Shown: positions 1 to 62,947, counted from the whole stretch's first letter. The stretch: 62,947 bases of DNA, filler included, from Octopus bimaculoides (GCF_001194135.2; 8 parts of 8 records of this genome joined end to end with filler, not necessarily neighbours in it); one strand, 5' to 3'. Numbers and translations: made by a program. The notes: a model not told the origin generated them from the sequence alone.

Positions 1-213
1 AACCATGAAACAATTCGTACCCAATTAACTAAAGACTTGTTTTGTTTATGCTTTTCCCTCCGGTTTTTTGTTCTATGTGTGCCATAAATATCGCCATCCG
101 TTTTAGAGAAAAATTTGTAGTTTAGAATCAGTAGTTCTTTGACTGCTATTTCTAAATTTTCAGTATGTTGGAGAAGCAACTCAATTGCTAATCCCTGTAT
201 ATTTATGATTATA

Positions 214-338
214 TATATACGACGGGCTTCTTTCAGTTTCCGTCTACCAAATCCACTCACAAGGTTTTGGTCGGCCCGAGGCTATAGTAGAAGACACTTG
301 CCCAAGGTGCCATGCAGTGGGACTGAACCCGGAACCAC
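214..338 (-). mobile_element. tRNA-derived SINE family A, fragment
   Basis: Matches the 19181-19572 and 45665-46055 copies (gggcttctttcagtttccgtctaccaaatccactcacaagg...gggactgaaccc). Confidence 0.85.
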
Positions 339-964
339 CTTTACACATGTTTCACTTGCTAATAGGAATCACAAAATTTTAAATGTTGGACAAACATGTA
401 AGAAATTTCCAATTAAAAATTCAGAGGATCAAATGATACAATTAGCAAGTGAAATATGTGTAATAGTGAACCATTAATACCAAAGACAACTTGCCAACTT
501 TCTTTAATATAATAGCTCTGCAAACAATATTTCCAGACTGTTCAACTCTAATATGGACCTTGCATCAGTAAAAACAATGATAACTCCATACTGGATTAAG
601 CAGATGTGCTTCAAGAAGACACAGTTCGATTACCCCCACCTCCTACCAAACCTTACATATTATATATCATTTTTGTGTATGTGTATTTTGTGTATGCCAC
701 CACGATTTAAATTTTATTGTATTCCACATTCTGAAATTTTTGTAACTCACATTAAAAAAAAATTCGTACTCTGCCTCTCATCATATTTCACGATAAAAAC
801 ATTTTTTTTCATTCTTTTTCGTTCAAAATCTTTCTTCCTTTTTAATATAACTGGTGAAGCAGAGAATCCATTAATTTTGTGTTTCTTTTTTTTTTTTTTA
901 ACCTCAAATTACAATTTTCCTTTCTTCCCACACTTTTGCCAGTTTGCAAAAACATTTTTTTTTA

Positions 965-1255
965 AGGCGTGGCTGTGTGGTAAGAAGTTCGCTTCCCAAC
1001 CACATGGTTTCAGGTTCAGTCCCACTGTGTGGCACCTCTTCTACTAGAGCCTCGAGCCAATCAAAGCATTACAAGTAGATTTGGAAGATGGAAACTGAAA
1101 GAAGCCCTCATGTATATGTGTGTGTCTCACTACCGCTTGACACCCAGTGGTGGTGCATTTACACCCCTTTAACTTAACGGTAAAAATTATTGAGGGTGGT
1201 GCAACAGCATGGCAGCAATCTAATGACTAAAACAAGTAAAAAGCGAAAGATAAGA
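965..1255 (+). mobile_element. SINE family A, diverged copy with head
   Basis: Head GGCGTGGCTGTGTGG (A-box-like) and GGTTCAGTCCC (B-box-like), followed by the family body and tail. Confidence 0.8.
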
Positions 1256-1629
1256 GTTTATCTACACTTACACGAGTTCGCCAGTGTATTTGCGTTGACA
1301 TAATTCCCATTAAATTGAATTTCGTGAACCATTTGTATCCCCATCTCCCACACAAAGATAATGCTCTATTTTACTTTGGACAAAGTTTTTGCTACGACCA
1401 TTTATGATAGAAGGGAAAGCAAGTTTTTTTTAAAATTTATATATCCCATTATACTTTTATTCAATTAAAAATATCCTTTTCTACATTTTAAACAACTGAA
1501 ATTATCGCCTTATAGATACTTCTTTTAAAAATTCTAATTTTGTTTTACACATATCTAACTCCGAATGATTTAAAAAAAGAGAAAGAAGGGAAAAAAAGCA
1601 CATCAGTTCAACACCAAATGCCTCAATTG

Positions 1630-1830
1630 GTCGCACACCACAAGGTTCAACGGAACCTACGGAAGTCAGCCAACATTACCACAGTCGATGGCGAGGCTAG
1701 GCGTTGGCACAGCCAAGCACCCTCATGAGCATCACCTGACAACTCTGCAAGGCGAGCCACCAACGATGACAAGAACTTCGTCGTTAGCGGCTTAGCCCCT
1801 CCAAACGTCACAAACTACAAAACTTCTGTA
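1630..1830 (-). mobile_element. CRE-type non-LTR retrotransposon, decayed 3' end (REL domain)
   Basis: Minus strand reads FVTFGGAKPLTTKFLSSLVARLAELSGDAHEGAWLCQRL and, after a frameshift, LAIDCGNV. This resembles the C-terminal QRLSLAVxRGNA-type motif of CRE-clade elements. Confidence 0.6.
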
Positions 1831-2329
1831 AAATATTTTGCAATAGCAATTCTCTGAGAGAACGCCGTATGGCAAATTGCATTCGCAACAGCTATTCTAA
1901 ACATCCGCCAAAATACTCACTGCAATATTTTCGTGTGAACCTTCTGTTATGTCGTCAAAAACACTGTTTCCATTCTATTTCTTGTTCAACTCACTTATCT
2001 TATTTATTACATCGGCTTTTTTTACTCGGGTGAAGGACTGGGAAAATCATTCGTCCTGCTGAACTAAATTTTACTTTTCATCCCTCCGCGATCGAAACAA
2101 CAAATAATAAAAAGATGATTGCTTTTATACCGTAATCAGTCCGAGCTCTTTGTGTATTTCTTTTCCTTCGGAAACCTATATGATATGGCAACGGCCTCTT
2201 TGTGGGACACTTAACTATGGAATGAAATTAGAGATGTAATCTATTATAGACATAACATTGACATATCATTGGTAAGATGGAGAAATAAATATGTGTGTGT
2301 CTGTGTGCGGGTTTCTGATATGGCTTTAA

Positions 2330-2690
2330 ATGTTGGTAGAAGGCTAGCAATTTCAGGAGACGGAGTAAGTCGATTATTCAATCGGTACTTATTTTATCGA
2401 ACCTGAAAGGATGAAGGGCAAAGTCGGCTTGAAAACATAAAGACGGACCAAAAGCCGCAAAACATTTTGCCTGACACGCTAACGATTCTGCTAGTTCGCC
2501 GCCTTAGCGTGTGTTATTGAAAGAAAATTCTTTGTAATCTTGGCTCAAAACCAGCAATTTTGAGGAGAAGGGGCAAGTCGATGTAATCAGCTCCAGTACT
2601 GGTGTTTACCTTATTGACTTTGAAAGGGGCAAAGTCGACATCGATGAGGTTTGAACCCAGAAAAGTAAAGAAATGCCGCCAATCGTTTAT
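2330..2690 (-). mobile_element. Two decayed SINE family B copies
   Basis: Contain aaggatgaa(a)ggcaaagtcg and ctaacgattctgc...cgccgcctta, the reverse complement of the family B head and core. Confidence 0.75.
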
Positions 2691-3024
2691 TTCTGATGTG
2701 CTATCAATTCAACTGTTCGGTGGAGCAGCTACTGTACTCAGTCACTGGAACTATGGGTTCGAGTCCAGTCATAAACGATTTTATCTTGTTTTGAAATTAA
2801 AGGTATATTACAATAGATTGAGATTTGTTAAAAGATTTACCAACGTAGTTGTATCGTATCAGGAAAAAAACGAAAGAAAAAAATAGAGAAGTTTTATATA
2901 TGGAGAATTTTAAATCACTTCTTTAACTTTCTAAGACATCTCAATGCTTCTAAAAGCAAACTTCGTTTGTTTGTTTACGTTCATCGTAATTTGAATTTAT
3001 ACATACATACATACATACATACAT

Positions 3025-3257
3025 CATCATCATCATCATCATCGTTTAACGTCCGCTTTCCATGCTAGCATGGGTTGGACGATTTGACTGAGGACTGGTG
3101 AAATCGGATGGCAACACCAGGCTCCAATCTAATTTGGCAGAGTTTCTACAGCTGGATGCCCTTCCTAACGCCAACCACTCAGAGAGTGTAGTGGGTGCTT
3201 TTACGTGTCACCCGCACGAAAACGGCCACGCTCGAAATGGTGTCTTTTATGTGCCAC
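3025..3257 (-). mobile_element. RTE-tailed SINE family C, 3' part cut by a gap
   Basis: (CAT)n tail then cgtttaacgtccgctttccatgctagcatggg, as in the other family C copies. Confidence 0.85.
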
Positions 3258-3357
3258 NNNNNNNNNNNNNNNNNNNNNNNNNNNNNNNNNNNNNNNNNNN
3301 NTTAATTAATTAANNNNNNNNNNNNNNNNNNNNNNNNNNNNNNNNNNNNNNNNNNNN
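3258..3357. other. Assembly join: 44 N + TTAATTAATTAA + 44 N (also 23555-23654, 27815-27914, 40063-40162, 52126-52225, 58485-58584, 61091-61190)
   Basis: The same 100-bp structure occurs seven times, and the 12-mer has stop codons in all six frames. It is an artificial spacer, not genomic DNA. Confidence 0.95.
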
Positions 3358-3521
3358 CCGCAAGGGAAAACAAGGAACATTGTTTACAACGAGGTGTTAT
3401 AATCACAACAGCAAGAAAGTATGTACATGATCACCTTCTTTTACGAAACTTCATTGACTTTCATATATTTATATTGATATACATATATATACGTGTGTTT
3501 GGGTGCGTGTGTGTATATACA

Positions 3522-3612
3522 TCTCTATATATAAAGATGACGCGTAGTCTAGACGGCGTTTTTAGATTTCATTATTCTCTTTGACCCGGGCAACGCCGGG
3601 TATTTCTGCTAG
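3522..3612 (+). mobile_element. 91-bp non-autonomous mini-Helitron
   Basis: 5' TC (TCTCTATATATAAAG), 3' hairpin CCCGG-GCAACG-CCGGG at 3585-3600, CTAG end at 3609-3612, inserted between A3521 and T3613. Confidence 0.8.
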
Positions 3613-4421
3613 TACAACTATATTTATCATCACCTTATGCTAACAGTTTAAAAATGTATTATAGACTAAGAAATTAATGTTATGTTATGCAGTGCAGGTT
3701 TTGTCACCTTCTTTGAACTCAACATTTAAATTTATTGGTGGTAGTTAAGTGTCTGAATCGTTTGTCATTCTGAATATGTCTGCATCTGTTAATCTCCTTT
3801 GATCACTTTCCTACATCCAAACTTTAGTGAGCTATCACTATTTTTTTCTTCTATCAGAAAAACACATTACTACTAACTAAATCATGACTAAATCATTTTG
3901 CACTGTACAACTCCTGTTCCTAGAAAATTCTGGAATTCAAGTCAACCAACTGATCAGCGCTCCATCAATTTTACATTAACAAATTTTTAATAGGATGTGT
4001 GCTTCACATAGCATCCTGCTTACTAAACTGCAATAAAATTTTCTGGCCCCTTGCTAAATAGCTTTATGACTCTCTTCTAACATTTTAGTTTACCCAATGT
4101 GTCCTTCTTCAGATAACTCTGTAAGTATTCAGTACATATATTTATGAATCTTAGGAACTGTCTTAATTTAAACAAAATGGTCTTGCTACTTTGTTAGAGA
4201 CTAGTTTGAATTCTGTGCCGGAAAAATCATTCATACATACACCTGCAAACATGCATAATAGCTACAATTCAATTTTGAGTAATTCTATCACTTAATTGTT
4301 CTCTTAAACATGAGCACTTGGAGTGACTATGGTACAATAATTATTCTTTTTGATTGATTGCTCTCTTGGCCTCTGTCATCCTCCCCCATTTATAGGTATA
4401 TATGTCTGTCTCTAAGCATAT

Positions 4422-4462
<41 letters not shown>

Positions 4463-4684
4463 NNNNNNNNNNNNNNNNNNNNNNNNNNNNNNNNNNNNNN
4501 NNNNNNNNNNNNNNNNNNNNNNNNNNNNNNNNNNNNNNNNNNNNNNNNNNNNNNNNNNNGATGATGATGATGATACAGGCATGGCTGTATAGTTAAGAAG
4601 CTTGCTTCCCCACCATAAGGTCTTGGATTGGTTCAGCCCCACTGTGCAACACCTTGGGAAGTGTGTGTGTGTGTATATATATGT

Positions 4685-5140
4685 ATCATCATCATCATCG
4701 TTTAACGTCCGCTTTCCATGCTAGCATGGGTTGGACGATTTGACTGAGGATGGGTGAACCAGATGGCTACACTAGGCTCCAATCTGATTTGGCAGAGTTT
4801 CTACAGCTGGATGCTCTTCCTAACACCAACCACTCTGAGAGTGTAGTGGGTACTTTTACGTGCCACCAGCACGAAGGCCAGTCAGACGGTACTGGCAACA
4901 GCCACGCTCAAAGTGGTGTATTTTTGTTGCCAGTACTGCCTGACTGGCCTTCGTGCCGGTGGCACGTAAAAGCACCTACTACACTCTCGGAGTGGTTGGT
5001 GTTAGGAAGGGCATCCAGCTATAGAAACTCTGCCAGATCAGATTGGAGCCTGGTGCAGCCTTCTGGCTTGCCAGTCCTCAGTCAAATCGTCCAACCCATG
5101 CTAGCATGGAAAGCGGACGTTAAACGATGATGATGATGAT
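4685..5140. repeat. Palindrome of two family C SINE 3' halves (216-bp arms, 24-bp loop)
   Basis: 4685-4900 is the near reverse complement of 4925-5140, with an (ATC)/(GAT) tail at each outer end. Confidence 0.92.
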
Positions 5141-7879
5141 TAAACTTATTTAAAAGCTCTTGGTTTCTTAGTTTATGATGGTGTCTTTGCATATGTTATA
5201 CCATACATTGGTATTGTGCAATTGCCCATCATAGGAAATCAAATTCTGGTGAAGGTTTTACTTGTTTAAGAGTTTCTAGTTTATGGAAGTTTTGTTGCAT
5301 ATACTATACCTGAATAAAAGATGTTCACAGCAGCAATAGCATATATCTGTTTCATCAAAGCAGTCCTGGAGCTAAACTAACAAGTTTCAGTTCCTGACAT
5401 CCTTAACATGATTGAAAAAATGGCATGAATGATAGACAATCTTGTTTCACCAAAATATCCATAAATTAGTGCCAATAAACATCTGCATACCAGTCAAGTT
5501 AGTATTTTAACAAAACATTTCTTTTTGGCCATTGACATCCCGACTTTGAAGCAAGAACAACGGATTAACAGTAGGGTTTCTCCTGGTATCTTCATTAGTT
5601 GGGCATAAAGCCAATTGTCTTACTAGTTATAAAGCTCAACTAACTAAACTTGGTGAAGACATCTTTCAATGCCCAATTTAAACTATGAGTTTCGAGATAC
5701 TTTTCTTATGTACAAAACAATTTATAAATTAATCAAACAGATAAGAAAAAGCTATTTATAAGAATATTTATGACAAGCAATTTATAAATTGTAGATCAAC
5801 TGGATTTAAGCTGAACAAAATCAGATCATTCTCTTCTCTTCATATTTGTGGATAGAAGATAGAAAGTTAGAAGTTTATATTCAGATATTTCTATATTCTC
5901 TTTTTAATATTCTATAAGTAGATTGGCAGAATCATTAGAGCATCTTTTAAAATGCTTTGTGGTATTTGCTCTTGTTCTTTAAGTTCTGAGGTCAACTTTG
6001 CTTTTTATCATTTTGGGACTGATAAAATAAAGTGCCAGTCATGTTGGGGTGGAAATGGAAAGAAACATTACTATATGAGGATGGGGACAAGACAAAGGCC
6101 AAAAAGGATTGACAAATTGTCAGAAAAAAAAGAAAATACTCTCATACACACACAAAATCTAAAATAGGCAATTAAAAGATTGGAGATTGGAGGGGTGCAC
6201 TTCTTGTGATGAAGAGATGCTCTCCAATAACAGAGTAATCCTTCTCCAATAACAGGAAGCTAATATCTCATGAAAGGGATCATCTCCAGTGATGACAAGT
6301 AAAGAGCCCTTCTCCCTGAATAAAATTATTTCCACAGCCCTTTACAACGAAAAAAAAAAATCTACTGTAAGATACTGCTGTAGTAAGTCTCAAACTGGGT
6401 TACAAATAACACTCTGGACATGCAAAAGACGTTATAGGGGTATGTGAGATTTGTAAAAATACAGGAATTTTGAAATAATCGAAATTAGCTTCTCTTCAAT
6501 ATTGCACCTTCAGACCTAGTAAATATATATAAACAGAAAAACTTTGTCAATTATACTGTTTGAAAGTCCTGACTTCCAAATATAATAAACAATTACAAAT
6601 TGTTGGTTTTATGATGTTCGTAAAATGGTACCCATTATTGTCTGTTTTAAGGTATCCAACTAGTTTGCATAATATTCTTCAAAAAAGATACACTAACAAG
6701 ACAAATGAGAACCCATTTGCTATTGTCTGGGAAGTTGCCTGTTCAAGGGGAGGGATAATTCCAGTACTTGATTAGTATTTTATTTTATTAACCTGGAGGG
6801 AAGGAAGGCAAAGTAGACCTCAGTAAGATATGGATTCAGAACATAGAGCCGGTAAAGAGATAGGACCAGCATACAAAAAAATGTAAGAAAATCTAAATTT
6901 CAATCGAGTATTATATGGATGTTCACCACATGTTACAACTCAGTGATTTGCAAGATATGGTTTCTTTTTTTCACATGAATGGCTAAAGAACTCTATGAAT
7001 TTCCATGAGTGTCTAAAGACATCATGGAAGATTCTGGATTCAACAGTTTGAAATAATATGAGGATGCAAATAGGTGTTGTAGAAAGGATGCATATAATTG
7101 ATGCAATGTGTGTGTCTGTGTGTGTATTATATATAAATAATAATTTTTTGGTTAACTCAAATATGTTTGGGATATATTTGATCTGTAAAATGCCATTTTC
7201 ACTGTGATTTACCATGGGAGAAAATTCCCTGCTTTAAGCAAAATATGAAAAAATGTTAGTCATTTCATAGCATTCACCTATGGTCTAATATATGCATTTG
7301 AAGTTACTTATGTTCTCATCAGCATTAGATACCAAACAGGACAAATCCAAAATGACAAGAGGCTTTCACTACCTTGTTAGAAATCACTAGAAATTATCCA
7401 TGGGATATGTGCTGTGACTGTCAGGCCAGAACAAAATAATTGGTTGACATGCAAAGTAAAGTAATGAAATAAACAAGCTTTTTGATCAGTTCAAATATGT
7501 TGGGCCAAATATGTCCCAAACAGGTTTGAAGTGGTTGAAAATTTTATTTCACAACACTGCATGCCAACCGTGCATGTGTATGTGTGTGTGCGTGTGTGTG
7601 CGTGTGTAGTGTTAATTATTGTTTTAATTAAATACATGTATTGTATAGCATCTTTCAACCTCTTTCTTATATAATTTTTGTTTGTTTATCCCATTTCTCG
7701 GATATCTGTAAGCCATGTTTAACCATTTATCTTGTAGTTAAAGAGACAAAAAAGATAATAAAATAGTTCAATGAGGAGCATATGTTCCATGAAGAGGAGA
7801 CACTTTCTGGAGCATAATCGTTAGAATGTTTCACAAAATATCTTCTGGAATTTGTTGTGACTTTTTATATTGTGAATTT

Positions 7880-9400
7880 AAATTCTGCCAAGGTTAACTT
7901 TGCTGTTTATCCTTTGAGAGTTGATAAAATAATGTAACATTTCAGCACTGGGGTTGATGTCATAGACTAACCCCAACATCCAAAATTTCAGACTTTGTGC
8001 CTTTAGTAGAAAGGATTATTATTATAATTAAGGTTGTGAGTTGACAGAATTATTAGTATGCTGGAAGAAATGCCGTTATGTTCTGAGTTCAAATTCCACT
8101 GAGGTCGACTTTGCCTTTCATCCTACTGGAGTCGATGTAATCGACTTAATCCCTTTGTCTGTCCTTGTTTGTCCCCTCTATGTTTAGCCCCTTGTGAGCA
8201 ATAAAGAAATAAGAATTGTTAACATGCCAGACTGTGCTTAGCAGCATACCTTCCAGCTTTATGCTTTTAGTTCAAATTCTGCTGAGGTCAGTTATTCCAT
8301 TCATTCTTTCAAGATCAATAAAATAAGTATCAGTTAAGCACTAGGGTCAATGAAATCAACTTGACCCCTCCCACAAAATTTCAGGCATTGTGCCTATAGT
8401 AGAAAGGATTATTATTAAACTCTGCTTGCGAAGACATGTTGAGGCAAGTGAAATCGAAATCAAATTAAATTTGCAAATTCGATGACTGGCACCCGTGCCA
8501 GTGGAGCGCTAGCAGCACCATCCGAGTGTGATCGCTACCAGAGCAGCTGACTGGCTTACATGCCGGTGGTATGTAAAAAGCACTATTCGAACGTGTTCGT
8601 TACCAGCGTCACCTTACTGGCACTTGTGCCAGTGGCATGTGAAAAACCATTCGAGTGAGGTCATTGCCAGTGCTGCTGGACTGGCTCCTGTGCGGGTGGC
8701 ACGTAAAAAACACCACTTGAGTGTAGCCATTGCCAGTACTGCCTGACTGGCCCTCATGCTGGTGGCACATAACAGCACCCACTACACTCTCGGAGTGGTT
8801 GGTGTTAGGAAGGGCATCCAGCTGTAGAAACTCTGCCAGATCAGATTGGAGCCTGATGCAGCCATCTGGTTCGCCAGTCCTCAGTCAAACTATCCAACCC
8901 ATGCTAGCATGGAAAGCGGACGTTAAACGATGATGATCATTATTATTATTAAGGTGGTGAGGTGGCAGAATTGTTAGTATGCTGGGCAAAATGCTTAGCC
9001 GCATTTCATTTATCTTTACATTCTGAATTCAAATTGTGCTGAAGTCAACTTTGCCTTTCATCCTTTTGGGGTCAATTAAGAACCAATGAAACACTGGGGT
9101 CGATGTAATTTAGTCCTCTCCTCCAAAATTCCAGGCCTTGTGCTTTTAGTAGAAAGGATTATTATTAGTTGGCTGGCTGGCAGAATCATTAGCATGCCAA
9201 GTAAAAGGCTTAGCTGCATTTTGTCCATCTTCACATTCTGAGTTTAAATTCCACCGAGGTCAACTTTGCCTTTCTTCCTTTTGAAGTCTATAAAATAAGT
9301 ACCAATTGAACACTGGGGGTCAATATGATCAACTTACTCCTCCCTTAAAAAATTGTTGGCCTTGTGCTATAATTTGAAACCATTCTTCTTCTACTTATTA
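7880..9400 (+). mobile_element. Chain of about 5 SINE family B copies linked by (ATT)n, with a family C copy inside
   Basis: Repeated head ggcagaat...tagcatgc, core gaggtcgactttgcctttcatcc and tail gtagaaaggattattatt. Confidence 0.85.
8420..8937 (+). mobile_element. SINE family C, full length, with internal ~55-60-bp subrepeats
   Basis: Head ctctgcttgcgaagac, internal gtgccagtggcacgtaaaa-type repeats, 3' end ggaaagcggacgttaaacgatgatga. Confidence 0.88.
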
Positions 9401-9555
9401 TTATTATTTGTCGTGTAAGAAATCAATATAATCCAATTGCCCAGATTATATATAAATCTGAATACTTTACAAATTGCGAAAATCTAATCAATTTTAACAT
9501 GCTTACTTGATAATTTTTATTTTGATATGATTTAAAAAAAAAAATTTTTCTTCAG

Positions 9556-9646
9556 ATGTGGTACTCTGTTTAATTATTCTTGGTGTATTATTGTTGCTGA
9601 CAGTTATAGAAATAATAATGAAAAGACGAGAGATTGCAGCTGAAAA
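9556..9646 (+). CDS. Internal exon encoding a transmembrane helix plus basic tail (xVVLCLIILGVLLLLTVIEIIMKRREIAAE)
   Basis: Acceptor ttttttcttcag at 9555 and consensus donor GTAAGT at 9647. Only one frame is open and it gives a hydrophobic helix followed by KRR. The exon is phase 1 in and phase 2 out. Confidence 0.7.
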
Positions 9647-9724
9647 GTAAGTATACACTTGATCCATCCAGTTCAGTAAGCATAAAACTCAATCATAATC
9701 TCTCTATCACTTTTACAATGTAGA

Positions 9725-9760
<36 letters not shown>

Positions 9761-10716
9761 CATGCAGACCTGTTGGCTCATAGCTATCATTTGTAAAATT
9801 ATCACATTTGAATAACTGAAGTGTCTGTCATATTGTTCCAGACTTAATTCTAAAATCAAGCATTATTCTTTTGAAAAACTGCTGATGAAAATTACAGAAG
9901 ACACCATACAAACTATTATGAATTTTGTTAAATACATTCCCACACAGTACTCTGCTTTATTTTCTTGTTAAGTCCTCTCTCTTTAAATATATGCATTGTT
10001 TTTTAACCCTTAGTCTTTTTTGACCAGTCCTAAGATCTAAGGCATCCCAGGTTTAACCAGTCCATCCTTCTCCCAAACATTGTATATTTTGGATTACTTT
10101 ATCCAATGTGCCCTTTCTGTTCAAGTGAGTGATGTATAACTTAAAGGAGATTTCACAGTCATTTCTAGCAATTTGTGCATTTTGGAAGCTTAGTGAAAGT
10201 TGAGATTAAATTCTTCCTTCACTTGATATCAGAAATTTGATGCTTCTCTTGGCATTGGTACAGTTAGAAATATAAAAATATTAATGCCAATATCCTTGAT
10301 ATCTTTGTCCTCTGATAAAATATAACTGATATTAGATTAGACAGAAACATAGATATAACTTATTGTTAGCTCTTCTCTTTCTGCCTCAGTATTTGCAAAC
10401 TTGTGCGACATTTTCAAAAGTTTATCTATCTCAAGTTTTCATTGTATATTAAGATATCTATTTCAAGAAATATTATAGTGTGTCTCACAGACACTACACC
10501 TGGAATATCTGGTAGATAACGTGTATTTAGTGAAAGCTCTTTTTTTTTTTTTAAGATTACTGATGGTAACTATAATAATGTTGCAATATATTCATGCCTT
10601 AACCTAAAGTCGGCAGCAGACAACCAACTATAAACAATTATTGTTAGCTGGAAATTTTAGATCAGAAGCATATTAGAGGTGGCAGTAGGCATGGTGAAAG
10701 GAAAAAAAGAACATGC

Positions 10717-10752
<36 letters not shown>

Positions 10753-10822
10753 CACATACACACGTGTTTGTGTATAATTGTATNNNNNNNNNNATGCATG
10801 TATATATAAACACACACACATA

Positions 10823-10870
<48 letters not shown>

Positions 10871-12448
10871 TGTGTGGGTGTGTATATTTATCTTTGTTTT
10901 GTCTATGTAGTGGAAAATATTTTGCAAGTGAAGTGTCGTTCTACATGAACGACACTGTCACATGTCAATGTAAGTAATTATCTGCATACTAATAATAAAA
11001 ATGTTAACATCATCTCCTCCGCATCCTTCACCAACACAACCATCACTGCCATTACTGATGATGATGATCATCATCATTTCATCTCATGCTGACATGGGTT
11101 GGATGTGTTTACACATTACCACTCACCTTGGTTCTGTATCATCTTGTCTGTAAAATATAACATTGTTATATATCCGACTTCATCATTTCCTTTCATGTCT
11201 TCATATGTCTTGTGACATACCCTGACATCTTCTTGATCATCCTCTCTCTCTCTCTTTTACCAAATGGGGTAACCACATGTCTCCTCTACTGCAAGATAAC
11301 TGTTTCTAACTCTCTCTCTCAGTGCAAATGAGGAATAACTGGATTACAACAGACCACAGAAAAAGATGTAGTAATGGAGAAACAGCCTAGCACAAAGCTA
11401 CATCTATCAATACTACTTCTGCCCCAGTTGAAGGGCTTTGTCTTGCAAGTTACTCAGTGACCTCGCTAGTGGTAGTGCCACATAAAAAGCATCCAGTACA
11501 TTCTAAAAAGGGGTTGGTGTTGAGAAGAACAACTAACCAAAGAAACCATGCAAAAACAGACAGTAAAGTTTGGTGCAATCATCTGGCTTCTAGCTCTTGT
11601 CAAACCATCCAAACTCTGCCAGTGTGGAAGAATGATGTTAAACAATAACGATGATGAGGGGAATGATGATCCATCATCCATTCACAGCATCTCTTTCATA
11701 TCAAGACAATCAAATGTCTAACAAACATTAGCCACTGTCTGGCATCTCTCTTTCTCTCTAGCAATCAATAAGAAAGTTCAAGATAATTGAAGCACATTTG
11801 CTGTGAGGAGTGTAATGTTTTAATGGGGAAAAGAATATCGCATTTTTTTATTATTATTTATGATTTTACCATGAGAAAAGGGCTGTACACAGAGCCTTCA
11901 CTGACACTCCAAGACTGGAGTGTCACTAAAATTCCAAGGGTTGAGGTCATCATCGTTCTAACCTCCACTTTTCCATATTTGCATGGGCTGGATGTAGTTT
12001 ATCAAGGCAGATTTTCTCCAGTTGGAAACCCATTCTGTCTTCAAATCTTGCCTGTTTCCAAATAAGGTGATATTTCCTCATGGCCAAATATGCTTTTGCT
12101 GAATATTTGATATGAAATATAAAGGTTGTGTCATCAATAATGATAAAGATGCAATTATGTAATCAATTATCTTGATGTTTCCTTTCTACAGCAACAAATA
12201 CATGTTACAGGCAGACAAATAATGCTGAATCTAAGCTACAAATAAAAATCAAGAATAAAATGGTAAGAAAATCATATTTTTGTACATTTATTTTCTCTTT
12301 TATTTATTTGTTTCAGTCATTGGACTGTGGCCATGCTGGGACATAACCTTGAGAGGTTTATTTGAACAAATAGACCCCTGTATATGTTTTGAAGTCTGGT
12401 ACTTATTCCATCAGGCACGTTTATTGAACCAATGATGGTGGGGGACAA

Positions 12449-12479
<31 letters not shown>

Positions 12480-12534
12480 TATGTACAATAGGCTGCCTCA
12501 CAGATTCTGTCTAGCGAATTCACTCACAAAGCAT

Positions 12535-14234
12535 ACAAGGCAAAGTTGACCTCAGCGGAATTTGAACCCAGAACGTAACGGCTGATGAAATACCGCTAAG
12601 CATTCCGCCTGGCATGCTAACATTTCTTATTTCTTTATTGCCCACAAGGGGCTAAATATAGAGGGGACAAGCGAGGACAGACAAAGGGATTAAGTCGATT
12701 ACATCAACCCCAGTGCTTGACTGGTACTTAATTTGGTGACTCTGAAAGAATGAAAGGCAAAGTCAATCTTGGTAGAATTTGAAATCAGAATGTTAAGACA
12801 CTAAGCATTTTGTCCAGTGTGCTTAATAATTCTGCCAGTTCATTGTACTACTACTACTAATAATAATAATAATAATAAATAATGGTTTCAAATTTTGGTA
12901 CAAGTCCAGCAGGTTTGGGAGAGGAGCTGAGTTGATTAAATTGACTCCAGCAGTACTTATGTTATTGCCCCCCACCCCAAAGGATGAAAGCCAAAGTTGA
13001 CCCGGTGGAATTTGAACGCAGAATGTGAAGAGGGACAAAAATGCAGCTAAGTATTTTACCTGGTGTCCTAACAATTATGCCAACTCACCACCTTAACGAT
13101 AATAATAATAATAATAATAATGGGGATCAGTTAGTCAGTATCATAGACCCCAATACTTGACTGTACTTTATTGACCCGCAAAAACAGGATTTAAGATGAA
13201 CTAAACCTTGACAGGATTTGAAACCAGAACATAAAGAGCAGGAAGAAATACTGCATGTATTTTATCCACTGCTCTAACAATTGTGCCTGTTCACCACCCT
13301 TGGTTTTTTATGTAGGCAAAGGATAGCAATATTATAGGAAGGGGGCTTGTCAATACCATGAATCCCAGAGCATGAATGATATTTTATGAACTAAACTCAG
13401 ATTGCGAAGACCTGTTGGAGCAAGTGAGATCGAAACTGAACCAAATTTGATGACTGGCATCTGTGCCAGTGGAGTGCTAACAGCACCATCCGAGCGGGAT
13501 CACTGCTAGAGCAGCGGTCTCGCTCCTGTGCCGGTGGCACGTAAAAAGCACCATTTGAGCGCAATTGTTTCCAGCTTCGTCTTACTGGCATTCGTGCCGG
13601 TGGCATGTGAACAAAACAAAACATTGGACTGACACGTAAAAGACACCATTTGAGCGTGGCTGTTGCCAGTACCGCCAGACTGGCCCTCATGCTGGTGGCA
13701 TGTAAAAAGCACCCACTACACTCTTGGAGTGGTTGGCATTGGGAAGGGCATCCAGCTGTAGAAACTCTGCCAGATCAGATTGGAGCCTGGTGCAGCCATC
13801 TAGTTTGCCAGTACCCAGTCAAATCGTCCAACCCATGCTATCATGGAAAGCAGACGTTAAATGATGATGATGATAAGGATGAAATACCCAGATAACATCA
13901 GAGGGAATGGAACTTCAAATGTAAGGACTTGAAGTATACATATATTCCAAGTTATTTTGTTTTCTTTTTTCTTTTACTAAGCTTTAATGATTCTGACAAT
14001 TTTCCTGTAAATAATAATAATCCTTTCTTAATAGGCTCGAGGCCCAAAATTATGGGGGAGGGAGCTGGTCAATTATATTAACTCCAAAACTCAACTAGTG
14101 CTCATTTTTATCAACTTCAAAAGGATGAAAGGCAAAGTTGACCACAGCAGCTTTTGAACTGAGAACATTAAACTGGATGAAATGTAGCATTTTGTCCGAC
14201 ATGATCATGATTCTATCAGCCTGTTACCTTCCAC

Positions 14235-14273
<39 letters not shown>

Positions 14274-14420
14274 CATCCTTTCTACTAAAGGCACAATTTG
14301 ACCCTGAAAGGATGAAAGGCAAAGTTGACCTTGGTGGAATTTGAACTTGGAATATAGTGGCAGATGAAATATCGCTAAGCATTTCGCCCGGCATGCTAAT
14401 GATTCTGCCAGCCCACTACC

Positions 14421-14505
<85 letters not shown>

Positions 14506-14960
14506 CAATAATAAAGGTTTCAAATTTTGGTACAAGGTCAGCAATTTCAAGGGAGGGGGTAAGTTGATTACACCAACCCGTGCTCAACTGGTACATATTT
14601 TTATTGACCATGAAAGGTTGAAAGGCAAAGTCAACCTCGGTGAAATTTGAACTCAGAATGTAAAGTCAAAAGAAATGCTGCAAAGCATTTCGTCCAGCAT
14701 GCCAACAATTCTGCCAGCTTGCTACCTAAATGATAATAATAATAATACTTTCTACTAAAGACACAAGGCCTGAAATTTTGGGGGGAGGGGACTAGTTGAT
14801 TACATCAATCCCAGTGTTCACTGGTACTTAATTTATTGACCCCTAAAAGGATGAAAGGTAGTTAACCTCGGTGGAATTTGAACTCAGAATGTAAAGACGG
14901 ACAAAATGCCACAAAGCATTTTGCTTGGTGTGCCAATGATTCTGCCAGTTCACCGCCTTA
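12535..14960 (-). mobile_element. Chain of about 9 SINE family B copies separated by (AAT)n/(AGT)n
   Basis: Repeated aaggatgaaaggcaaagttgacc and ctgccag...ccttaa(taa)n units, all on the minus strand. Confidence 0.85.
13395..13873 (+). mobile_element. SINE family C, full length
   Basis: Same head, internal repeats and ggaaagcagacgttaaatgatgatga end as 8420-8937. Confidence 0.88.
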
Positions 14961-14991
<31 letters not shown>

Positions 14992-14992
<1 letters not shown>

Positions 14993-15347
14993 TTTCTTTA
15001 TTAATGAGGCTTACATTAAGGGAAAAATGTTATGTACACCACAAGATAAATACAATGTGGGTTTACATGAAAGTTGTGTAAATAATGAAAAAAAAACAAT
15101 CAAATATAACAACAAAATTCCTCAGAGGGAGACCTCTTTGGACAGCTTGTGGAAAACCCACAAAATCCACAACAATCCTGACCACAAGGGTAAGTGCCCT
15201 CTCCACTTTGTCTACAGGTGCATGCTTAGAGTAGGCCCATTCACTCAGTCCATTCGTGCGACATTCACCCACCTTTTAACAAAACAGCTGGGGAGCAGAA
15301 CTTCCCTCTCCACTGTCACTTTCCTTATCAAGTGAAACTTGAAAAAA
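14992..15347 (-). mobile_element. Tx1/L1-clade LINE 3' end (ORF2 C-terminus, 3' UTR, AATAAA)
   Basis: Minus strand reads KFHLIRKVTVEREVLLPSCFVKRWVNVARMD*VNGPTLSMHL*, then a UTR ending cattaataaagaaat next to (ATT)n. The clade assignment is from recalled similarity. Confidence 0.55.
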
Positions 15348-15465
15348 AACAAAAAACATGTAGATGAGGGCTTGGCCAAAGAGGAAAGTATTTGTCTTCA
15401 GCCCTTTCAATCTGTAATGTCATATCAGTAGTTTCTTACATTTTTTTTTCCCTTTTTTTTTCCAG

Positions 15466-15472
15466 ACGATGA
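15466..15472 (+). CDS. Probable terminal coding exon of the 9556 gene (completes ...AAEKR*), followed by 3' UTR
   Basis: Long T-tract acceptor tttttttttccag at 15465. AA|A CGA TGA fits the phase-2 donor at 9646, and all three frames close within 17 codons. Confidence 0.55.
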
Positions 15473-16086
15473 AGCTGGAAGCAGATTATCCTCGAACTGA
15501 AACAAAATTTAACTGAAGCCTATTTTGTTGAAATGGTTCATTTTTCAAATCCCAATCTCTTCAACACATTCCATACAGTGATACAAAAAGTTTGTTGAGT
15601 AAGAAGCAATTCATTGGCTCTAAACTGGCACCACTTGAAGAAATCCGTGTGTGTCCAGGTTCCAAGGGTCAGATCAGCTTGAAAGTGAGCCCAACCAACT
15701 TCATGCCATGCGACTTAATAGAATGATTACAAATAATCATAACTAATTAAAAACGAACATTCATCATTCATACAGTGTTGCTACTAGGTGGACTGTGTCA
15801 TGTCGGAGATAAGTGTTTTAGCCATGGATATTATGGTGTCAGAGATTGGATAAACACTGTATGTTTCTCTATCAGACATCTGAGATATTGACCAGCTGAC
15901 CAGATTCAGTTTATACACAACGATGGCATGTATAAACTGTATGTTGCTTCAAGCAACATTGACGGCAAGGAATTAAGTAAGCAGCAAACAGTTTAATGTC
16001 TGGCTGCTTACACATGATGTATATGTGATGTGGTGTATAAGTAATGTGTATATGCATGCATGCATGTGATTGTATGCCTGTATATG

Positions 16087-16134
<48 letters not shown>

Positions 16135-16396
16135 NNNNNNNNNNNNNNNNNNNNNNNNNNNNNNNNNNNNNNNNNNNNNNNNNNNNNNNNNNNNNNNNNN
16201 NNNNNNNNNNNNNNNNNNNNNNNNNNNNNNNNNNNNNNNNNNNNNNNNNNNNNNNNNNNNNNNNNNNNNNNNNNNNNNNNNNNNNNNNNNNNNNNNNNNN
16301 NNNNNNNNNATGGAAGGTGGACATTAAATGATGGCGATGATGATGATGATTTTCTTTATAGTTTTATCTACTTTGAGTCCCACTGTTAAAAATGAA

Positions 16397-16435
<39 letters not shown>

Positions 16436-16499
16436 ATAGAAAAGGTAAGACAACAAAAGAAAGAAAGAGACCTCGATATTATGTAAATAGAGGAATTTA

Positions 16500-16825
16500 T
16501 CTGTAAATAATATCTGACAATTATTCTGTAGCCATGATAAAACTCCGAGTTTAGGATCTCGGGGCAGAAAACCATGCCACCATCTCTTCAGTTATCTGGC
16601 CATCGAAAAAATGCTCCATCCCCTCACTTAGCAGTCATTCTTATAGCTCTTTTGTCTTAATGACGGTCAATCACATAGTAATTTCCCTTTGTTTAACGGT
16701 CATTTTCATAACATTTTTTTGATGGCCAGATAACTGAAGAGATGGCGGCGTGGTTTTCTGGCCTGACATCCAAAACTCGGAGTTTTATCATGGCTTCCGA
16801 ATAACTGTCACATATTTTTTACAGA
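16500..16825. mobile_element. MITE with ~114-bp TIRs flanked by TA
   Basis: 16500-16613 pairs with 16712-16825 (gccatgataaaactccgag / ctcggagttttatcatggc). TA lies at 16498-16499 and 16826-16827. Confidence 0.85.
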
Positions 16826-17019
16826 TATATATATATATAATGTAAATAAAACTGGTATCTGAATGGTGAGTGTAAAGATCAGTGGTGAATAGATGACCGG
16901 TGTATAGGTAACAAGCATGTGCTTGTATGCATATATATATATATATATATATATAGTTTGCTGGTGTATAGAACATAGATGTATAAGTGTTTGTGTATAA
17001 GTGACTGTTTAAATCACTG

Positions 17020-17057
<38 letters not shown>

Positions 17058-17618
17058 TTTGTGTATAGATCGCTGGTGTTTTTATCACTAGTGTATAAAT
17101 AACTAGTATATGGATTATCATTTAAAATGAAATTACAGCTTTAAGAAATTTATGATATAATCTTGAGACTGTACGAAGAATGATGTGATCTAATAACTCA
17201 TTCCCTGTCCCCAACCCACCCAAAGAAATCAATGCAAGTGGAACAGTGTACCAAAACACTAGCAATTTTATAAAAGAGAGTTTGTGGAACGTTGAATAAA
17301 TTTAACTGCTATGAGAAGTAGAATGTTTTAGGTTTAGAACACAAATATAGAAGCAACCAGAGATGTGTAGATACCTTTTTATTGATAAGTCTTTATAAAT
17401 AAGTGTTTTATAAATATGTCTTTATATATCTCAAAGCAAATTCATAGATAAATATTAACTTATAACAAGTTGCGATACAATCTGATATATTATATAAGCT
17501 GTTATTGTTTGGTAAGTTATTTAATGTTTTAGGCTGTTGCTCTTGGCAGTCATTGGACTGCAGTCATCATGCTGGAACACCACTTTGAGGATTTTGAGTT
17601 TGTTTTTTTTTTAAGTTA

Positions 17619-17965
17619 AACTGCGTGGCACCTTGGGCAAGTATCTTCTATCATAGCCTCGGGCCGACCAAAGCCTTGTGAGTGGATTTGGGAGACGGAA
17701 ACTGAAAGAAGCCCGTCGTATATGTATATATATATATATATATATATGTACATATATGTGTGTGTGTGTCTGTGTTTGTCCCCTCCAACATCACTTGACA
17801 ACCAATGCTAGTATATTTGCGTCCCCGTAACTTAGCGGATCAGCAAAAGAGATCAATAGAATAAGTACTAGGCTTACAAAGAATAAGTCCTGGGGTCGAT
17901 TTGCTCGACTAAAAGCGGTGCTCCAGCATGGCCACAGTCGAATGACTGAAACGAGTAAAAGAGTG
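17619..17965 (+). mobile_element. SINE family A, 5'-truncated
   Basis: ggcaccttgggcaag...gaaagaagcccgtcg...ccagcatggccacagtc...gactgaaacgagtaaaag. Confidence 0.85.
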
Positions 17966-17989
17966 ATAACCCCTGTTTTTTTTTTTAAG

Positions 17990-19170
17990 TTTGGCACTTA
18001 TTCTATAGGGCTCTTTTGCTGAACCACTAAGTTATGGAGATGTAAACAAACCAACACCCATTGTCAAGCGATGGTGGTGGTACCAGACAAATGCACACAC
18101 ACACATGATGGGCTTCCACACAGTTTCCATCTACTAAATTCACTCACAGGGCATTGGTTGATTTGGGGCTACAGTAAATGACACTTCACCCAATGTGTCA
18201 CGTAACGTTATGAGTCGGCTCTGCCCCTCTGGCGAATCCCCCGACGTATCGCGTAAAGTTGAGTCGGCTCTGCCCCTCTGGCGAATCCCCGACGTGTCAC
18301 GTAACGTTATGAGTCGGCTCTGCCCCTCTGGCGAATCACCCGACGTGTCGCATAAGTTTATAAGTCGGCTCTGCCCCTCTGGCGAATCCCCCAACGTGTN
18401 NNNNNNNNNNNNNNNNNNNNNNNNNNNNNNNNNNNNNNNNNNNNNNNNNNNNNNNNNNNNNNNNNNNNNNNNNNNNNNNNNNNNNNNNNNNNNNNNNNNN
18501 NNNNNNNNNNNNNNNNNNNNNNNNNNNNNNNNNNNNNNNNNNNNNNNNNNNNNNNNNNNNNNNNNNNNNNNNNNNNNNNNNNNNNNNNNNNNNNNNNNNN
18601 NNNNNNNNNNNNNNNNNNNNNNNNNNNNNNNNNNNNNNNNNNNNNNNNNNNNNNNNNNNNNNNNNNNNNNNNNNNNNNNNNNNNNNNNNNNNNNNNNNNN
18701 NNNNNNNNNNNNNNNNNNNNNNNNNNNNNNNNNNNNNNNNNNNNNNNNNNNNNNNNNNNNNNNNNNNNNNNNNNNNNNNNNNNNNNNNNNNNNNNNNNNN
18801 NNNNNNNGCGTAACGTTATGAGTCGGCTCTGCCCCTCAGGCGAATCCCCCGACGTGTCACGTAACGTTGTGAGTCAGGTCTGACCCTCTGGCGAATCCCC
18901 GACATGTCACGTAAAGTTTTGAGTTGGCTCTGCCCCTCTGGCGAATCCCCCGACGTGTCGCGTAACGTTATGAGTCGGCTCTGCCCCTCTGGCGAATCCC
19001 CGACGTGTCACTTAACGTTGTGAGTCGGCTCTGCCCCTCTGGCGAATCCCCCTACGTCTCGCGTAACGTTACGAGTCGGCGCTGCAACTCTGGCGTATCC
19101 CCGATATGTCACTTGGGACTGAATCTGAAAACACATGGTTGCAAAGCAATCTTAATCACACAGCCATGTC
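17990..19170 (-). mobile_element. SINE family A copy split by a minisatellite array
   Basis: The body ends gacacttcacccaa at 18193 and resumes as tgggactgaa...cacacagccatg at 19114. Intact copies have only ggtgccacgcag between these points. Confidence 0.75.
18194..19112 (+). repeat. CpG-rich 50-51-bp minisatellite array (N gap 18400-18807)
   Basis: Unit cgacgtgtcacgtaacgttatgagtcggctctgcccctctggcgaatcccc, with periods of 50-51 read directly. Confidence 0.95.
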
Positions 19171-19180
19171 TCCACCTATT

Positions 19181-19572
19181 TACTCTTTTACTTGTTTCAG
19201 TCATTTGACTGTGGCCATGCTGGAGCACCACCTTTAGTCGAGTTAATCGACCCCAGGACTTATTCTTTGTAAGCCTAGTACTTATTCTATCGGTTTCTTT
19301 TGCTGAACCGCTAAGTTACGGGGACATAAACATCGGGGGGACAAACACAGACACACAAACATATGCACAAACACATACATACATATATATATATATATAT
19401 ACATATATACGACGGGCTTCTTTCAGTTTCCGTCTACCAAATCCACTCACAAGGCTTTGGTTAGCCCGAGGCTATAGTAGAAGACTCCTGCCCAAGGTGC
19501 CACGCAGTGGGACTGAACCCGGAACCATGTGGTTGGTAAGCAAGCTACTTACAACACAGTCACTCCTACACC
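19181..19572 (-). mobile_element. SINE family A, full length, with internal (CA)/(TA) microsatellite
   Basis: Complete from the tRNA-like head (GTGACTGTGTTG...GGTTCAGTCCC) to the (AAGAGTA)-type tail. Confidence 0.9.
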
Positions 19573-19804
19573 TATTTAAACAGTTTTAAGGAATAATTTC
19601 CAAGCAGATTGAAATAGAAAGAATCGTAAAGAAATAGTCAAAGTTTAAGGTGAATGTAGCAGCAACTAGCTGTAACAAGCTATGCAAAATATCCCAAGTT
19701 ATTATATTGTTTGGTGCGATGTCATGCTGTTCTGGGGCCAACCTAACATTTTATACCTTGATGAGGAGAGTGATAAAAATATCAGTTACATTGTTGTTGT
19801 TGTT

Positions 19805-20180
19805 GGCACTCCGTTGCTTACGACGTCAAGGGTTCCAGTTGATTCGATCAACAGAACAGCCTGCTCATGAAATTAATGTGCAAGTGGCTGAGCACTCCAC
19901 AGACATGTGTACCCTTAACGTAGTTCTCGGGGGGATATTCAGCGTGACAGTGTGACAAGGCTGACCCTTTTGAATTACAGGCACAACAGAAACAGGAAGT
20001 AAGACTGAGAGAAAGTTGTGGTGAAAGAGTACAGCAGGGTTCACCACCATCCCCTGCCGGAGCCTTGTGGAGCTTTAGGTGTTTTCGCTCAATAAACACT
20101 CACAACGCCCGGTCTGGGAATTGAAACCGCGATCCTATGACTGCGAGTCCGCTGCCCTAACCACTGGGCCATTGTGCCTC
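19805..20180 (-). mobile_element. tRNA-derived SINE family E
   Basis: Head GGAGGCACAATGGCCCAGTGGTTAGGGCAGCGGACTCGC...GGTTTCAATTCCC; nearly identical to 24238-24615. Confidence 0.88.
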
Positions 20181-20689
20181 CAAATCAGTTACATACAGCA
20201 GTTGATTATTGTGACTGTACTATCTGTGTGCTTGGTCAATTTTTATGGTAGGTTACTGTGAAACGAACTTATCTAATTTAAAATTATTTATACCCAGGTC
20301 AGCCTTGGTTCTGCAGGCATATTGAACAAAACCTTTCCAGTTCTCACCATCTTGTCTTTCTTTTTTAACACAGTATACAATGTATTTTTAGATACACTGT
20401 GTCCTTCATTTTTTTAGTAGAGTAAGGTGTGGTATCTCTAGCAACTCTAGTGATAGTGTGGATGTTCTCTTGTCATTAAATGTGAAGTTTATTGAGAGGT
20501 TATTGATGTGAATGTTTGTTAACAGTGTTATTTTAATTTAAGTAGTTTATATGATATTTTATAATAAAAACAATAATAGAAAATTGCAATAATGAAGCTT
20601 GTTATTTTATTGCTGTAAATGTCTACAAGTTTATAATAATGTTTTACCAATGTATCAATTTCTTCATATTAAAATCATAAAATTCATTG

Positions 20690-20935
20690 TCAAACATTCT
20701 GTCAGACTGTACACTATAACAGTGCTTATGTCTGTCAGACATGAACACTGTTATAGTATTCATTGTATCAGTCATTAACACTGTTATAGCATTCTACCAA
20801 CCATTAACGGATATAGTATGAATTCTGTCAAACATCAACATAAATATAGCATTCTGTTACATTTAATGTTGCCATAATATACATTCTGTCAAACATCAAC
20901 ACTGTTATAACACTTAATCTGTCAGACGTTATTAA
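20690..20935. repeat. Degenerate ~30-35-bp tandem repeat
   Basis: Recurring attctgtca(a/g)acat(c)aacactgttata motif, about 7 times. Confidence 0.55.
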
Positions 20936-21904
20936 CAATCATATACAACATCATCATAATGACAATCCAAGATGGATTTGTTATTACATATTCCTTCAGA
21001 ATTACTCTCCAATACATGTTTCCATTCGATTTTTGATGAATTTGGATGTCAGAATTACTTCCCTAACTCTCTTTTACAATAATTATCATTAATGTTAATA
21101 TCTTTACTTCTTTTTTTCATTATAGGTGTAATTCATTAAAAAATATGAGGAAGCTCAATATGAAGTATATTAGATCCTATAGGTTAATCCAGCAGAAGGT
21201 ATTTCTTAGAAATTTTCACAAATTAATTTTCTATGATATCATAGGCAAGAAGCCAGGTTTTGCTGGAGCAATTGTTTTTACAATTAAATGGATGCTCTTC
21301 TGGATCAGACACACACTGGTCCATTGCAGGACATCCCCAAATAATGTTAAACATTCCCGATAAGTGAACTGAGATTAATGTAATATAAAGTCTAGTGTCC
21401 AAAGATGTCAGTAACAATTTGAACTAATGACCTATGTGCAAGTAGTTCAAAAATTCTAGAGGTTGTTTATCCCAAGATCAGCACTGACTGAGCAGATTTA
21501 TGATTAAAGGTATTCTTAGTACTTTTACAAGTATGCTTAAGATTACATTATTTAAGGTGCCCATTCCTTTTTGTAAGAGAGTAGCGTGGGATCCAAGGGA
21601 AATTTGGCCAATATTTCTAGAAAGTAGAAGGATATAAAGAGACCCTCATCAATTATAGAATCTTGTATTAGGCTTAGACTGTGGCCTTGCCAGGGCACAG
21701 CTTTATAGAGTTTTAGAGTCGATCACGATACATGTTTTTTAAGCATGTTACTTATTCTATTGGTCTCTTGCTGAGCCACTAAGTAACGGGGACATAAATA
21801 AACCCACACCAGTTGTTGAGCAGTGGTGAGGGACAGACAGACACAAACACACACACACACTTATGTATATAATGGATTTCTTTTTGCTTCCATAAAGTTA
21901 CATA

Positions 21905-23554
21905 TGTTGGGGGATTCGCCAAAGGGGCAGAGTCAACTCATAACATTACATGACATGTCGAGGATTAGGCAGAGGAGCAGACCCAACTCGTTACGTTACA
22001 TAACATGTCGGGAATTCGCAAGAGGGGCAGACCCAACTCATAACGTTACACGACACGTCAGAAATTCGCCAGAGGGGCAGAGCCGACTCATAACGTTACA
22101 TGAAACGTCGGGAATTCGCCAGAGGGGCATATAAGACTCATAACGTTACGTGACACGTCGGGAATTCGCCACAGGGGCAGAGCCGACACACAACGTTACG
22201 TGACACGTCAGGTGATTCGCCAGAGGGGCAGGGCCAACTCACAACGTTATGTGACACGTCGGGTGATTCGCCACAAGGGCAGAGCCGACTCATAACGTCA
22301 GGTGACACGTCGGGGGATTCGTCAGAGGGGCAGAGCCGACTCATAACGTTACGCGACAAGCTGGGGATTCGCCAGTGGGGCAGAGCCGACTCACAACGTT
22401 AAGTGACACGTNNNNNNNNNNNNNNNNNNNNNNNNNNNNNNNNNNNNNNNNNNNNNNNNNNNNNNNNNNNNNNNNNNNNNNNNNNNNNNNNNNNNNNNNN
22501 NNNNNNNNNNNNNNNNNNNNNNNNNNNNNNNNNNNNNNNNNNNNNNNNNNNNNNNNNNNNNNNNNNNNNNNNNNNNNNNNNNNNNNNNNNNNNNNNNNNN
22601 NNNNNNNNNNNNNNNNNNNNNNNNNNNNNNNNNNNNNNNNNNNNNNNNNNNNNNNNNNNNNNNNNNNNNNNNNNNNNNNNNNNNNNNNNNNNNNNNNNNN
22701 NNNNNNNNNNNNNNNNNNNNNNNNNNNNNNNNNNNNNNNNNNNNNNNNNNNNNNNNNNNNNNNNNNNNNNNNNNNNNNNNNNNNNNNNNNNNNNNNNNNN
22801 NNNNNNNNNNNNNNNNNNNNNNNNNNNNNNNNNNNNNNNNNNNNNNNNNNNNNNNNNNNNNNNNNNNNNNNNNNNNNNNNNNNNNNNNNNNNNNNNNNNN
22901 NNNNNNNNNNNNNNNNNNNNNNNNNNNNNNNNNNNNNNNNNNNNNNNNNNNNNNNNNNNNNNNNNNNNNNNNNNNNNNNNNNNNNNNNNNNNNNNNNNNN
23001 NNNNNNNNNNNNNNNNNNNNNNNNNNNNNNNNNNNNNNNNNNNNNNNNNNNNNNNNNNNNNNNNNNNNNNNNNNNNNNNNNNCGTTACGTGACTCGTCCG
23101 GGGATTCGCCAGAGGGGCAGAGCCGACTTATAAAGTTATGCGATACGTCGGGTGATTCGCCAGAGGGGCAGAGCCGACTCATAACGTTACGTGACACGTC
23201 GGGGATTCGCTAGAGGGGCACAGCCGACTCATAACGTTACGTGACACGTCGGGTGATTCGCCAGAAGGGCAGAGCCGACTCGTAACGTTACGTGACACGT
23301 CAGGGATTCGCCAGAGGTGCAGAGCCGACTCATAACGTTACGCGACACGTCGGCGGATTCACCAGAGGGGCAGATATGACTCATAACGTTACGTGACACG
23401 TCGGGGATTCGCTAGAGGGGTACAACCGACTCAGAACGTTACGCGACACATTGGGGATTCGCCAGAGGCGACTCAGAATGTTAGGTGACACGTCGGGTGA
23501 TTCGCCAGAAGGGCAGAACCGACTCATAACGTTACGCGACACGTCGGGGGATTA
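21905..23554 (-). repeat. Same 50-51-bp minisatellite, inverted relative to 18194-19112 (N gap 22412-23082)
   Basis: Unit ggggattcgccagaggggcagagccgactcataacgttacgtgacacgtcg. Units are most diverged at the left end, and the array is cut by the assembly join. Confidence 0.95.
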
Positions 23555-24237
23555 NNNNNNNNNNNNNNNNNNNNNNNNNNNNNNNNNNNNNNNNNNNNTT
23601 AATTAATTAANNNNNNNNNNNNNNNNNNNNNNNNNNNNNNNNNNNNNNNNNNNNGATGCTAGTGTGTTTATGTCCCCGTAACTTAGCGGTTTGGCAAAAG
23701 AGACCAATAGAATAAGTACTAGACTGACAAAGAATAAGTCCCGGGGTCGATTTGCTCGACTAAAGGCGGTTCTCCAGCATGGCCGCACTCAAATGACTGA
23801 AACAAGTAAAAGAGTAAAAGATATATATATATATGTATGTATGTATGTAGTTCAAAAAAACAATAACAAAAAAACAAAAAAAACAACAAAGTGAGGACGT
23901 GATATGGATAGTATTATTGGACGCTCAGGAAAGGAAAGAGAGAGTATGTATGTATGTATGTATGTATGTGTGTATATATTCACAGTAAACTCGGCCCCCA
24001 TATCAGGCACCAGTGGGGCAGAGTGTCGCTGGATAATGAATTTTCCGGATATCTGATCGTCATACTTTAAATTACCTCAGTACTTTACAAATCTCATTAG
24101 AACTATATATGCATTTGTATTCCGAGACAAAATAGAAATAGTAGCATAATTTAAGCAAAGTGTAAGCTTTATTAACCAAATAAAATAAATGTATTATATA
24201 TGCAGTAAAATACAACACTGCGCTTTGAGAAGTTGTT

Positions 24238-24615
24238 GGCACTCCTTCGCTTATGATGTCGAGGGTTCCAGTTGATCCGATCAACGGAACAGCCTGCTCG
24301 TGAAATCAACGTGCAAGTGGCTGAGCACTCCACAGACACGTGTACCCTTAACGTAGTTCGCGGGGATATTCAGCGTGACACAGTGTGACAAGGTTGACCC
24401 TTTGAATTAGAGACACAACAGAAACAGGAAGAAAGAGTGAGAGAAAGTTGTAGTGGAAAAGTACAGCAGGGTTCGCCGCCATCTCCTGCCGGAGCCTCTT
24501 GGAGCTTTTTAAGTGATTTTGCTCAATAAACACTCACAACGCCCGGTCTGGGAATCGAAACCGCGATCCTATGACCGCGAGTCCGCTGCCCTAACCACTG
24601 GGCCATTGTGCCTCC
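24238..24615 (-). mobile_element. tRNA-derived SINE family E
   Basis: Aligns along its length with 19805-20180. Confidence 0.88.
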
Positions 24616-25012
24616 ACTCTTTGAGAAATAACAATCCATTTTAGACATAGTTGAAACTTTCTTTTAATAGCAACTAATTAACATATATTAGCATATGTAA
24701 ACGTATATACTTAACACGAAAGAGCAGTAAACAATATAAGCAAACAATTTACATACAATTAGAGCAGTAGGAAAATGCAAGATTCAACACTTATTTGTAT
24801 CTTTTGAAAAGAACTACTATAATATACGATTTACACCATAGTAAATACGGCGCCAGAAAAAAAAAAAAAAATACAACTAACTTGTGCCTCCTTTTGATTT
24901 TCGAATCACGTGATTATGTTGTTTCAAGGTTAATGTTGAGAAGACAAACAGGTATCTGCAGAGAAGCAACCTTCTGATCTTTATTCCACACACTCGCGCG
25001 CGCGCACACACA

Positions 25013-25046
<34 letters not shown>

Positions 25047-25129
25047 GCACGTCTGCACACACATCTATATACACATGAAGATATACAGATACGTATGTGT
25101 GTGTGTGTGTGTGAAATCAGGAACGAATG

Positions 25130-25512
25130 CTCAGGCGTGACTGCGTGGTAAGAAGCTTGGTTCGGGGTTCAATCCCTTTACATGGCACTTTGAGCAAATG
25201 TCATCTACTATAGTCTCTGGCCGACCAAAGCCTTGTGAGTGGATTTGGTTAACGGAAACTGAAAGAAGCTCGTCGTGTATATGTGTGTGTATGTATGTGT
25301 GTTTGTATCTGTGTTTGTCCCCACTACCACAACTTGACAACTGGTGTTGGTATGTTTATGTCCTCGTAACTTAGTGGTTCGGCAAAAGAGACCGATAAAA
25401 TAAGTAGAAGGCTTTAAAAAACAAGCAAGTACTGGAGTGGGGTCGATTTATTGGTCTATAAATTCTTCCAGGCGGTGCCCCAGCATGGCTGCGGTCTAAT
25501 GACTGATACAAC
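25130..25512 (+). mobile_element. SINE family A
   Basis: Head ggcgtgactgcgtggtaagaagc...ggttcaatccc, then family body and tail. Confidence 0.85.
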
Positions 25513-26719
25513 TANNNNNNNNNNNNNNNNNNNNNNNNNNNNNNNNNNNNNNNNNNNNNNNNNNNNNNNNNNNNNNNNNNNNNNNNNNNNNNNNNNNNNN
25601 NNNNNNNNNNNNNNNNNNNNNNNNNNNNNNNNNNNNNNNNNNNNNNNNNNNNNNNNNNNNNNNNNNNNNNNNNNNNNNNNNNNNNNNNNNNNNNNNNNNN
25701 NNNNNNNNNNNNNNNNNNNNNNNNNNNNNNNNNNNNNNNNNNNNNNNNNNNNNNNNNNNNNNNNNNNNNNNNNNNNNNNNNNNNNNNNNNNNNNNNNNNN
25801 NNNNNNNNNNNNNNNNNNNNNNNNNNNNNNNNNNNNNNNNNNNNNNNNNNNNNNNNNNNNNNNNNNNNNNNNNNNNNNNNNNNNNNNNNNNNNNNNNNNN
25901 NNNNNNNNNNNNNNNNNNNNNNNNNNNNNNNNNNNNNNNNNNNNNNNNNNNNNNNNNNNNNNNNNNNNNNNNNNNNNNNNNNNNNNNNNNNNNNNNNNNN
26001 NNNNNNNNNNNNNNNNNNNNNNNNNNNNNNNNNNNNNNNNNNNNNNNNNNNNNNNNNNNNNNNNNNNNNNNNNNNNNNNNNNNNNNNNNNNNNNNNNNNN
26101 NNNNNNNNNNNNNNNNNNNNNNNNNNNNNNNNNNNNNNNNNNNNNNNNNNNNNNNNNNNNNNNNNNNNNNNNNNNNNNNNNNNNNNNNNNNNNNNNNNNN
26201 NNNNNNNNNNNNNNNNNNNNNNNNNNNNNNNNNNNNNNNNNNNNNNNNNNNNNNNNNNNNNNNNNNNNNNNNNNNNNNNNNNNNNNNNNNNNNNNNNNNN
26301 NNNNNNNNNNNNNNNNNNNNNNNNNNNNNNNNNNNNNATTCGCGTTTGGCCGTACGGCTTTTTTATGTTGTTTTCACTGTCGAATTTTTCCTGTCTTGGT
26401 TTATGTTTGCCACCTTGGAATCCTCTGTTTAGTGGGTTGATCCACTACTCAGGAAGAAACTATTCTAGAGTACGTTCTGCCTTATCTTCGAAACGTCTAG
26501 TCAGAATAGAAGCAGCTGATGAATAATTCCAAGTGGCTTTCTGTTTTCCTATGTGTTCGTTCCGTTGTCTGTAGTTCATTGTTCTAACGTCCTGTACCCT
26601 GATATGCATCTGTAGTGAAACTAACACCTCGATCGCCATTGTATACAAAGAAGCCATCTCCTCTCGCTGTTATAAATATATTCAAGTTCGGGCGTAGTAG
26701 AAAACATCTTTCCCTGTCA

Positions 26720-26900
26720 TCACGTGACTGATTATTATTTGAAGCGGCAACTGCTTCGAATCGTTCCCGCCAGAACGCAAACTGACCAATCACGGCCCCT
26801 AATAAGGTCACGTGATAGAGTATTTTTCTGATGCCTTTGGGAGCCTACCATCAACTATAAATAGCCTAAATTCAGCGGCAAAATTTGTCTCGGTTCAGTT
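26720..26900 (+). promoter_or_regulatory. Pol II promoter candidate: two TCACGTGA E-boxes, CCAAT box, TATA box
   Basis: TCACGTGAC at 26720-26728, GACCAATCA at 26784-26792, GGTCACGTGAT at 26806-26816, TATAAATA at 26856-26863, Inr-like TCAGTT at 26895-26900. CpG is locally undepleted and the sequence is unique. Confidence 0.55.
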
Positions 26901-27338
26901 CTCTTAGGGACCTGTTTCGTGTACCACAGCAGCAGCAGCAGCAGCAGCAGCCAGCGACAACAGGCACAGCTTCGTTCAACTACAACAAGCACAGCAGCAA
27001 CACGACTCTACGACTACTATCAGCATCATCGCCACCAGCGTCAACACCACTTCAACTACGAACTACAAGATTCGCCACCGACGTCGCCAATATCATCAAC
27101 ATGATTTCTACGTACACCAGCAACCAAACTACCGCGGCACATCTCTCTTCGATTCTGTTTGGTGATTCATCTTCACCACGAAATAATAGACAAGAGCCCA
27201 GCCTGCGATAAACATCTGTATAACAAGAACCCGGCCCGGCATGGAAGCCACAACATCACAACTAGTGATCGCCCTGCCATACACACGCCTCAACGTCTTA
27301 CACATACAGACTCTTCCTGTTGTGTACTCAACAAACTG
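26885..27338 (+). other. Putative first exon or leader with (CAG)n; possible donor G|GTATAA at 27339
   Basis: Lies directly downstream of the TATA box, with (CAG)8 near 26927-26950, several short ORFs and a Kozak-like GGCATGG at 27238-27244. The product is not recognised. Confidence 0.35.
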
Positions 27339-28153
27339 GTATAAATGCTCACACGTGTTACTGACTCTTTTTATCTGCTGTATATAACGCATACACATAC
27401 ATGTATCACTCACACACACTCTTTTCTTTATACGACGGCCTGTCCTTTATTATGTTTTAATATGTCGCATTCACACTCACACACAGACATACATATCAAT
27501 GTCACAATAAATATTTCTGTTATTCATCTCATACGGTTGTCTTCTATCGTCTTCATTACTGGTATTTTCTAAATCACTATGTATAACATATTTCTAAATC
27601 ACTAAGTATAACATATTTATATATCATTTGATATAAATTTTGTGTTCGACCGCGTGACGCGTTTAAATAAAAGGAGTCCTGTGGTTTTCCATTCGTCACC
27701 ATTTCTCCTTTTTGGGTTCGCACGGTCGTTCTTACACATCTATATACACATGTAAATGTAAGTATATACATATATGTGTGTATACATGCATATATATATA
27801 TATATATATATATANNNNNNNNNNNNNNNNNNNNNNNNNNNNNNNNNNNNNNNNNNNNTTAATTAATTAANNNNNNNNNNNNNNNNNNNNNNNNNNNNNN
27901 NNNNNNNNNNNNNNATAAAAGTAAAAGAATATGTATATATTTTTGTTTTGGAGCACCGCCTTAAAGAGTGTTAGTCGAGCATATCGACCCCAGGACTTAT
28001 TCTTTGTAAGCCTAGTATTTATTTTATCGGTCTATTTTGCCGAACCGCTAAGTAACGGGGACATAAACACACCAGCGTCGGTTGTCAAGCACGACTAGCT
28101 GATGTATTATTTCTAATTTTTGTAATCAGTGAATGTGTTTCACTGAAATAGTA

Positions 28154-28292
28154 TATGTTTGCGAGAGTTTGACAAACTTTTTCAACCAGCTGGTCGTGCT
28201 ACTTCAGGCTGATGACGAGCAAAGACTCAGAAACATGTCTCTGAATGCAGGCTAGGCTGGGTGGAGGAGTTTGTCTCCCCCTCGCAAACATA
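28154..28292 (+). ncRNA. Minimal type-I hammerhead ribozyme on a long extended helix I
   Basis: Stem I TTCAGG/TCTGAA, core CTGATGA 28209-28215, stem II GAG/CTC, GAAA 28230-28233, palindromic ACATGT as stem III, GUC site with cleavage after 28239. 28154-28208 pairs with 28240-28292. Confidence 0.8.
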
Positions 28293-28769
28293 AGGACACA
28301 GGAAATGTGTCAAGGTCGACAGGAAGCGGTCAGCTTCCTAGGGCTAAATAGCAGTAGTATATTCCCTTATTGGGACTGTCTCGTTAAGTTGGCAGTATAC
28401 AAATATTCAATTCTGTTTTACAAGTATTCTTTAATACAAGAAGCATATTTTCTTCTCTTTCTTTTCTCACGTTAATATTCTTCTTTCTTTTTCTTTCTAT
28501 TCTGGTAAATCTAAGTCTCTTCTTTTTTGTTCGTGTATTCATTTATTCTCCACATTAACAGCAAATTTAAATTTATACATCCACCCACGCAACACATTAA
28601 TTCACTATCCTGAATTATTTAAAATCATAATTATATATTTATTTGTTTATTCATCTGTGGAAATCCTGGTCGAATATTCTGTAAAGAGTCATAATTCTAA
28701 AAACAAACTATTTAATCCCTTCTAATCCCCAACACTACTTAACAGAACCAAACAGACATACTCTTTTTT

Positions 28770-28990
28770 ACTCTTTTACTCTTCTACTTGTTTCAGTCAT
28801 TTGACTGCGGCCATGCTGGAGCACCGCCTTTAGTCGAGCAAATAGACCCCAGGACATATTCTTTGTAAGCCTAGTACTTATTCTATCGGTCTCTTTTGCC
28901 GAACCGCTAAGTTACGGGGACGTAAACACACCAACATCGGTTGTCAAGCGATGGTGGGGGTACAAACACAGACACACAAACACACATATA
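28770..28990 (-). mobile_element. SINE family A, 3' part
   Basis: cagtcatttgactgcggccatgctggagcaccgcc...gttgtcaagcgatgg. A similar fragment lies at 27950-28090. Confidence 0.85.
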
Positions 28991-29287
28991 TATATAGATA
29001 TATACAGCTTAGCGAAGAAAATAAAAATTAAATACTGGGGTCGATTCATTCGACTAAAGATTCAAGGCGGTGCCCCAGCATGGCCGCAATCTAATGACTG
29101 AGACAAGTAAAATTAATAAGATATTGACAAATAATGAAGTAGGATTGAACCCAGAGCAAGTATTATTTATATTGGCATAATAACACTCCCTAGAAACAGC
29201 AAAATTTGTTTCAATACACGAATTCACATAAAGAACCTTGCAAACTTAATGCAAAAACGAAATATTCGTAATAGTCATTTTATTTAC

Positions 29288-29495
29288 CTGCAACGGGCAC
29301 ATACTCGTTCTCTTCTGCGTGTTCACGAAGTGCCTCGATGGCTTCCTCCATTACGGGGAATGGCGACTGTCCAAAACCAAAAGCGTGAACTGACTTGCCA
29401 GCCTTTATCTGCTTTTTTATGTTTTGGTTTAGAATGACATTAGCTGCCATTCCAAAGTCCTGCAAGTGAGAACGGACCAATTCTACCTTGGACAT
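29288..29495 (-). CDS. First coding exon of a class I/II PLP-dependent aminotransferase (aspartate aminotransferase-like)
   Basis: Encodes MSKVELVRSHLQDFGMAANVILNQNIKKQIKAGKSVHAFGFGQSPFPVMEEAIEALREHAEENEYVPVAG, with family N-terminal motifs G(F)GQSPFP and Y.P..G. Acceptor (pyrimidine tract + CAG) at 29514 lies 18 nt before the ATG, and the phase-1 donor CAG|GTAAAT is at 29287. Confidence 0.85.
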
Positions 29496-29619
29496 TTTGG
29501 CTCGGCTATGGATCTGTTGAAAAAAAGAAAAGAAAAGGAATGTTTAGAAGAGGGACACGGTAAACAACAACAATAACAATAAAGAATAAATCGAAGGATC
29601 GATATTACGACAGGAGTTA

Positions 29620-29850
29620 GAGCGGCGAGCTGGCAGAAACGTTAGCACGCCGGGCGAAATGCTTGGCGGTATTTCGTCTGCCGTAACGTTCTGAGATCAA
29701 ATTCCGCCGAGGTCGACTTTGCCTCTCATCTTTTCGGGGTCGATAAATTAAGTACCAGTTGTTACGTACTGGGGTTGTTGTAATTGACTTAATCCCTTTG
29801 TCTGTCCTTGTTTGTCCCCTCTATGTTTAGCCCCCTGTGAGCAATAATGT
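29620..29850 (+). mobile_element. SINE family B, near-consensus copy
   Basis: gcggcgagctggcagaaacgttagcacgccgggcgaaatgc...ccgccgaggtcgactttgcc. A similar copy lies at 41713-41890. Confidence 0.9.
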
Positions 29851-30648
29851 ATCAAGAAGCTAACCCGGATTCAGTCCCACTGCATGGCACCTTGGGCAAT
29901 TGTCTTCTACCATAGACTCGGGTCGTCCAAAGCATTGTGAGNNNNNNNNNNNNNNNNNNNNNNNNNNNNNNNNNNNNNNNNNNNNNNNNNNNNNNNNNNN
30001 NNNNNNNNNNNNNNNNNNNNNNNNNNNNNNNNNNNNNNNNNNNNNNNNNNNNNNNNNNNNNNNNNNNNNNNNNNNNNNNNNNNNNNNNNNNNNNNNNNNN
30101 NNNNNNNNNNNNNNNNNNNNNNNNNNNNNNNNNNNNNNNNNNNNNNNNNNNNNNNNNNNNNNNNNNNNNNNNNNNNNNNNNNNNNNNNNNNNNNNNNNNN
30201 NNNNNNNNNNNNNNNNNNNNNNNNNNNNNNNNNNNNNNNNNNNNNNNNNNNNNNNNNNNNNNNNNNNNNNNNNNNNNNNNNNNNNNNNNNNNNNNNNNNN
30301 NNNNNNNNNNNNNNNNNNNNNNNNNNNNNNNNNNNNNNNNNNNNNNNNNNNNNNNNNNNNNNNNNNNNNNNNNNNNNNNNNNNNNNNNNNNNNNNNNNNN
30401 NNNNNNNNNNNNNNNNNNNNNNNNNNNNNNNNNNNNNNNNNNNNNNNNNNNNNNNNNNNNNNNNNNNNNNNNNNNNNNNNNNNNNNNNNNNNNNNNNNNN
30501 NNNNNNNNNNNNNNNNNNNNNNNNNNNNNNNNNNNNNNNNNNNNNNNNNNNNNNNNNNNNNNNNNNNNNNNNNNNNNNNNNNNNNNNNNNNNNNNNNNGT
30601 CCCTTCTAATTAAATAAATATTAAATTTACTTCAACGATTAAATGAAA

Positions 30649-30784
30649 TAAGGCGGTGAGCTAGCAGAATCGTTAGCTCGCCGGACAAAATACTTAGCGG
30701 CATGTCTTCGGTCTTTATGTTCTGAGTTCATACTCCAAAGCATTTTGTCCGGTGTGCTAACGATTCTTCCAGCTCACCGCCTTA
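30649..30784. repeat. Palindrome of two family B SINE heads (47-bp arms)
   Basis: taaggcggtgagctagcagaatcgttagc (30649 onward) pairs with gctaacgattcttccagctcaccgcctta (ending 30784). Confidence 0.85.
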
Positions 30785-30811
30785 CACTGTGCCTATATTA
30801 AAAACAATTAT

Positions 30812-31122
30812 GTGAAGGCGCGTGGCTTAGTGGTTACGGTATTCGGCTCACAAACGTAAGTTCGTGAGTTCAATTCCCGGCGACGCGTTGTGTCCTCGAG
30901 CAAGACACTTTATTTTACGTTGCCCCAGTTCACTCAGCTAGCAAAATGAGTTGTACCTATAATTCAAAAGAGCCATCCTTTTCACATTCTGTGTTACACT
31001 GAATCTTCCGGAGAACTACGTTAAAGATACACGTGTCTGTGGAATACTCAGCCACTTGCACGTTAATTCCACGGATCGGACCAACTTGAACACCCATCGT
31101 CGTAACCGACGGAGTGCAGTTA
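30812..31122 (+). mobile_element. tRNA-derived SINE, family E-related (others at 42584-42835 + and 39500-39798 -)
   Basis: Head gtgaaggcgcgtggcttagtggttacgg...gagttcaattcccgg; the 3' body is shared with 19805 and 24238. Confidence 0.8.
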
Positions 31123-31569
31123 TTGGAAACAATTACGTAAACAATAAATGCTATAATATTCTAATTCAGTATAAGATATGAATAATTAAATACGTGGAGA
31201 AATAGTCATATTGACATTCTTTTCTGTTCTCGATTTATGCAGAATCCATTTCTTTTGTTGACGAGGCCGACATGTTGCTTCAGTTAACAGCCAATCGCCG
31301 TTGAGCGGATCCCAAACGACTCGTTTCCATTCACAACGAGGCTGGTGATATGAGGCGCGGTTTGAACTCAGACCCCAAGGAGCCGGAACAAATATCGGAA
31401 GGCAAGCCGTCCGACGCTCCAACCATGCCATTAACCTCCCCATCCCACGCCCCAACCGTCATAAACTGGTATTTTATTGATTGACTCTGAAAGGATGAAA
31501 GGCAAAATTGATCTCAGCTGGATTTGAACTCAGAGTGTAGAAATCCGGAGCAAACACCGCAAAGCACCT

Positions 31570-33408
31570 ATTGTTTTGTCTTGTTTTGTCGTTTATCATA
31601 TCTTCGAAGCCGTTGGGCTTTCAGTTGTATTCGTTGTTTCAATTGTTCCTTGGTTGCAGGGAGGTTTATAAAATCTTTGATTTTTATGGTTTTTGCTTGA
31701 TTTTTCCTTGCTTGTTTCGTCTTAATATTTACTCCTAGCAAGTTCATCGAGAACTGTTACATCCGCCCGCAGTGATTCGATCTCTATTTGTATTGCTACT
31801 TTCCACTTAGGAAGTCTATGGACATGGTTGGGCCTTTTCCGTGTCATCCTGATACCTAGTTGAGCAGTTACAACTTTAGCAGTGGAACAAATGAGGTTAT
31901 TTAAGGTTGTTAGGTCATTTCCTTTATTTCTTAAGAACTGCCTAAGAGCAACATTATATATCATGATTATGCTACTTTTTATGCTGTTTGAGAACTTTGG
32001 TAGCGGTTCTCTATTGATCATGTCAGTAAACTTAGTCTTGCTGAGTTCTCTCACAATATCTTCTTTTACTTCTATGATCTTCTCTTTATTATTCATCTCA
32101 AATTCTGTGTCATACCTATTTTAGTGTTCTTGGGGTAGGCTTACTTTCTCCTCTTCTTCTGTTCTTTGCTATTCTTTCTTCAGCTTCCTCGTTGGTATAT
32201 ACTGCTCTTACACTGGGTTCTGTGCATCTGTTACCTATTTCATCTGCATTATTGCTGTTTTCATTTGGTCTACCATGAGATATTTGTGCCCTAATCTGGC
32301 TAATGTCAGTTAACCTTTTATTCTTAATGATGTCTCTGCGTACATTACTTAATTCATTTGCGTCTATATATCTGCGTACTTCGTTGCCTACTAAGTTTCT
32401 CCATGAAATGTTTGTACGATGAGGTTATTGTTTTGGGTTTAGTTGGGCTGTATAGGAAGCTTTCAACACATCTCTATAATCATCTCTAGTCCATTTTTAT
32501 GAATTTTGCTTTAGGTGGTGTTTTTGAGACTACAGGTCTAGGGTGAGGGTTATCCTGGTTCTGGTTACCTAGTAGATAGTTTTTTTTTTGCGAGTTTGTT
32601 TCAGTAGCAGACCTTTCGACCCCAGTCTTCTTCCCCACTGGGTAACGCAGTCCTTGTTGTCCCGGACGATGACCGATTCGGCATGAGTTTTGACTTGTCA
32701 TTAAAGCATTGACGGTAACAATAGGAGACGGGTCTGTTTGCTCAGGGTGATTTTTTGACATGACACCGCTTCCTGGTTGTTCGAATGAATATATTTGTCA
32801 TATCGTCGGCTGATAGATCGGAAATCGCCTCGATTTTTTTGGTAGCTATATTTCCGAGCATAACTGTTTAGTGATGTTTTAAACTGAGCGACTAACTTGC
32901 TCCTTTTTATATTCGTTTGTGGGAAGTCGTTTTGTTTTTGTTTGGTTCGGCGTCGTGTTTTTCTTTTCTTTTCTCTGTGTGTACGTGTGTGTCGTGTGGG
33001 CATTATTTATGTTGGTTATAAATATTAACATATTCACACGAATGCATGGATAGTTGCATGTATAGGTAATTATTCAATTTACATACTTACTGTGTGATTG
33101 GTGTGTTTTTCCAGGGTTCCTGGTGCTGGTTTCGACATTTTGCATATGTCACATTGAGATAACACGCATTTAGCAAAGAAGCTACACTTTATATAAAAAA
33201 AAAAATCTTTCCGATTTTTTAGTTCCTTTGCTTTAACAGAACTTTTCCCATAATTGTATTGCGAGGCTTTCCTTCCATTGCACCGATGTTATTGGATTAA
33301 ATTTGTTTAGTGTAGAGAGCTTCTTACTGTACGTCCATGTTGTTATTTAGTCCGGAGCTACTCCTGTTATTTAGTCCGGAGCTACTCCTGTTATTTAGCC
33401 CGGAGCTA
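31570..33408 (-). mobile_element. R4/Dong-like non-LTR retrotransposon, 5' part (5' UTR and broken N-terminal ORF)
   Basis: ORF 31722-32096 includes LTTLNNLICSTAKVVTAQLGI...LPKWKVAIQIEIESLRAD, typical of the R4/Dong N-terminal region. The 5' end carries three 24-bp repeats (33341-33408) and abuts (TTA)n. Confidence 0.65.
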
Positions 33409-33420
33409 TTATCATTATTA

Positions 33421-33483
<63 letters not shown>

Positions 33484-33570
33484 TGTAGAAGTAGTAGTAG
33501 TAGTAGAAGTAGTAGTAGTAGTAGAAGTAGTAGTAGTATACATATGTGTGTGTGTGTGTGTGTGTGTGTT
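33409..33570. repeat. Compound microsatellite (TTA)n(AGT)n(GT)n
   Basis: Read directly from the sequence. Confidence 0.95.
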
Positions 33571-34548
33571 NNNNNNNNNNNNNNNNNNNNNNNNNNNNNN
33601 NNNNNNNNNNNNNNNNNNNNNNNNNNNNNNNNNNNNNNNNNNNNNNNNNNNNNNNNNNNNNNNNNNNNNNNNNNNNNNNNNNNNNNNNNNNNNNNNNNNN
33701 NNNNNNNNNNNNNNNNNNNNNNNNNNNNNNNNNNNNNNNNNNNNNNNNNNNNNNNNNNNNNNNNNNNNNNNNNNNNNNNNNNNNNNNNNNNNNNNNNNNN
33801 NNNNNNNNNNNNNNNNNNNNNNNNNNNNNNNNNNNNNNNNNNNNNNNNNNNNNNNNNNNNNNNNNNNNNNNNNNNNNNNNNNNNNNNNNNNNNNNNNNNN
33901 NNNNNNNNNNNNNNNNNNNNNNNNNNNNNNNNNNNNNNNNNNNNNNNNNNNNNNNNNNNNNNNNNNNNNNNNNNNNNNNNNNNNNNNNNNNNNNNNNNNN
34001 NNNNNNNNNNNNNNNNNNNNNNNNNNNNNNNNNNNNNNNNNNNNNNNNNNNNNNNNNNNNNNNNNNNNNNNNNNNNNNNNNNNNNNNNNNNNNNNNNNNN
34101 NNNNNNNNNNNNNNNNNNNNNNNNNNNNNNNNNNNNNNNNNNNNNNNNNNNNNNNNNNNNNNNNNNNNNNNNNNNNNNNNNNNNNNNNNNNNNNNNNNNN
34201 NNNNNNNNNNNNNNNNNNNNNNNNNNNNNNNNNNNNNNNNNNNNNNNNNNNNNNNNNNNNNNNNNNNNNNNNNNNNNNNNNNNNNNNNNNNNNNNNNNNN
34301 NNNNNNNNNNNNNNNNNNNNNNNNNNNNNNNNNNNNNNNNNNNNNNNNNNNNNNNNNNNNNNNNNNNNNNNNNNNNNNNNNNNNNNNNNNNNNNNNNNNN
34401 NNNNNNNNNNNNNNNNNNNNNNNNNTATTATTGTAGTTTCTCGTTTTGATCAATAAACTCCACCGTTTTATGTGCGTTGTATTTCGAAGCTTTGATCTTG
34501 TGCTCAACGTTCGGGATCATGTGGCTAACAATAGGGAAACCGGCACTC

Positions 34549-34609
<61 letters not shown>

Positions 34610-34760
34610 CATTGTTGTTGTTGTTGTAGTTATTATTATAATGAGTCAGTCAATCAATATAAAATTGACATTTATACTGCACTCAATTACTGTTGCACAT
34701 TTCTCTCATCCCCACCGTCAGTTTACTAGACAGCTGAACATACAAAGAGACAGCCAACTA

Positions 34761-34807
<47 letters not shown>

Positions 34808-34817
34808 NNNNNNNNNN

Positions 34818-34851
<34 letters not shown>

Positions 34852-36021
34852 TATGTATGTGTGTGTGCGTACGTGCGCGCACGTGTCTGTGTCTGTATGT
34901 GTGCGTGTATGTATGAAGATTGTGTACAAATTGCATGTAAGCACAATTGTCTCCTTTATGTCTCCTTTATGTGCTTACATACACTTTGTCGCACACGAAT
35001 AAAAAACACATGAAGACACACGTTCATATATACACACTAATATTCGTAGAAGCATAGTCACTTACAGATGGGTAGACCACATGCAAACATTATGCACATA
35101 CATTACATATGTTCATAGATCGATGCAAATATATACACACAGACAGATACACAATCAAAGTTAAACTTTCTCTTATATTTCGTTCACTCAATACTGCTTG
35201 CATCTGTGAGTATCTATTCACAAACATACCTGCAGATATGTATGGATGTATACAAATATTCATGTATATATATAAATATATATACATGTAAGTGTGTTTG
35301 TTAGTTTGTTTGTTTGTTTGTATGCGCTCTCGCCTGTGTGCGGAGAGAGAATATACATGTAGGTAACCGTTTGTGTTTACAAGCGAAATAAAGGGAATTT
35401 TCTTTAGCAGAAAATGTAGACCTGTGTATTTTTTCTTTTACTAAAATAAAAGGCCCGGAATCATTCCAATGTTTTTAATGTTGCTGCTCTCTTCCCTACT
35501 TAACCATCCCTATCTTTTTTTCCTCCAATGATGGGCTAATATCCAAAACGTTAAGAAATACACTTTTTCCAAAGAAAAGTTAAGCGAATACATTATTTGT
35601 TAAACTTTGTTCTTCCTGTGTTGTTCTTACACTTTACATACATGTGTGTGTGTGTGTGTATGTGTGTTTACATGTATATATATGAATATAGATNNNNNNN
35701 NNNNNNNNNNNNNNNNNNNNNNNNNNNNNNNNNNNNNNNNNNNNNNNNNNNNNNNNNNNNNNNNNNNNNNNNNNNNNNNNNNNNNNNNNNNNNNNNNNNN
35801 NNNNNNNNNNNNNNNNNNNNNNNNNNNNNNNNNNNNNNNNNNNNNNNNNNNNNNNNNNNNNNNNNNNNNNNNNNNNNNNNNNNNNNNNNNNNNNNNNNNN
35901 NNNNNNNNNNNNNNNNNNNNNNNNNNNNNNNNNNNNNNNNNNNNNNNNNNNNNNNNNNNNNNNNNNNNNNNNNNNNNNNNNNNNNNNNNNNNNNNNNNNN
36001 NNNNNNNNNNNNNNNNNNNNN

Positions 36022-36053
<32 letters not shown>

Positions 36054-36444
36054 AGTGGTCAGATCATATGGAGGTCTACATTTAACATATTGGTTGTCCA
36101 CCTAGTGGCCATTCCTCTTATGTGTAATATAATTTTTCTGAATCTTCAGAATTTTAAAATATGCTAGACCACTGGTTTTAAATTGATATTAATCAAATTA
36201 ATATTCATTTTTTTTACCCTTATCATTTAAATATATATGTATATATACACTATGTATATACACACATAAACATATGTATGTGTGTAAGTATGTATATTAT
36301 GTATACATACATATTTACATACACACAGACATATTAATAAAGAGAATATAGACCCACCGTCTATGAACGGAAACGGAACTACCTGTTCATTGTATTGTAA
36401 TATTAGTGGCTGAGTGAACCCTTATCGTAATCCTCAGCTAGAGC

Positions 36445-36660
36445 CAGTACGATGTTGTTTTCCATAAGCGAGTCGAGGATCTTCTGTGATTCGCTCTGGA
36501 TCTCGACAAGGTGTTAAAACGGTGACCTTTGAACTACATTTTCATCTTAGGGAAGAGATGGAAGTCCGTAGGTGCTAAATCTGGTTAATAGAGCGGGTGC
36601 GGAAGCGATACCATGTCGTTTTGGGTGAGAAACTCACGTGTGAGGAGAGCTCGTACGAAT
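36445..36660 (-). mobile_element. Mariner transposase relic (C-terminal catalytic region)
   Basis: Minus strand reads ALLTREFLTQNDMVSLPHPLY*PDLAPTDFHLFPKMKM*FKGHRF, matching the mariner HPPYSPDLAPxDF motif, with stops. Confidence 0.85.
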
Positions 36661-36869
36661 GAGTGGACAAACGAAAGAAAAAGGCGCTCAACACATTTAG
36701 TAGGAGTTACACATAATATTTAAAACAGTTTTATTCGGCTCCATGCAGCTTAGAGTTTCATGGACTTCTTTAGAGAAAGCTAACTCGGTTAGGATTAATT
36801 GAACGAGTCAGATTTCTGTGAAGAGGCGTGTGAAACCTTGAGCTGTATGGAGTCAGATCGAACTGTTCT

Positions 36870-36870
36870 C

Positions 36871-36926
<56 letters not shown>

Positions 36927-36976
36927 TAATAATGATAATAATAATAATAATGATAATAATAATAATAATAATAATG

Positions 36977-37034
<58 letters not shown>

Positions 37035-37057
37035 TGATAATAATAATGATAATAATG

Positions 37058-37127
<70 letters not shown>

Positions 37128-37428
37128 NNNNNNNNNNNNNNNNNNNNNNNNNNNNNNNNNNNNNNNNNNNNNNNNNNNNNNNNNNNNNNNNNNNNNNNNN
37201 NNNNNNNNNNNNNNNNNNNNNNNNNNNNNNNNNNNNNNNNNNNNNNNNNNNNNNNNNNNNNNNNNNNNNNNNNNNNNNNNNNNNNNNNNNNNNNNNNNNN
37301 NNNNNNNNNNNNNNNNNNNNNNNNNNNNNNNNNNNNNNNNNNNNNNNNNNNNNNNNNNNNNNNNNNNNNNNNNNNNNNNNNNNNNNNNNNNNNNNNNNNN
37401 NNNNNNNNNNNNNNNNNNNNNNNNNNNN

Positions 37429-37526
<98 letters not shown>

Positions 37527-37527
37527 C
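36870..37527. repeat. Long (AAT)n microsatellite spanning a gap
   Basis: Read directly from the sequence. Confidence 0.97.
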
Positions 37528-37809
37528 CTTTCTACTGGAGGCACAAGGCCTGAAATTTTGAGGGAGGGGGACTAGTCGATTACATCGACCCCAGTGTTTC
37601 ACTGGTACTCAATTTATCGACCCCGAAAGGATGAAAGGCAAAGTCGACTTCGTCAGAACGTAAAGACGGGGAAAATACCGCTAAGCATTTTGCCCGGCGT
37701 GCTAACGATTCTGCCACTTTAACCAAGAAATGAACACAGAAAAAGAAAAAAAAAGAAAAGAAAAAAGGAAAGGCAAGGAAGATGTGAATGCCAAGACAGA
37801 TACAGAGGA

Positions 37810-38600
37810 CCGGTGACTGTGGATGAGGATGAGTGACCTGAAGATAGAGACAGAAGCACTCATATGCGCAGCTCAGGAACAAGCGTTAAGGACCAGTTAT
37901 ATGAAGTGCAGAATAGACAACATTACCGATAGTGACAAATGCAGAATGTGTGGCGAGAGGGGTAAATCGGTATGGTACATCGTTAGCGAACGCCCGAAAC
38001 TGGCACAACGCGAATACAAAAGACGCCATTACAATGCGACAATAATAATCCATTGGGAGTTCTGTGGGAATCACGGCCTACGAAGAGAAAAGATGGGGTA
38101 TGAACAAACCCCAGAAGGAGTAACCGGAAATGTGAATTGCAGAATACTATGGGATGCAATGATCCAATGCGATCTCCTGACCAGACTTCGGAAACCGGAC
38201 ATTGTTGTGGTGAATAAAAAAGACAGAACGTGCATGATAACCGACATAGCACGCCCCGGCGAGAACAGGATTAATGTGAAAGAAGAAGAAAAAATAAACT
38301 ATGACGATTTGAAGTGGGAAATACGAAGGTTGTGGTCAATGAAGAGAGTAGACGTGGTACCAATAGTAATTGGTGCATTTGGAAGTATCAGCACTCAACT
38401 ACCAACATGGTTGAAAACGATCGGAGCAAGTGTGAAGGTAGAACAGCTACAAAAATAAGCATTGCTTAGAGCTGCAAGAATTCTTCGCAGGGTTTTTGAA
38501 GCATGACCAGTAAACAAGTGTCATCTTAATCTGTTGGTTGTGGACAGCAGAAACTTTCTATCATACCCAGCAAAATAAGCTGTGAGTTTTCATATTATAT
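37810..38600 (+). mobile_element. R4/Dong-like LINE 3' end: zinc knuckle plus restriction-like endonuclease, 5'-truncated
   Basis: ORF 37823-38458 has ETEALICAAQEQALRT, CRMCGE..(E)SVWYIVS, PDIVV, D...P, KEEEK and VPIVIGAFGS motifs. The second knuckle Cys is substituted. Confidence 0.88.
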
Positions 38601-39339
38601 ATATATATATATATNNNNNNNNNNNNNNNNNNNNNNNNNNNNNNNNNNNNNNNNNNNNNNNNNNNNNNNNNNNNNNNNNNNNNNNNNNNNNNNNNNNNNN
38701 NNNNNNNNNNNNNNNNNNNNNNNNNNNNNNNNNNNNNNNNNNNNNNNNNNNNNNNNNNNNNNNNNNNNNNNNNNNNNNNNNNNNNNNNNNNNNNNNNNNN
38801 NNNNNNNNNNNNNNNNNNNNNNNNNNNNNNNNNNNNNNNNNNNNNNNNNNNNNNNNNNNNNNNNNNNNNNNNNNNNNNNNNNNNNNNNNNNNNNNNNNNN
38901 NNNNNNNNNNNNNNNNNNNNNNNNNNNNNNNNNNNNNNNNNNNNNNNNNNNNNNNNNNNNNNNNNNNNNNNNNNNNNNNNNNNNNNNNNNNNNNNNNNNN
39001 NNNNNNNNNNNNNNNNNNNNNNNNNNNNNNNNNNNNNNNNNNNNNNNNNNNNNNNNNNNNNNNNNNNNNNNNNNNNNNNNNNNNNNNNNNNNNNNNNNNN
39101 NNNNNNNNNNNNNNNNNNNNNNNNNNNNNNNNNNNNNNNNNNNNNNNNNNNNNNNNNNNNNNNNNNNNNNNNNNNNNNNNNNNNNNNNNNNNNNNNNNNN
39201 NNNNNNNNNNNNNNNNNNNNNNNNNNNNNNNNNNNNNNNNNNNNNNNNNNNNNNNNNNNNNNNNNNNNNNNNNNNNNNNNNNNNNNNNNNNNNNNNNNNN
39301 NNNNNNNNNNNNNNNNNNNNNNNNNNNNNNNNNNNNNNN

Positions 39340-39490
39340 CTCTCCCAAAAAAAGAAAAACAAAGCAAAAGACGAAGACAGGTGTGTAAACAACAAACAGA
39401 TGTATTAGTTTAACGCTGGAGAAGTGAGAAAGTATTTTACGTTTCGAACCTACGCTCTTCAACAGAAAGGAACACAGAAATAAGCAGAGA
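39340..39490 (-). mobile_element. Dispersed repeat family D (Penelope-like pseudo-LTR?) with hammerhead-like core; other copies at 44281-44400 (+), 44790-44925 (-), 46370-46530 (+), partial 23890-23945 (-)
   Basis: Shared block ttctgtNgaagagcgtRRRYtcgaaac...gagcgt...ctaatacatc...ttgttgtttacac. Confidence 0.6.
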
Positions 39491-39871
39491 GAGAAAATAA
39501 TATATATATATATATAACGGTATCGATTAAATTGTCGATTACTGCTGTATATCGCTGGTCACAGTGTGCTTCGCGTTGTTTTAGCTTCCAAATGATGTGA
39601 CGCCGCTGGCTTGGAGGGCAGGCAGACGTTCCACTTCAACGGAACGCAAGTCTGTCGCAAAGTAACCCATTTACGGGTAAGTTGACGGGAGCAACGTGAA
39701 AAGAAGTGTTTTGCTGTAGAACGCAACACGCAGCCGGCCTGGGAATCGAAATCACGACCATGTAAGTGCAACACTGTAACCACTTGGCCAACGCCTTCAT
39801 GTATGTGTATGTGTGTGTGTGTATGTGCGTGCTTCTGTGTGTGCATGTGTTAATATATATATATACATGCC

Positions 39872-39913
<42 letters not shown>

Positions 39914-40162
39914 AATCTGCTGCAGCGTAAGAAAGCATTCAAACTCATAAAAATGTTGTTTTTTAAATGTTTGCAGACATAGGCCACCGTCGGTTATTTT
40001 ATTATATTTTCTCTTTGCCTCTACAAACATGGAAAACCCAGGCAATAATTTACTCAGCAAAANNNNNNNNNNNNNNNNNNNNNNNNNNNNNNNNNNNNNN
40101 NNNNNNTTAATTAATTAANNNNNNNNNNNNNNNNNNNNNNNNNNNNNNNNNNNNNNNNNNNN

Positions 40163-40207
<45 letters not shown>

Positions 40208-41292
40208 CACCTTGTTAATTATTTTCAAATGGATGGTGTTTCAAATTATCCTCTTCCTTTCGTTTTCTTCGTCTCTTTTCTTTATTTCGTTTTTTGTGTG
40301 GCCGGGTAGGTGTGGATAGTCGTCCAAGAATGTAGTGTTTGCACGAGATAGAAATAGGTTGCAGTAATATATTGGGAGTGACGGCAGGAGAATGCGAGCA
40401 AGACAAAAATAGCATCGATTCAGTAGAGATGCAGAGCGAGACGAAGCAGCGGAGTAGATGTGTGTTGTTAGTTTTCGATAGAATGAAACTGAGAGAAAGA
40501 GACAAACAGAGAGAGAGAAAAAGACAGACAGGCCGACAGAAAAGGAGAGAAGAGAGATGGAAAGGGAGAATAAATATTTGTACTAATAGAAATATATAAA
40601 TATAAACAAAATATAAATGTAAACAAACAACAAATAAAACAATAAACAAATAAATAAATCAAACAGAAACTCTGCCATCTTTGTGTATATTTTATTTTGA
40701 TTTATTTTTTGTTTGTTCTTTTATTATTTTGTTGTTCATTTTGAGTTGTTGTTTTTTTGTGTTTTTCTTTTTTTTGTTCTTGTGTTCGGTCCATACGCCT
40801 ATTCGAAACCCAGTCGGTTATAACAGGATGGAGAAAATGGTTGGAGTCAATAAAACTGAAATAAAAACTGGAATTAATCTCTCGACAAGATGAAACGAAA
40901 TGGAGTTGTAAAATTAGTGTTTTATTCACTCACTCTCGGCAGCCTGTCTGTCTCTTCAGATGCAAGTGACCTCTACCGGCGACCAATTTATAGACTACTT
41001 CTCTCAACAAAGACGACGTTTTGCCTTTCTCTCTTTCTCGCTCCATCTCTCTCTCATTCTCTCGTATTTTCTTTCCCTCTCCTCTTTTTTTCTCTCTCTC
41101 TCATTCTCTCGTTTTCTATCCGTTTTCTTCCAGTTTCTCTAATTTTCAATCTGTCCATCTATTTATTTATCTATCTATCCTTCCGTCTATCTATTTACCT
41201 CCATCTATATATGTATCAATGTCTTTATTTGTTATCTAATCTAGCTAATTATGCAGCTAACAAATTATCTGTCCATTTAACTATTCATCTAC

Positions 41293-41337
<45 letters not shown>

Positions 41338-41890
41338 CTGGCCTATCTATCCCAAACTAACACACAGAGATAGACACATACACATATCCATCTATTTATT
41401 TATCGATCTATCAATCATATGTACCTGCTGTCATATCAATTTTTAATGTAGATTTATTTACCCACTTACTTACCTATGCCCAAGTATATAAACTACGACA
41501 AAAAAAATGGCTAAATATCTCTTGCTCGTGAAGACAACACCTTTTTGCTGAAGTTCCTGCACCCTGTTACAAATGCTCCTTTGTCTCTCCTTCAAAGAGG
41601 AAGAAACTTTAAACCCGATGCTATTGATTAGATAGTAATTACTTTATATATAAGTATACATGTAAATATATAATATCGATAGCCAGATACACCTGTACAG
41701 ATACACACACATAAGCGGCGAGCTGGCAGAAACGTTAGCACGCCGGGCGAAATGCTTAGCGGTATTTCGTCTGCCGCTACGTTCTGAGTTCAANNNNNNN
41801 NNNCGCCTAGGTCGACTTTGCCTTTCATCCTTTCGGGGTCGATTAAATAAGTACCATTTACGTACTGGGGTCGATATAATCGACTTAATC

Positions 41891-41921
<31 letters not shown>

Positions 41922-44900
41922 CGAAGGGCTTCTTTCAGTTTCTGTCTACCAAATCTGCTCACAAGGCTTTGGTCGGCCCGAGGCTATAGTAATATACATT
42001 TGCCCAAGGTGCCACACAGTGGGACTGAACCTGGAACCAACCATTGCATGGATGTGTACATAGACATGCACACACGCATACATATACATAGTACATACAT
42101 ACAAAGATATATATGTGTGTGTGTGTGTGTATATATATATATACACACACACATACACATACATGTATGCATACATAAACACAGACACACGTATACATTA
42201 ACACACATATATGTGTGTGTGTGTGTGTGCATGCGAGTTTGTGTGTGTGTAGAAAGACACTGCGAGTGAGACACTGCCAAAGATCGGGTTTAGTTATGGG
42301 TTCCACACGCCATTCCTGTATCCAGTGTTGTGAGACGTGGCTCATCAGCTTCGGGATAGGCTAGAGTGCGGAATACGAGGCAAATAATAGAAATTATAGA
42401 CTTCCACAGAAAACAGGCGTGGTATTCAATGCCTTTATCGAAAAATGCAGTGAACAATGTAAAAAGAAATAAGACAATACAGGAAAGATATGTTTTAACA
42501 TTTATGGGATAAGATCAGCGCTTAAAGCTAATGGGGAAAGGTATCAGTTTGTGGACATTATGTGTACATTAGTAATGAGGACGTGGAGGCGCGTGGCCTA
42601 GTGGTTAGGGTGTCAGCACCATGATCGTAAGATTGTGGTTTCGATTCCTGGACCGGGCGACGCGTTGTGTTCTCGACCAAAACAATTCATTTCACGTTGC
42701 TCCAATCCGCTCAGCTGGCAAAAATGAGTAACGCTGCAATGGACTGGCGTCCCGTCCAGCTTGGGAACGTATACGCCATTGAAACCAGGAAACCGGGCCC
42801 ATGAGCCTGGCTAGGCTTTAAAAGGGCGCATTTATTATTATGTATTAGTAGTGAAGACAGGTGATTCAAATGAATGTACCTGGCAGTAATCCGCACTAAT
42901 TCGTTGCATGAAATGCCTCTGCACCAGCACGGGTTGTGTCTACCTAAATTTTTACAGTGAAGTAGTAGAGTTGGAATAATAATTTCAAATGATGATCGGT
43001 AGTTTGCAAGCATGGAAATTGACTAAACCAAGATGCCAACAGACGAATAAAGGTTTGCGTGCGTACATACGCTAAAATTATACTTCATGCATACACACGC
43101 ATACGCGCACATATGTATGTGTGTATAAGTATGTGTGTATATGTGTGTATGTGTGTGTGTGTGTGTGTGCGCGCACGTGTATGTGTATGTGTGCTTTCGT
43201 ACCTATGTGGGTATAAGGTTGAGTTATTTGTCTACTAATATGTACGTGAGTGTTTATCTAGATATATTCGAGCTTCAGCATATATGCTTATGTGCGTGCG
43301 TGCGCATGTGTATATGTGTGTGTGTGTGTGTATGTGTGTGTGTAAATATGTATATATGTATGCGTGTGTGTACACACACACACATATATATACATATATA
43401 TATATATATATTTAAGCATATACATATATCTAGTTATACATACATACATACATACATACATACATACATACATACATACATAACTTTCTGTTATACATAA
43501 ACTTTCTGTATGTATGCGTGTGGTCACTTCAAAAGAAGGAACAATTTTATGTCCCAGTTTTTACGACTTTCTTCACCGCGGTCAAAGTAGCGCAAGTATC
43601 TGATATGGAGACCACATACGACTAACACTGAGAAGGAAATTGAAAAATAAAAGAATAGCAAACTGACCACAGTCCGGTCTTTGTGTGTTAGTAACCAATA
43701 TAGACGAAGTCGGAAACACCTTCAAATAGAGTAGTTCCTTCCGACTTGATTAGCAATTCCCGTGAAATGTATAAAGCAGCTATTTAAAACACGTACACTC
43801 ATGGCGCGCACGTACGACACACACATGCACACACACAGAGATTCAGACGCAATACACATATATAAATACATACATACATGTGCATAGGTGTGTGCATATA
43901 TATATATATATATATATTCCCACGCACACACTTCTATGTATATATATATGTGTGTATATAAATATAATTGTACATATGTGTGTGCGTTTATATATAGATA
44001 TACGCAGCTGTGAAGCCACTGAAATGTATATGGCTGTACGGTTAAGATTTTCACCAGGAATCTGTCACTCTGTGTTCGATTCCAAAGCGTAGTAGTACTT
44101 TAGCTAAATGTTACCGAATATAACAAGAGATCACTGCTTTTAACTGAAAAGTCTTCTCACATATACTTGTATACTTACAGACACACACACACACACACAC
44201 GCCATTTATGCACCTTGGTTGTGAATCATTATAATTTATCCGTGACCCTTCTTCTTTAACTTCTATTTCCTCAACCTATTTTCTGTTCTGACCGTTGCTC
44301 GAAACGTTAAGCTTCTTCCCTGAGCGTCTGCTAATACTTTACATGTACCACGTTCTCGCGTTGTTGTGCTTTTTGTTTTGTGTGTGTTTGTTCTTCTTTG
44401 TAAGTACTAGGCATACAAAGAATAAGTCCTGGGGTCGATTTTCTCGACTAAAGAAGGTGCTCCAGCATGGCCGCAGTCAAATGACTGAAACAAGTAAAAG
44501 AAAAAAAAAAGAAAAAGGAAGAATATGCACAGGTATGGCTATAGTTGTTTCCTTAAGAAGCTCACTTTGTAACCACGTGGTTTTGAGTTCCATCCCACTG
44601 TGCGACACCATGGGCGAAGATCATCCGGTATAGATCCCGCTCGAATAATGCCTTGTGAGTCAAGTTGAAAGACAGAGTTGATAGAGGAAAATAGTACTGG
44701 AACCGATTTCTTCGATCGAACCCTCTAATGTGGTGCCTCTGCATGGGCGTTCTTCAATTAGAGAAACAACTAAAAGATAACTATATTAATATGTATGGGA
44801 GAATCTACGAAAAAAACAACAGACGAGGACAGGTGGTGTAAACAACAAAAGGATGTATTAGTATGACGCTCGGGAATACAGAAAGTCTTTAACGTTTCGA

Positions 44901-44927
44901 GTTACGCTCTTCAACAGAAAGAATACG

Positions 44928-45117
44928 GTGAAAACAAGGAGAAAAACACGGAGAAAACAAGGAGAAAAACACGGAGAAAACAAGGAGAAAAACACGGAGA
45001 AAACAAGGAGAAAAACACGGAGAAAACAAGGAGAAAAACACGGAGAAAACAAGGAGAAAAACACGGAGAAAACAAGGAGAAAAACACGGAGAAAACAAGG
45101 AGAAAAACACGGAGAAA
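44928..45117 (+). repeat. 23-bp minisatellite, about 8 near-perfect copies
   Basis: Unit gagaaaacaaggagaaaaacacg, with period 23 measured between 44951 and 44974. Confidence 0.95.
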
Positions 45118-45664
45118 AGAAATTGAATGTTTTGGTCAGCGATCAATCATGGCGACATATTTATATGTATATTTATATATGTACACACTCACACATTTCT
45201 GTATACATGTTGTTGCTTCTTCTAGGCCTGATAATAATATACATTGGTGCAATTCATTGTCTAATTTTTTTAATTAGTAATCAGGTGGAAGTATTTGAAT
45301 ACAGAACGTACAGAGTTGATGCAGATGTTGCAGTGTATCGTATTTGTCGCTTTAACAATTCTATAAACCTAAAGACCTATTCCGAAATTTTTTTACATCG
45401 ATCCAGACAAGACAAAATGCAAACTTGACCTCGGAGGAGTCCGAACATAATGCACAAATAAATATCACATAACACTTTAACATTTCTTCAGAGCCATTCG
45501 ATTGACTGTGTTCGAGTTAAATGATTACAAATAAACATTTTCTTTACAAGTCTCCGATGTTCAGTCTGAAACAATACGTTCCCAAATTCTCGTTTGCGCC
45601 CCTCGTTTGTAATATATGTATACATATATTTTCCGATTTTCTGCAACTCCTCGTTTTTAATATA

Positions 45665-46055
45665 TACTCTTTTACTCTTTTACTTGTTTCAGTCATTTGA
45701 CTGCGGCCATGCTGGAGCACCGCCTTTAGTCGAGCAAATCGACCCTAGGACTTATTCTTTGTAAGCCTAGTACTTATTCTATCGATCTCTTTTTGCCGAA
45801 CCGCTAGGTGACGGGGACGTAAACACACCAGCGTCGGGTGTCAGGCGATGTTGGGGGGACAAGCACAGACACACAAATGCACATACATATATACAACGGG
45901 CTTCTTTCAGTTTCTGTCTACCAAATCCACTCACAAGGCTTTGTTCGGCCCGAGGCTATAGTAGAAGACACTTGCCCGAGGTGCCACGCAGTGGGACTGA
46001 ACCCAGAACCATGTGGTTGGTAAGCAAGCTACTTACCACATAGCTACTCCTGCGC
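45665..46055 (-). mobile_element. SINE family A, full length
   Basis: Complete match to 19181-19572. Confidence 0.9.
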
Positions 46056-46064
46056 ATATGTATG

Positions 46065-46095
<31 letters not shown>

Positions 46096-46097
46096 TT

Positions 46098-46139
<42 letters not shown>

Positions 46140-46829
46140 NNNNNNNNNNNNNNNNNNNNNNNNNNNNNNNNNNNNNNNNNNNNNNNNNNNNNNNNNNNNN
46201 NNNNNNNNNNNNNNNNNNNNNNNNNNNNNNNNNNNNNNNNNNNNNNNNNNNNNNNNNNNNNNNNNNNNNNNNNNNNNNNNNNNNNNNNNNNNNNNNNNNN
46301 NNNNNNNNNNNNNNNNNNNNNNNNNNNNNNNNNNNNNNNNNNNNNNNNNNNAAAGAGTTTTTATATTCTCCCTCTGTTTATTTCCTCGTATTCCTTTCTG
46401 TAGAAGAGCGTGGGCTCGAAACTTAAAAAAAAACTTTCTTACCTTCCCGAGCGTTAAACTAATACATCTGTTTGTTGTTTATACACCTGTCTTCGTCTTT
46501 TGTTTTTCTGTAAACTTCAACCATATATATAGCACTGCCTTCAAGAGATTTTATCGAACGAATTGGCATCTAGATTTCATTCTTATTATTGCAGCCTTGC
46601 ACATATCCTATCTTTTGAGGCTAGTCTTCGAAGACATAAACAAACCAAACGGTTGAATGGGGACTAGATTGTGCGCGTGTGCATCCAACAGTCTTCTTTC
46701 AGTTGCTGTCAATCAAATTCCATCATAAAGCCCGAGGCTATAATGGAAAACAATTGCAAGTATTGGGACTGAACCTGCAACCGTGTTGTTGGAAAGCAAA
46801 CGTCTTACTACACAGCCAATCCTCGACTC

Positions 46830-46869
<40 letters not shown>

Positions 46870-46880
46870 GCGTATGAATG

Positions 46881-46919
<39 letters not shown>

Positions 46920-47065
46920 ACAGTACATATATGCGTGTTGATATATTCATAGTTATACATATGTATTTGAATATACAAACACAAATACATGTACACACCC
47001 CTTCATATATATTCATACATACACACGGACACACATACACACATACACACATACACAAGTGTATG

Positions 47066-47109
<44 letters not shown>

Positions 47110-47910
47110 TACATATACATATATGTATATATGCATGTATGTATATATATGCATATATATTTGTATGTATATACATATGTATGTATGTATGTATGTATGT
47201 ATGCATGTATGAATGTATCCATATGTATATAAATATACACATATACATGTAATTCGTTCCAGAACAGTTTGATCAGATATGGCTCCTATGTCATACATAA
47301 ACTATCAACATTTTAATTCGTTCAGTAGTTTTTGTACGACTAAACCAGAGAAAATCAACTAAGGAAAAGTTTGGCAAGCGATTAAATATAATAAGAAAAA
47401 TCTACAAATTATATCTCGAAAGCTTCAAGCAATATATTCTCTTAGATTTGACATTCTTATTTCCACCAACGGTTTGGTGAGGGTCGGAGCTTTCCTTCAT
47501 GTTACTGGCGGTGGCCTTGTTGTCGTTGGTGTTGTTGTTATTGTTTTTTGTTGTTGCTGTTGATGCTGTTGTTGATATGGGGGATGGGTGGGCTTGAAAT
47601 AAGATTATTGTTGTTGTTCATATTGCTTCGTCTTATAATAAATATATTTGACGGGTTTTTGCTTCGGTTATTTGATTTGCTTTGTCATTAGTTTTGTTTT
47701 GCTTTCTTCCATTTTTTTTTCTTTTGGTGGGGAGTTCCTTTTTGCTTTTGGCTTGTGGTCGTTTTCTTTATTGTTGAAGTTTCTGTTGCTGCTGGAGCTG
47801 TTGTTGTTGTTGTTTTTGTTGTTCCTGTAATTTCTCTTGACTGCTATCGTGTATCTGAATCATAATATTATTTCTACATACATAATTATACATATTACAC
47901 ACATACCTGC

Positions 47911-47941
<31 letters not shown>

Positions 47942-47959
47942 CGTGTGTGCGTGCGTTTG

Positions 47960-48008
<49 letters not shown>

Positions 48009-48304
48009 GTATATAATACACACACACACACTGACATATGTGTGTATGTATGTATGTATATACATGTATGTGCGGAAAGCTGGAAAGAGAGAAAGAGAGA
48101 GAGAAAGGGAGAACTATATGCGCTTGAATGTATAGGTGTGTGTGTGGGGGTCTGTGTGCATGTGTGTGAGAGAGTGAATATTGTATGTAAACCTACGTGG
48201 TGGAAATCTAAACATGACAAACTTCACTATTTCTCCGTAGATTGAAAGAATGATGAACAGGCTTAATCGATTTTCTGTCTATGTACGTATGAATGTTTCA
48301 CATA

Positions 48305-48343
<39 letters not shown>

Positions 48344-49036
48344 AATATACGTTNNNNNNNNNNNNNNNNNNNNNNNNNNNNNNNNNNNNNNNNNNNNNNN
48401 NNNNNNNNNNNNNNNNNNNNNNNNNNNNNNNNNNNNNNNNNNNNNNNNNNNNNNNNNNNNNNNNNNNNNNNNNNNNNNNNNNNNNNNNNNNNNNNNNNNN
48501 NNNNNNNNNNNNNNNNNNNNNNNNNNNNNNNNNNNNNNNNNNNNNNNNNNNNNNNNNNNNNNNNNNNNNNNNNNNNNNNNNNNNNNNNNNNNNNNNNNNN
48601 NNNNNNNNNNNNNNNNNNNNNNNNNNNNNNNNNNNNNNNNNNNNNNNNNNNNNNNNNNNNNNNNNNNNNNNNNNNNNNNNNNNNNNNNNNNNNNNNNNNN
48701 NNNNNNNNNNNNNNNNNNNNNNNNNNNNNNNNNNNNNNNNNNNNNNNNNNNNNNNNNNNNNNNNNNNNNNNNNNNNNNNNNNNNNNNNNNNNNNNNNNNN
48801 NNNNNNNNNNNNNNNNNNNNNNNNNNNNNNNNNNNNNNNNNNNNNNNNNNNNNNNNNNNNNNNNNNNNNNNNNNNNNNNNNNNNNNNNNNNNNNNNNNNN
48901 NNNNNNNNNNNNNNNNNNNNNNNNNNNNNNNNNNNNNNNNNNNNNNNNNNNNNNNNNNNNNNNNNNNNNNNNNNNNNNNNNNNNNNNNNNNNNNNNNNNN
49001 NNNNNNNNNNNNNNNNNNNNNNNNNNNNNNNNNNNN

Positions 49037-49069
<33 letters not shown>

Positions 49070-49475
49070 GTATGTGTGTTTGTGTGTCTGTGTTTGTTCC
49101 CCCACCATCGCTTCACAACCGATGCTGGTGTGTTTACGTTCCCGTAACCTAGCGGTTGGGCAAAAAGAGTCCGATAGAATAAGTACTAGGCTTACAAAGA
49201 ATAAGTCCTGGGGTCGATTTTCTCGACTAAAGGCGGTGCTCCAGCATGGCCGCAGTCAAATGACTGAAACAAGGAGCTTCTAACAAGTCACTCGATCTGC
49301 TGGATAAAGCAGTCAAAACTCCTTTAAAATACACATTATTTTATGGGAAAAGGTACATATTGAATATTGGAGTTCATGATATACAGAAAAAACAAATAAT
49401 GATAGTCACAATTGGAACAGATTTTACCTACCATAAGTCTGTCCGATCAAGATTAACCTGGACCTATATAATAGA

Positions 49476-50075
49476 ATCTGGCAGAAACGTTAGCATGCCG
49501 GGCGAAATGCTCAGCGGTATTTCGTCTGTCTTTATGCTCTGAGTTCAAATCCTGCCGAGGTCGACNNNNNNNNNNAATGCTCAGCGGTATTTCGTCTGTC
49601 TTTATGCTCTGAGTTCAAATCCTGCCGAGGTCGACTTTGCCTTTCATCCTTTCGGAGTTGATAAATTAAGTACCAGTTGCATACTGGTGTCGACCTAATC
49701 GACTGCCCCTCTCCTCAAATATTTCGAGCCTTGTGCCTAGAGTAGAAAAGTATATAATAGAAGCAATAGGAAACTTTATGATGCTGGTCGACCACCAAGA
49801 AAGAGCAGTCAGATCATTCTCAAATCACATTATTTGATCGTACATCTTTCGACCAGAGCTGAAGGGACGCTAAAATAAAACTTTTCTACTGTAGGCAGAA
49901 AGCCTGAAAGTTGTGGGGAGAGGGATAGTCGATTACCCCGAACCCACAGTTCAATTGGTATTTATTTTATCGATTCTGAAGGATGAAAGACAAAGTCGAC
50001 CTCGGCGCAATTTGAACTCAGAACGTAAAGACGAATAAAATATCGTGCTAACGATTCTGTCAGCTCATCACCTTA
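49476..50075. mobile_element. Two family B SINEs in opposite orientation (+ 49476-49750; - 49878-50075)
   Basis: The family core appears on both strands. The + copy contains a ~60-bp duplication across an 11-N gap, which is an assembly overlap. Confidence 0.85.
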
Positions 50076-50616
50076 ATGCTAAACAAAAATAACAATAACA
50101 TACTGGTATTAATTCTAATGCAGAATTGAAAGACTTTAAATTGGTCTCTTGTCAGGTATTGAACCTGATCTCACTGCATCGATCTATTGCCCCACCTCTT
50201 TCTTTTCATTTTCTTCCAATAGATTGCACTGGGAAGCAGTTTTAAGAAGATTTTAATATGTCTGAAGTTCTAATTTGCTAAAGTGCTTCTTCTTCACAGT
50301 GAAATAGTTTATTGGACGGGACGGGACGGAACTGAACTGTAATTTGCTGTCAGTTCGATGCATTAATGAATGCGAAGCTTAAGATTTGATGGGCAGATAA
50401 AGAATCATAAATTATCATGTTTTTCCCAAGATTCTCATCGGGACATTTCCAAAGATGTAATGGGCCTTCTTCCTCTTCTTTTCTTCAATAAAACTCATTA
50501 AAACGGTGAACAATAAGCAGAAACGAACTCTGGCGCACACAAACACACACACATACACAAACGCGCGCGTATACACACACACACGCATTCACTCACACGT
50601 ACGCACGTGCACACGC

Positions 50617-50658
<42 letters not shown>

Positions 50659-51380
50659 AGTGCACGCTAATACAAATGCACACATATACATTGGCACAGA
50701 TTCGGCATGTTTGACAAAAGTTTTGATTTGAATGGACGAACGAGAGATATTCTTCGTCTCCAAGACTATTCAAGTCAACTATAGAAACCAATATTGCTGT
50801 GAAAAGCAACGGTGTTATTTACGGAAGAATGATGCCGAGTTCACGTGATTTCTGTAGAATTTCTTTTGAAAAGGATTAATTTAATCCGTATCGCTTTTCA
50901 CAATCATGTGATATTGTGACGTCAGCGATGAAGAGAATTTGAACGGTAAAGTTGAAATATGAGACGTTCTGATGTCAAGCAAAGGCGATTTCTAAATATT
51001 CAAACAAACATATCCGACCTGTTGACATTAGATGAACATTTCAATACAAAAAAAAAAAAAAAAGAGAGAAAGAGAGAAGGAGAAAGGAGTGTGAAGAAAG
51101 ATTGAAAGCATTTTATGGNNNNNNNNNNATTTTATATTGGGGCCTATCAACCAGATGATATATCTATCTATCTATCTATCTATGTATCTATCTATCTATC
51201 TATTTCTTTCTTTCTGTATCTCTCTCTTTCGCTGTATCTCTCTCTCTCTACACACACACATATATATGTATGTATATATATTCAAATAAATGTATATACA
51301 TATATGTATATATGTTTATATATATATATATATGTCCATGCACGTGTGTATGTGAATGTGTGTGCGTGTATGTGTGAGTG

Positions 51381-51441
<61 letters not shown>

Positions 51442-51664
51442 ATGCATGTATGTATGTTTCTCTTATTTGAAATCTTCCTCTCAGGAAGGAGCTGGTTTCT
51501 AACAGAATTATCAAGCTCCGTCGTTGTAATGTTGTAATGTTGATAACGAAAATAAATTCTTATATTAAACTTGAGGAAAGTCTTCCATATTTTTACTGTT
51601 TCACTTACAGATTATGCTCGTAATGTGCGAAGTAGCTGGTTGATTTCTTTTCTTGAAAATCCTA

Positions 51665-52030
51665 ATTAATCCAAATTGTCACTAAGATATTTACCCACAA
51701 AACCAAGTGCACCAATTATCATTGGTATTCATCTGATAAAGACAAGAGTTCTCGAAGCAGTTGTCCGTAGTTATCCTCTTTCTCTTCGAAGAGCAGCTGA
51801 TGGACATGGTAGTTCATGCTATTTCTTGTCTGTCCCAGACACGCATATCCAGCCTATCAAGTTTACACTTGACAGAAGTTCCGATGAGAATGTTCTGTCC
51901 ATATTCCTTGTATTGATGTTGGCTCATGTTTTGAATAATTTTCTATATTTATTTATGGACAGTTTCTTCTTCGGATGGTATTGTATATTGATTTTGCGGC
52001 GACGTCGTGTTGCATAGGGAGGTAGCACCT
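51665..52030 (-). mobile_element. Decayed REL-endonuclease LINE 3' fragment
   Basis: Minus strand reads EEKEDNYGQLLRELLSLSDEY and IPMIIGALGFV, parallel to the end of the 37823 ORF. Confidence 0.6.
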
Positions 52031-53449
52031 TGTTGACATTTTTTGGGCAGCTGCTAATCACATGCATGATGTCTCTATCTCTCTCACTCTCTCTCTCTCT
52101 TTATATATATATATATATATATATANNNNNNNNNNNNNNNNNNNNNNNNNNNNNNNNNNNNNNNNNNNNTTAATTAATTAANNNNNNNNNNNNNNNNNNN
52201 NNNNNNNNNNNNNNNNNNNNNNNNNAGCAAAATCTTTTCATGTTTTTCCTTTTTTATATTAATAATAATAGAAATTTACACGCGCAAATTCAGGGATGTA
52301 ATCGCGTTTTTTTTTTTTTCATATACAAGATAAGTTTTGAAGATATTATTTCAATGTTTTTCAAATCTGTTAATTTACAATATTTGGCAGATGAGTTACA
52401 AATTTTAAGCCTGAAGTATTTTGACCAATATCGTTTTTACTTTATATTTTAAACAAAATCTTTTGAGAAACAAATAAGGTTAATTCTTAATATGGTGGAA
52501 ATTATTAGGGAGTCGTAAGTTCGTTGTTTCCTATGCGATAAGCGGTTCTAGTGGATTGCTATTCATTTTACATTCAACTATAGTTAATAAGAATTTAATT
52601 TCTATCAATGTTAGTACATTTTTCGTTTATGAGTTGGGAAATCATCCTCTATTACACTTTCTCGTTTTGCTCTGAAGACGCTGATATTTTAATGAAAATA
52701 AATCTGCAAATTTTTATTGTAAATTATATTTACTTGATCATTTACAAATGTGTGTGTGTAAATATATCGTTTTTGTATCTGGTCTGCAAGATTGTTTATG
52801 TGAATTCGTGTGTTGAAGCAAATTTTGTTGTGTATATGGAGAGTCGTACTGTCTTAATGCCTTTATTATCTAACACACTCACCGGTTCGATTTCCATTCA
52901 TTTATTATTTATACTTTTCCTTCCAAAGTTTTCGCTGCTTTTTGCAACCTTGTCAATGGATGTTGACTGACCGTTATTGGAGCTGCGTTCTGTTTTTTTT
53001 GTCTGTTTGTGCGCATGTGTGTGCTTGTGTATGCACATATGAATGTGTGTGGGTGTGTATGTATGTATGTATGTATTCTGCATATTCATGTGTTTGTGTG
53101 TACTTGCGTGTGTCTATGTATATGGGTTTGTGTGACTATGTACATGTGTCTGTTATATATGGCTGTGTCTCCATATGTGTCTGTGTTTGGAGTGTGTGTA
53201 TGTATGTATATGAGTATGGTCATGTGTTTCCGTCCTTTTTTTTTTGTGATGTATGTGTGTGCACTTGTCTGTCTTACCTATGTACCTATCTATCTACTTA
53301 TGTATCTATCTGTTTGGCTTTACGGCATTCTTTCATATGATGAAATTTGACGTTTCTGCGGGTCAAAACTAAATATGTATATAATTAAACATTAGAAAAA
53401 ATTCTAAATCTACAACGTTATAAATTCATTAGCGTTCTGGTTTATTTTG

Positions 53450-54087
53450 CTGTTATTTTGGTGTTTTTTGGTAGTTGAATTGTGACTTTAACTCCTATTT
53501 CTAAACATCCATAGTCTTCGTGCTAATGTTTAATTTTATAGCTGCATAACGCTATTAAACCTGGAACCGCCTATATTACTGTTGTTATTATTATGAATTA
53601 CAAATATTCATGACAGATATTATTTACAATAGTAATATCTTATTTCGAATGTAAGCATTCGAATATTTGCACCATGTGGCCTGGTTTGGGCACAAATCAA
53701 GCCAGAAAAGGCTAATGGATTTATATGGTGGATTTAGAATTTTTTCTTCAGTAACTCATGCTGATGAAGGTTGAGGCCTGTTGGGTCAGCACCCAAAGCC
53801 ATGGTATATGAGCATCTGAATGGCATAATCCTTAATGGTATGCTTTTTAATTTCTTAATTCTTCATCCGTTTTCATCTGTTATTTTGGTGCTTTTTGGTG
53901 GTTGAATTGGAACTCCTGTTTCTAAACAGGTTGATGCTTCGTACTAATGTTTAATTTTATAGCTATATAATGCTATTAAACCAGGAATTGCCTGTATTAC
54001 TGTTGTTATTATTGTCAATTACAAATATTCACCACAGATAATATTAACAGTAGTAATATCTTATTTCGAATGTAAGCATTTGAATAT
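53450..54087 (+). repeat. Diverged ~215-bp direct repeat (53450-53666 and 53877-54087)
   Basis: Collinear from ctgttattttggtg to tcgaatgtaagcattYgaatat. Confidence 0.85.
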
Positions 54088-54142
54088 ATATGTATGAAAT
54101 ACATCAAGTACAGGACAAAATACCAAAAAATATACAATAAGA

Positions 54143-54859
54143 GAACTTTCTGATTTGGCGGACACCATTTTTTATTTAGTTTTTATTTAGTGTGTTTTCT
54201 ACCGAAACACTTTAAAACTTCGTATACTTGTATATTTTGTCTTATAGAGCAGAGAAAAATTTTCATATTCGAAGTTATTTCATGTTAAAAGTTATATTTA
54301 GGTAATTTCAACCAATCACTGACGTTTATTGAGGTGAAAACAATTACTGCTGTGGATTGTCAACAAAATGTTGTGGTGGTGTAATGGGATTTTTCCCTTG
54401 AATAAAATTAGTGCCGTTGTTTGTCAACAACAACTATCGGCGGTACTGTTATTTATGACATCGTTCCTAACCCTAACCCTAATTCTAAAACCCGAATCCT
54501 AACCCTAAAACCCTAATGCTAAAACCCGTACAAACGCACGAACGATGTCATAAATAACAGTACCGCCGATAGTTGTTGTTGACAAACAACGGCACTAATT
54601 TTATTCAAGGGAAAATATCCCATTACACCGCCACAACGTTTTGTTGACAATCCACAGCAGTATTGTTTTCACTTCAATAGACGTCAGTGATTGGTTAAAA
54701 TTACCGAAATACGACAATTTTAACACGAAATAAAAATATAAACTTTTCTCAATAACAGTAAGAGTTAAAAGATGTTTTATATGACACATTCTACCAGTGT
54801 CCCAAGTTTGAAAGTGTTTCGTTAAGAAAACAAGTAGTGTCTGCCAAATCAGAAAGATC
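54143..54859. mobile_element. Foldback/Mutator-like non-autonomous DNA element with ~320-bp TIRs and a telomere-like core
   Basis: 54143-54466 pairs with 54540-54859. The flanking direct repeat TACAATAAGA is at 54133-54142 and 54860-54869. The loop 54467-54539 is degenerate (CCCTAA)n. Confidence 0.85.
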
Positions 54860-55439
54860 TACAATAAGAACAGGACATCACCAAAGAGGGGAAAATATGT
54901 AAACACGTAATGAGAGACAAGTACGGGACAAAATGTCAAAAGAAGTCTAACCCCTCCTCAGTTGTCAACTGTTAATTACTCCTTATTTTGAGCTTTCAAT
55001 GACAAGATAGGAAGTCTTCATAAAACAGCAGCATTCAGAAATTTTTAAAATACAAAATTTGTGGAGAGTTAGAGCTTCGAACGAACAAACAATGACAAAG
55101 TGGACATACAGAGTAAATAATCAACAAAGACAAACATTAAGGCCGTTAGGCCAAGACGCATTGTAACGAGTAACACCTGGGAGAAATTAGGAATAGAATA
55201 AATAGAAGAAAATAATAGAAGAGGAAAAATGAGAAAAAATGTCAGAAGGTAAGAAAAATGACATCCAGCTGAGAGAAATGGCCTATATATATAAGATATA
55301 AAATATCAAATATTATTATTGAGTTGGAAAAGAGAGAGATCTAATGGATACAAATTAATTTATTAATTAATTAACATATTCACCTACAATTGTTTCATTT
55401 CACTAGCAAAATTAAAATTACAAAACATATATAAATATG

Positions 55440-57927
55440 CTAGCAGAAGTGCCCGGTGTTGCTCGGGGCTGAATTGCTTTAAAGTACTGTTAATGATTCT
55501 ATTCAATTATGATTATTGAGGCAAAGATTGATATAAGTTAACACGCGACCAATCAATTTGCAACTGGATAGAAAGCCCTGCAAAGAGCATTGCAACTCTA
55601 AGAAGGGGTAACAATAAAATGTGAGGTGGCCCTGAAAAGGCTGTGTTATCGTTCTCACAATTGTAACAATTTGGTAGGTAGCCCTGGAAGGTTGTGTAAA
55701 ACGTTCGCAGTGGATGTGCTGTTACAAAACTTCATGCTCTGTGAGAACAGAACAAATGCCCTATGGAGGAAAGAGGGGAATTAATCATGGGTAAGTAAAT
55801 ACAGGTAAGGTTGAAAATATACAACAGTAGCATCTACTCACCATATGTCAGACCGGCAAGAGTGTAGTGGTGCTGAATAGATGAATCACAACACCTCTGT
55901 CATGGAGATGTGTAAAATGACCTGTTACTTTTGAATATTTTGTATTTGATGTAAAATATAATGGTGAGAGAGAGGATGTATATATTTAGATTTATCGACT
56001 TTTGAAGTCTTGTTATTTGATGTAAATTGTTATGGCGTACTAACACCGTCCCCAAGAACACCGAGGTGATGCACCAACCCGCTCTGGGAAAACCATATGT
56101 AGAACCCAACATTTCCATCAACGGGCAAAGACTCAACGCGGTTGACAAATTCACCTACCTTGGCAGTACGCTTTCCCACAATGTAAGTCATTGATGATGA
56201 GATCAACACCAGACTCGCCAAAGCAAGTGCTGCCTTTGGCAGACTCCACAAGAATGTATGGAACAGAAGAGGCATCACCTCCATGACAAAGATCAAGGTC
56301 TACAAAGCTGTCGTACTCACTACCCTACTCTATGGATGTGAGTCGTGGACCATCTACCAACGCCATGCCAAAAAACTAAATCACTTCCACACCACCAGGC
56401 TGAGGAAACTACTTCGCATAAGCTGGCAGGAAAGGATACCAGACACAGAAGTCCTCACTCGTGCCGGGCTCCCAAGCATCCCTACCATCCTGATGAAAAC
56501 TCAGCTTCACTGGGCTGGTCATGTAGCCCGCATGCCAGACTACAGAATACCCAAGAAGCTTCTGTTTGGTGAGCTCCAGCATGGCAAGCGCTCCCATGGC
56601 CGCCAGAGGAAACAGTTTAAAGACAGCCCAAAGGTATCACTGAAGGCCTTCAACATTGACCCCTCATCATGGGAGCAGACAGCTTTAGATAGGACCAAGT
56701 GGCAGGCCGCTGTTCACAACGGTGCCCCGCCAATATGAAAGTGACAGGAAAGCTGCTGCAGAGAAGCGCAGGCAGAACAGAAAGAACAATGCTTTGAAGC
56801 CCCCGGCACCTGCTACCATTCCCTGTCCCTACAGCAGCAGATCTTTCCAAGCACAAATTGGGCTTATCAGCCATCTCCGCACTCACCAATGATGACCTCC
56901 CCACCCCCCTCTTGGAAGATCAGATGGTCCTCGTCATTCTGACAGGCGAACAAGATGAGATGATGAATGGCATGTAATTACTTCATGTAATTATTTTTAT
57001 CCATTTGTTTCATTGATCGTCGTTATGATTACATTTGTTGTTGTATAAAATGATATGTTGCTTGGTTTTCAAATTGTATGTTGCGATCCTGTTGCTGCTG
57101 ATGTAAACTGTTATGTTGAGAGAGGAGATGGAAGGGGGGAGATATTGCATGCACGTCGGATGTAGAAGATGAGGCTGCTGTGCTGAAGAAGGGAGGGAAA
57201 TAGAGCTAAGCAGAGGCCAGGTGTTGGTAAAGTGTGAAGTAATTTCAGGGAACCGCCTAAAAATGTAAATGTTGTCACAAAAGCATTGTTGACTGTTTGA
57301 GAGTCGTACGGAAGTGAAATAGTAACATGTCCATGGTCCTCCAATGCCCGCCGAATTGGGGTTGGTGAGGAAGAACAGCTGATTTATGAGCAGAGTCTGA
57401 TTTGTAATGAAGCATTGTAACGCCGCAAGAATCAGCCTTTTTACAGCTGATGGTTGAAAGTGTCAAGTGCGCTGCAATGAATATTAACCTACACCTACTT
57501 AGAAATTACTGACAAAAAGGCAAAAAAATTTTTTAAATTAGGAAGTGAAGTAATCCTATAAAACCTCCCTGTACACAATGTTTTTTGTTTTTCCTTGTGG
57601 AACGAACTCGAAAGCACCACTCTTGCTGCCCACAGGCGAGCAGCCAACGTAAAGCTCATCATAAGAGAAATACGACTCCCCCAAATGTATTCCCGCGACA
57701 GACAGCATTTGCCCCTGTGCTTTGTTAATTGACATTGCAAAGCATGGCCTGACTGGAAACTGGGACCTCCGAAATGTGAAAGGTAGGTCTGCTCCTGATG
57801 GGAAAAGATGCATCCTCGGTATGAGCACAACGTTGCCTCGACTGCACCCTATGATTATTGTGGCCTCAATTAGATCGGGAGATAAGGAGTTAACGATCTA
57901 ACGTGTCCCATTGCATTGTTTCGGCGG
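55440..57927 (-). mobile_element. Helitron 3' portion: PIF1-like helicase C-terminus to the terminal hairpin and CTAG
   Basis: Peptide PPKQCNGTR*IVNSLSPDLIEATII...LIPRMHLFPSGADLPFTFRRSQFPVRPCFAMSINKAQGQ...KTKNIVYREVL* (57556-57927). The minus-strand end CCCGAGCAACACCGGG-CACTTCTG-CTAG is at 55440. Linking the two parts is inferred. Confidence 0.8.
56042..56966 (+). mobile_element. RTE-clade (BovB-like) LINE, 5'-truncated 3' end
   Basis: TEVMHQPALGKPYVEPNISINGQRLNAVDKFTYLGSTLS, then ORF 56283-56738 TKIKVYKAVVLTTLLYGCESW...WAGHVARMPDYRIPKKLLFGEL, ending in a GATGA-type tail. Confidence 0.9.
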
Positions 57928-58484
57928 TGTTGTATTTCCCTCGGAAGACTCGCAGAGATAACACAACGAGTTATACAAATTTAATTATTACATTTATTAT
58001 TCAATTACATACAAAGAACGCACTCACCCAATGTTCGTTATGCATAAACAAGAATCATGTCTGCCATATATATCAATGACATTTTACTACGACAGTCACA
58101 CAAAACAACAACAATGAAACAATGAACTCAGACGAACCACACGCTTAGACGTGTGAGCAGACTGTTTAGGTGACTGTTTGCATCTTTCCCACTGACGAGC
58201 ATGTCATCCTGGAAGACTGCCACTCCAGGTAGATCATGGGTCAGGTTTTCCATGATCTCCTGAAAGTAACCAGGTGCTGACTTTATTCCAAAAGGGAGTC
58301 GTTGCTGCAGGAGTACTCCACGGTGAGTGCGAGTCTGCGTTGACTCTCTGGAGCCAGCTTGATCTGATTATAGGCATCAGCAAGGTCTATCTTTGTATAT
58401 CTGAATCCACCTCCGAGTTTCTGTATCAGTTCAGCAGGGAGTGGCATTGGATGACGGTGATCAGCAAGTTGGTCATTAATTCCC
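57928..58484 (-). mobile_element. Ty3/Gypsy LTR retrotransposon relic: RT core joined to an LTR 3' part
   Basis: RT reads HPMPLPAELIQKLGGGFRYTKIDLADAYNQIKL...RLPFGIKSAPGYFQEIME...VAVFQDDMLVSG (about 58175-58484). The LTR-like segment has AATAAA and ends ...TACAACA at 57928. Confidence 0.85.
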
Positions 58485-58955
58485 NNNNNNNNNNNNNNNN
58501 NNNNNNNNNNNNNNNNNNNNNNNNNNNNTTAATTAATTAANNNNNNNNNNNNNNNNNNNNNNNNNNNNNNNNNNNNNNNNNNNNGTGTGTGTTCGTGTGT
58601 GTGTTTGTGTGGGGTTGTAGGTGTTGGGTACGTGTGCGTGTGTGTGTGTATTTTGTAAGTGCACGTGTGTGTATGTGTATGTTTTTGTGCGTGCGTGTGT
58701 GTTTGTGTGTATGTGTATGTTGTGTATATGTGCGTTGCTGTGTACGTGTGTGTGCGTGCGTTTGCTATCGTATGCCCATGTGTGTGTGATTGTATGCGTG
58801 TTTGAGTGAGTGTGTTGTGTTGGTGAGAAGTGTGTGTGCGTGTGTGTGCGTGTGTNNNNNNNNNNNNNNNNNNNNNNNNNNNNNNNNNNNNNNNNNNNNN
58901 NNNNNNNNNNNNNNNNNNNNNNNNNNNNNNNNNNNNNNNNNNNNNNNNNNNNNNN

Positions 58956-58988
<33 letters not shown>

Positions 58989-59003
58989 CGTAGTGGAAGG
59001 AAT

Positions 59004-59036
<33 letters not shown>

Positions 59037-59237
59037 GGGGTTCTATTTGTAAATCTCTCAATGAAAGACATACTAATATAACGTGGTAGTCCAAGTTAGG
59101 ACGAATGTTACTATCTGCAGAATAAACCAAATAAATTGCATACTTATATAATTGTACATCCATTAATTTAATATGTGCATGTATATAAGTACATATATAT
59201 GTGTTTGTGTATGTATACAGACATACATACATACATA

Positions 59238-60400
59238 TACAGAGAGCGATGGGTAAATTGCCTCCCTTTTATATTTTCAATTTCACACATGCGCATTGTC
59301 TGCTTTTGATTTTGTCGGCTACACGGTTGGGCAGCGTCTGTGAGAGAAGGAGCACCATGAGCCCAATTTACTCTGCCAGAAATTTGAAAACGACGTGTTT
59401 TCAAATTTGGCGCCGGAATCTCCATTACGATTATTTCAGAATGTTTGGGTGTCAATCAGAGGACAGTGCAGAGGATTCGGAAAGAGGTAGATGAGTCTAA
59501 TGGTGATTACGAAGGTACGGCACCTCGAAAAACTCATTTTGATTGTTCTGATAAGAGAAGAACTGAATTTGTTGGTGAGATCCAGTCCCGATTGACAACA
59601 ATTCGTCCACGTCAATCAGGTCCCTGACCAGAGACATGGGAGTGTCTGAGTTTCTTATCAGGCAGGTAATGCAGGAATACATTCGGTATTCCTTATACAA
59701 GATGAGAAAGGGCTAACTTTTTTATCCCAAGCCATCAAGAACAAGAGGAAGGACCGCGCTACGAAGCTTTTGAACAAACTCAAGCACCCACTCCAACCGA
59801 ACATGATTTGGTTTTTCTCAGACGAGAAAATTTTCTGCCAGGATCAGATGGTGAACACAGAACAATCGTTGGCTTGCCGTGTCCCCAAAACATGTACCGA
59901 GAGTGATAAAAATCTAACATCCAGTCAACATCATGGTGTTTGGAGTGGTCACTAGTGACGGCGACGTTATGCCTCTTTTCATCTTCCCACAAGGCCTCAG
60001 ATTCAACACGGAGGCCTACATCAAATGTCTGGAGGAGGTAGTGCTGTCCTATGTCTGGCAACAGGACTTTGTACCATGCCACACAAGCAGGAGAACCCAG
60101 TCATGGCTGTCAAACAATTTCTGCGACCAGATCACCCCTAACATCCGACCACCTCACTCACCAGACTGGTGTGTGAGAACAGTTGAGTGAGAGACCAACA
60201 AAACCCCTTGTAACATCAAAGATTAACTGAAGGCAAGGATTATGCCAGCATTCACCAACTTAAACAAGGAGACCGTTCAGGAGAGTTGTATGAGATTCTG
60301 AAGTCGTCTGGAGGCTGTGGTTGAAGCCAATGGCGTTTTATTGAATAAATTTACTCTTTAGTATTTCAAGATCGTTTTATGTAATTTTGGTAAATATATC
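59238..60400 (+). mobile_element. Tc1/mariner-superfamily element (probably maT/DD37D-like), fragmented transposase
   Basis: WFFSDEKIFCQDQ, MVFGVVTSDGDVMP, VWQQDFVPCH and PPHSPD motifs across frames, with multiple frameshifts and deletions. Confidence 0.8.
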
Positions 60401-60459
60401 TGTTAAAATGAGGTGTCAATGTTATTTTCATTTTTGAGTAATTTAGACGACAATGTATT

Positions 60460-61064
60460 CATCGTACCGTGTAGACCGTTTGGTGCGGAATGACGGCAAC
60501 AAGAGTTGTTGGCCCATATTTTCTGTGTGACACCATGAATACGGACCGATATCTTCAGATGCTCGAAAATTACATGTGGCCAACGGTGTCTAGCTGGGAT
60601 AACACTGGTGACCTGATATTCATGCAGGATGGTGCACCACCCCATTTTCCTCTTACTCTGCATGCGTGGTTAAGCCAACATTTTCCCAGACGTTGGATGG
60701 GATGACGCGGACGTCATGAATGACCTCCAACAAATCTAGATTTCATTCCATATGATTTTTACTTGTAGGGTTATACAAAAGAGGTGTACAAGATAAAACT
60801 TCGCACACATGAGGACTCGGAGACACGGATTCGGGAGGTTCTCAATATCTCAGACGACGCCCATCGGAAGATTGTTCATTCAATGCCTGGCCCTCTGAGG
60901 AAACTACTGGTTGACGCCACCGGTGCTTACGTTGAAATATGAAGATTTACTTTCATTTTCCTATGTAATAAAAAACATGTATCATTTATTTCAGCAAATT
61001 TGTAAAAATAATATGGATTTTATTACCAATTTTTAATGCCTACTTACTTTTGACCGACCCTATA
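60460..61064 (+). mobile_element. DD41D (rosa-type) mariner-like transposase, 3' half, dead
   Basis: FMQDGAPPH...W(*)PPTNLDFIPYDFYL, with 41 residues counted between the second and third catalytic D, and in-frame stops. Confidence 0.8.
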
Positions 61065-61190
61065 CATACATATATATATATACGTATATANNNNNNNNNN
61101 NNNNNNNNNNNNNNNNNNNNNNNNNNNNNNNNNNTTAATTAATTAANNNNNNNNNNNNNNNNNNNNNNNNNNNNNNNNNNNNNNNNNNNN

Positions 61191-62947
61191 TTCCACAAAA
61201 AGCGGAAGAGCTGTCTTTCCAGCTTGATTAACCACGAATCGGGGCAAGGAACGACGGTTAGGCGGTAGGTGATGACCGATGCGATGAACACATTGGCTAC
61301 CTCCGGCCTCCCTTTCAGGGATAGCCACCGCCAAGACCAGGTCTTGACTCTGGGGGTCACCCTACTCGTTAACTCGGCCCAGTTCTTCTCTATTTGGAGG
61401 TCTGGTCCAAACGAAACTCCTAGCAACATAATCGGGCCCTCCGTCCAACGTCCCACGACGCTATCAGGAGGCATCGACTTGCCTCTCCAGGTGCCGAGGT
61501 GCAAGCCGACCGACTTTTCACGATTAACTTTTGCTCCTGCCACCGTCTCGTAAACCTCTATGGCCTTGCCCAATAACCGTAGTTGGTCCATTTCGGTTAC
61601 GATGATAGTGATGTCATCCGCGTAAGCAGAAACCGATTTTCCACAACCTGGCTGTCTTGGGATGCCGCTCAATTTTCGCAGTAATGNNNNNNNNNNTGTC
61701 ATCCGCGTAAGCAGAAACCGATTTTCCACAACCTGGCTGTCTTGGGATGCCGCTCAATTTTCGCAGTAATGGCTCGAGGGCCATCACATACAAAATCGGG
61801 GAGAGCGGACACCCTTGACGAACCGAGCGTTTGATGTTGAACGGCTTCGATATGAAGCCGTTCACCCGAAATACCGAGTCGATGTTGTCGTAAATCTCGA
61901 TGATTCACCTGAGAAAACCAAGACCCAGACCGAACTGCGCCAGAACGGACACCAGGTAGCGATGATCAACCCTATCGAATGCCTTAGATTGGTCTAAATG
62001 GACCAGTGCCCCACCCTTGCCAGCATCATTATTAAACCCTTCTAAAGTGTATCGTGTAAGATGGAGATTATCCTGGATGGTTCTGCCGGGAACGGCACAC
62101 GTTTGTGTCTCCCCGATCAGACCGTCCGCGACACGCGCCAATCTTTTCGATAACACTTCGGCCAAAATCTTCAACTCTGCGTTTAGCAGAGTGATGGGCC
62201 GAAAATGGGCGCACAGATCTGGGAATAAACCCATTCTGCTGCCAGTTCGCGTAGATATTTGCCAGTAGGTGCCCGAACAAGTCTGGCATAATTTTGTACA
62301 AATCGTAGGGTAAACCATCCAGTCTTGGCGCCTTACCCGTGCTGCAGTCAGCCATTGCCTCAATTACTTCCTCAGGTGTGATCGGCTCTTCACAGCTCTC
62401 CGCGTCCCGCCCCGACAGACGCGGCAGCCCGGTGAGGAAGTCCGTTAGGTCCCTCCTGCTATCCGGCCCGCCACTCGCATCGAAAAGCTGGGCGAAGTGC
62501 TCCTGAAAGGTCTTACACATCTCTTCGGGTTCCTTTATCAACTTACCTTGTTGGTTCGTCAAATATCCTATTCTAGCATCATTGCCACGTTGGGCTTCCA
62601 CCACCCGGGCCCATCCTGCGGCCTTGGTTCCCTCGCAACCCATAGCACGAATTCTAGCTCTGATAATGCAACCCATGTGTTTGGCTTCGAGGTGCTGGTT
62701 TAACGCCAGTCTCTTGTCCTTCACCTGAATCGCAGAGCCAGTTCTCATTGCTTCCTCTAATTCCTGAACTAAAACTGTTTCCCTCCTACGCTCTCTAGCC
62801 ACTAAACTTATGTTATATCTAACAGACTCATATTTAATGGCTCGTTTGAGGGCATACCACCATGTATTATTAATAATGACACCGGTTAATGCCCTCTGAA
62901 TCAACAAATTAATCCGATCTCTGTACTCCTTAATCGCCAAATGGGAC
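61191..62947 (-). mobile_element. Tx1/L1-clade LINE ORF2 reverse transcriptase region, disrupted
   Basis: KAPRLDGLPYDLYK, FRPITLLNAELKIL, LDQSKAFDRVDH, SVRQGCPLSPILY, YADD. There is an internal deletion and frameshift near 62205-62220 and a gap-flank duplication around 61690. Confidence 0.92.

What the first reader, a model, noticed from the sequence alone, without database searches (positions are those of the whole stretch)
28090..28410. Hammerhead ribozyme on a ~45-bp G-U-rich helix: retrozyme-like unit
Seen: on the + strand, the catalytic core CUGAUGA...GAAA with a GUC site is intact. Stem I is 6 bp, stem II is 3 bp with a C-A mismatch at its base, and stem III is the palindrome ACAUGU. 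Stem I continues as a long imperfect helix (28154-28208 with 28240-28292). By hand I count about 41 Watson-Crick and 6 G-U pairs, ending in the perfect 12-mer TATGTTTGCGAG/CTCGCAAACATA. G-U pairs work on only one strand, which suggests selection on RNA structure. Three more hairpins flank it: CAGTGAA/TTCACTG (28127-28145), GACACA-GGAAA-TGTGTC (28295-28311) and AGGAAGC/GCTTCCT (28321-28339). Known: minimal type-I hammerheads with palindromic stem III act as dimers in Penelope-like elements, and 170-400-nt non-LTR retrozymes that make circular RNAs occur in metazoans including molluscs. Inference: this is a monomer of a cephalopod retrozyme or PLE-related self-cleaving RNA family, possibly uncatalogued. 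It lies antisense to the aminotransferase intron, so it would not cut that pre-mRNA.
Basis: partly seen in the sequence, partly recalled or inferred. Interest (0 to 1): 0.88.

Follow-up and report, generated by a model that had tools for sequence, protein, structure and literature searches.

The report
Solo copy of hammerhead-bearing octopus repeat
The hammerhead ribozyme motif is real, but it sits in one truncated, apparently silent copy of a roughly 350-base repeat present in thousands of copies, which makes it a new cephalopod example of a known class of ribozyme-carrying mobile elements (retrozyme or Penelope-associated).

Summary
28203-28245 (+) has every catalytic nucleotide of a type-I hammerhead (HHR). 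It caps a helix of about 45 bp (about 40 Watson-Crick, 6 G-U pairs). A structural descriptor matched only this site and nothing in 2000 random 12-kb pieces.

It is not a single-copy oddity. 28102-28402 is a dispersed repeat of roughly 10^3-10^4 copies in the source organism and in three related species.

Across copies the 13 catalytic nucleotides never vary at 3% or more, while 32 of the 81 neighbouring sites do (p=0.004). Helix I, the long helix and the helix III palindrome change at matching frequencies that keep pairing. The C/A opposition at the base of helix II is the family consensus, not decay.

Read and contig overhangs link the family's 3' end through about 48 nt back to its 5' end. 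That gives a head-to-tail unit of about 349 nt, as in metazoan non-LTR retrozymes. Many other copies are solo and end in AT-rich or (TA)n DNA.

The window copy is solo, covers 301 of about 349 nt, has no partner hammerhead, and shows no RNA reads in its unique flank. Rfam does not detect the motif. RNA-seq shows no cleavage ends or circular joints. Cleavage, circular RNA and mobilisation by Penelope-like elements remain inferences.

Verdict: new member of a known kind, of moderate interest.

The parts
28102..28402 (+). Solo, partial (301 of about 349 nt) copy of a high-copy dispersed or tandem repeat family that carries the hammerhead.
   Evidence: DNA read and contig depth is 10^2-10^5 times that of the unique flank and drops to single-copy or zero after 28402-28407 and before 28100-28102. 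GC is 0.43. Stop codons occur in all six frames.
28203..28245 (+). Minimal type-I hammerhead motif: helix I 28203-08/28240-45; C3-A9 28209-15; helix II 28217-19/28226-28 with loop 28220-25 and unpaired C28216/A28229; G12-A14 28230-32; palindromic helix III A15.1-U16.1 28233-38; C17 28239. The predicted cut is between 28239 and 28240.
   Evidence: Sequence. Descriptor scan. No variant at 3% or more at any of the 13 catalytic positions among about 2500 laid DNA reads (Fisher p=0.0037).
28154..28199 (+). 5' arm of the long extension of helix I. This is the fast-evolving half of the element.
   Evidence: Fold. Family variants at 28161, 28176, 28178 and 28191 are matched by complementary variants in the 3' arm.
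28247..28292 (+). 3' arm of the long extension of helix I.
   Evidence: Fold. Variants at 28285, 28270, 28268, 28254 and 28249 occur at frequencies matching those of their partners.
28200..28202 (+). UAC side of a 3x1 internal loop (opposite U28246), 6 bp from the core. This is the position where a loop 1 contact with loop 2 would be expected.
   Evidence: Fold. No variant at 3% or more at 28200-02 or 28246. The tertiary contact itself is an inference.
28126..28146 (+). Hairpin UCAGUGAA / UUCACUGA.
   Evidence: Fold. The frequent family variant 28137 lies in the loop. 28126 T>C is matched by 28146 A>G in some reads.
28295..28311 (+). Hairpin GACACA-GGAAA-UGUGUC. This is the most abundant segment of the family.
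   Evidence: Fold. Highest read depth.
28321..28339 (+). Hairpin AGGAAGC / GCUUCCU.
   Evidence: Fold. The common 1-nt insertion after 28330 (34% of reads) and the 28332 variant fall in its loop.
28091..28101 (.). 11 nt (ACGACTAGCTG) between the truncated SINE and the element. It matches neither family and may be filler from insertion.
   Evidence: Depth is near zero at 28094-28099. SINE overhangs diverge after 28090.

Best explanation
Window 28102-28402 is one dead-end insertion of a non-coding, highly structured repeat of about 349 nt found in octopod genomes. The repeat carries a minimal type-I hammerhead ribozyme at the tip of a long helix. It is best filed as a non-LTR retrozyme-type element, that is, a non-autonomous relative of the terminal repeats of Penelope-like elements (PLEs).

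Proposed mechanism:
1. Head-to-tail copies are transcribed on the + strand.
2. A single motif cannot form helix III, because ACAUGU has no loop. Two motifs, from neighbouring units or from two RNAs, pair their palindromes into a 6-bp helix III. This forms a double hammerhead that cuts after C17.
3. [quoted passage not shown]
4. A PLE-type reverse transcriptase/endonuclease copies the RNA into AT-rich or (TA)n DNA. This yields tandem copies and many solo copies.

Shown here: the motif, the family's abundance in four species, invariance of the catalytic nucleotides, pair-preserving variation, the head-to-tail closure, AT-rich 3' junctions, and family RNA being present.

Inferred: dimeric cleavage, circular RNA and the PLE partner.

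The window copy itself is a lone truncated monomer lying antisense in an intron, and is most likely inert.
For: Repeat family:
- Contig k-mer depth is 1e5-7e5 over 28190-28405, against about 5-50 in the unique flank, in organism A and related species B-D.
- Raw DNA reads give a depth of about 2500 at the core from 1.9 Gb read.

Constraint on the hammerhead (unless noted):
- Within 28209-28239 the only variants at 3% or more are CpG decay at 28216/17, loop 2 positions 28223/24, and 28235 A>T (4.5%) together with 28236 T>A (4.6%). That pair turns ACAUGU into ACUAGU and keeps the palindrome.
- None of the 13 catalytic positions is variable, against 32 of 81 other sites (p=0.0037).
- In species B and D, C17 varies only to U, which the NUH rule allows.

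Pair-preserving change (partners, frequencies):
- 28204 U>C 34% with 28244 A>G 38%.
- 28208 G>A 33% with 28240 U>C 59%.
- 28176 A>G 53% with 28270 U>C 73%.
- 28178 U>A 56% with 28268 A>U 51%.
- 28161 G>A 48% with 28285 C>U 46%.
- 28191 U>A 31% with 28254 A>U 38%.
- In species B and C, 28197 U>A 37-77% with 28249 A>U 56-79%.
- G-U pairs make the + strand 23 kcal/mol more stable than the - strand.

Head-to-tail unit:
- The overhang after 28402 reads CTACTTTATCGCATCACTACTGCTTAAGTC (375+287 reads).
- The overhang before 28102 reads TCTGCTTAAGTCTCTCTGAGAGATTTAGAA (13 contigs in B; shorter versions in A).
- One contig of species C bridges the two: CACTACTGCTTAAATCTCATTGAGAGATTT.

Other family traits:
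- Solo copies end ...CTACTTTAT followed by unrelated AT-rich or (TA)n sequence.
- The reconstructed circle folds at -124.5 kcal/mol, z -7.4.
- GC is 0.43, there is no ORF and no tRNA head.

Literature match:
- Retrozymes are 150-450 bp tandem units with a type-I HHR, low GC and self-paired RNA; the mussel units are 350-390 bp (PMC7229834).
- Minimal HHRs lacking helix III occur dispersed in thousands of copies and act as dimers (PMC4209133, PMC7761336).
- Retrozymes derive from PLE pLTRs (bioRxiv 10.64898/2026.07.22.740005).
- PLEs have been active in octopus (PMC13282606).
Against: - No 150-nt read was reported that joins 28402 to 28102 directly. The closure rests on overlapping consensus overhangs plus one bridging contig.
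- Depth falls about 60-fold from 28300 to 28103. This could mean 5' truncation of a longer element. At least part of it is divergence of the 5' arm, because the overhangs there are recognisably homologous.
- RNA-seq shows no pile-up of ends at 28239/40, no back-joints, and only modest depth of about 140, against about 1380 for the neighbouring SINE. The libraries are unstranded and only about 6% of each was read.
- Rfam hammerhead models give no hit.
- Helix II has only 3 bp, with a conserved C/A opposition where G10.1-C11.1 normally sits. This may cripple catalysis.
- No PLE ORF could be linked to the family.
- At this locus there is a single unit, with no tandem and no second hammerhead in 12 kb.
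Confidence: 0.62

Rival explanations
1. The copy is the 5'-truncated terminal (pseudo-LTR) piece of an autonomous Penelope-like element rather than a short non-autonomous unit. The hammerhead is the usual PLE minimal HHR near the element's 3' end, and the optional sequence after 28402 is the PLE 'tail' or the next tandem unit.
For: The depth gradient rises towards the 3' end. The 3' ends are fixed and sit in AT-rich or (TA)n DNA, and a fraction of copies carry an optional extension. That resembles the PLE tail and its target bias (PMC8557442, PMC11167929). All canonical PLEs carry HHRs in their pLTRs (PMC4209133). PLEs are abundant in octopus (PMC13282606).
Against: The 3' overhang leads back to the 5' end of the same 301 nt after only about 48 nt. 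That fits a unit of about 349 nt, not one of several kb. No RT or GIY-YIG ORF lies nearby. High-frequency variants show no third-codon-position bias in the only longish frame, and a 1-nt indel is present in 34% of copies. Helix II is short and helix I very long, the opposite of the published PLE min-HHRs.
Confidence: 0.22
2. The block is hammerhead-derived but no longer catalytic. It is conserved because the folded RNA (long helix plus apical loop) serves another step, for example recognition by the reverse transcriptase or RNA stability.
For: The C28216/A28229 opposition is conserved at the position of the nearly universal G10.1-C11.1 pair (PMC4209133). There are no cleavage-site read ends in RNA-seq. 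PLE HHR catalytic mutants still support insertion in vitro (PMC11167929). PLE min-HHRs cleave poorly in vitro (PMC4209133).
Against: The pattern of constraint is specific to a hammerhead: all 13 catalytic nucleotides are invariant, position 17 varies only C/U, helix III changes keep the palindrome, and helix I changes at matching frequencies that keep pairing. A natural retrozyme HHR with a U-U mismatch at the base of helix II exists in axolotl (PMC7229834).
Confidence: 0.12
3. This is a chance hammerhead-like string in the loop of a foldback or MITE-type inverted repeat, with no RNA function.
For: Both strands fold significantly better than shuffles. Rfam gives no hit.
Against: The descriptor gave 0 hits in 2000 random pieces. 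The core is invariant across thousands of copies and four species while its flanks vary. G-U pairs and one-sided changes favour the + strand only.
Confidence: 0.03

Closest known systems
Metazoan non-LTR retrozymes (Cervera & de la Pena 2020, PMC7229834), e.g. the 350-390 bp units of the mussel Mytilus galloprovincialis
   Same: Non-coding unit of about 350 nt with one type-I hammerhead per unit. GC below 50%. Head-to-tail closure. Thousands of copies. The predicted RNA is highly self-paired. Helix I is 6 bp next to the core. A weak helix III implies action as a dimer. A mismatch at the base of helix II is also known in axolotl HHR_Amex2.
   Different: Helix III here has no loop at all, only the palindrome. 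Helix II is 3 bp. Helix I continues into a helix of about 40 bp instead of ending in loop 1. Tandem arrays are inferred, not seen directly. No circular RNA has been shown. Most distinct loci look like solo copies in AT-rich DNA.
Minimal hammerheads of Penelope-like elements (Cervera & de la Pena 2014, PMC4209133; Lunse et al. 2017, known here only as cited in PMC7761336)
   Same: There is no helix III beyond a palindrome at 15.2-16.2. An unpaired nucleotide follows A9. If C28216 is read as that bulge, G-C is the first pair of helix II. The motifs are dispersed in thousands of copies per genome, vary within a genome in ways that keep pairing, and are expected to act only as dimers.
   Different: Published PLE min-HHRs have a long helix II (6-8 bp) and a short helix I (4-5 bp), which is reversed here. 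There is an extra A28229 before G12. No RT/GIY-YIG ORF or pLTR context was found.
Double-hammerhead satellites and viroids (newt satellite 2, ASBVd; Forster et al. 1988 as cited in PMC4209133)
   Same: A single motif is inactive because helix III is too weak. Two motifs pair to build a stable helix III.
   Different: Those have a 1-2 bp stem plus a small loop. This is a different host lineage with no sequence similarity.
Rfam Hammerhead_1 (RF00163)
   Same: Same catalytic core and type-I topology.
   Different: The covariance model does not score this sequence at all.

Membership tests
Hammerhead ribozyme (type I) | Catalytic core C3 U4 G5 A6 N7 G8 A9 / G12 A13 A14 / A15.1-U16.1 / H17 | tested here: met
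   All are present at 28209-15, 28230-33 and 28238-39. They are invariant at the 3% level among about 2500 DNA reads.
Hammerhead ribozyme (type I) | Helix I closing the core with open 5'/3' ends | tested here: met
   6 bp at 28203-08/28240-45, extended by about 40 bp. Variant frequencies match at 28204/28244 and 28208/28240.
Hammerhead ribozyme (type I) | Helix II with a G10.1-C11.1 (R-Y) base pair | tested here: inconclusive
   Only GAG/CUC (3 bp). C28216 and A28229 are unpaired, and this is the family consensus. If C28216 is read as a bulge, G-C is the first pair, but A28229 is then an extra nucleotide before G12.
Hammerhead ribozyme (type I) | Helix III hairpin within a single motif | tested here: not met
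   ACAUGU has no loop, so it can pair only between two motifs. The cofold forms the 6-bp duplex.
Hammerhead ribozyme (type I) | Match to the curated Rfam covariance models | tested here: not met
   No hammerhead family at E<=10, either on 12 kb or on 211 nt.
Hammerhead ribozyme (type I) | Site-specific self-cleavage after position 17 | not testable with these tools
   RNA-seq shows no excess of read ends at 28239/40. Ligated circles or uncleaved monomers would look the same.
PLE-type minimal hammerhead | No helix III except palindromic 15.2-16.2 | tested here: met
   ACAUGU. The variant ACUAGU keeps the palindrome.
PLE-type minimal hammerhead | Unpaired nucleotide between A9 and 10.1 | tested here: met
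   C28216. This feature is listed in PMC4209133.
PLE-type minimal hammerhead | Long helix II (6-8 bp) and short helix I (4-5 bp) | tested here: not met
   Helix II is 3 bp. Helix I is 6 bp plus about 40 bp.
Penelope-like element | RT plus GIY-YIG ORF flanked by pseudo-LTRs carrying the hammerhead | tested here: not met
   There is no such ORF within 12 kb. Neighbouring ORFs have no Pfam RT or GIY-YIG match. Only one hammerhead is present. For the family as a whole this was not testable, because no eukaryotic genome collection was available.
Non-LTR retrozyme | Short (150-450 bp) head-to-tail repeats, one type-I HHR per unit | tested here: inconclusive
   Family: overlapping overhangs and one bridging contig give a unit of about 349 nt, but no direct back-joint was seen in 150-nt reads. 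This locus holds a single partial unit.
Non-LTR retrozyme | Non-coding, no LTR/PBS/PPT, GC below 50% | tested here: met
   Stops in all frames. GC 0.43. No direct terminal repeats.
Non-LTR retrozyme | Stable, highly self-paired unit RNA | tested here: met
   -115.7 kcal/mol, z -6.0 for the linear copy. -124.5 kcal/mol, z -7.4 for the reconstructed circle.
Non-LTR retrozyme | Accumulation as small circular RNA | not testable with these tools
   Only unstranded short-read cDNA libraries were available. No long-read runs could be listed.
tRNA-derived SINE | Pol III tRNA-like head | tested here: not met
   ARAGORN found none. Rfam gave no tRNA, 5S or 7SL hit.

The most novel reading that the evidence does not exclude
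The family is a currently active, circular-RNA-producing retrozyme of octopods. It uses an unusual hammerhead architecture: a conserved 1x1 C/A loop at the base of a 3-bp helix II, no helix III, and helix I fused to a helix of about 45 bp. It cleaves only as an intermolecular or tandem dimer. Subfamily frequencies differ strongly among the four species examined, for example 28280 C>T at 0.7% in A against 69%, 89% and 45% in B, C and D. That would then reflect independent recent amplification in each lineage.
Probability: 0.3. Interest if true: 0.55.

Novelty: new member of a known kind. Interest (0 to 1): 0.36.

Why it matters
This would extend ribozyme-bearing retroelements (retrozymes and PLE minimal hammerheads) to cephalopods, where the searchable literature describes none.

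It shows that standard Rfam scans miss a family of thousands of copies. The giant-squid genome paper reports only Rfam Hammerhead_1 hits.

It gives a natural test case for how much deviation the base of helix II tolerates, because the C/A opposition is conserved across the family.

For annotation, it explains a strongly structured element in an intron as a repeat, not a locus-specific regulatory RNA.

If circular RNAs are made, they would be a class of abundant non-coding RNA not yet described in octopus tissues.

Tried and rejected
- Rfam at permissive thresholds on 12 kb and on 211 nt gave no hammerhead. The only hits were sub-threshold miRNA models on (TG)n and (TA)n microsatellites, which are chance matches.
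- I tried to fetch real copies through the protein collections. The exact 76-aa ORF is not on record. The 52-aa in-element translation has no homologue. No aligned set of copies could therefore be built, and no R-scape-type test was possible. All covariation statements rest on matching site frequencies, not on linked reads.
- I considered that the AUG inside CUGAUGA starts a PLE ORF, as in the Anolis Poseidon element (PMC11167929). I rejected this. The frame is closed in this copy, high-frequency variants show no third-position bias (6 of 16), and 34% of copies carry a 1-nt insertion.
- No long-read runs could be listed to see arrays directly.
- I tested whether the insertion is shared with species B-D. 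No contig of B-D spans the 3' junction at 85% identity or more, so age and orthology cannot be told.
- The exon's aminotransferase identity was not confirmed by Pfam or PDB. Only its motif pattern, from my own knowledge, suggests a class I/II aminotransferase.
- Searches for a second copy or for the closure sequence within the window found nothing.
- The 100%-complementary 348-nt 'inverted repeats' lie where runs of N stand in the assembly, so they are artefacts.

Full report
**1. The observation**

Helix I is UUCAGG (28203-08) with UCUGAA (28240-45). CUGAUGA is 28209-15. Helix II is the 3-bp GAG/CUC (28217-19/28226-28), with C28216 opposite A28229. GAAA is 28230-33. The loop-less palindrome ACAUGU is 28233-38, and C17 is 28239.

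The minimum-free-energy fold of the + strand extends helix I by 40 further pairs (35 Watson-Crick, 5 G-U) between 28154-28199 and 28247-28292. It also contains the three flanking hairpins. The + strand folds at -115.7 kcal/mol (z -6.0) and the - strand at -92.2 (z -5.1).

The bare core string is expected 0.04 times per window. A full structural descriptor matched only this site in the 12-kb piece and nothing in 2000 random pieces.

Against this, no Rfam hammerhead model scores the region, even at E<=10 on 211 nt. In this copy's own fold the apical loop pairs differently from the active hammerhead.

**2. It is a repeat, not a locus-specific RNA**

I laid genomic contigs of the source organism (coded A) and three related species (B-D) on the region.
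- 28190-28405 has a summed k-mer depth of 1e5-7e5.
- 28094-28189 has a few thousand.
- The flank beyond 28406 has about 5-50.

Raw genomic reads gave a depth of about 2500 over the core and about 4200 at 28290-28322. These came from 1.9 Gb read out of 128 Gb. That is a few thousand copies if the genome is 2-3 Gb, which is my assumption. The contig depths suggest more.

The boundaries of the window copy are 28102 and 28402. Immediately upstream lies a far more abundant SINE, truncated at 28090, and then 11 nt of unassigned sequence.

**3. Constraint on the hammerhead across the family**

Among the laid reads (3% threshold), the 31 nt from C3 to C17 vary only at these positions:
- 28216 C>T and 28217 G>A, which is decay of a CpG.
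- 28223/28224, in loop 2.
- 28235 A>T (4.5%) together with 28236 T>A (4.6%). This converts ACAUGU to ACUAGU and keeps the palindrome.

None of the 13 catalytic positions is variable, against 32 of the 81 other positions in 28197-28290 (Fisher p=0.0037). In species B and D, C17 also appears as U at about 24%, which the NUH rule allows. The UAC/U internal loop 6 bp from the core is invariant too.

A28229 and C28216 are the family consensus. The odd base of helix II is therefore a family trait, not damage to this copy. A U-U mismatch at the same place is known in an axolotl retrozyme hammerhead (PMC7229834).

**4. Pair-preserving variation**

I took pairing partners from the fold and variant frequencies from raw reads.

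| 5' site | change | freq | 3' site | change | freq |
|---|---|---|---|---|---|
| 28204 | U>C | 34% | 28244 | A>G | 38% |
| 28208 | G>A | 33% | 28240 | U>C | 59% |
| 28176 | A>G | 53% | 28270 | U>C | 73% |
| 28178 | U>A | 56% | 28268 | A>U | 51% |
| 28161 | G>A | 48% | 28285 | C>U | 46% |
| 28191 | U>A | 31% | 28254 | A>U | 38% |

For 28208/28240, the family is mostly G-C or A-U, and the window copy has G-U.

In species B and C, 28197 U>A (37-77%) matches 28249 A>U (56-79%). One-sided changes keep pairing: 28175 A>G gives G-U, 28180 U>C gives C-G, and 28192 G>A gives A-U. An alternative 5' arm seen in overhangs (GACAGGCAUCUUC) is fully complementary, with G-U pairs, to an alternative 3' arm (GGAGGUGCUUGUC).

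I could not obtain linked sequences of individual copies. These are matched frequencies, not proven co-occurrence.

**5. Unit structure**

Reads that reach 28402 mostly continue as CTACTTTATCGCATCACTACTGCTTAAGTC (375 and 287 reads). Contigs that start at 28102 are preceded by TCTGCTTAAGTCTCTCTGAGAGATTTAGAA (13 contigs in species B; shorter versions in A). The two consensus sequences overlap by 11 nt. One contig of species C bridges them: CACTACTGCTTAAATCTCATTGAGAGATTT.

The family therefore closes on itself after about 48 nt, giving a unit of about 349 nt arranged head to tail or circularly permuted.

Many distinct loci instead end ...GCAGTATAACTACTTTAT followed by unrelated AT-rich or (TA)n sequence. 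These are solo insertions.

The reconstructed circle folds at -124.5 kcal/mol (z -7.4). GC is 0.43, all frames are closed, and there is no tRNA-like head.

Two caveats:
- No 150-nt read joining 28402 to 28102 directly was reported.
- Depth falls about 60-fold towards the 5' end. Part of this is divergence of the 5' arm, because the overhangs there are recognisably homologous. Part may be truncation.

**6. RNA**

Three 2026 RNA-seq runs of organism A show family reads at a depth of about 140, against about 1380 for the adjacent SINE. They show no pile-up of ends at 28239/40 and no back-joints.

The libraries are unstranded, as the neighbouring expressed exon shows, so the equal strand counts carry no information. 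The unique flank 28410-28460 has zero reads, so this copy shows no detectable transcription.

This neither supports nor excludes cleavage followed by ligation.

**7. What it is and how it most likely works**

The anatomy matches metazoan non-LTR retrozymes: 150-450-bp tandem units, a type-I hammerhead, low GC, self-paired RNA, and 350-390 bp in a mussel (PMC7229834, PMC7761336). It also matches the minimal hammerheads lacking helix III that are dispersed in thousands of copies and sometimes sit in PLE pseudo-LTRs (PMC4209133). A 2026 preprint derives retrozymes from PLE pLTRs (10.64898/2026.07.22.740005), and PLEs have been active in octopus (PMC13282606).

The most likely mechanism has four steps:
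1. Head-to-tail units are transcribed.
2. Two palindromes pair into a 6-bp helix III, which the cofold forms.
3. Each hammerhead cuts after C17.
4. The unit RNA is circularised by a host ligase and reverse-transcribed by a PLE enzyme into AT-rich DNA.

Steps 2 to 4 are inference.

The main rival is a truncated pLTR of an autonomous PLE. The 349-nt closure and the lack of any coding signal disfavour it, but I could not inspect full-length octopus PLEs. A catalytically dead but structurally conserved motif remains possible because of the helix II anomaly.

**8. Verdict**

The window copy is a solo monomer of 301 of about 349 nt, antisense in an intron of an expressed gene, and most likely inert.

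It is a new member of a known kind, with some architectural peculiarities: a 3-bp helix II with a conserved C/A opposition, and helix I fused to a helix of about 45 bp. No octopus hammerhead description was found in the searchable literature. The giant squid genome paper lists only Rfam Hammerhead_1 hits (PMC6962438).

Interest is moderate, about 0.36.

Noticed in passing
window 27971-28090 and 28830-28949 (extending to about 29000): Two copies (92% alike) of a hyper-abundant SINE-like repeat, with k-mer depth 1e6-1e7, about 30 times that of the hammerhead family. The first copy is cut off at 28090, exactly where the hammerhead element and 11 nt of filler begin. The second runs into a (CA)n/(TA)n tail.
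   Followed up: partly
window 29351-29352 (coding exon on the - strand): In one RNA run (X39), 8/10 and 6/10 reads of one orientation class show T>C on the + strand, which is A>G in the mRNA. By my reading of the frame this changes GTA to GTG (silent) and ATG to GTG (Met to Val). It could be A-to-I editing or a polymorphism. It was not seen in X38; X40 had no reads there.
   Followed up: no
window 29280-29512 (- strand): An expressed exon with a start-codon ORF (MSKVELVRSH...FGFGQSPFPV...) and a GT donor at 29279. RNA reads carry a spliced upstream-exon overhang beyond 29513. The aminotransferase identity was not confirmed by Pfam or PDB.
   Followed up: partly
window 29198-29245: A small pile of RNA reads (depth up to about 22, mostly only partly aligned) in the intron, between the exon and the second SINE. 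It could be a repeat or a short unannotated exon.
   Followed up: no
window 37823-38458 (+) and 31722-32096 (-): ORFs of 211 and 124 aa that look like retrotransposon remnants; the first has a CxxC...H motif typical of LINE C-termini, from my own knowledge. Neither has a Pfam match. Neither is adjacent to the hammerhead element.
   Followed up: partly
window 34813-34917, 36232-36339, 39794-39916: Sub-threshold Rfam hits to mir-466, mir-297, mir-3149 and similar models. All fall on (TG)n/(CA)n/(TA)n microsatellites and are chance matches.
   Followed up: yes
window 29937-30600, 33570-34430, 35694-36045, 37130-37400, 38596-39360: Long runs of N (assembly gaps) in the piece. They produce the 100%-complementary 'inverted repeats' and the X-filled ORFs.
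   Followed up: yes
window 28240-28290, compared across species A-D: Subfamily composition of the repeat differs sharply between species. For example, 28280 C>T is at 0.7% in A, 69% in B, 89% in C and 45% in D; 28251 G>A is at 4%, 62%, 89% and 58%. This suggests lineage-specific amplification after the species split.
   Followed up: partly
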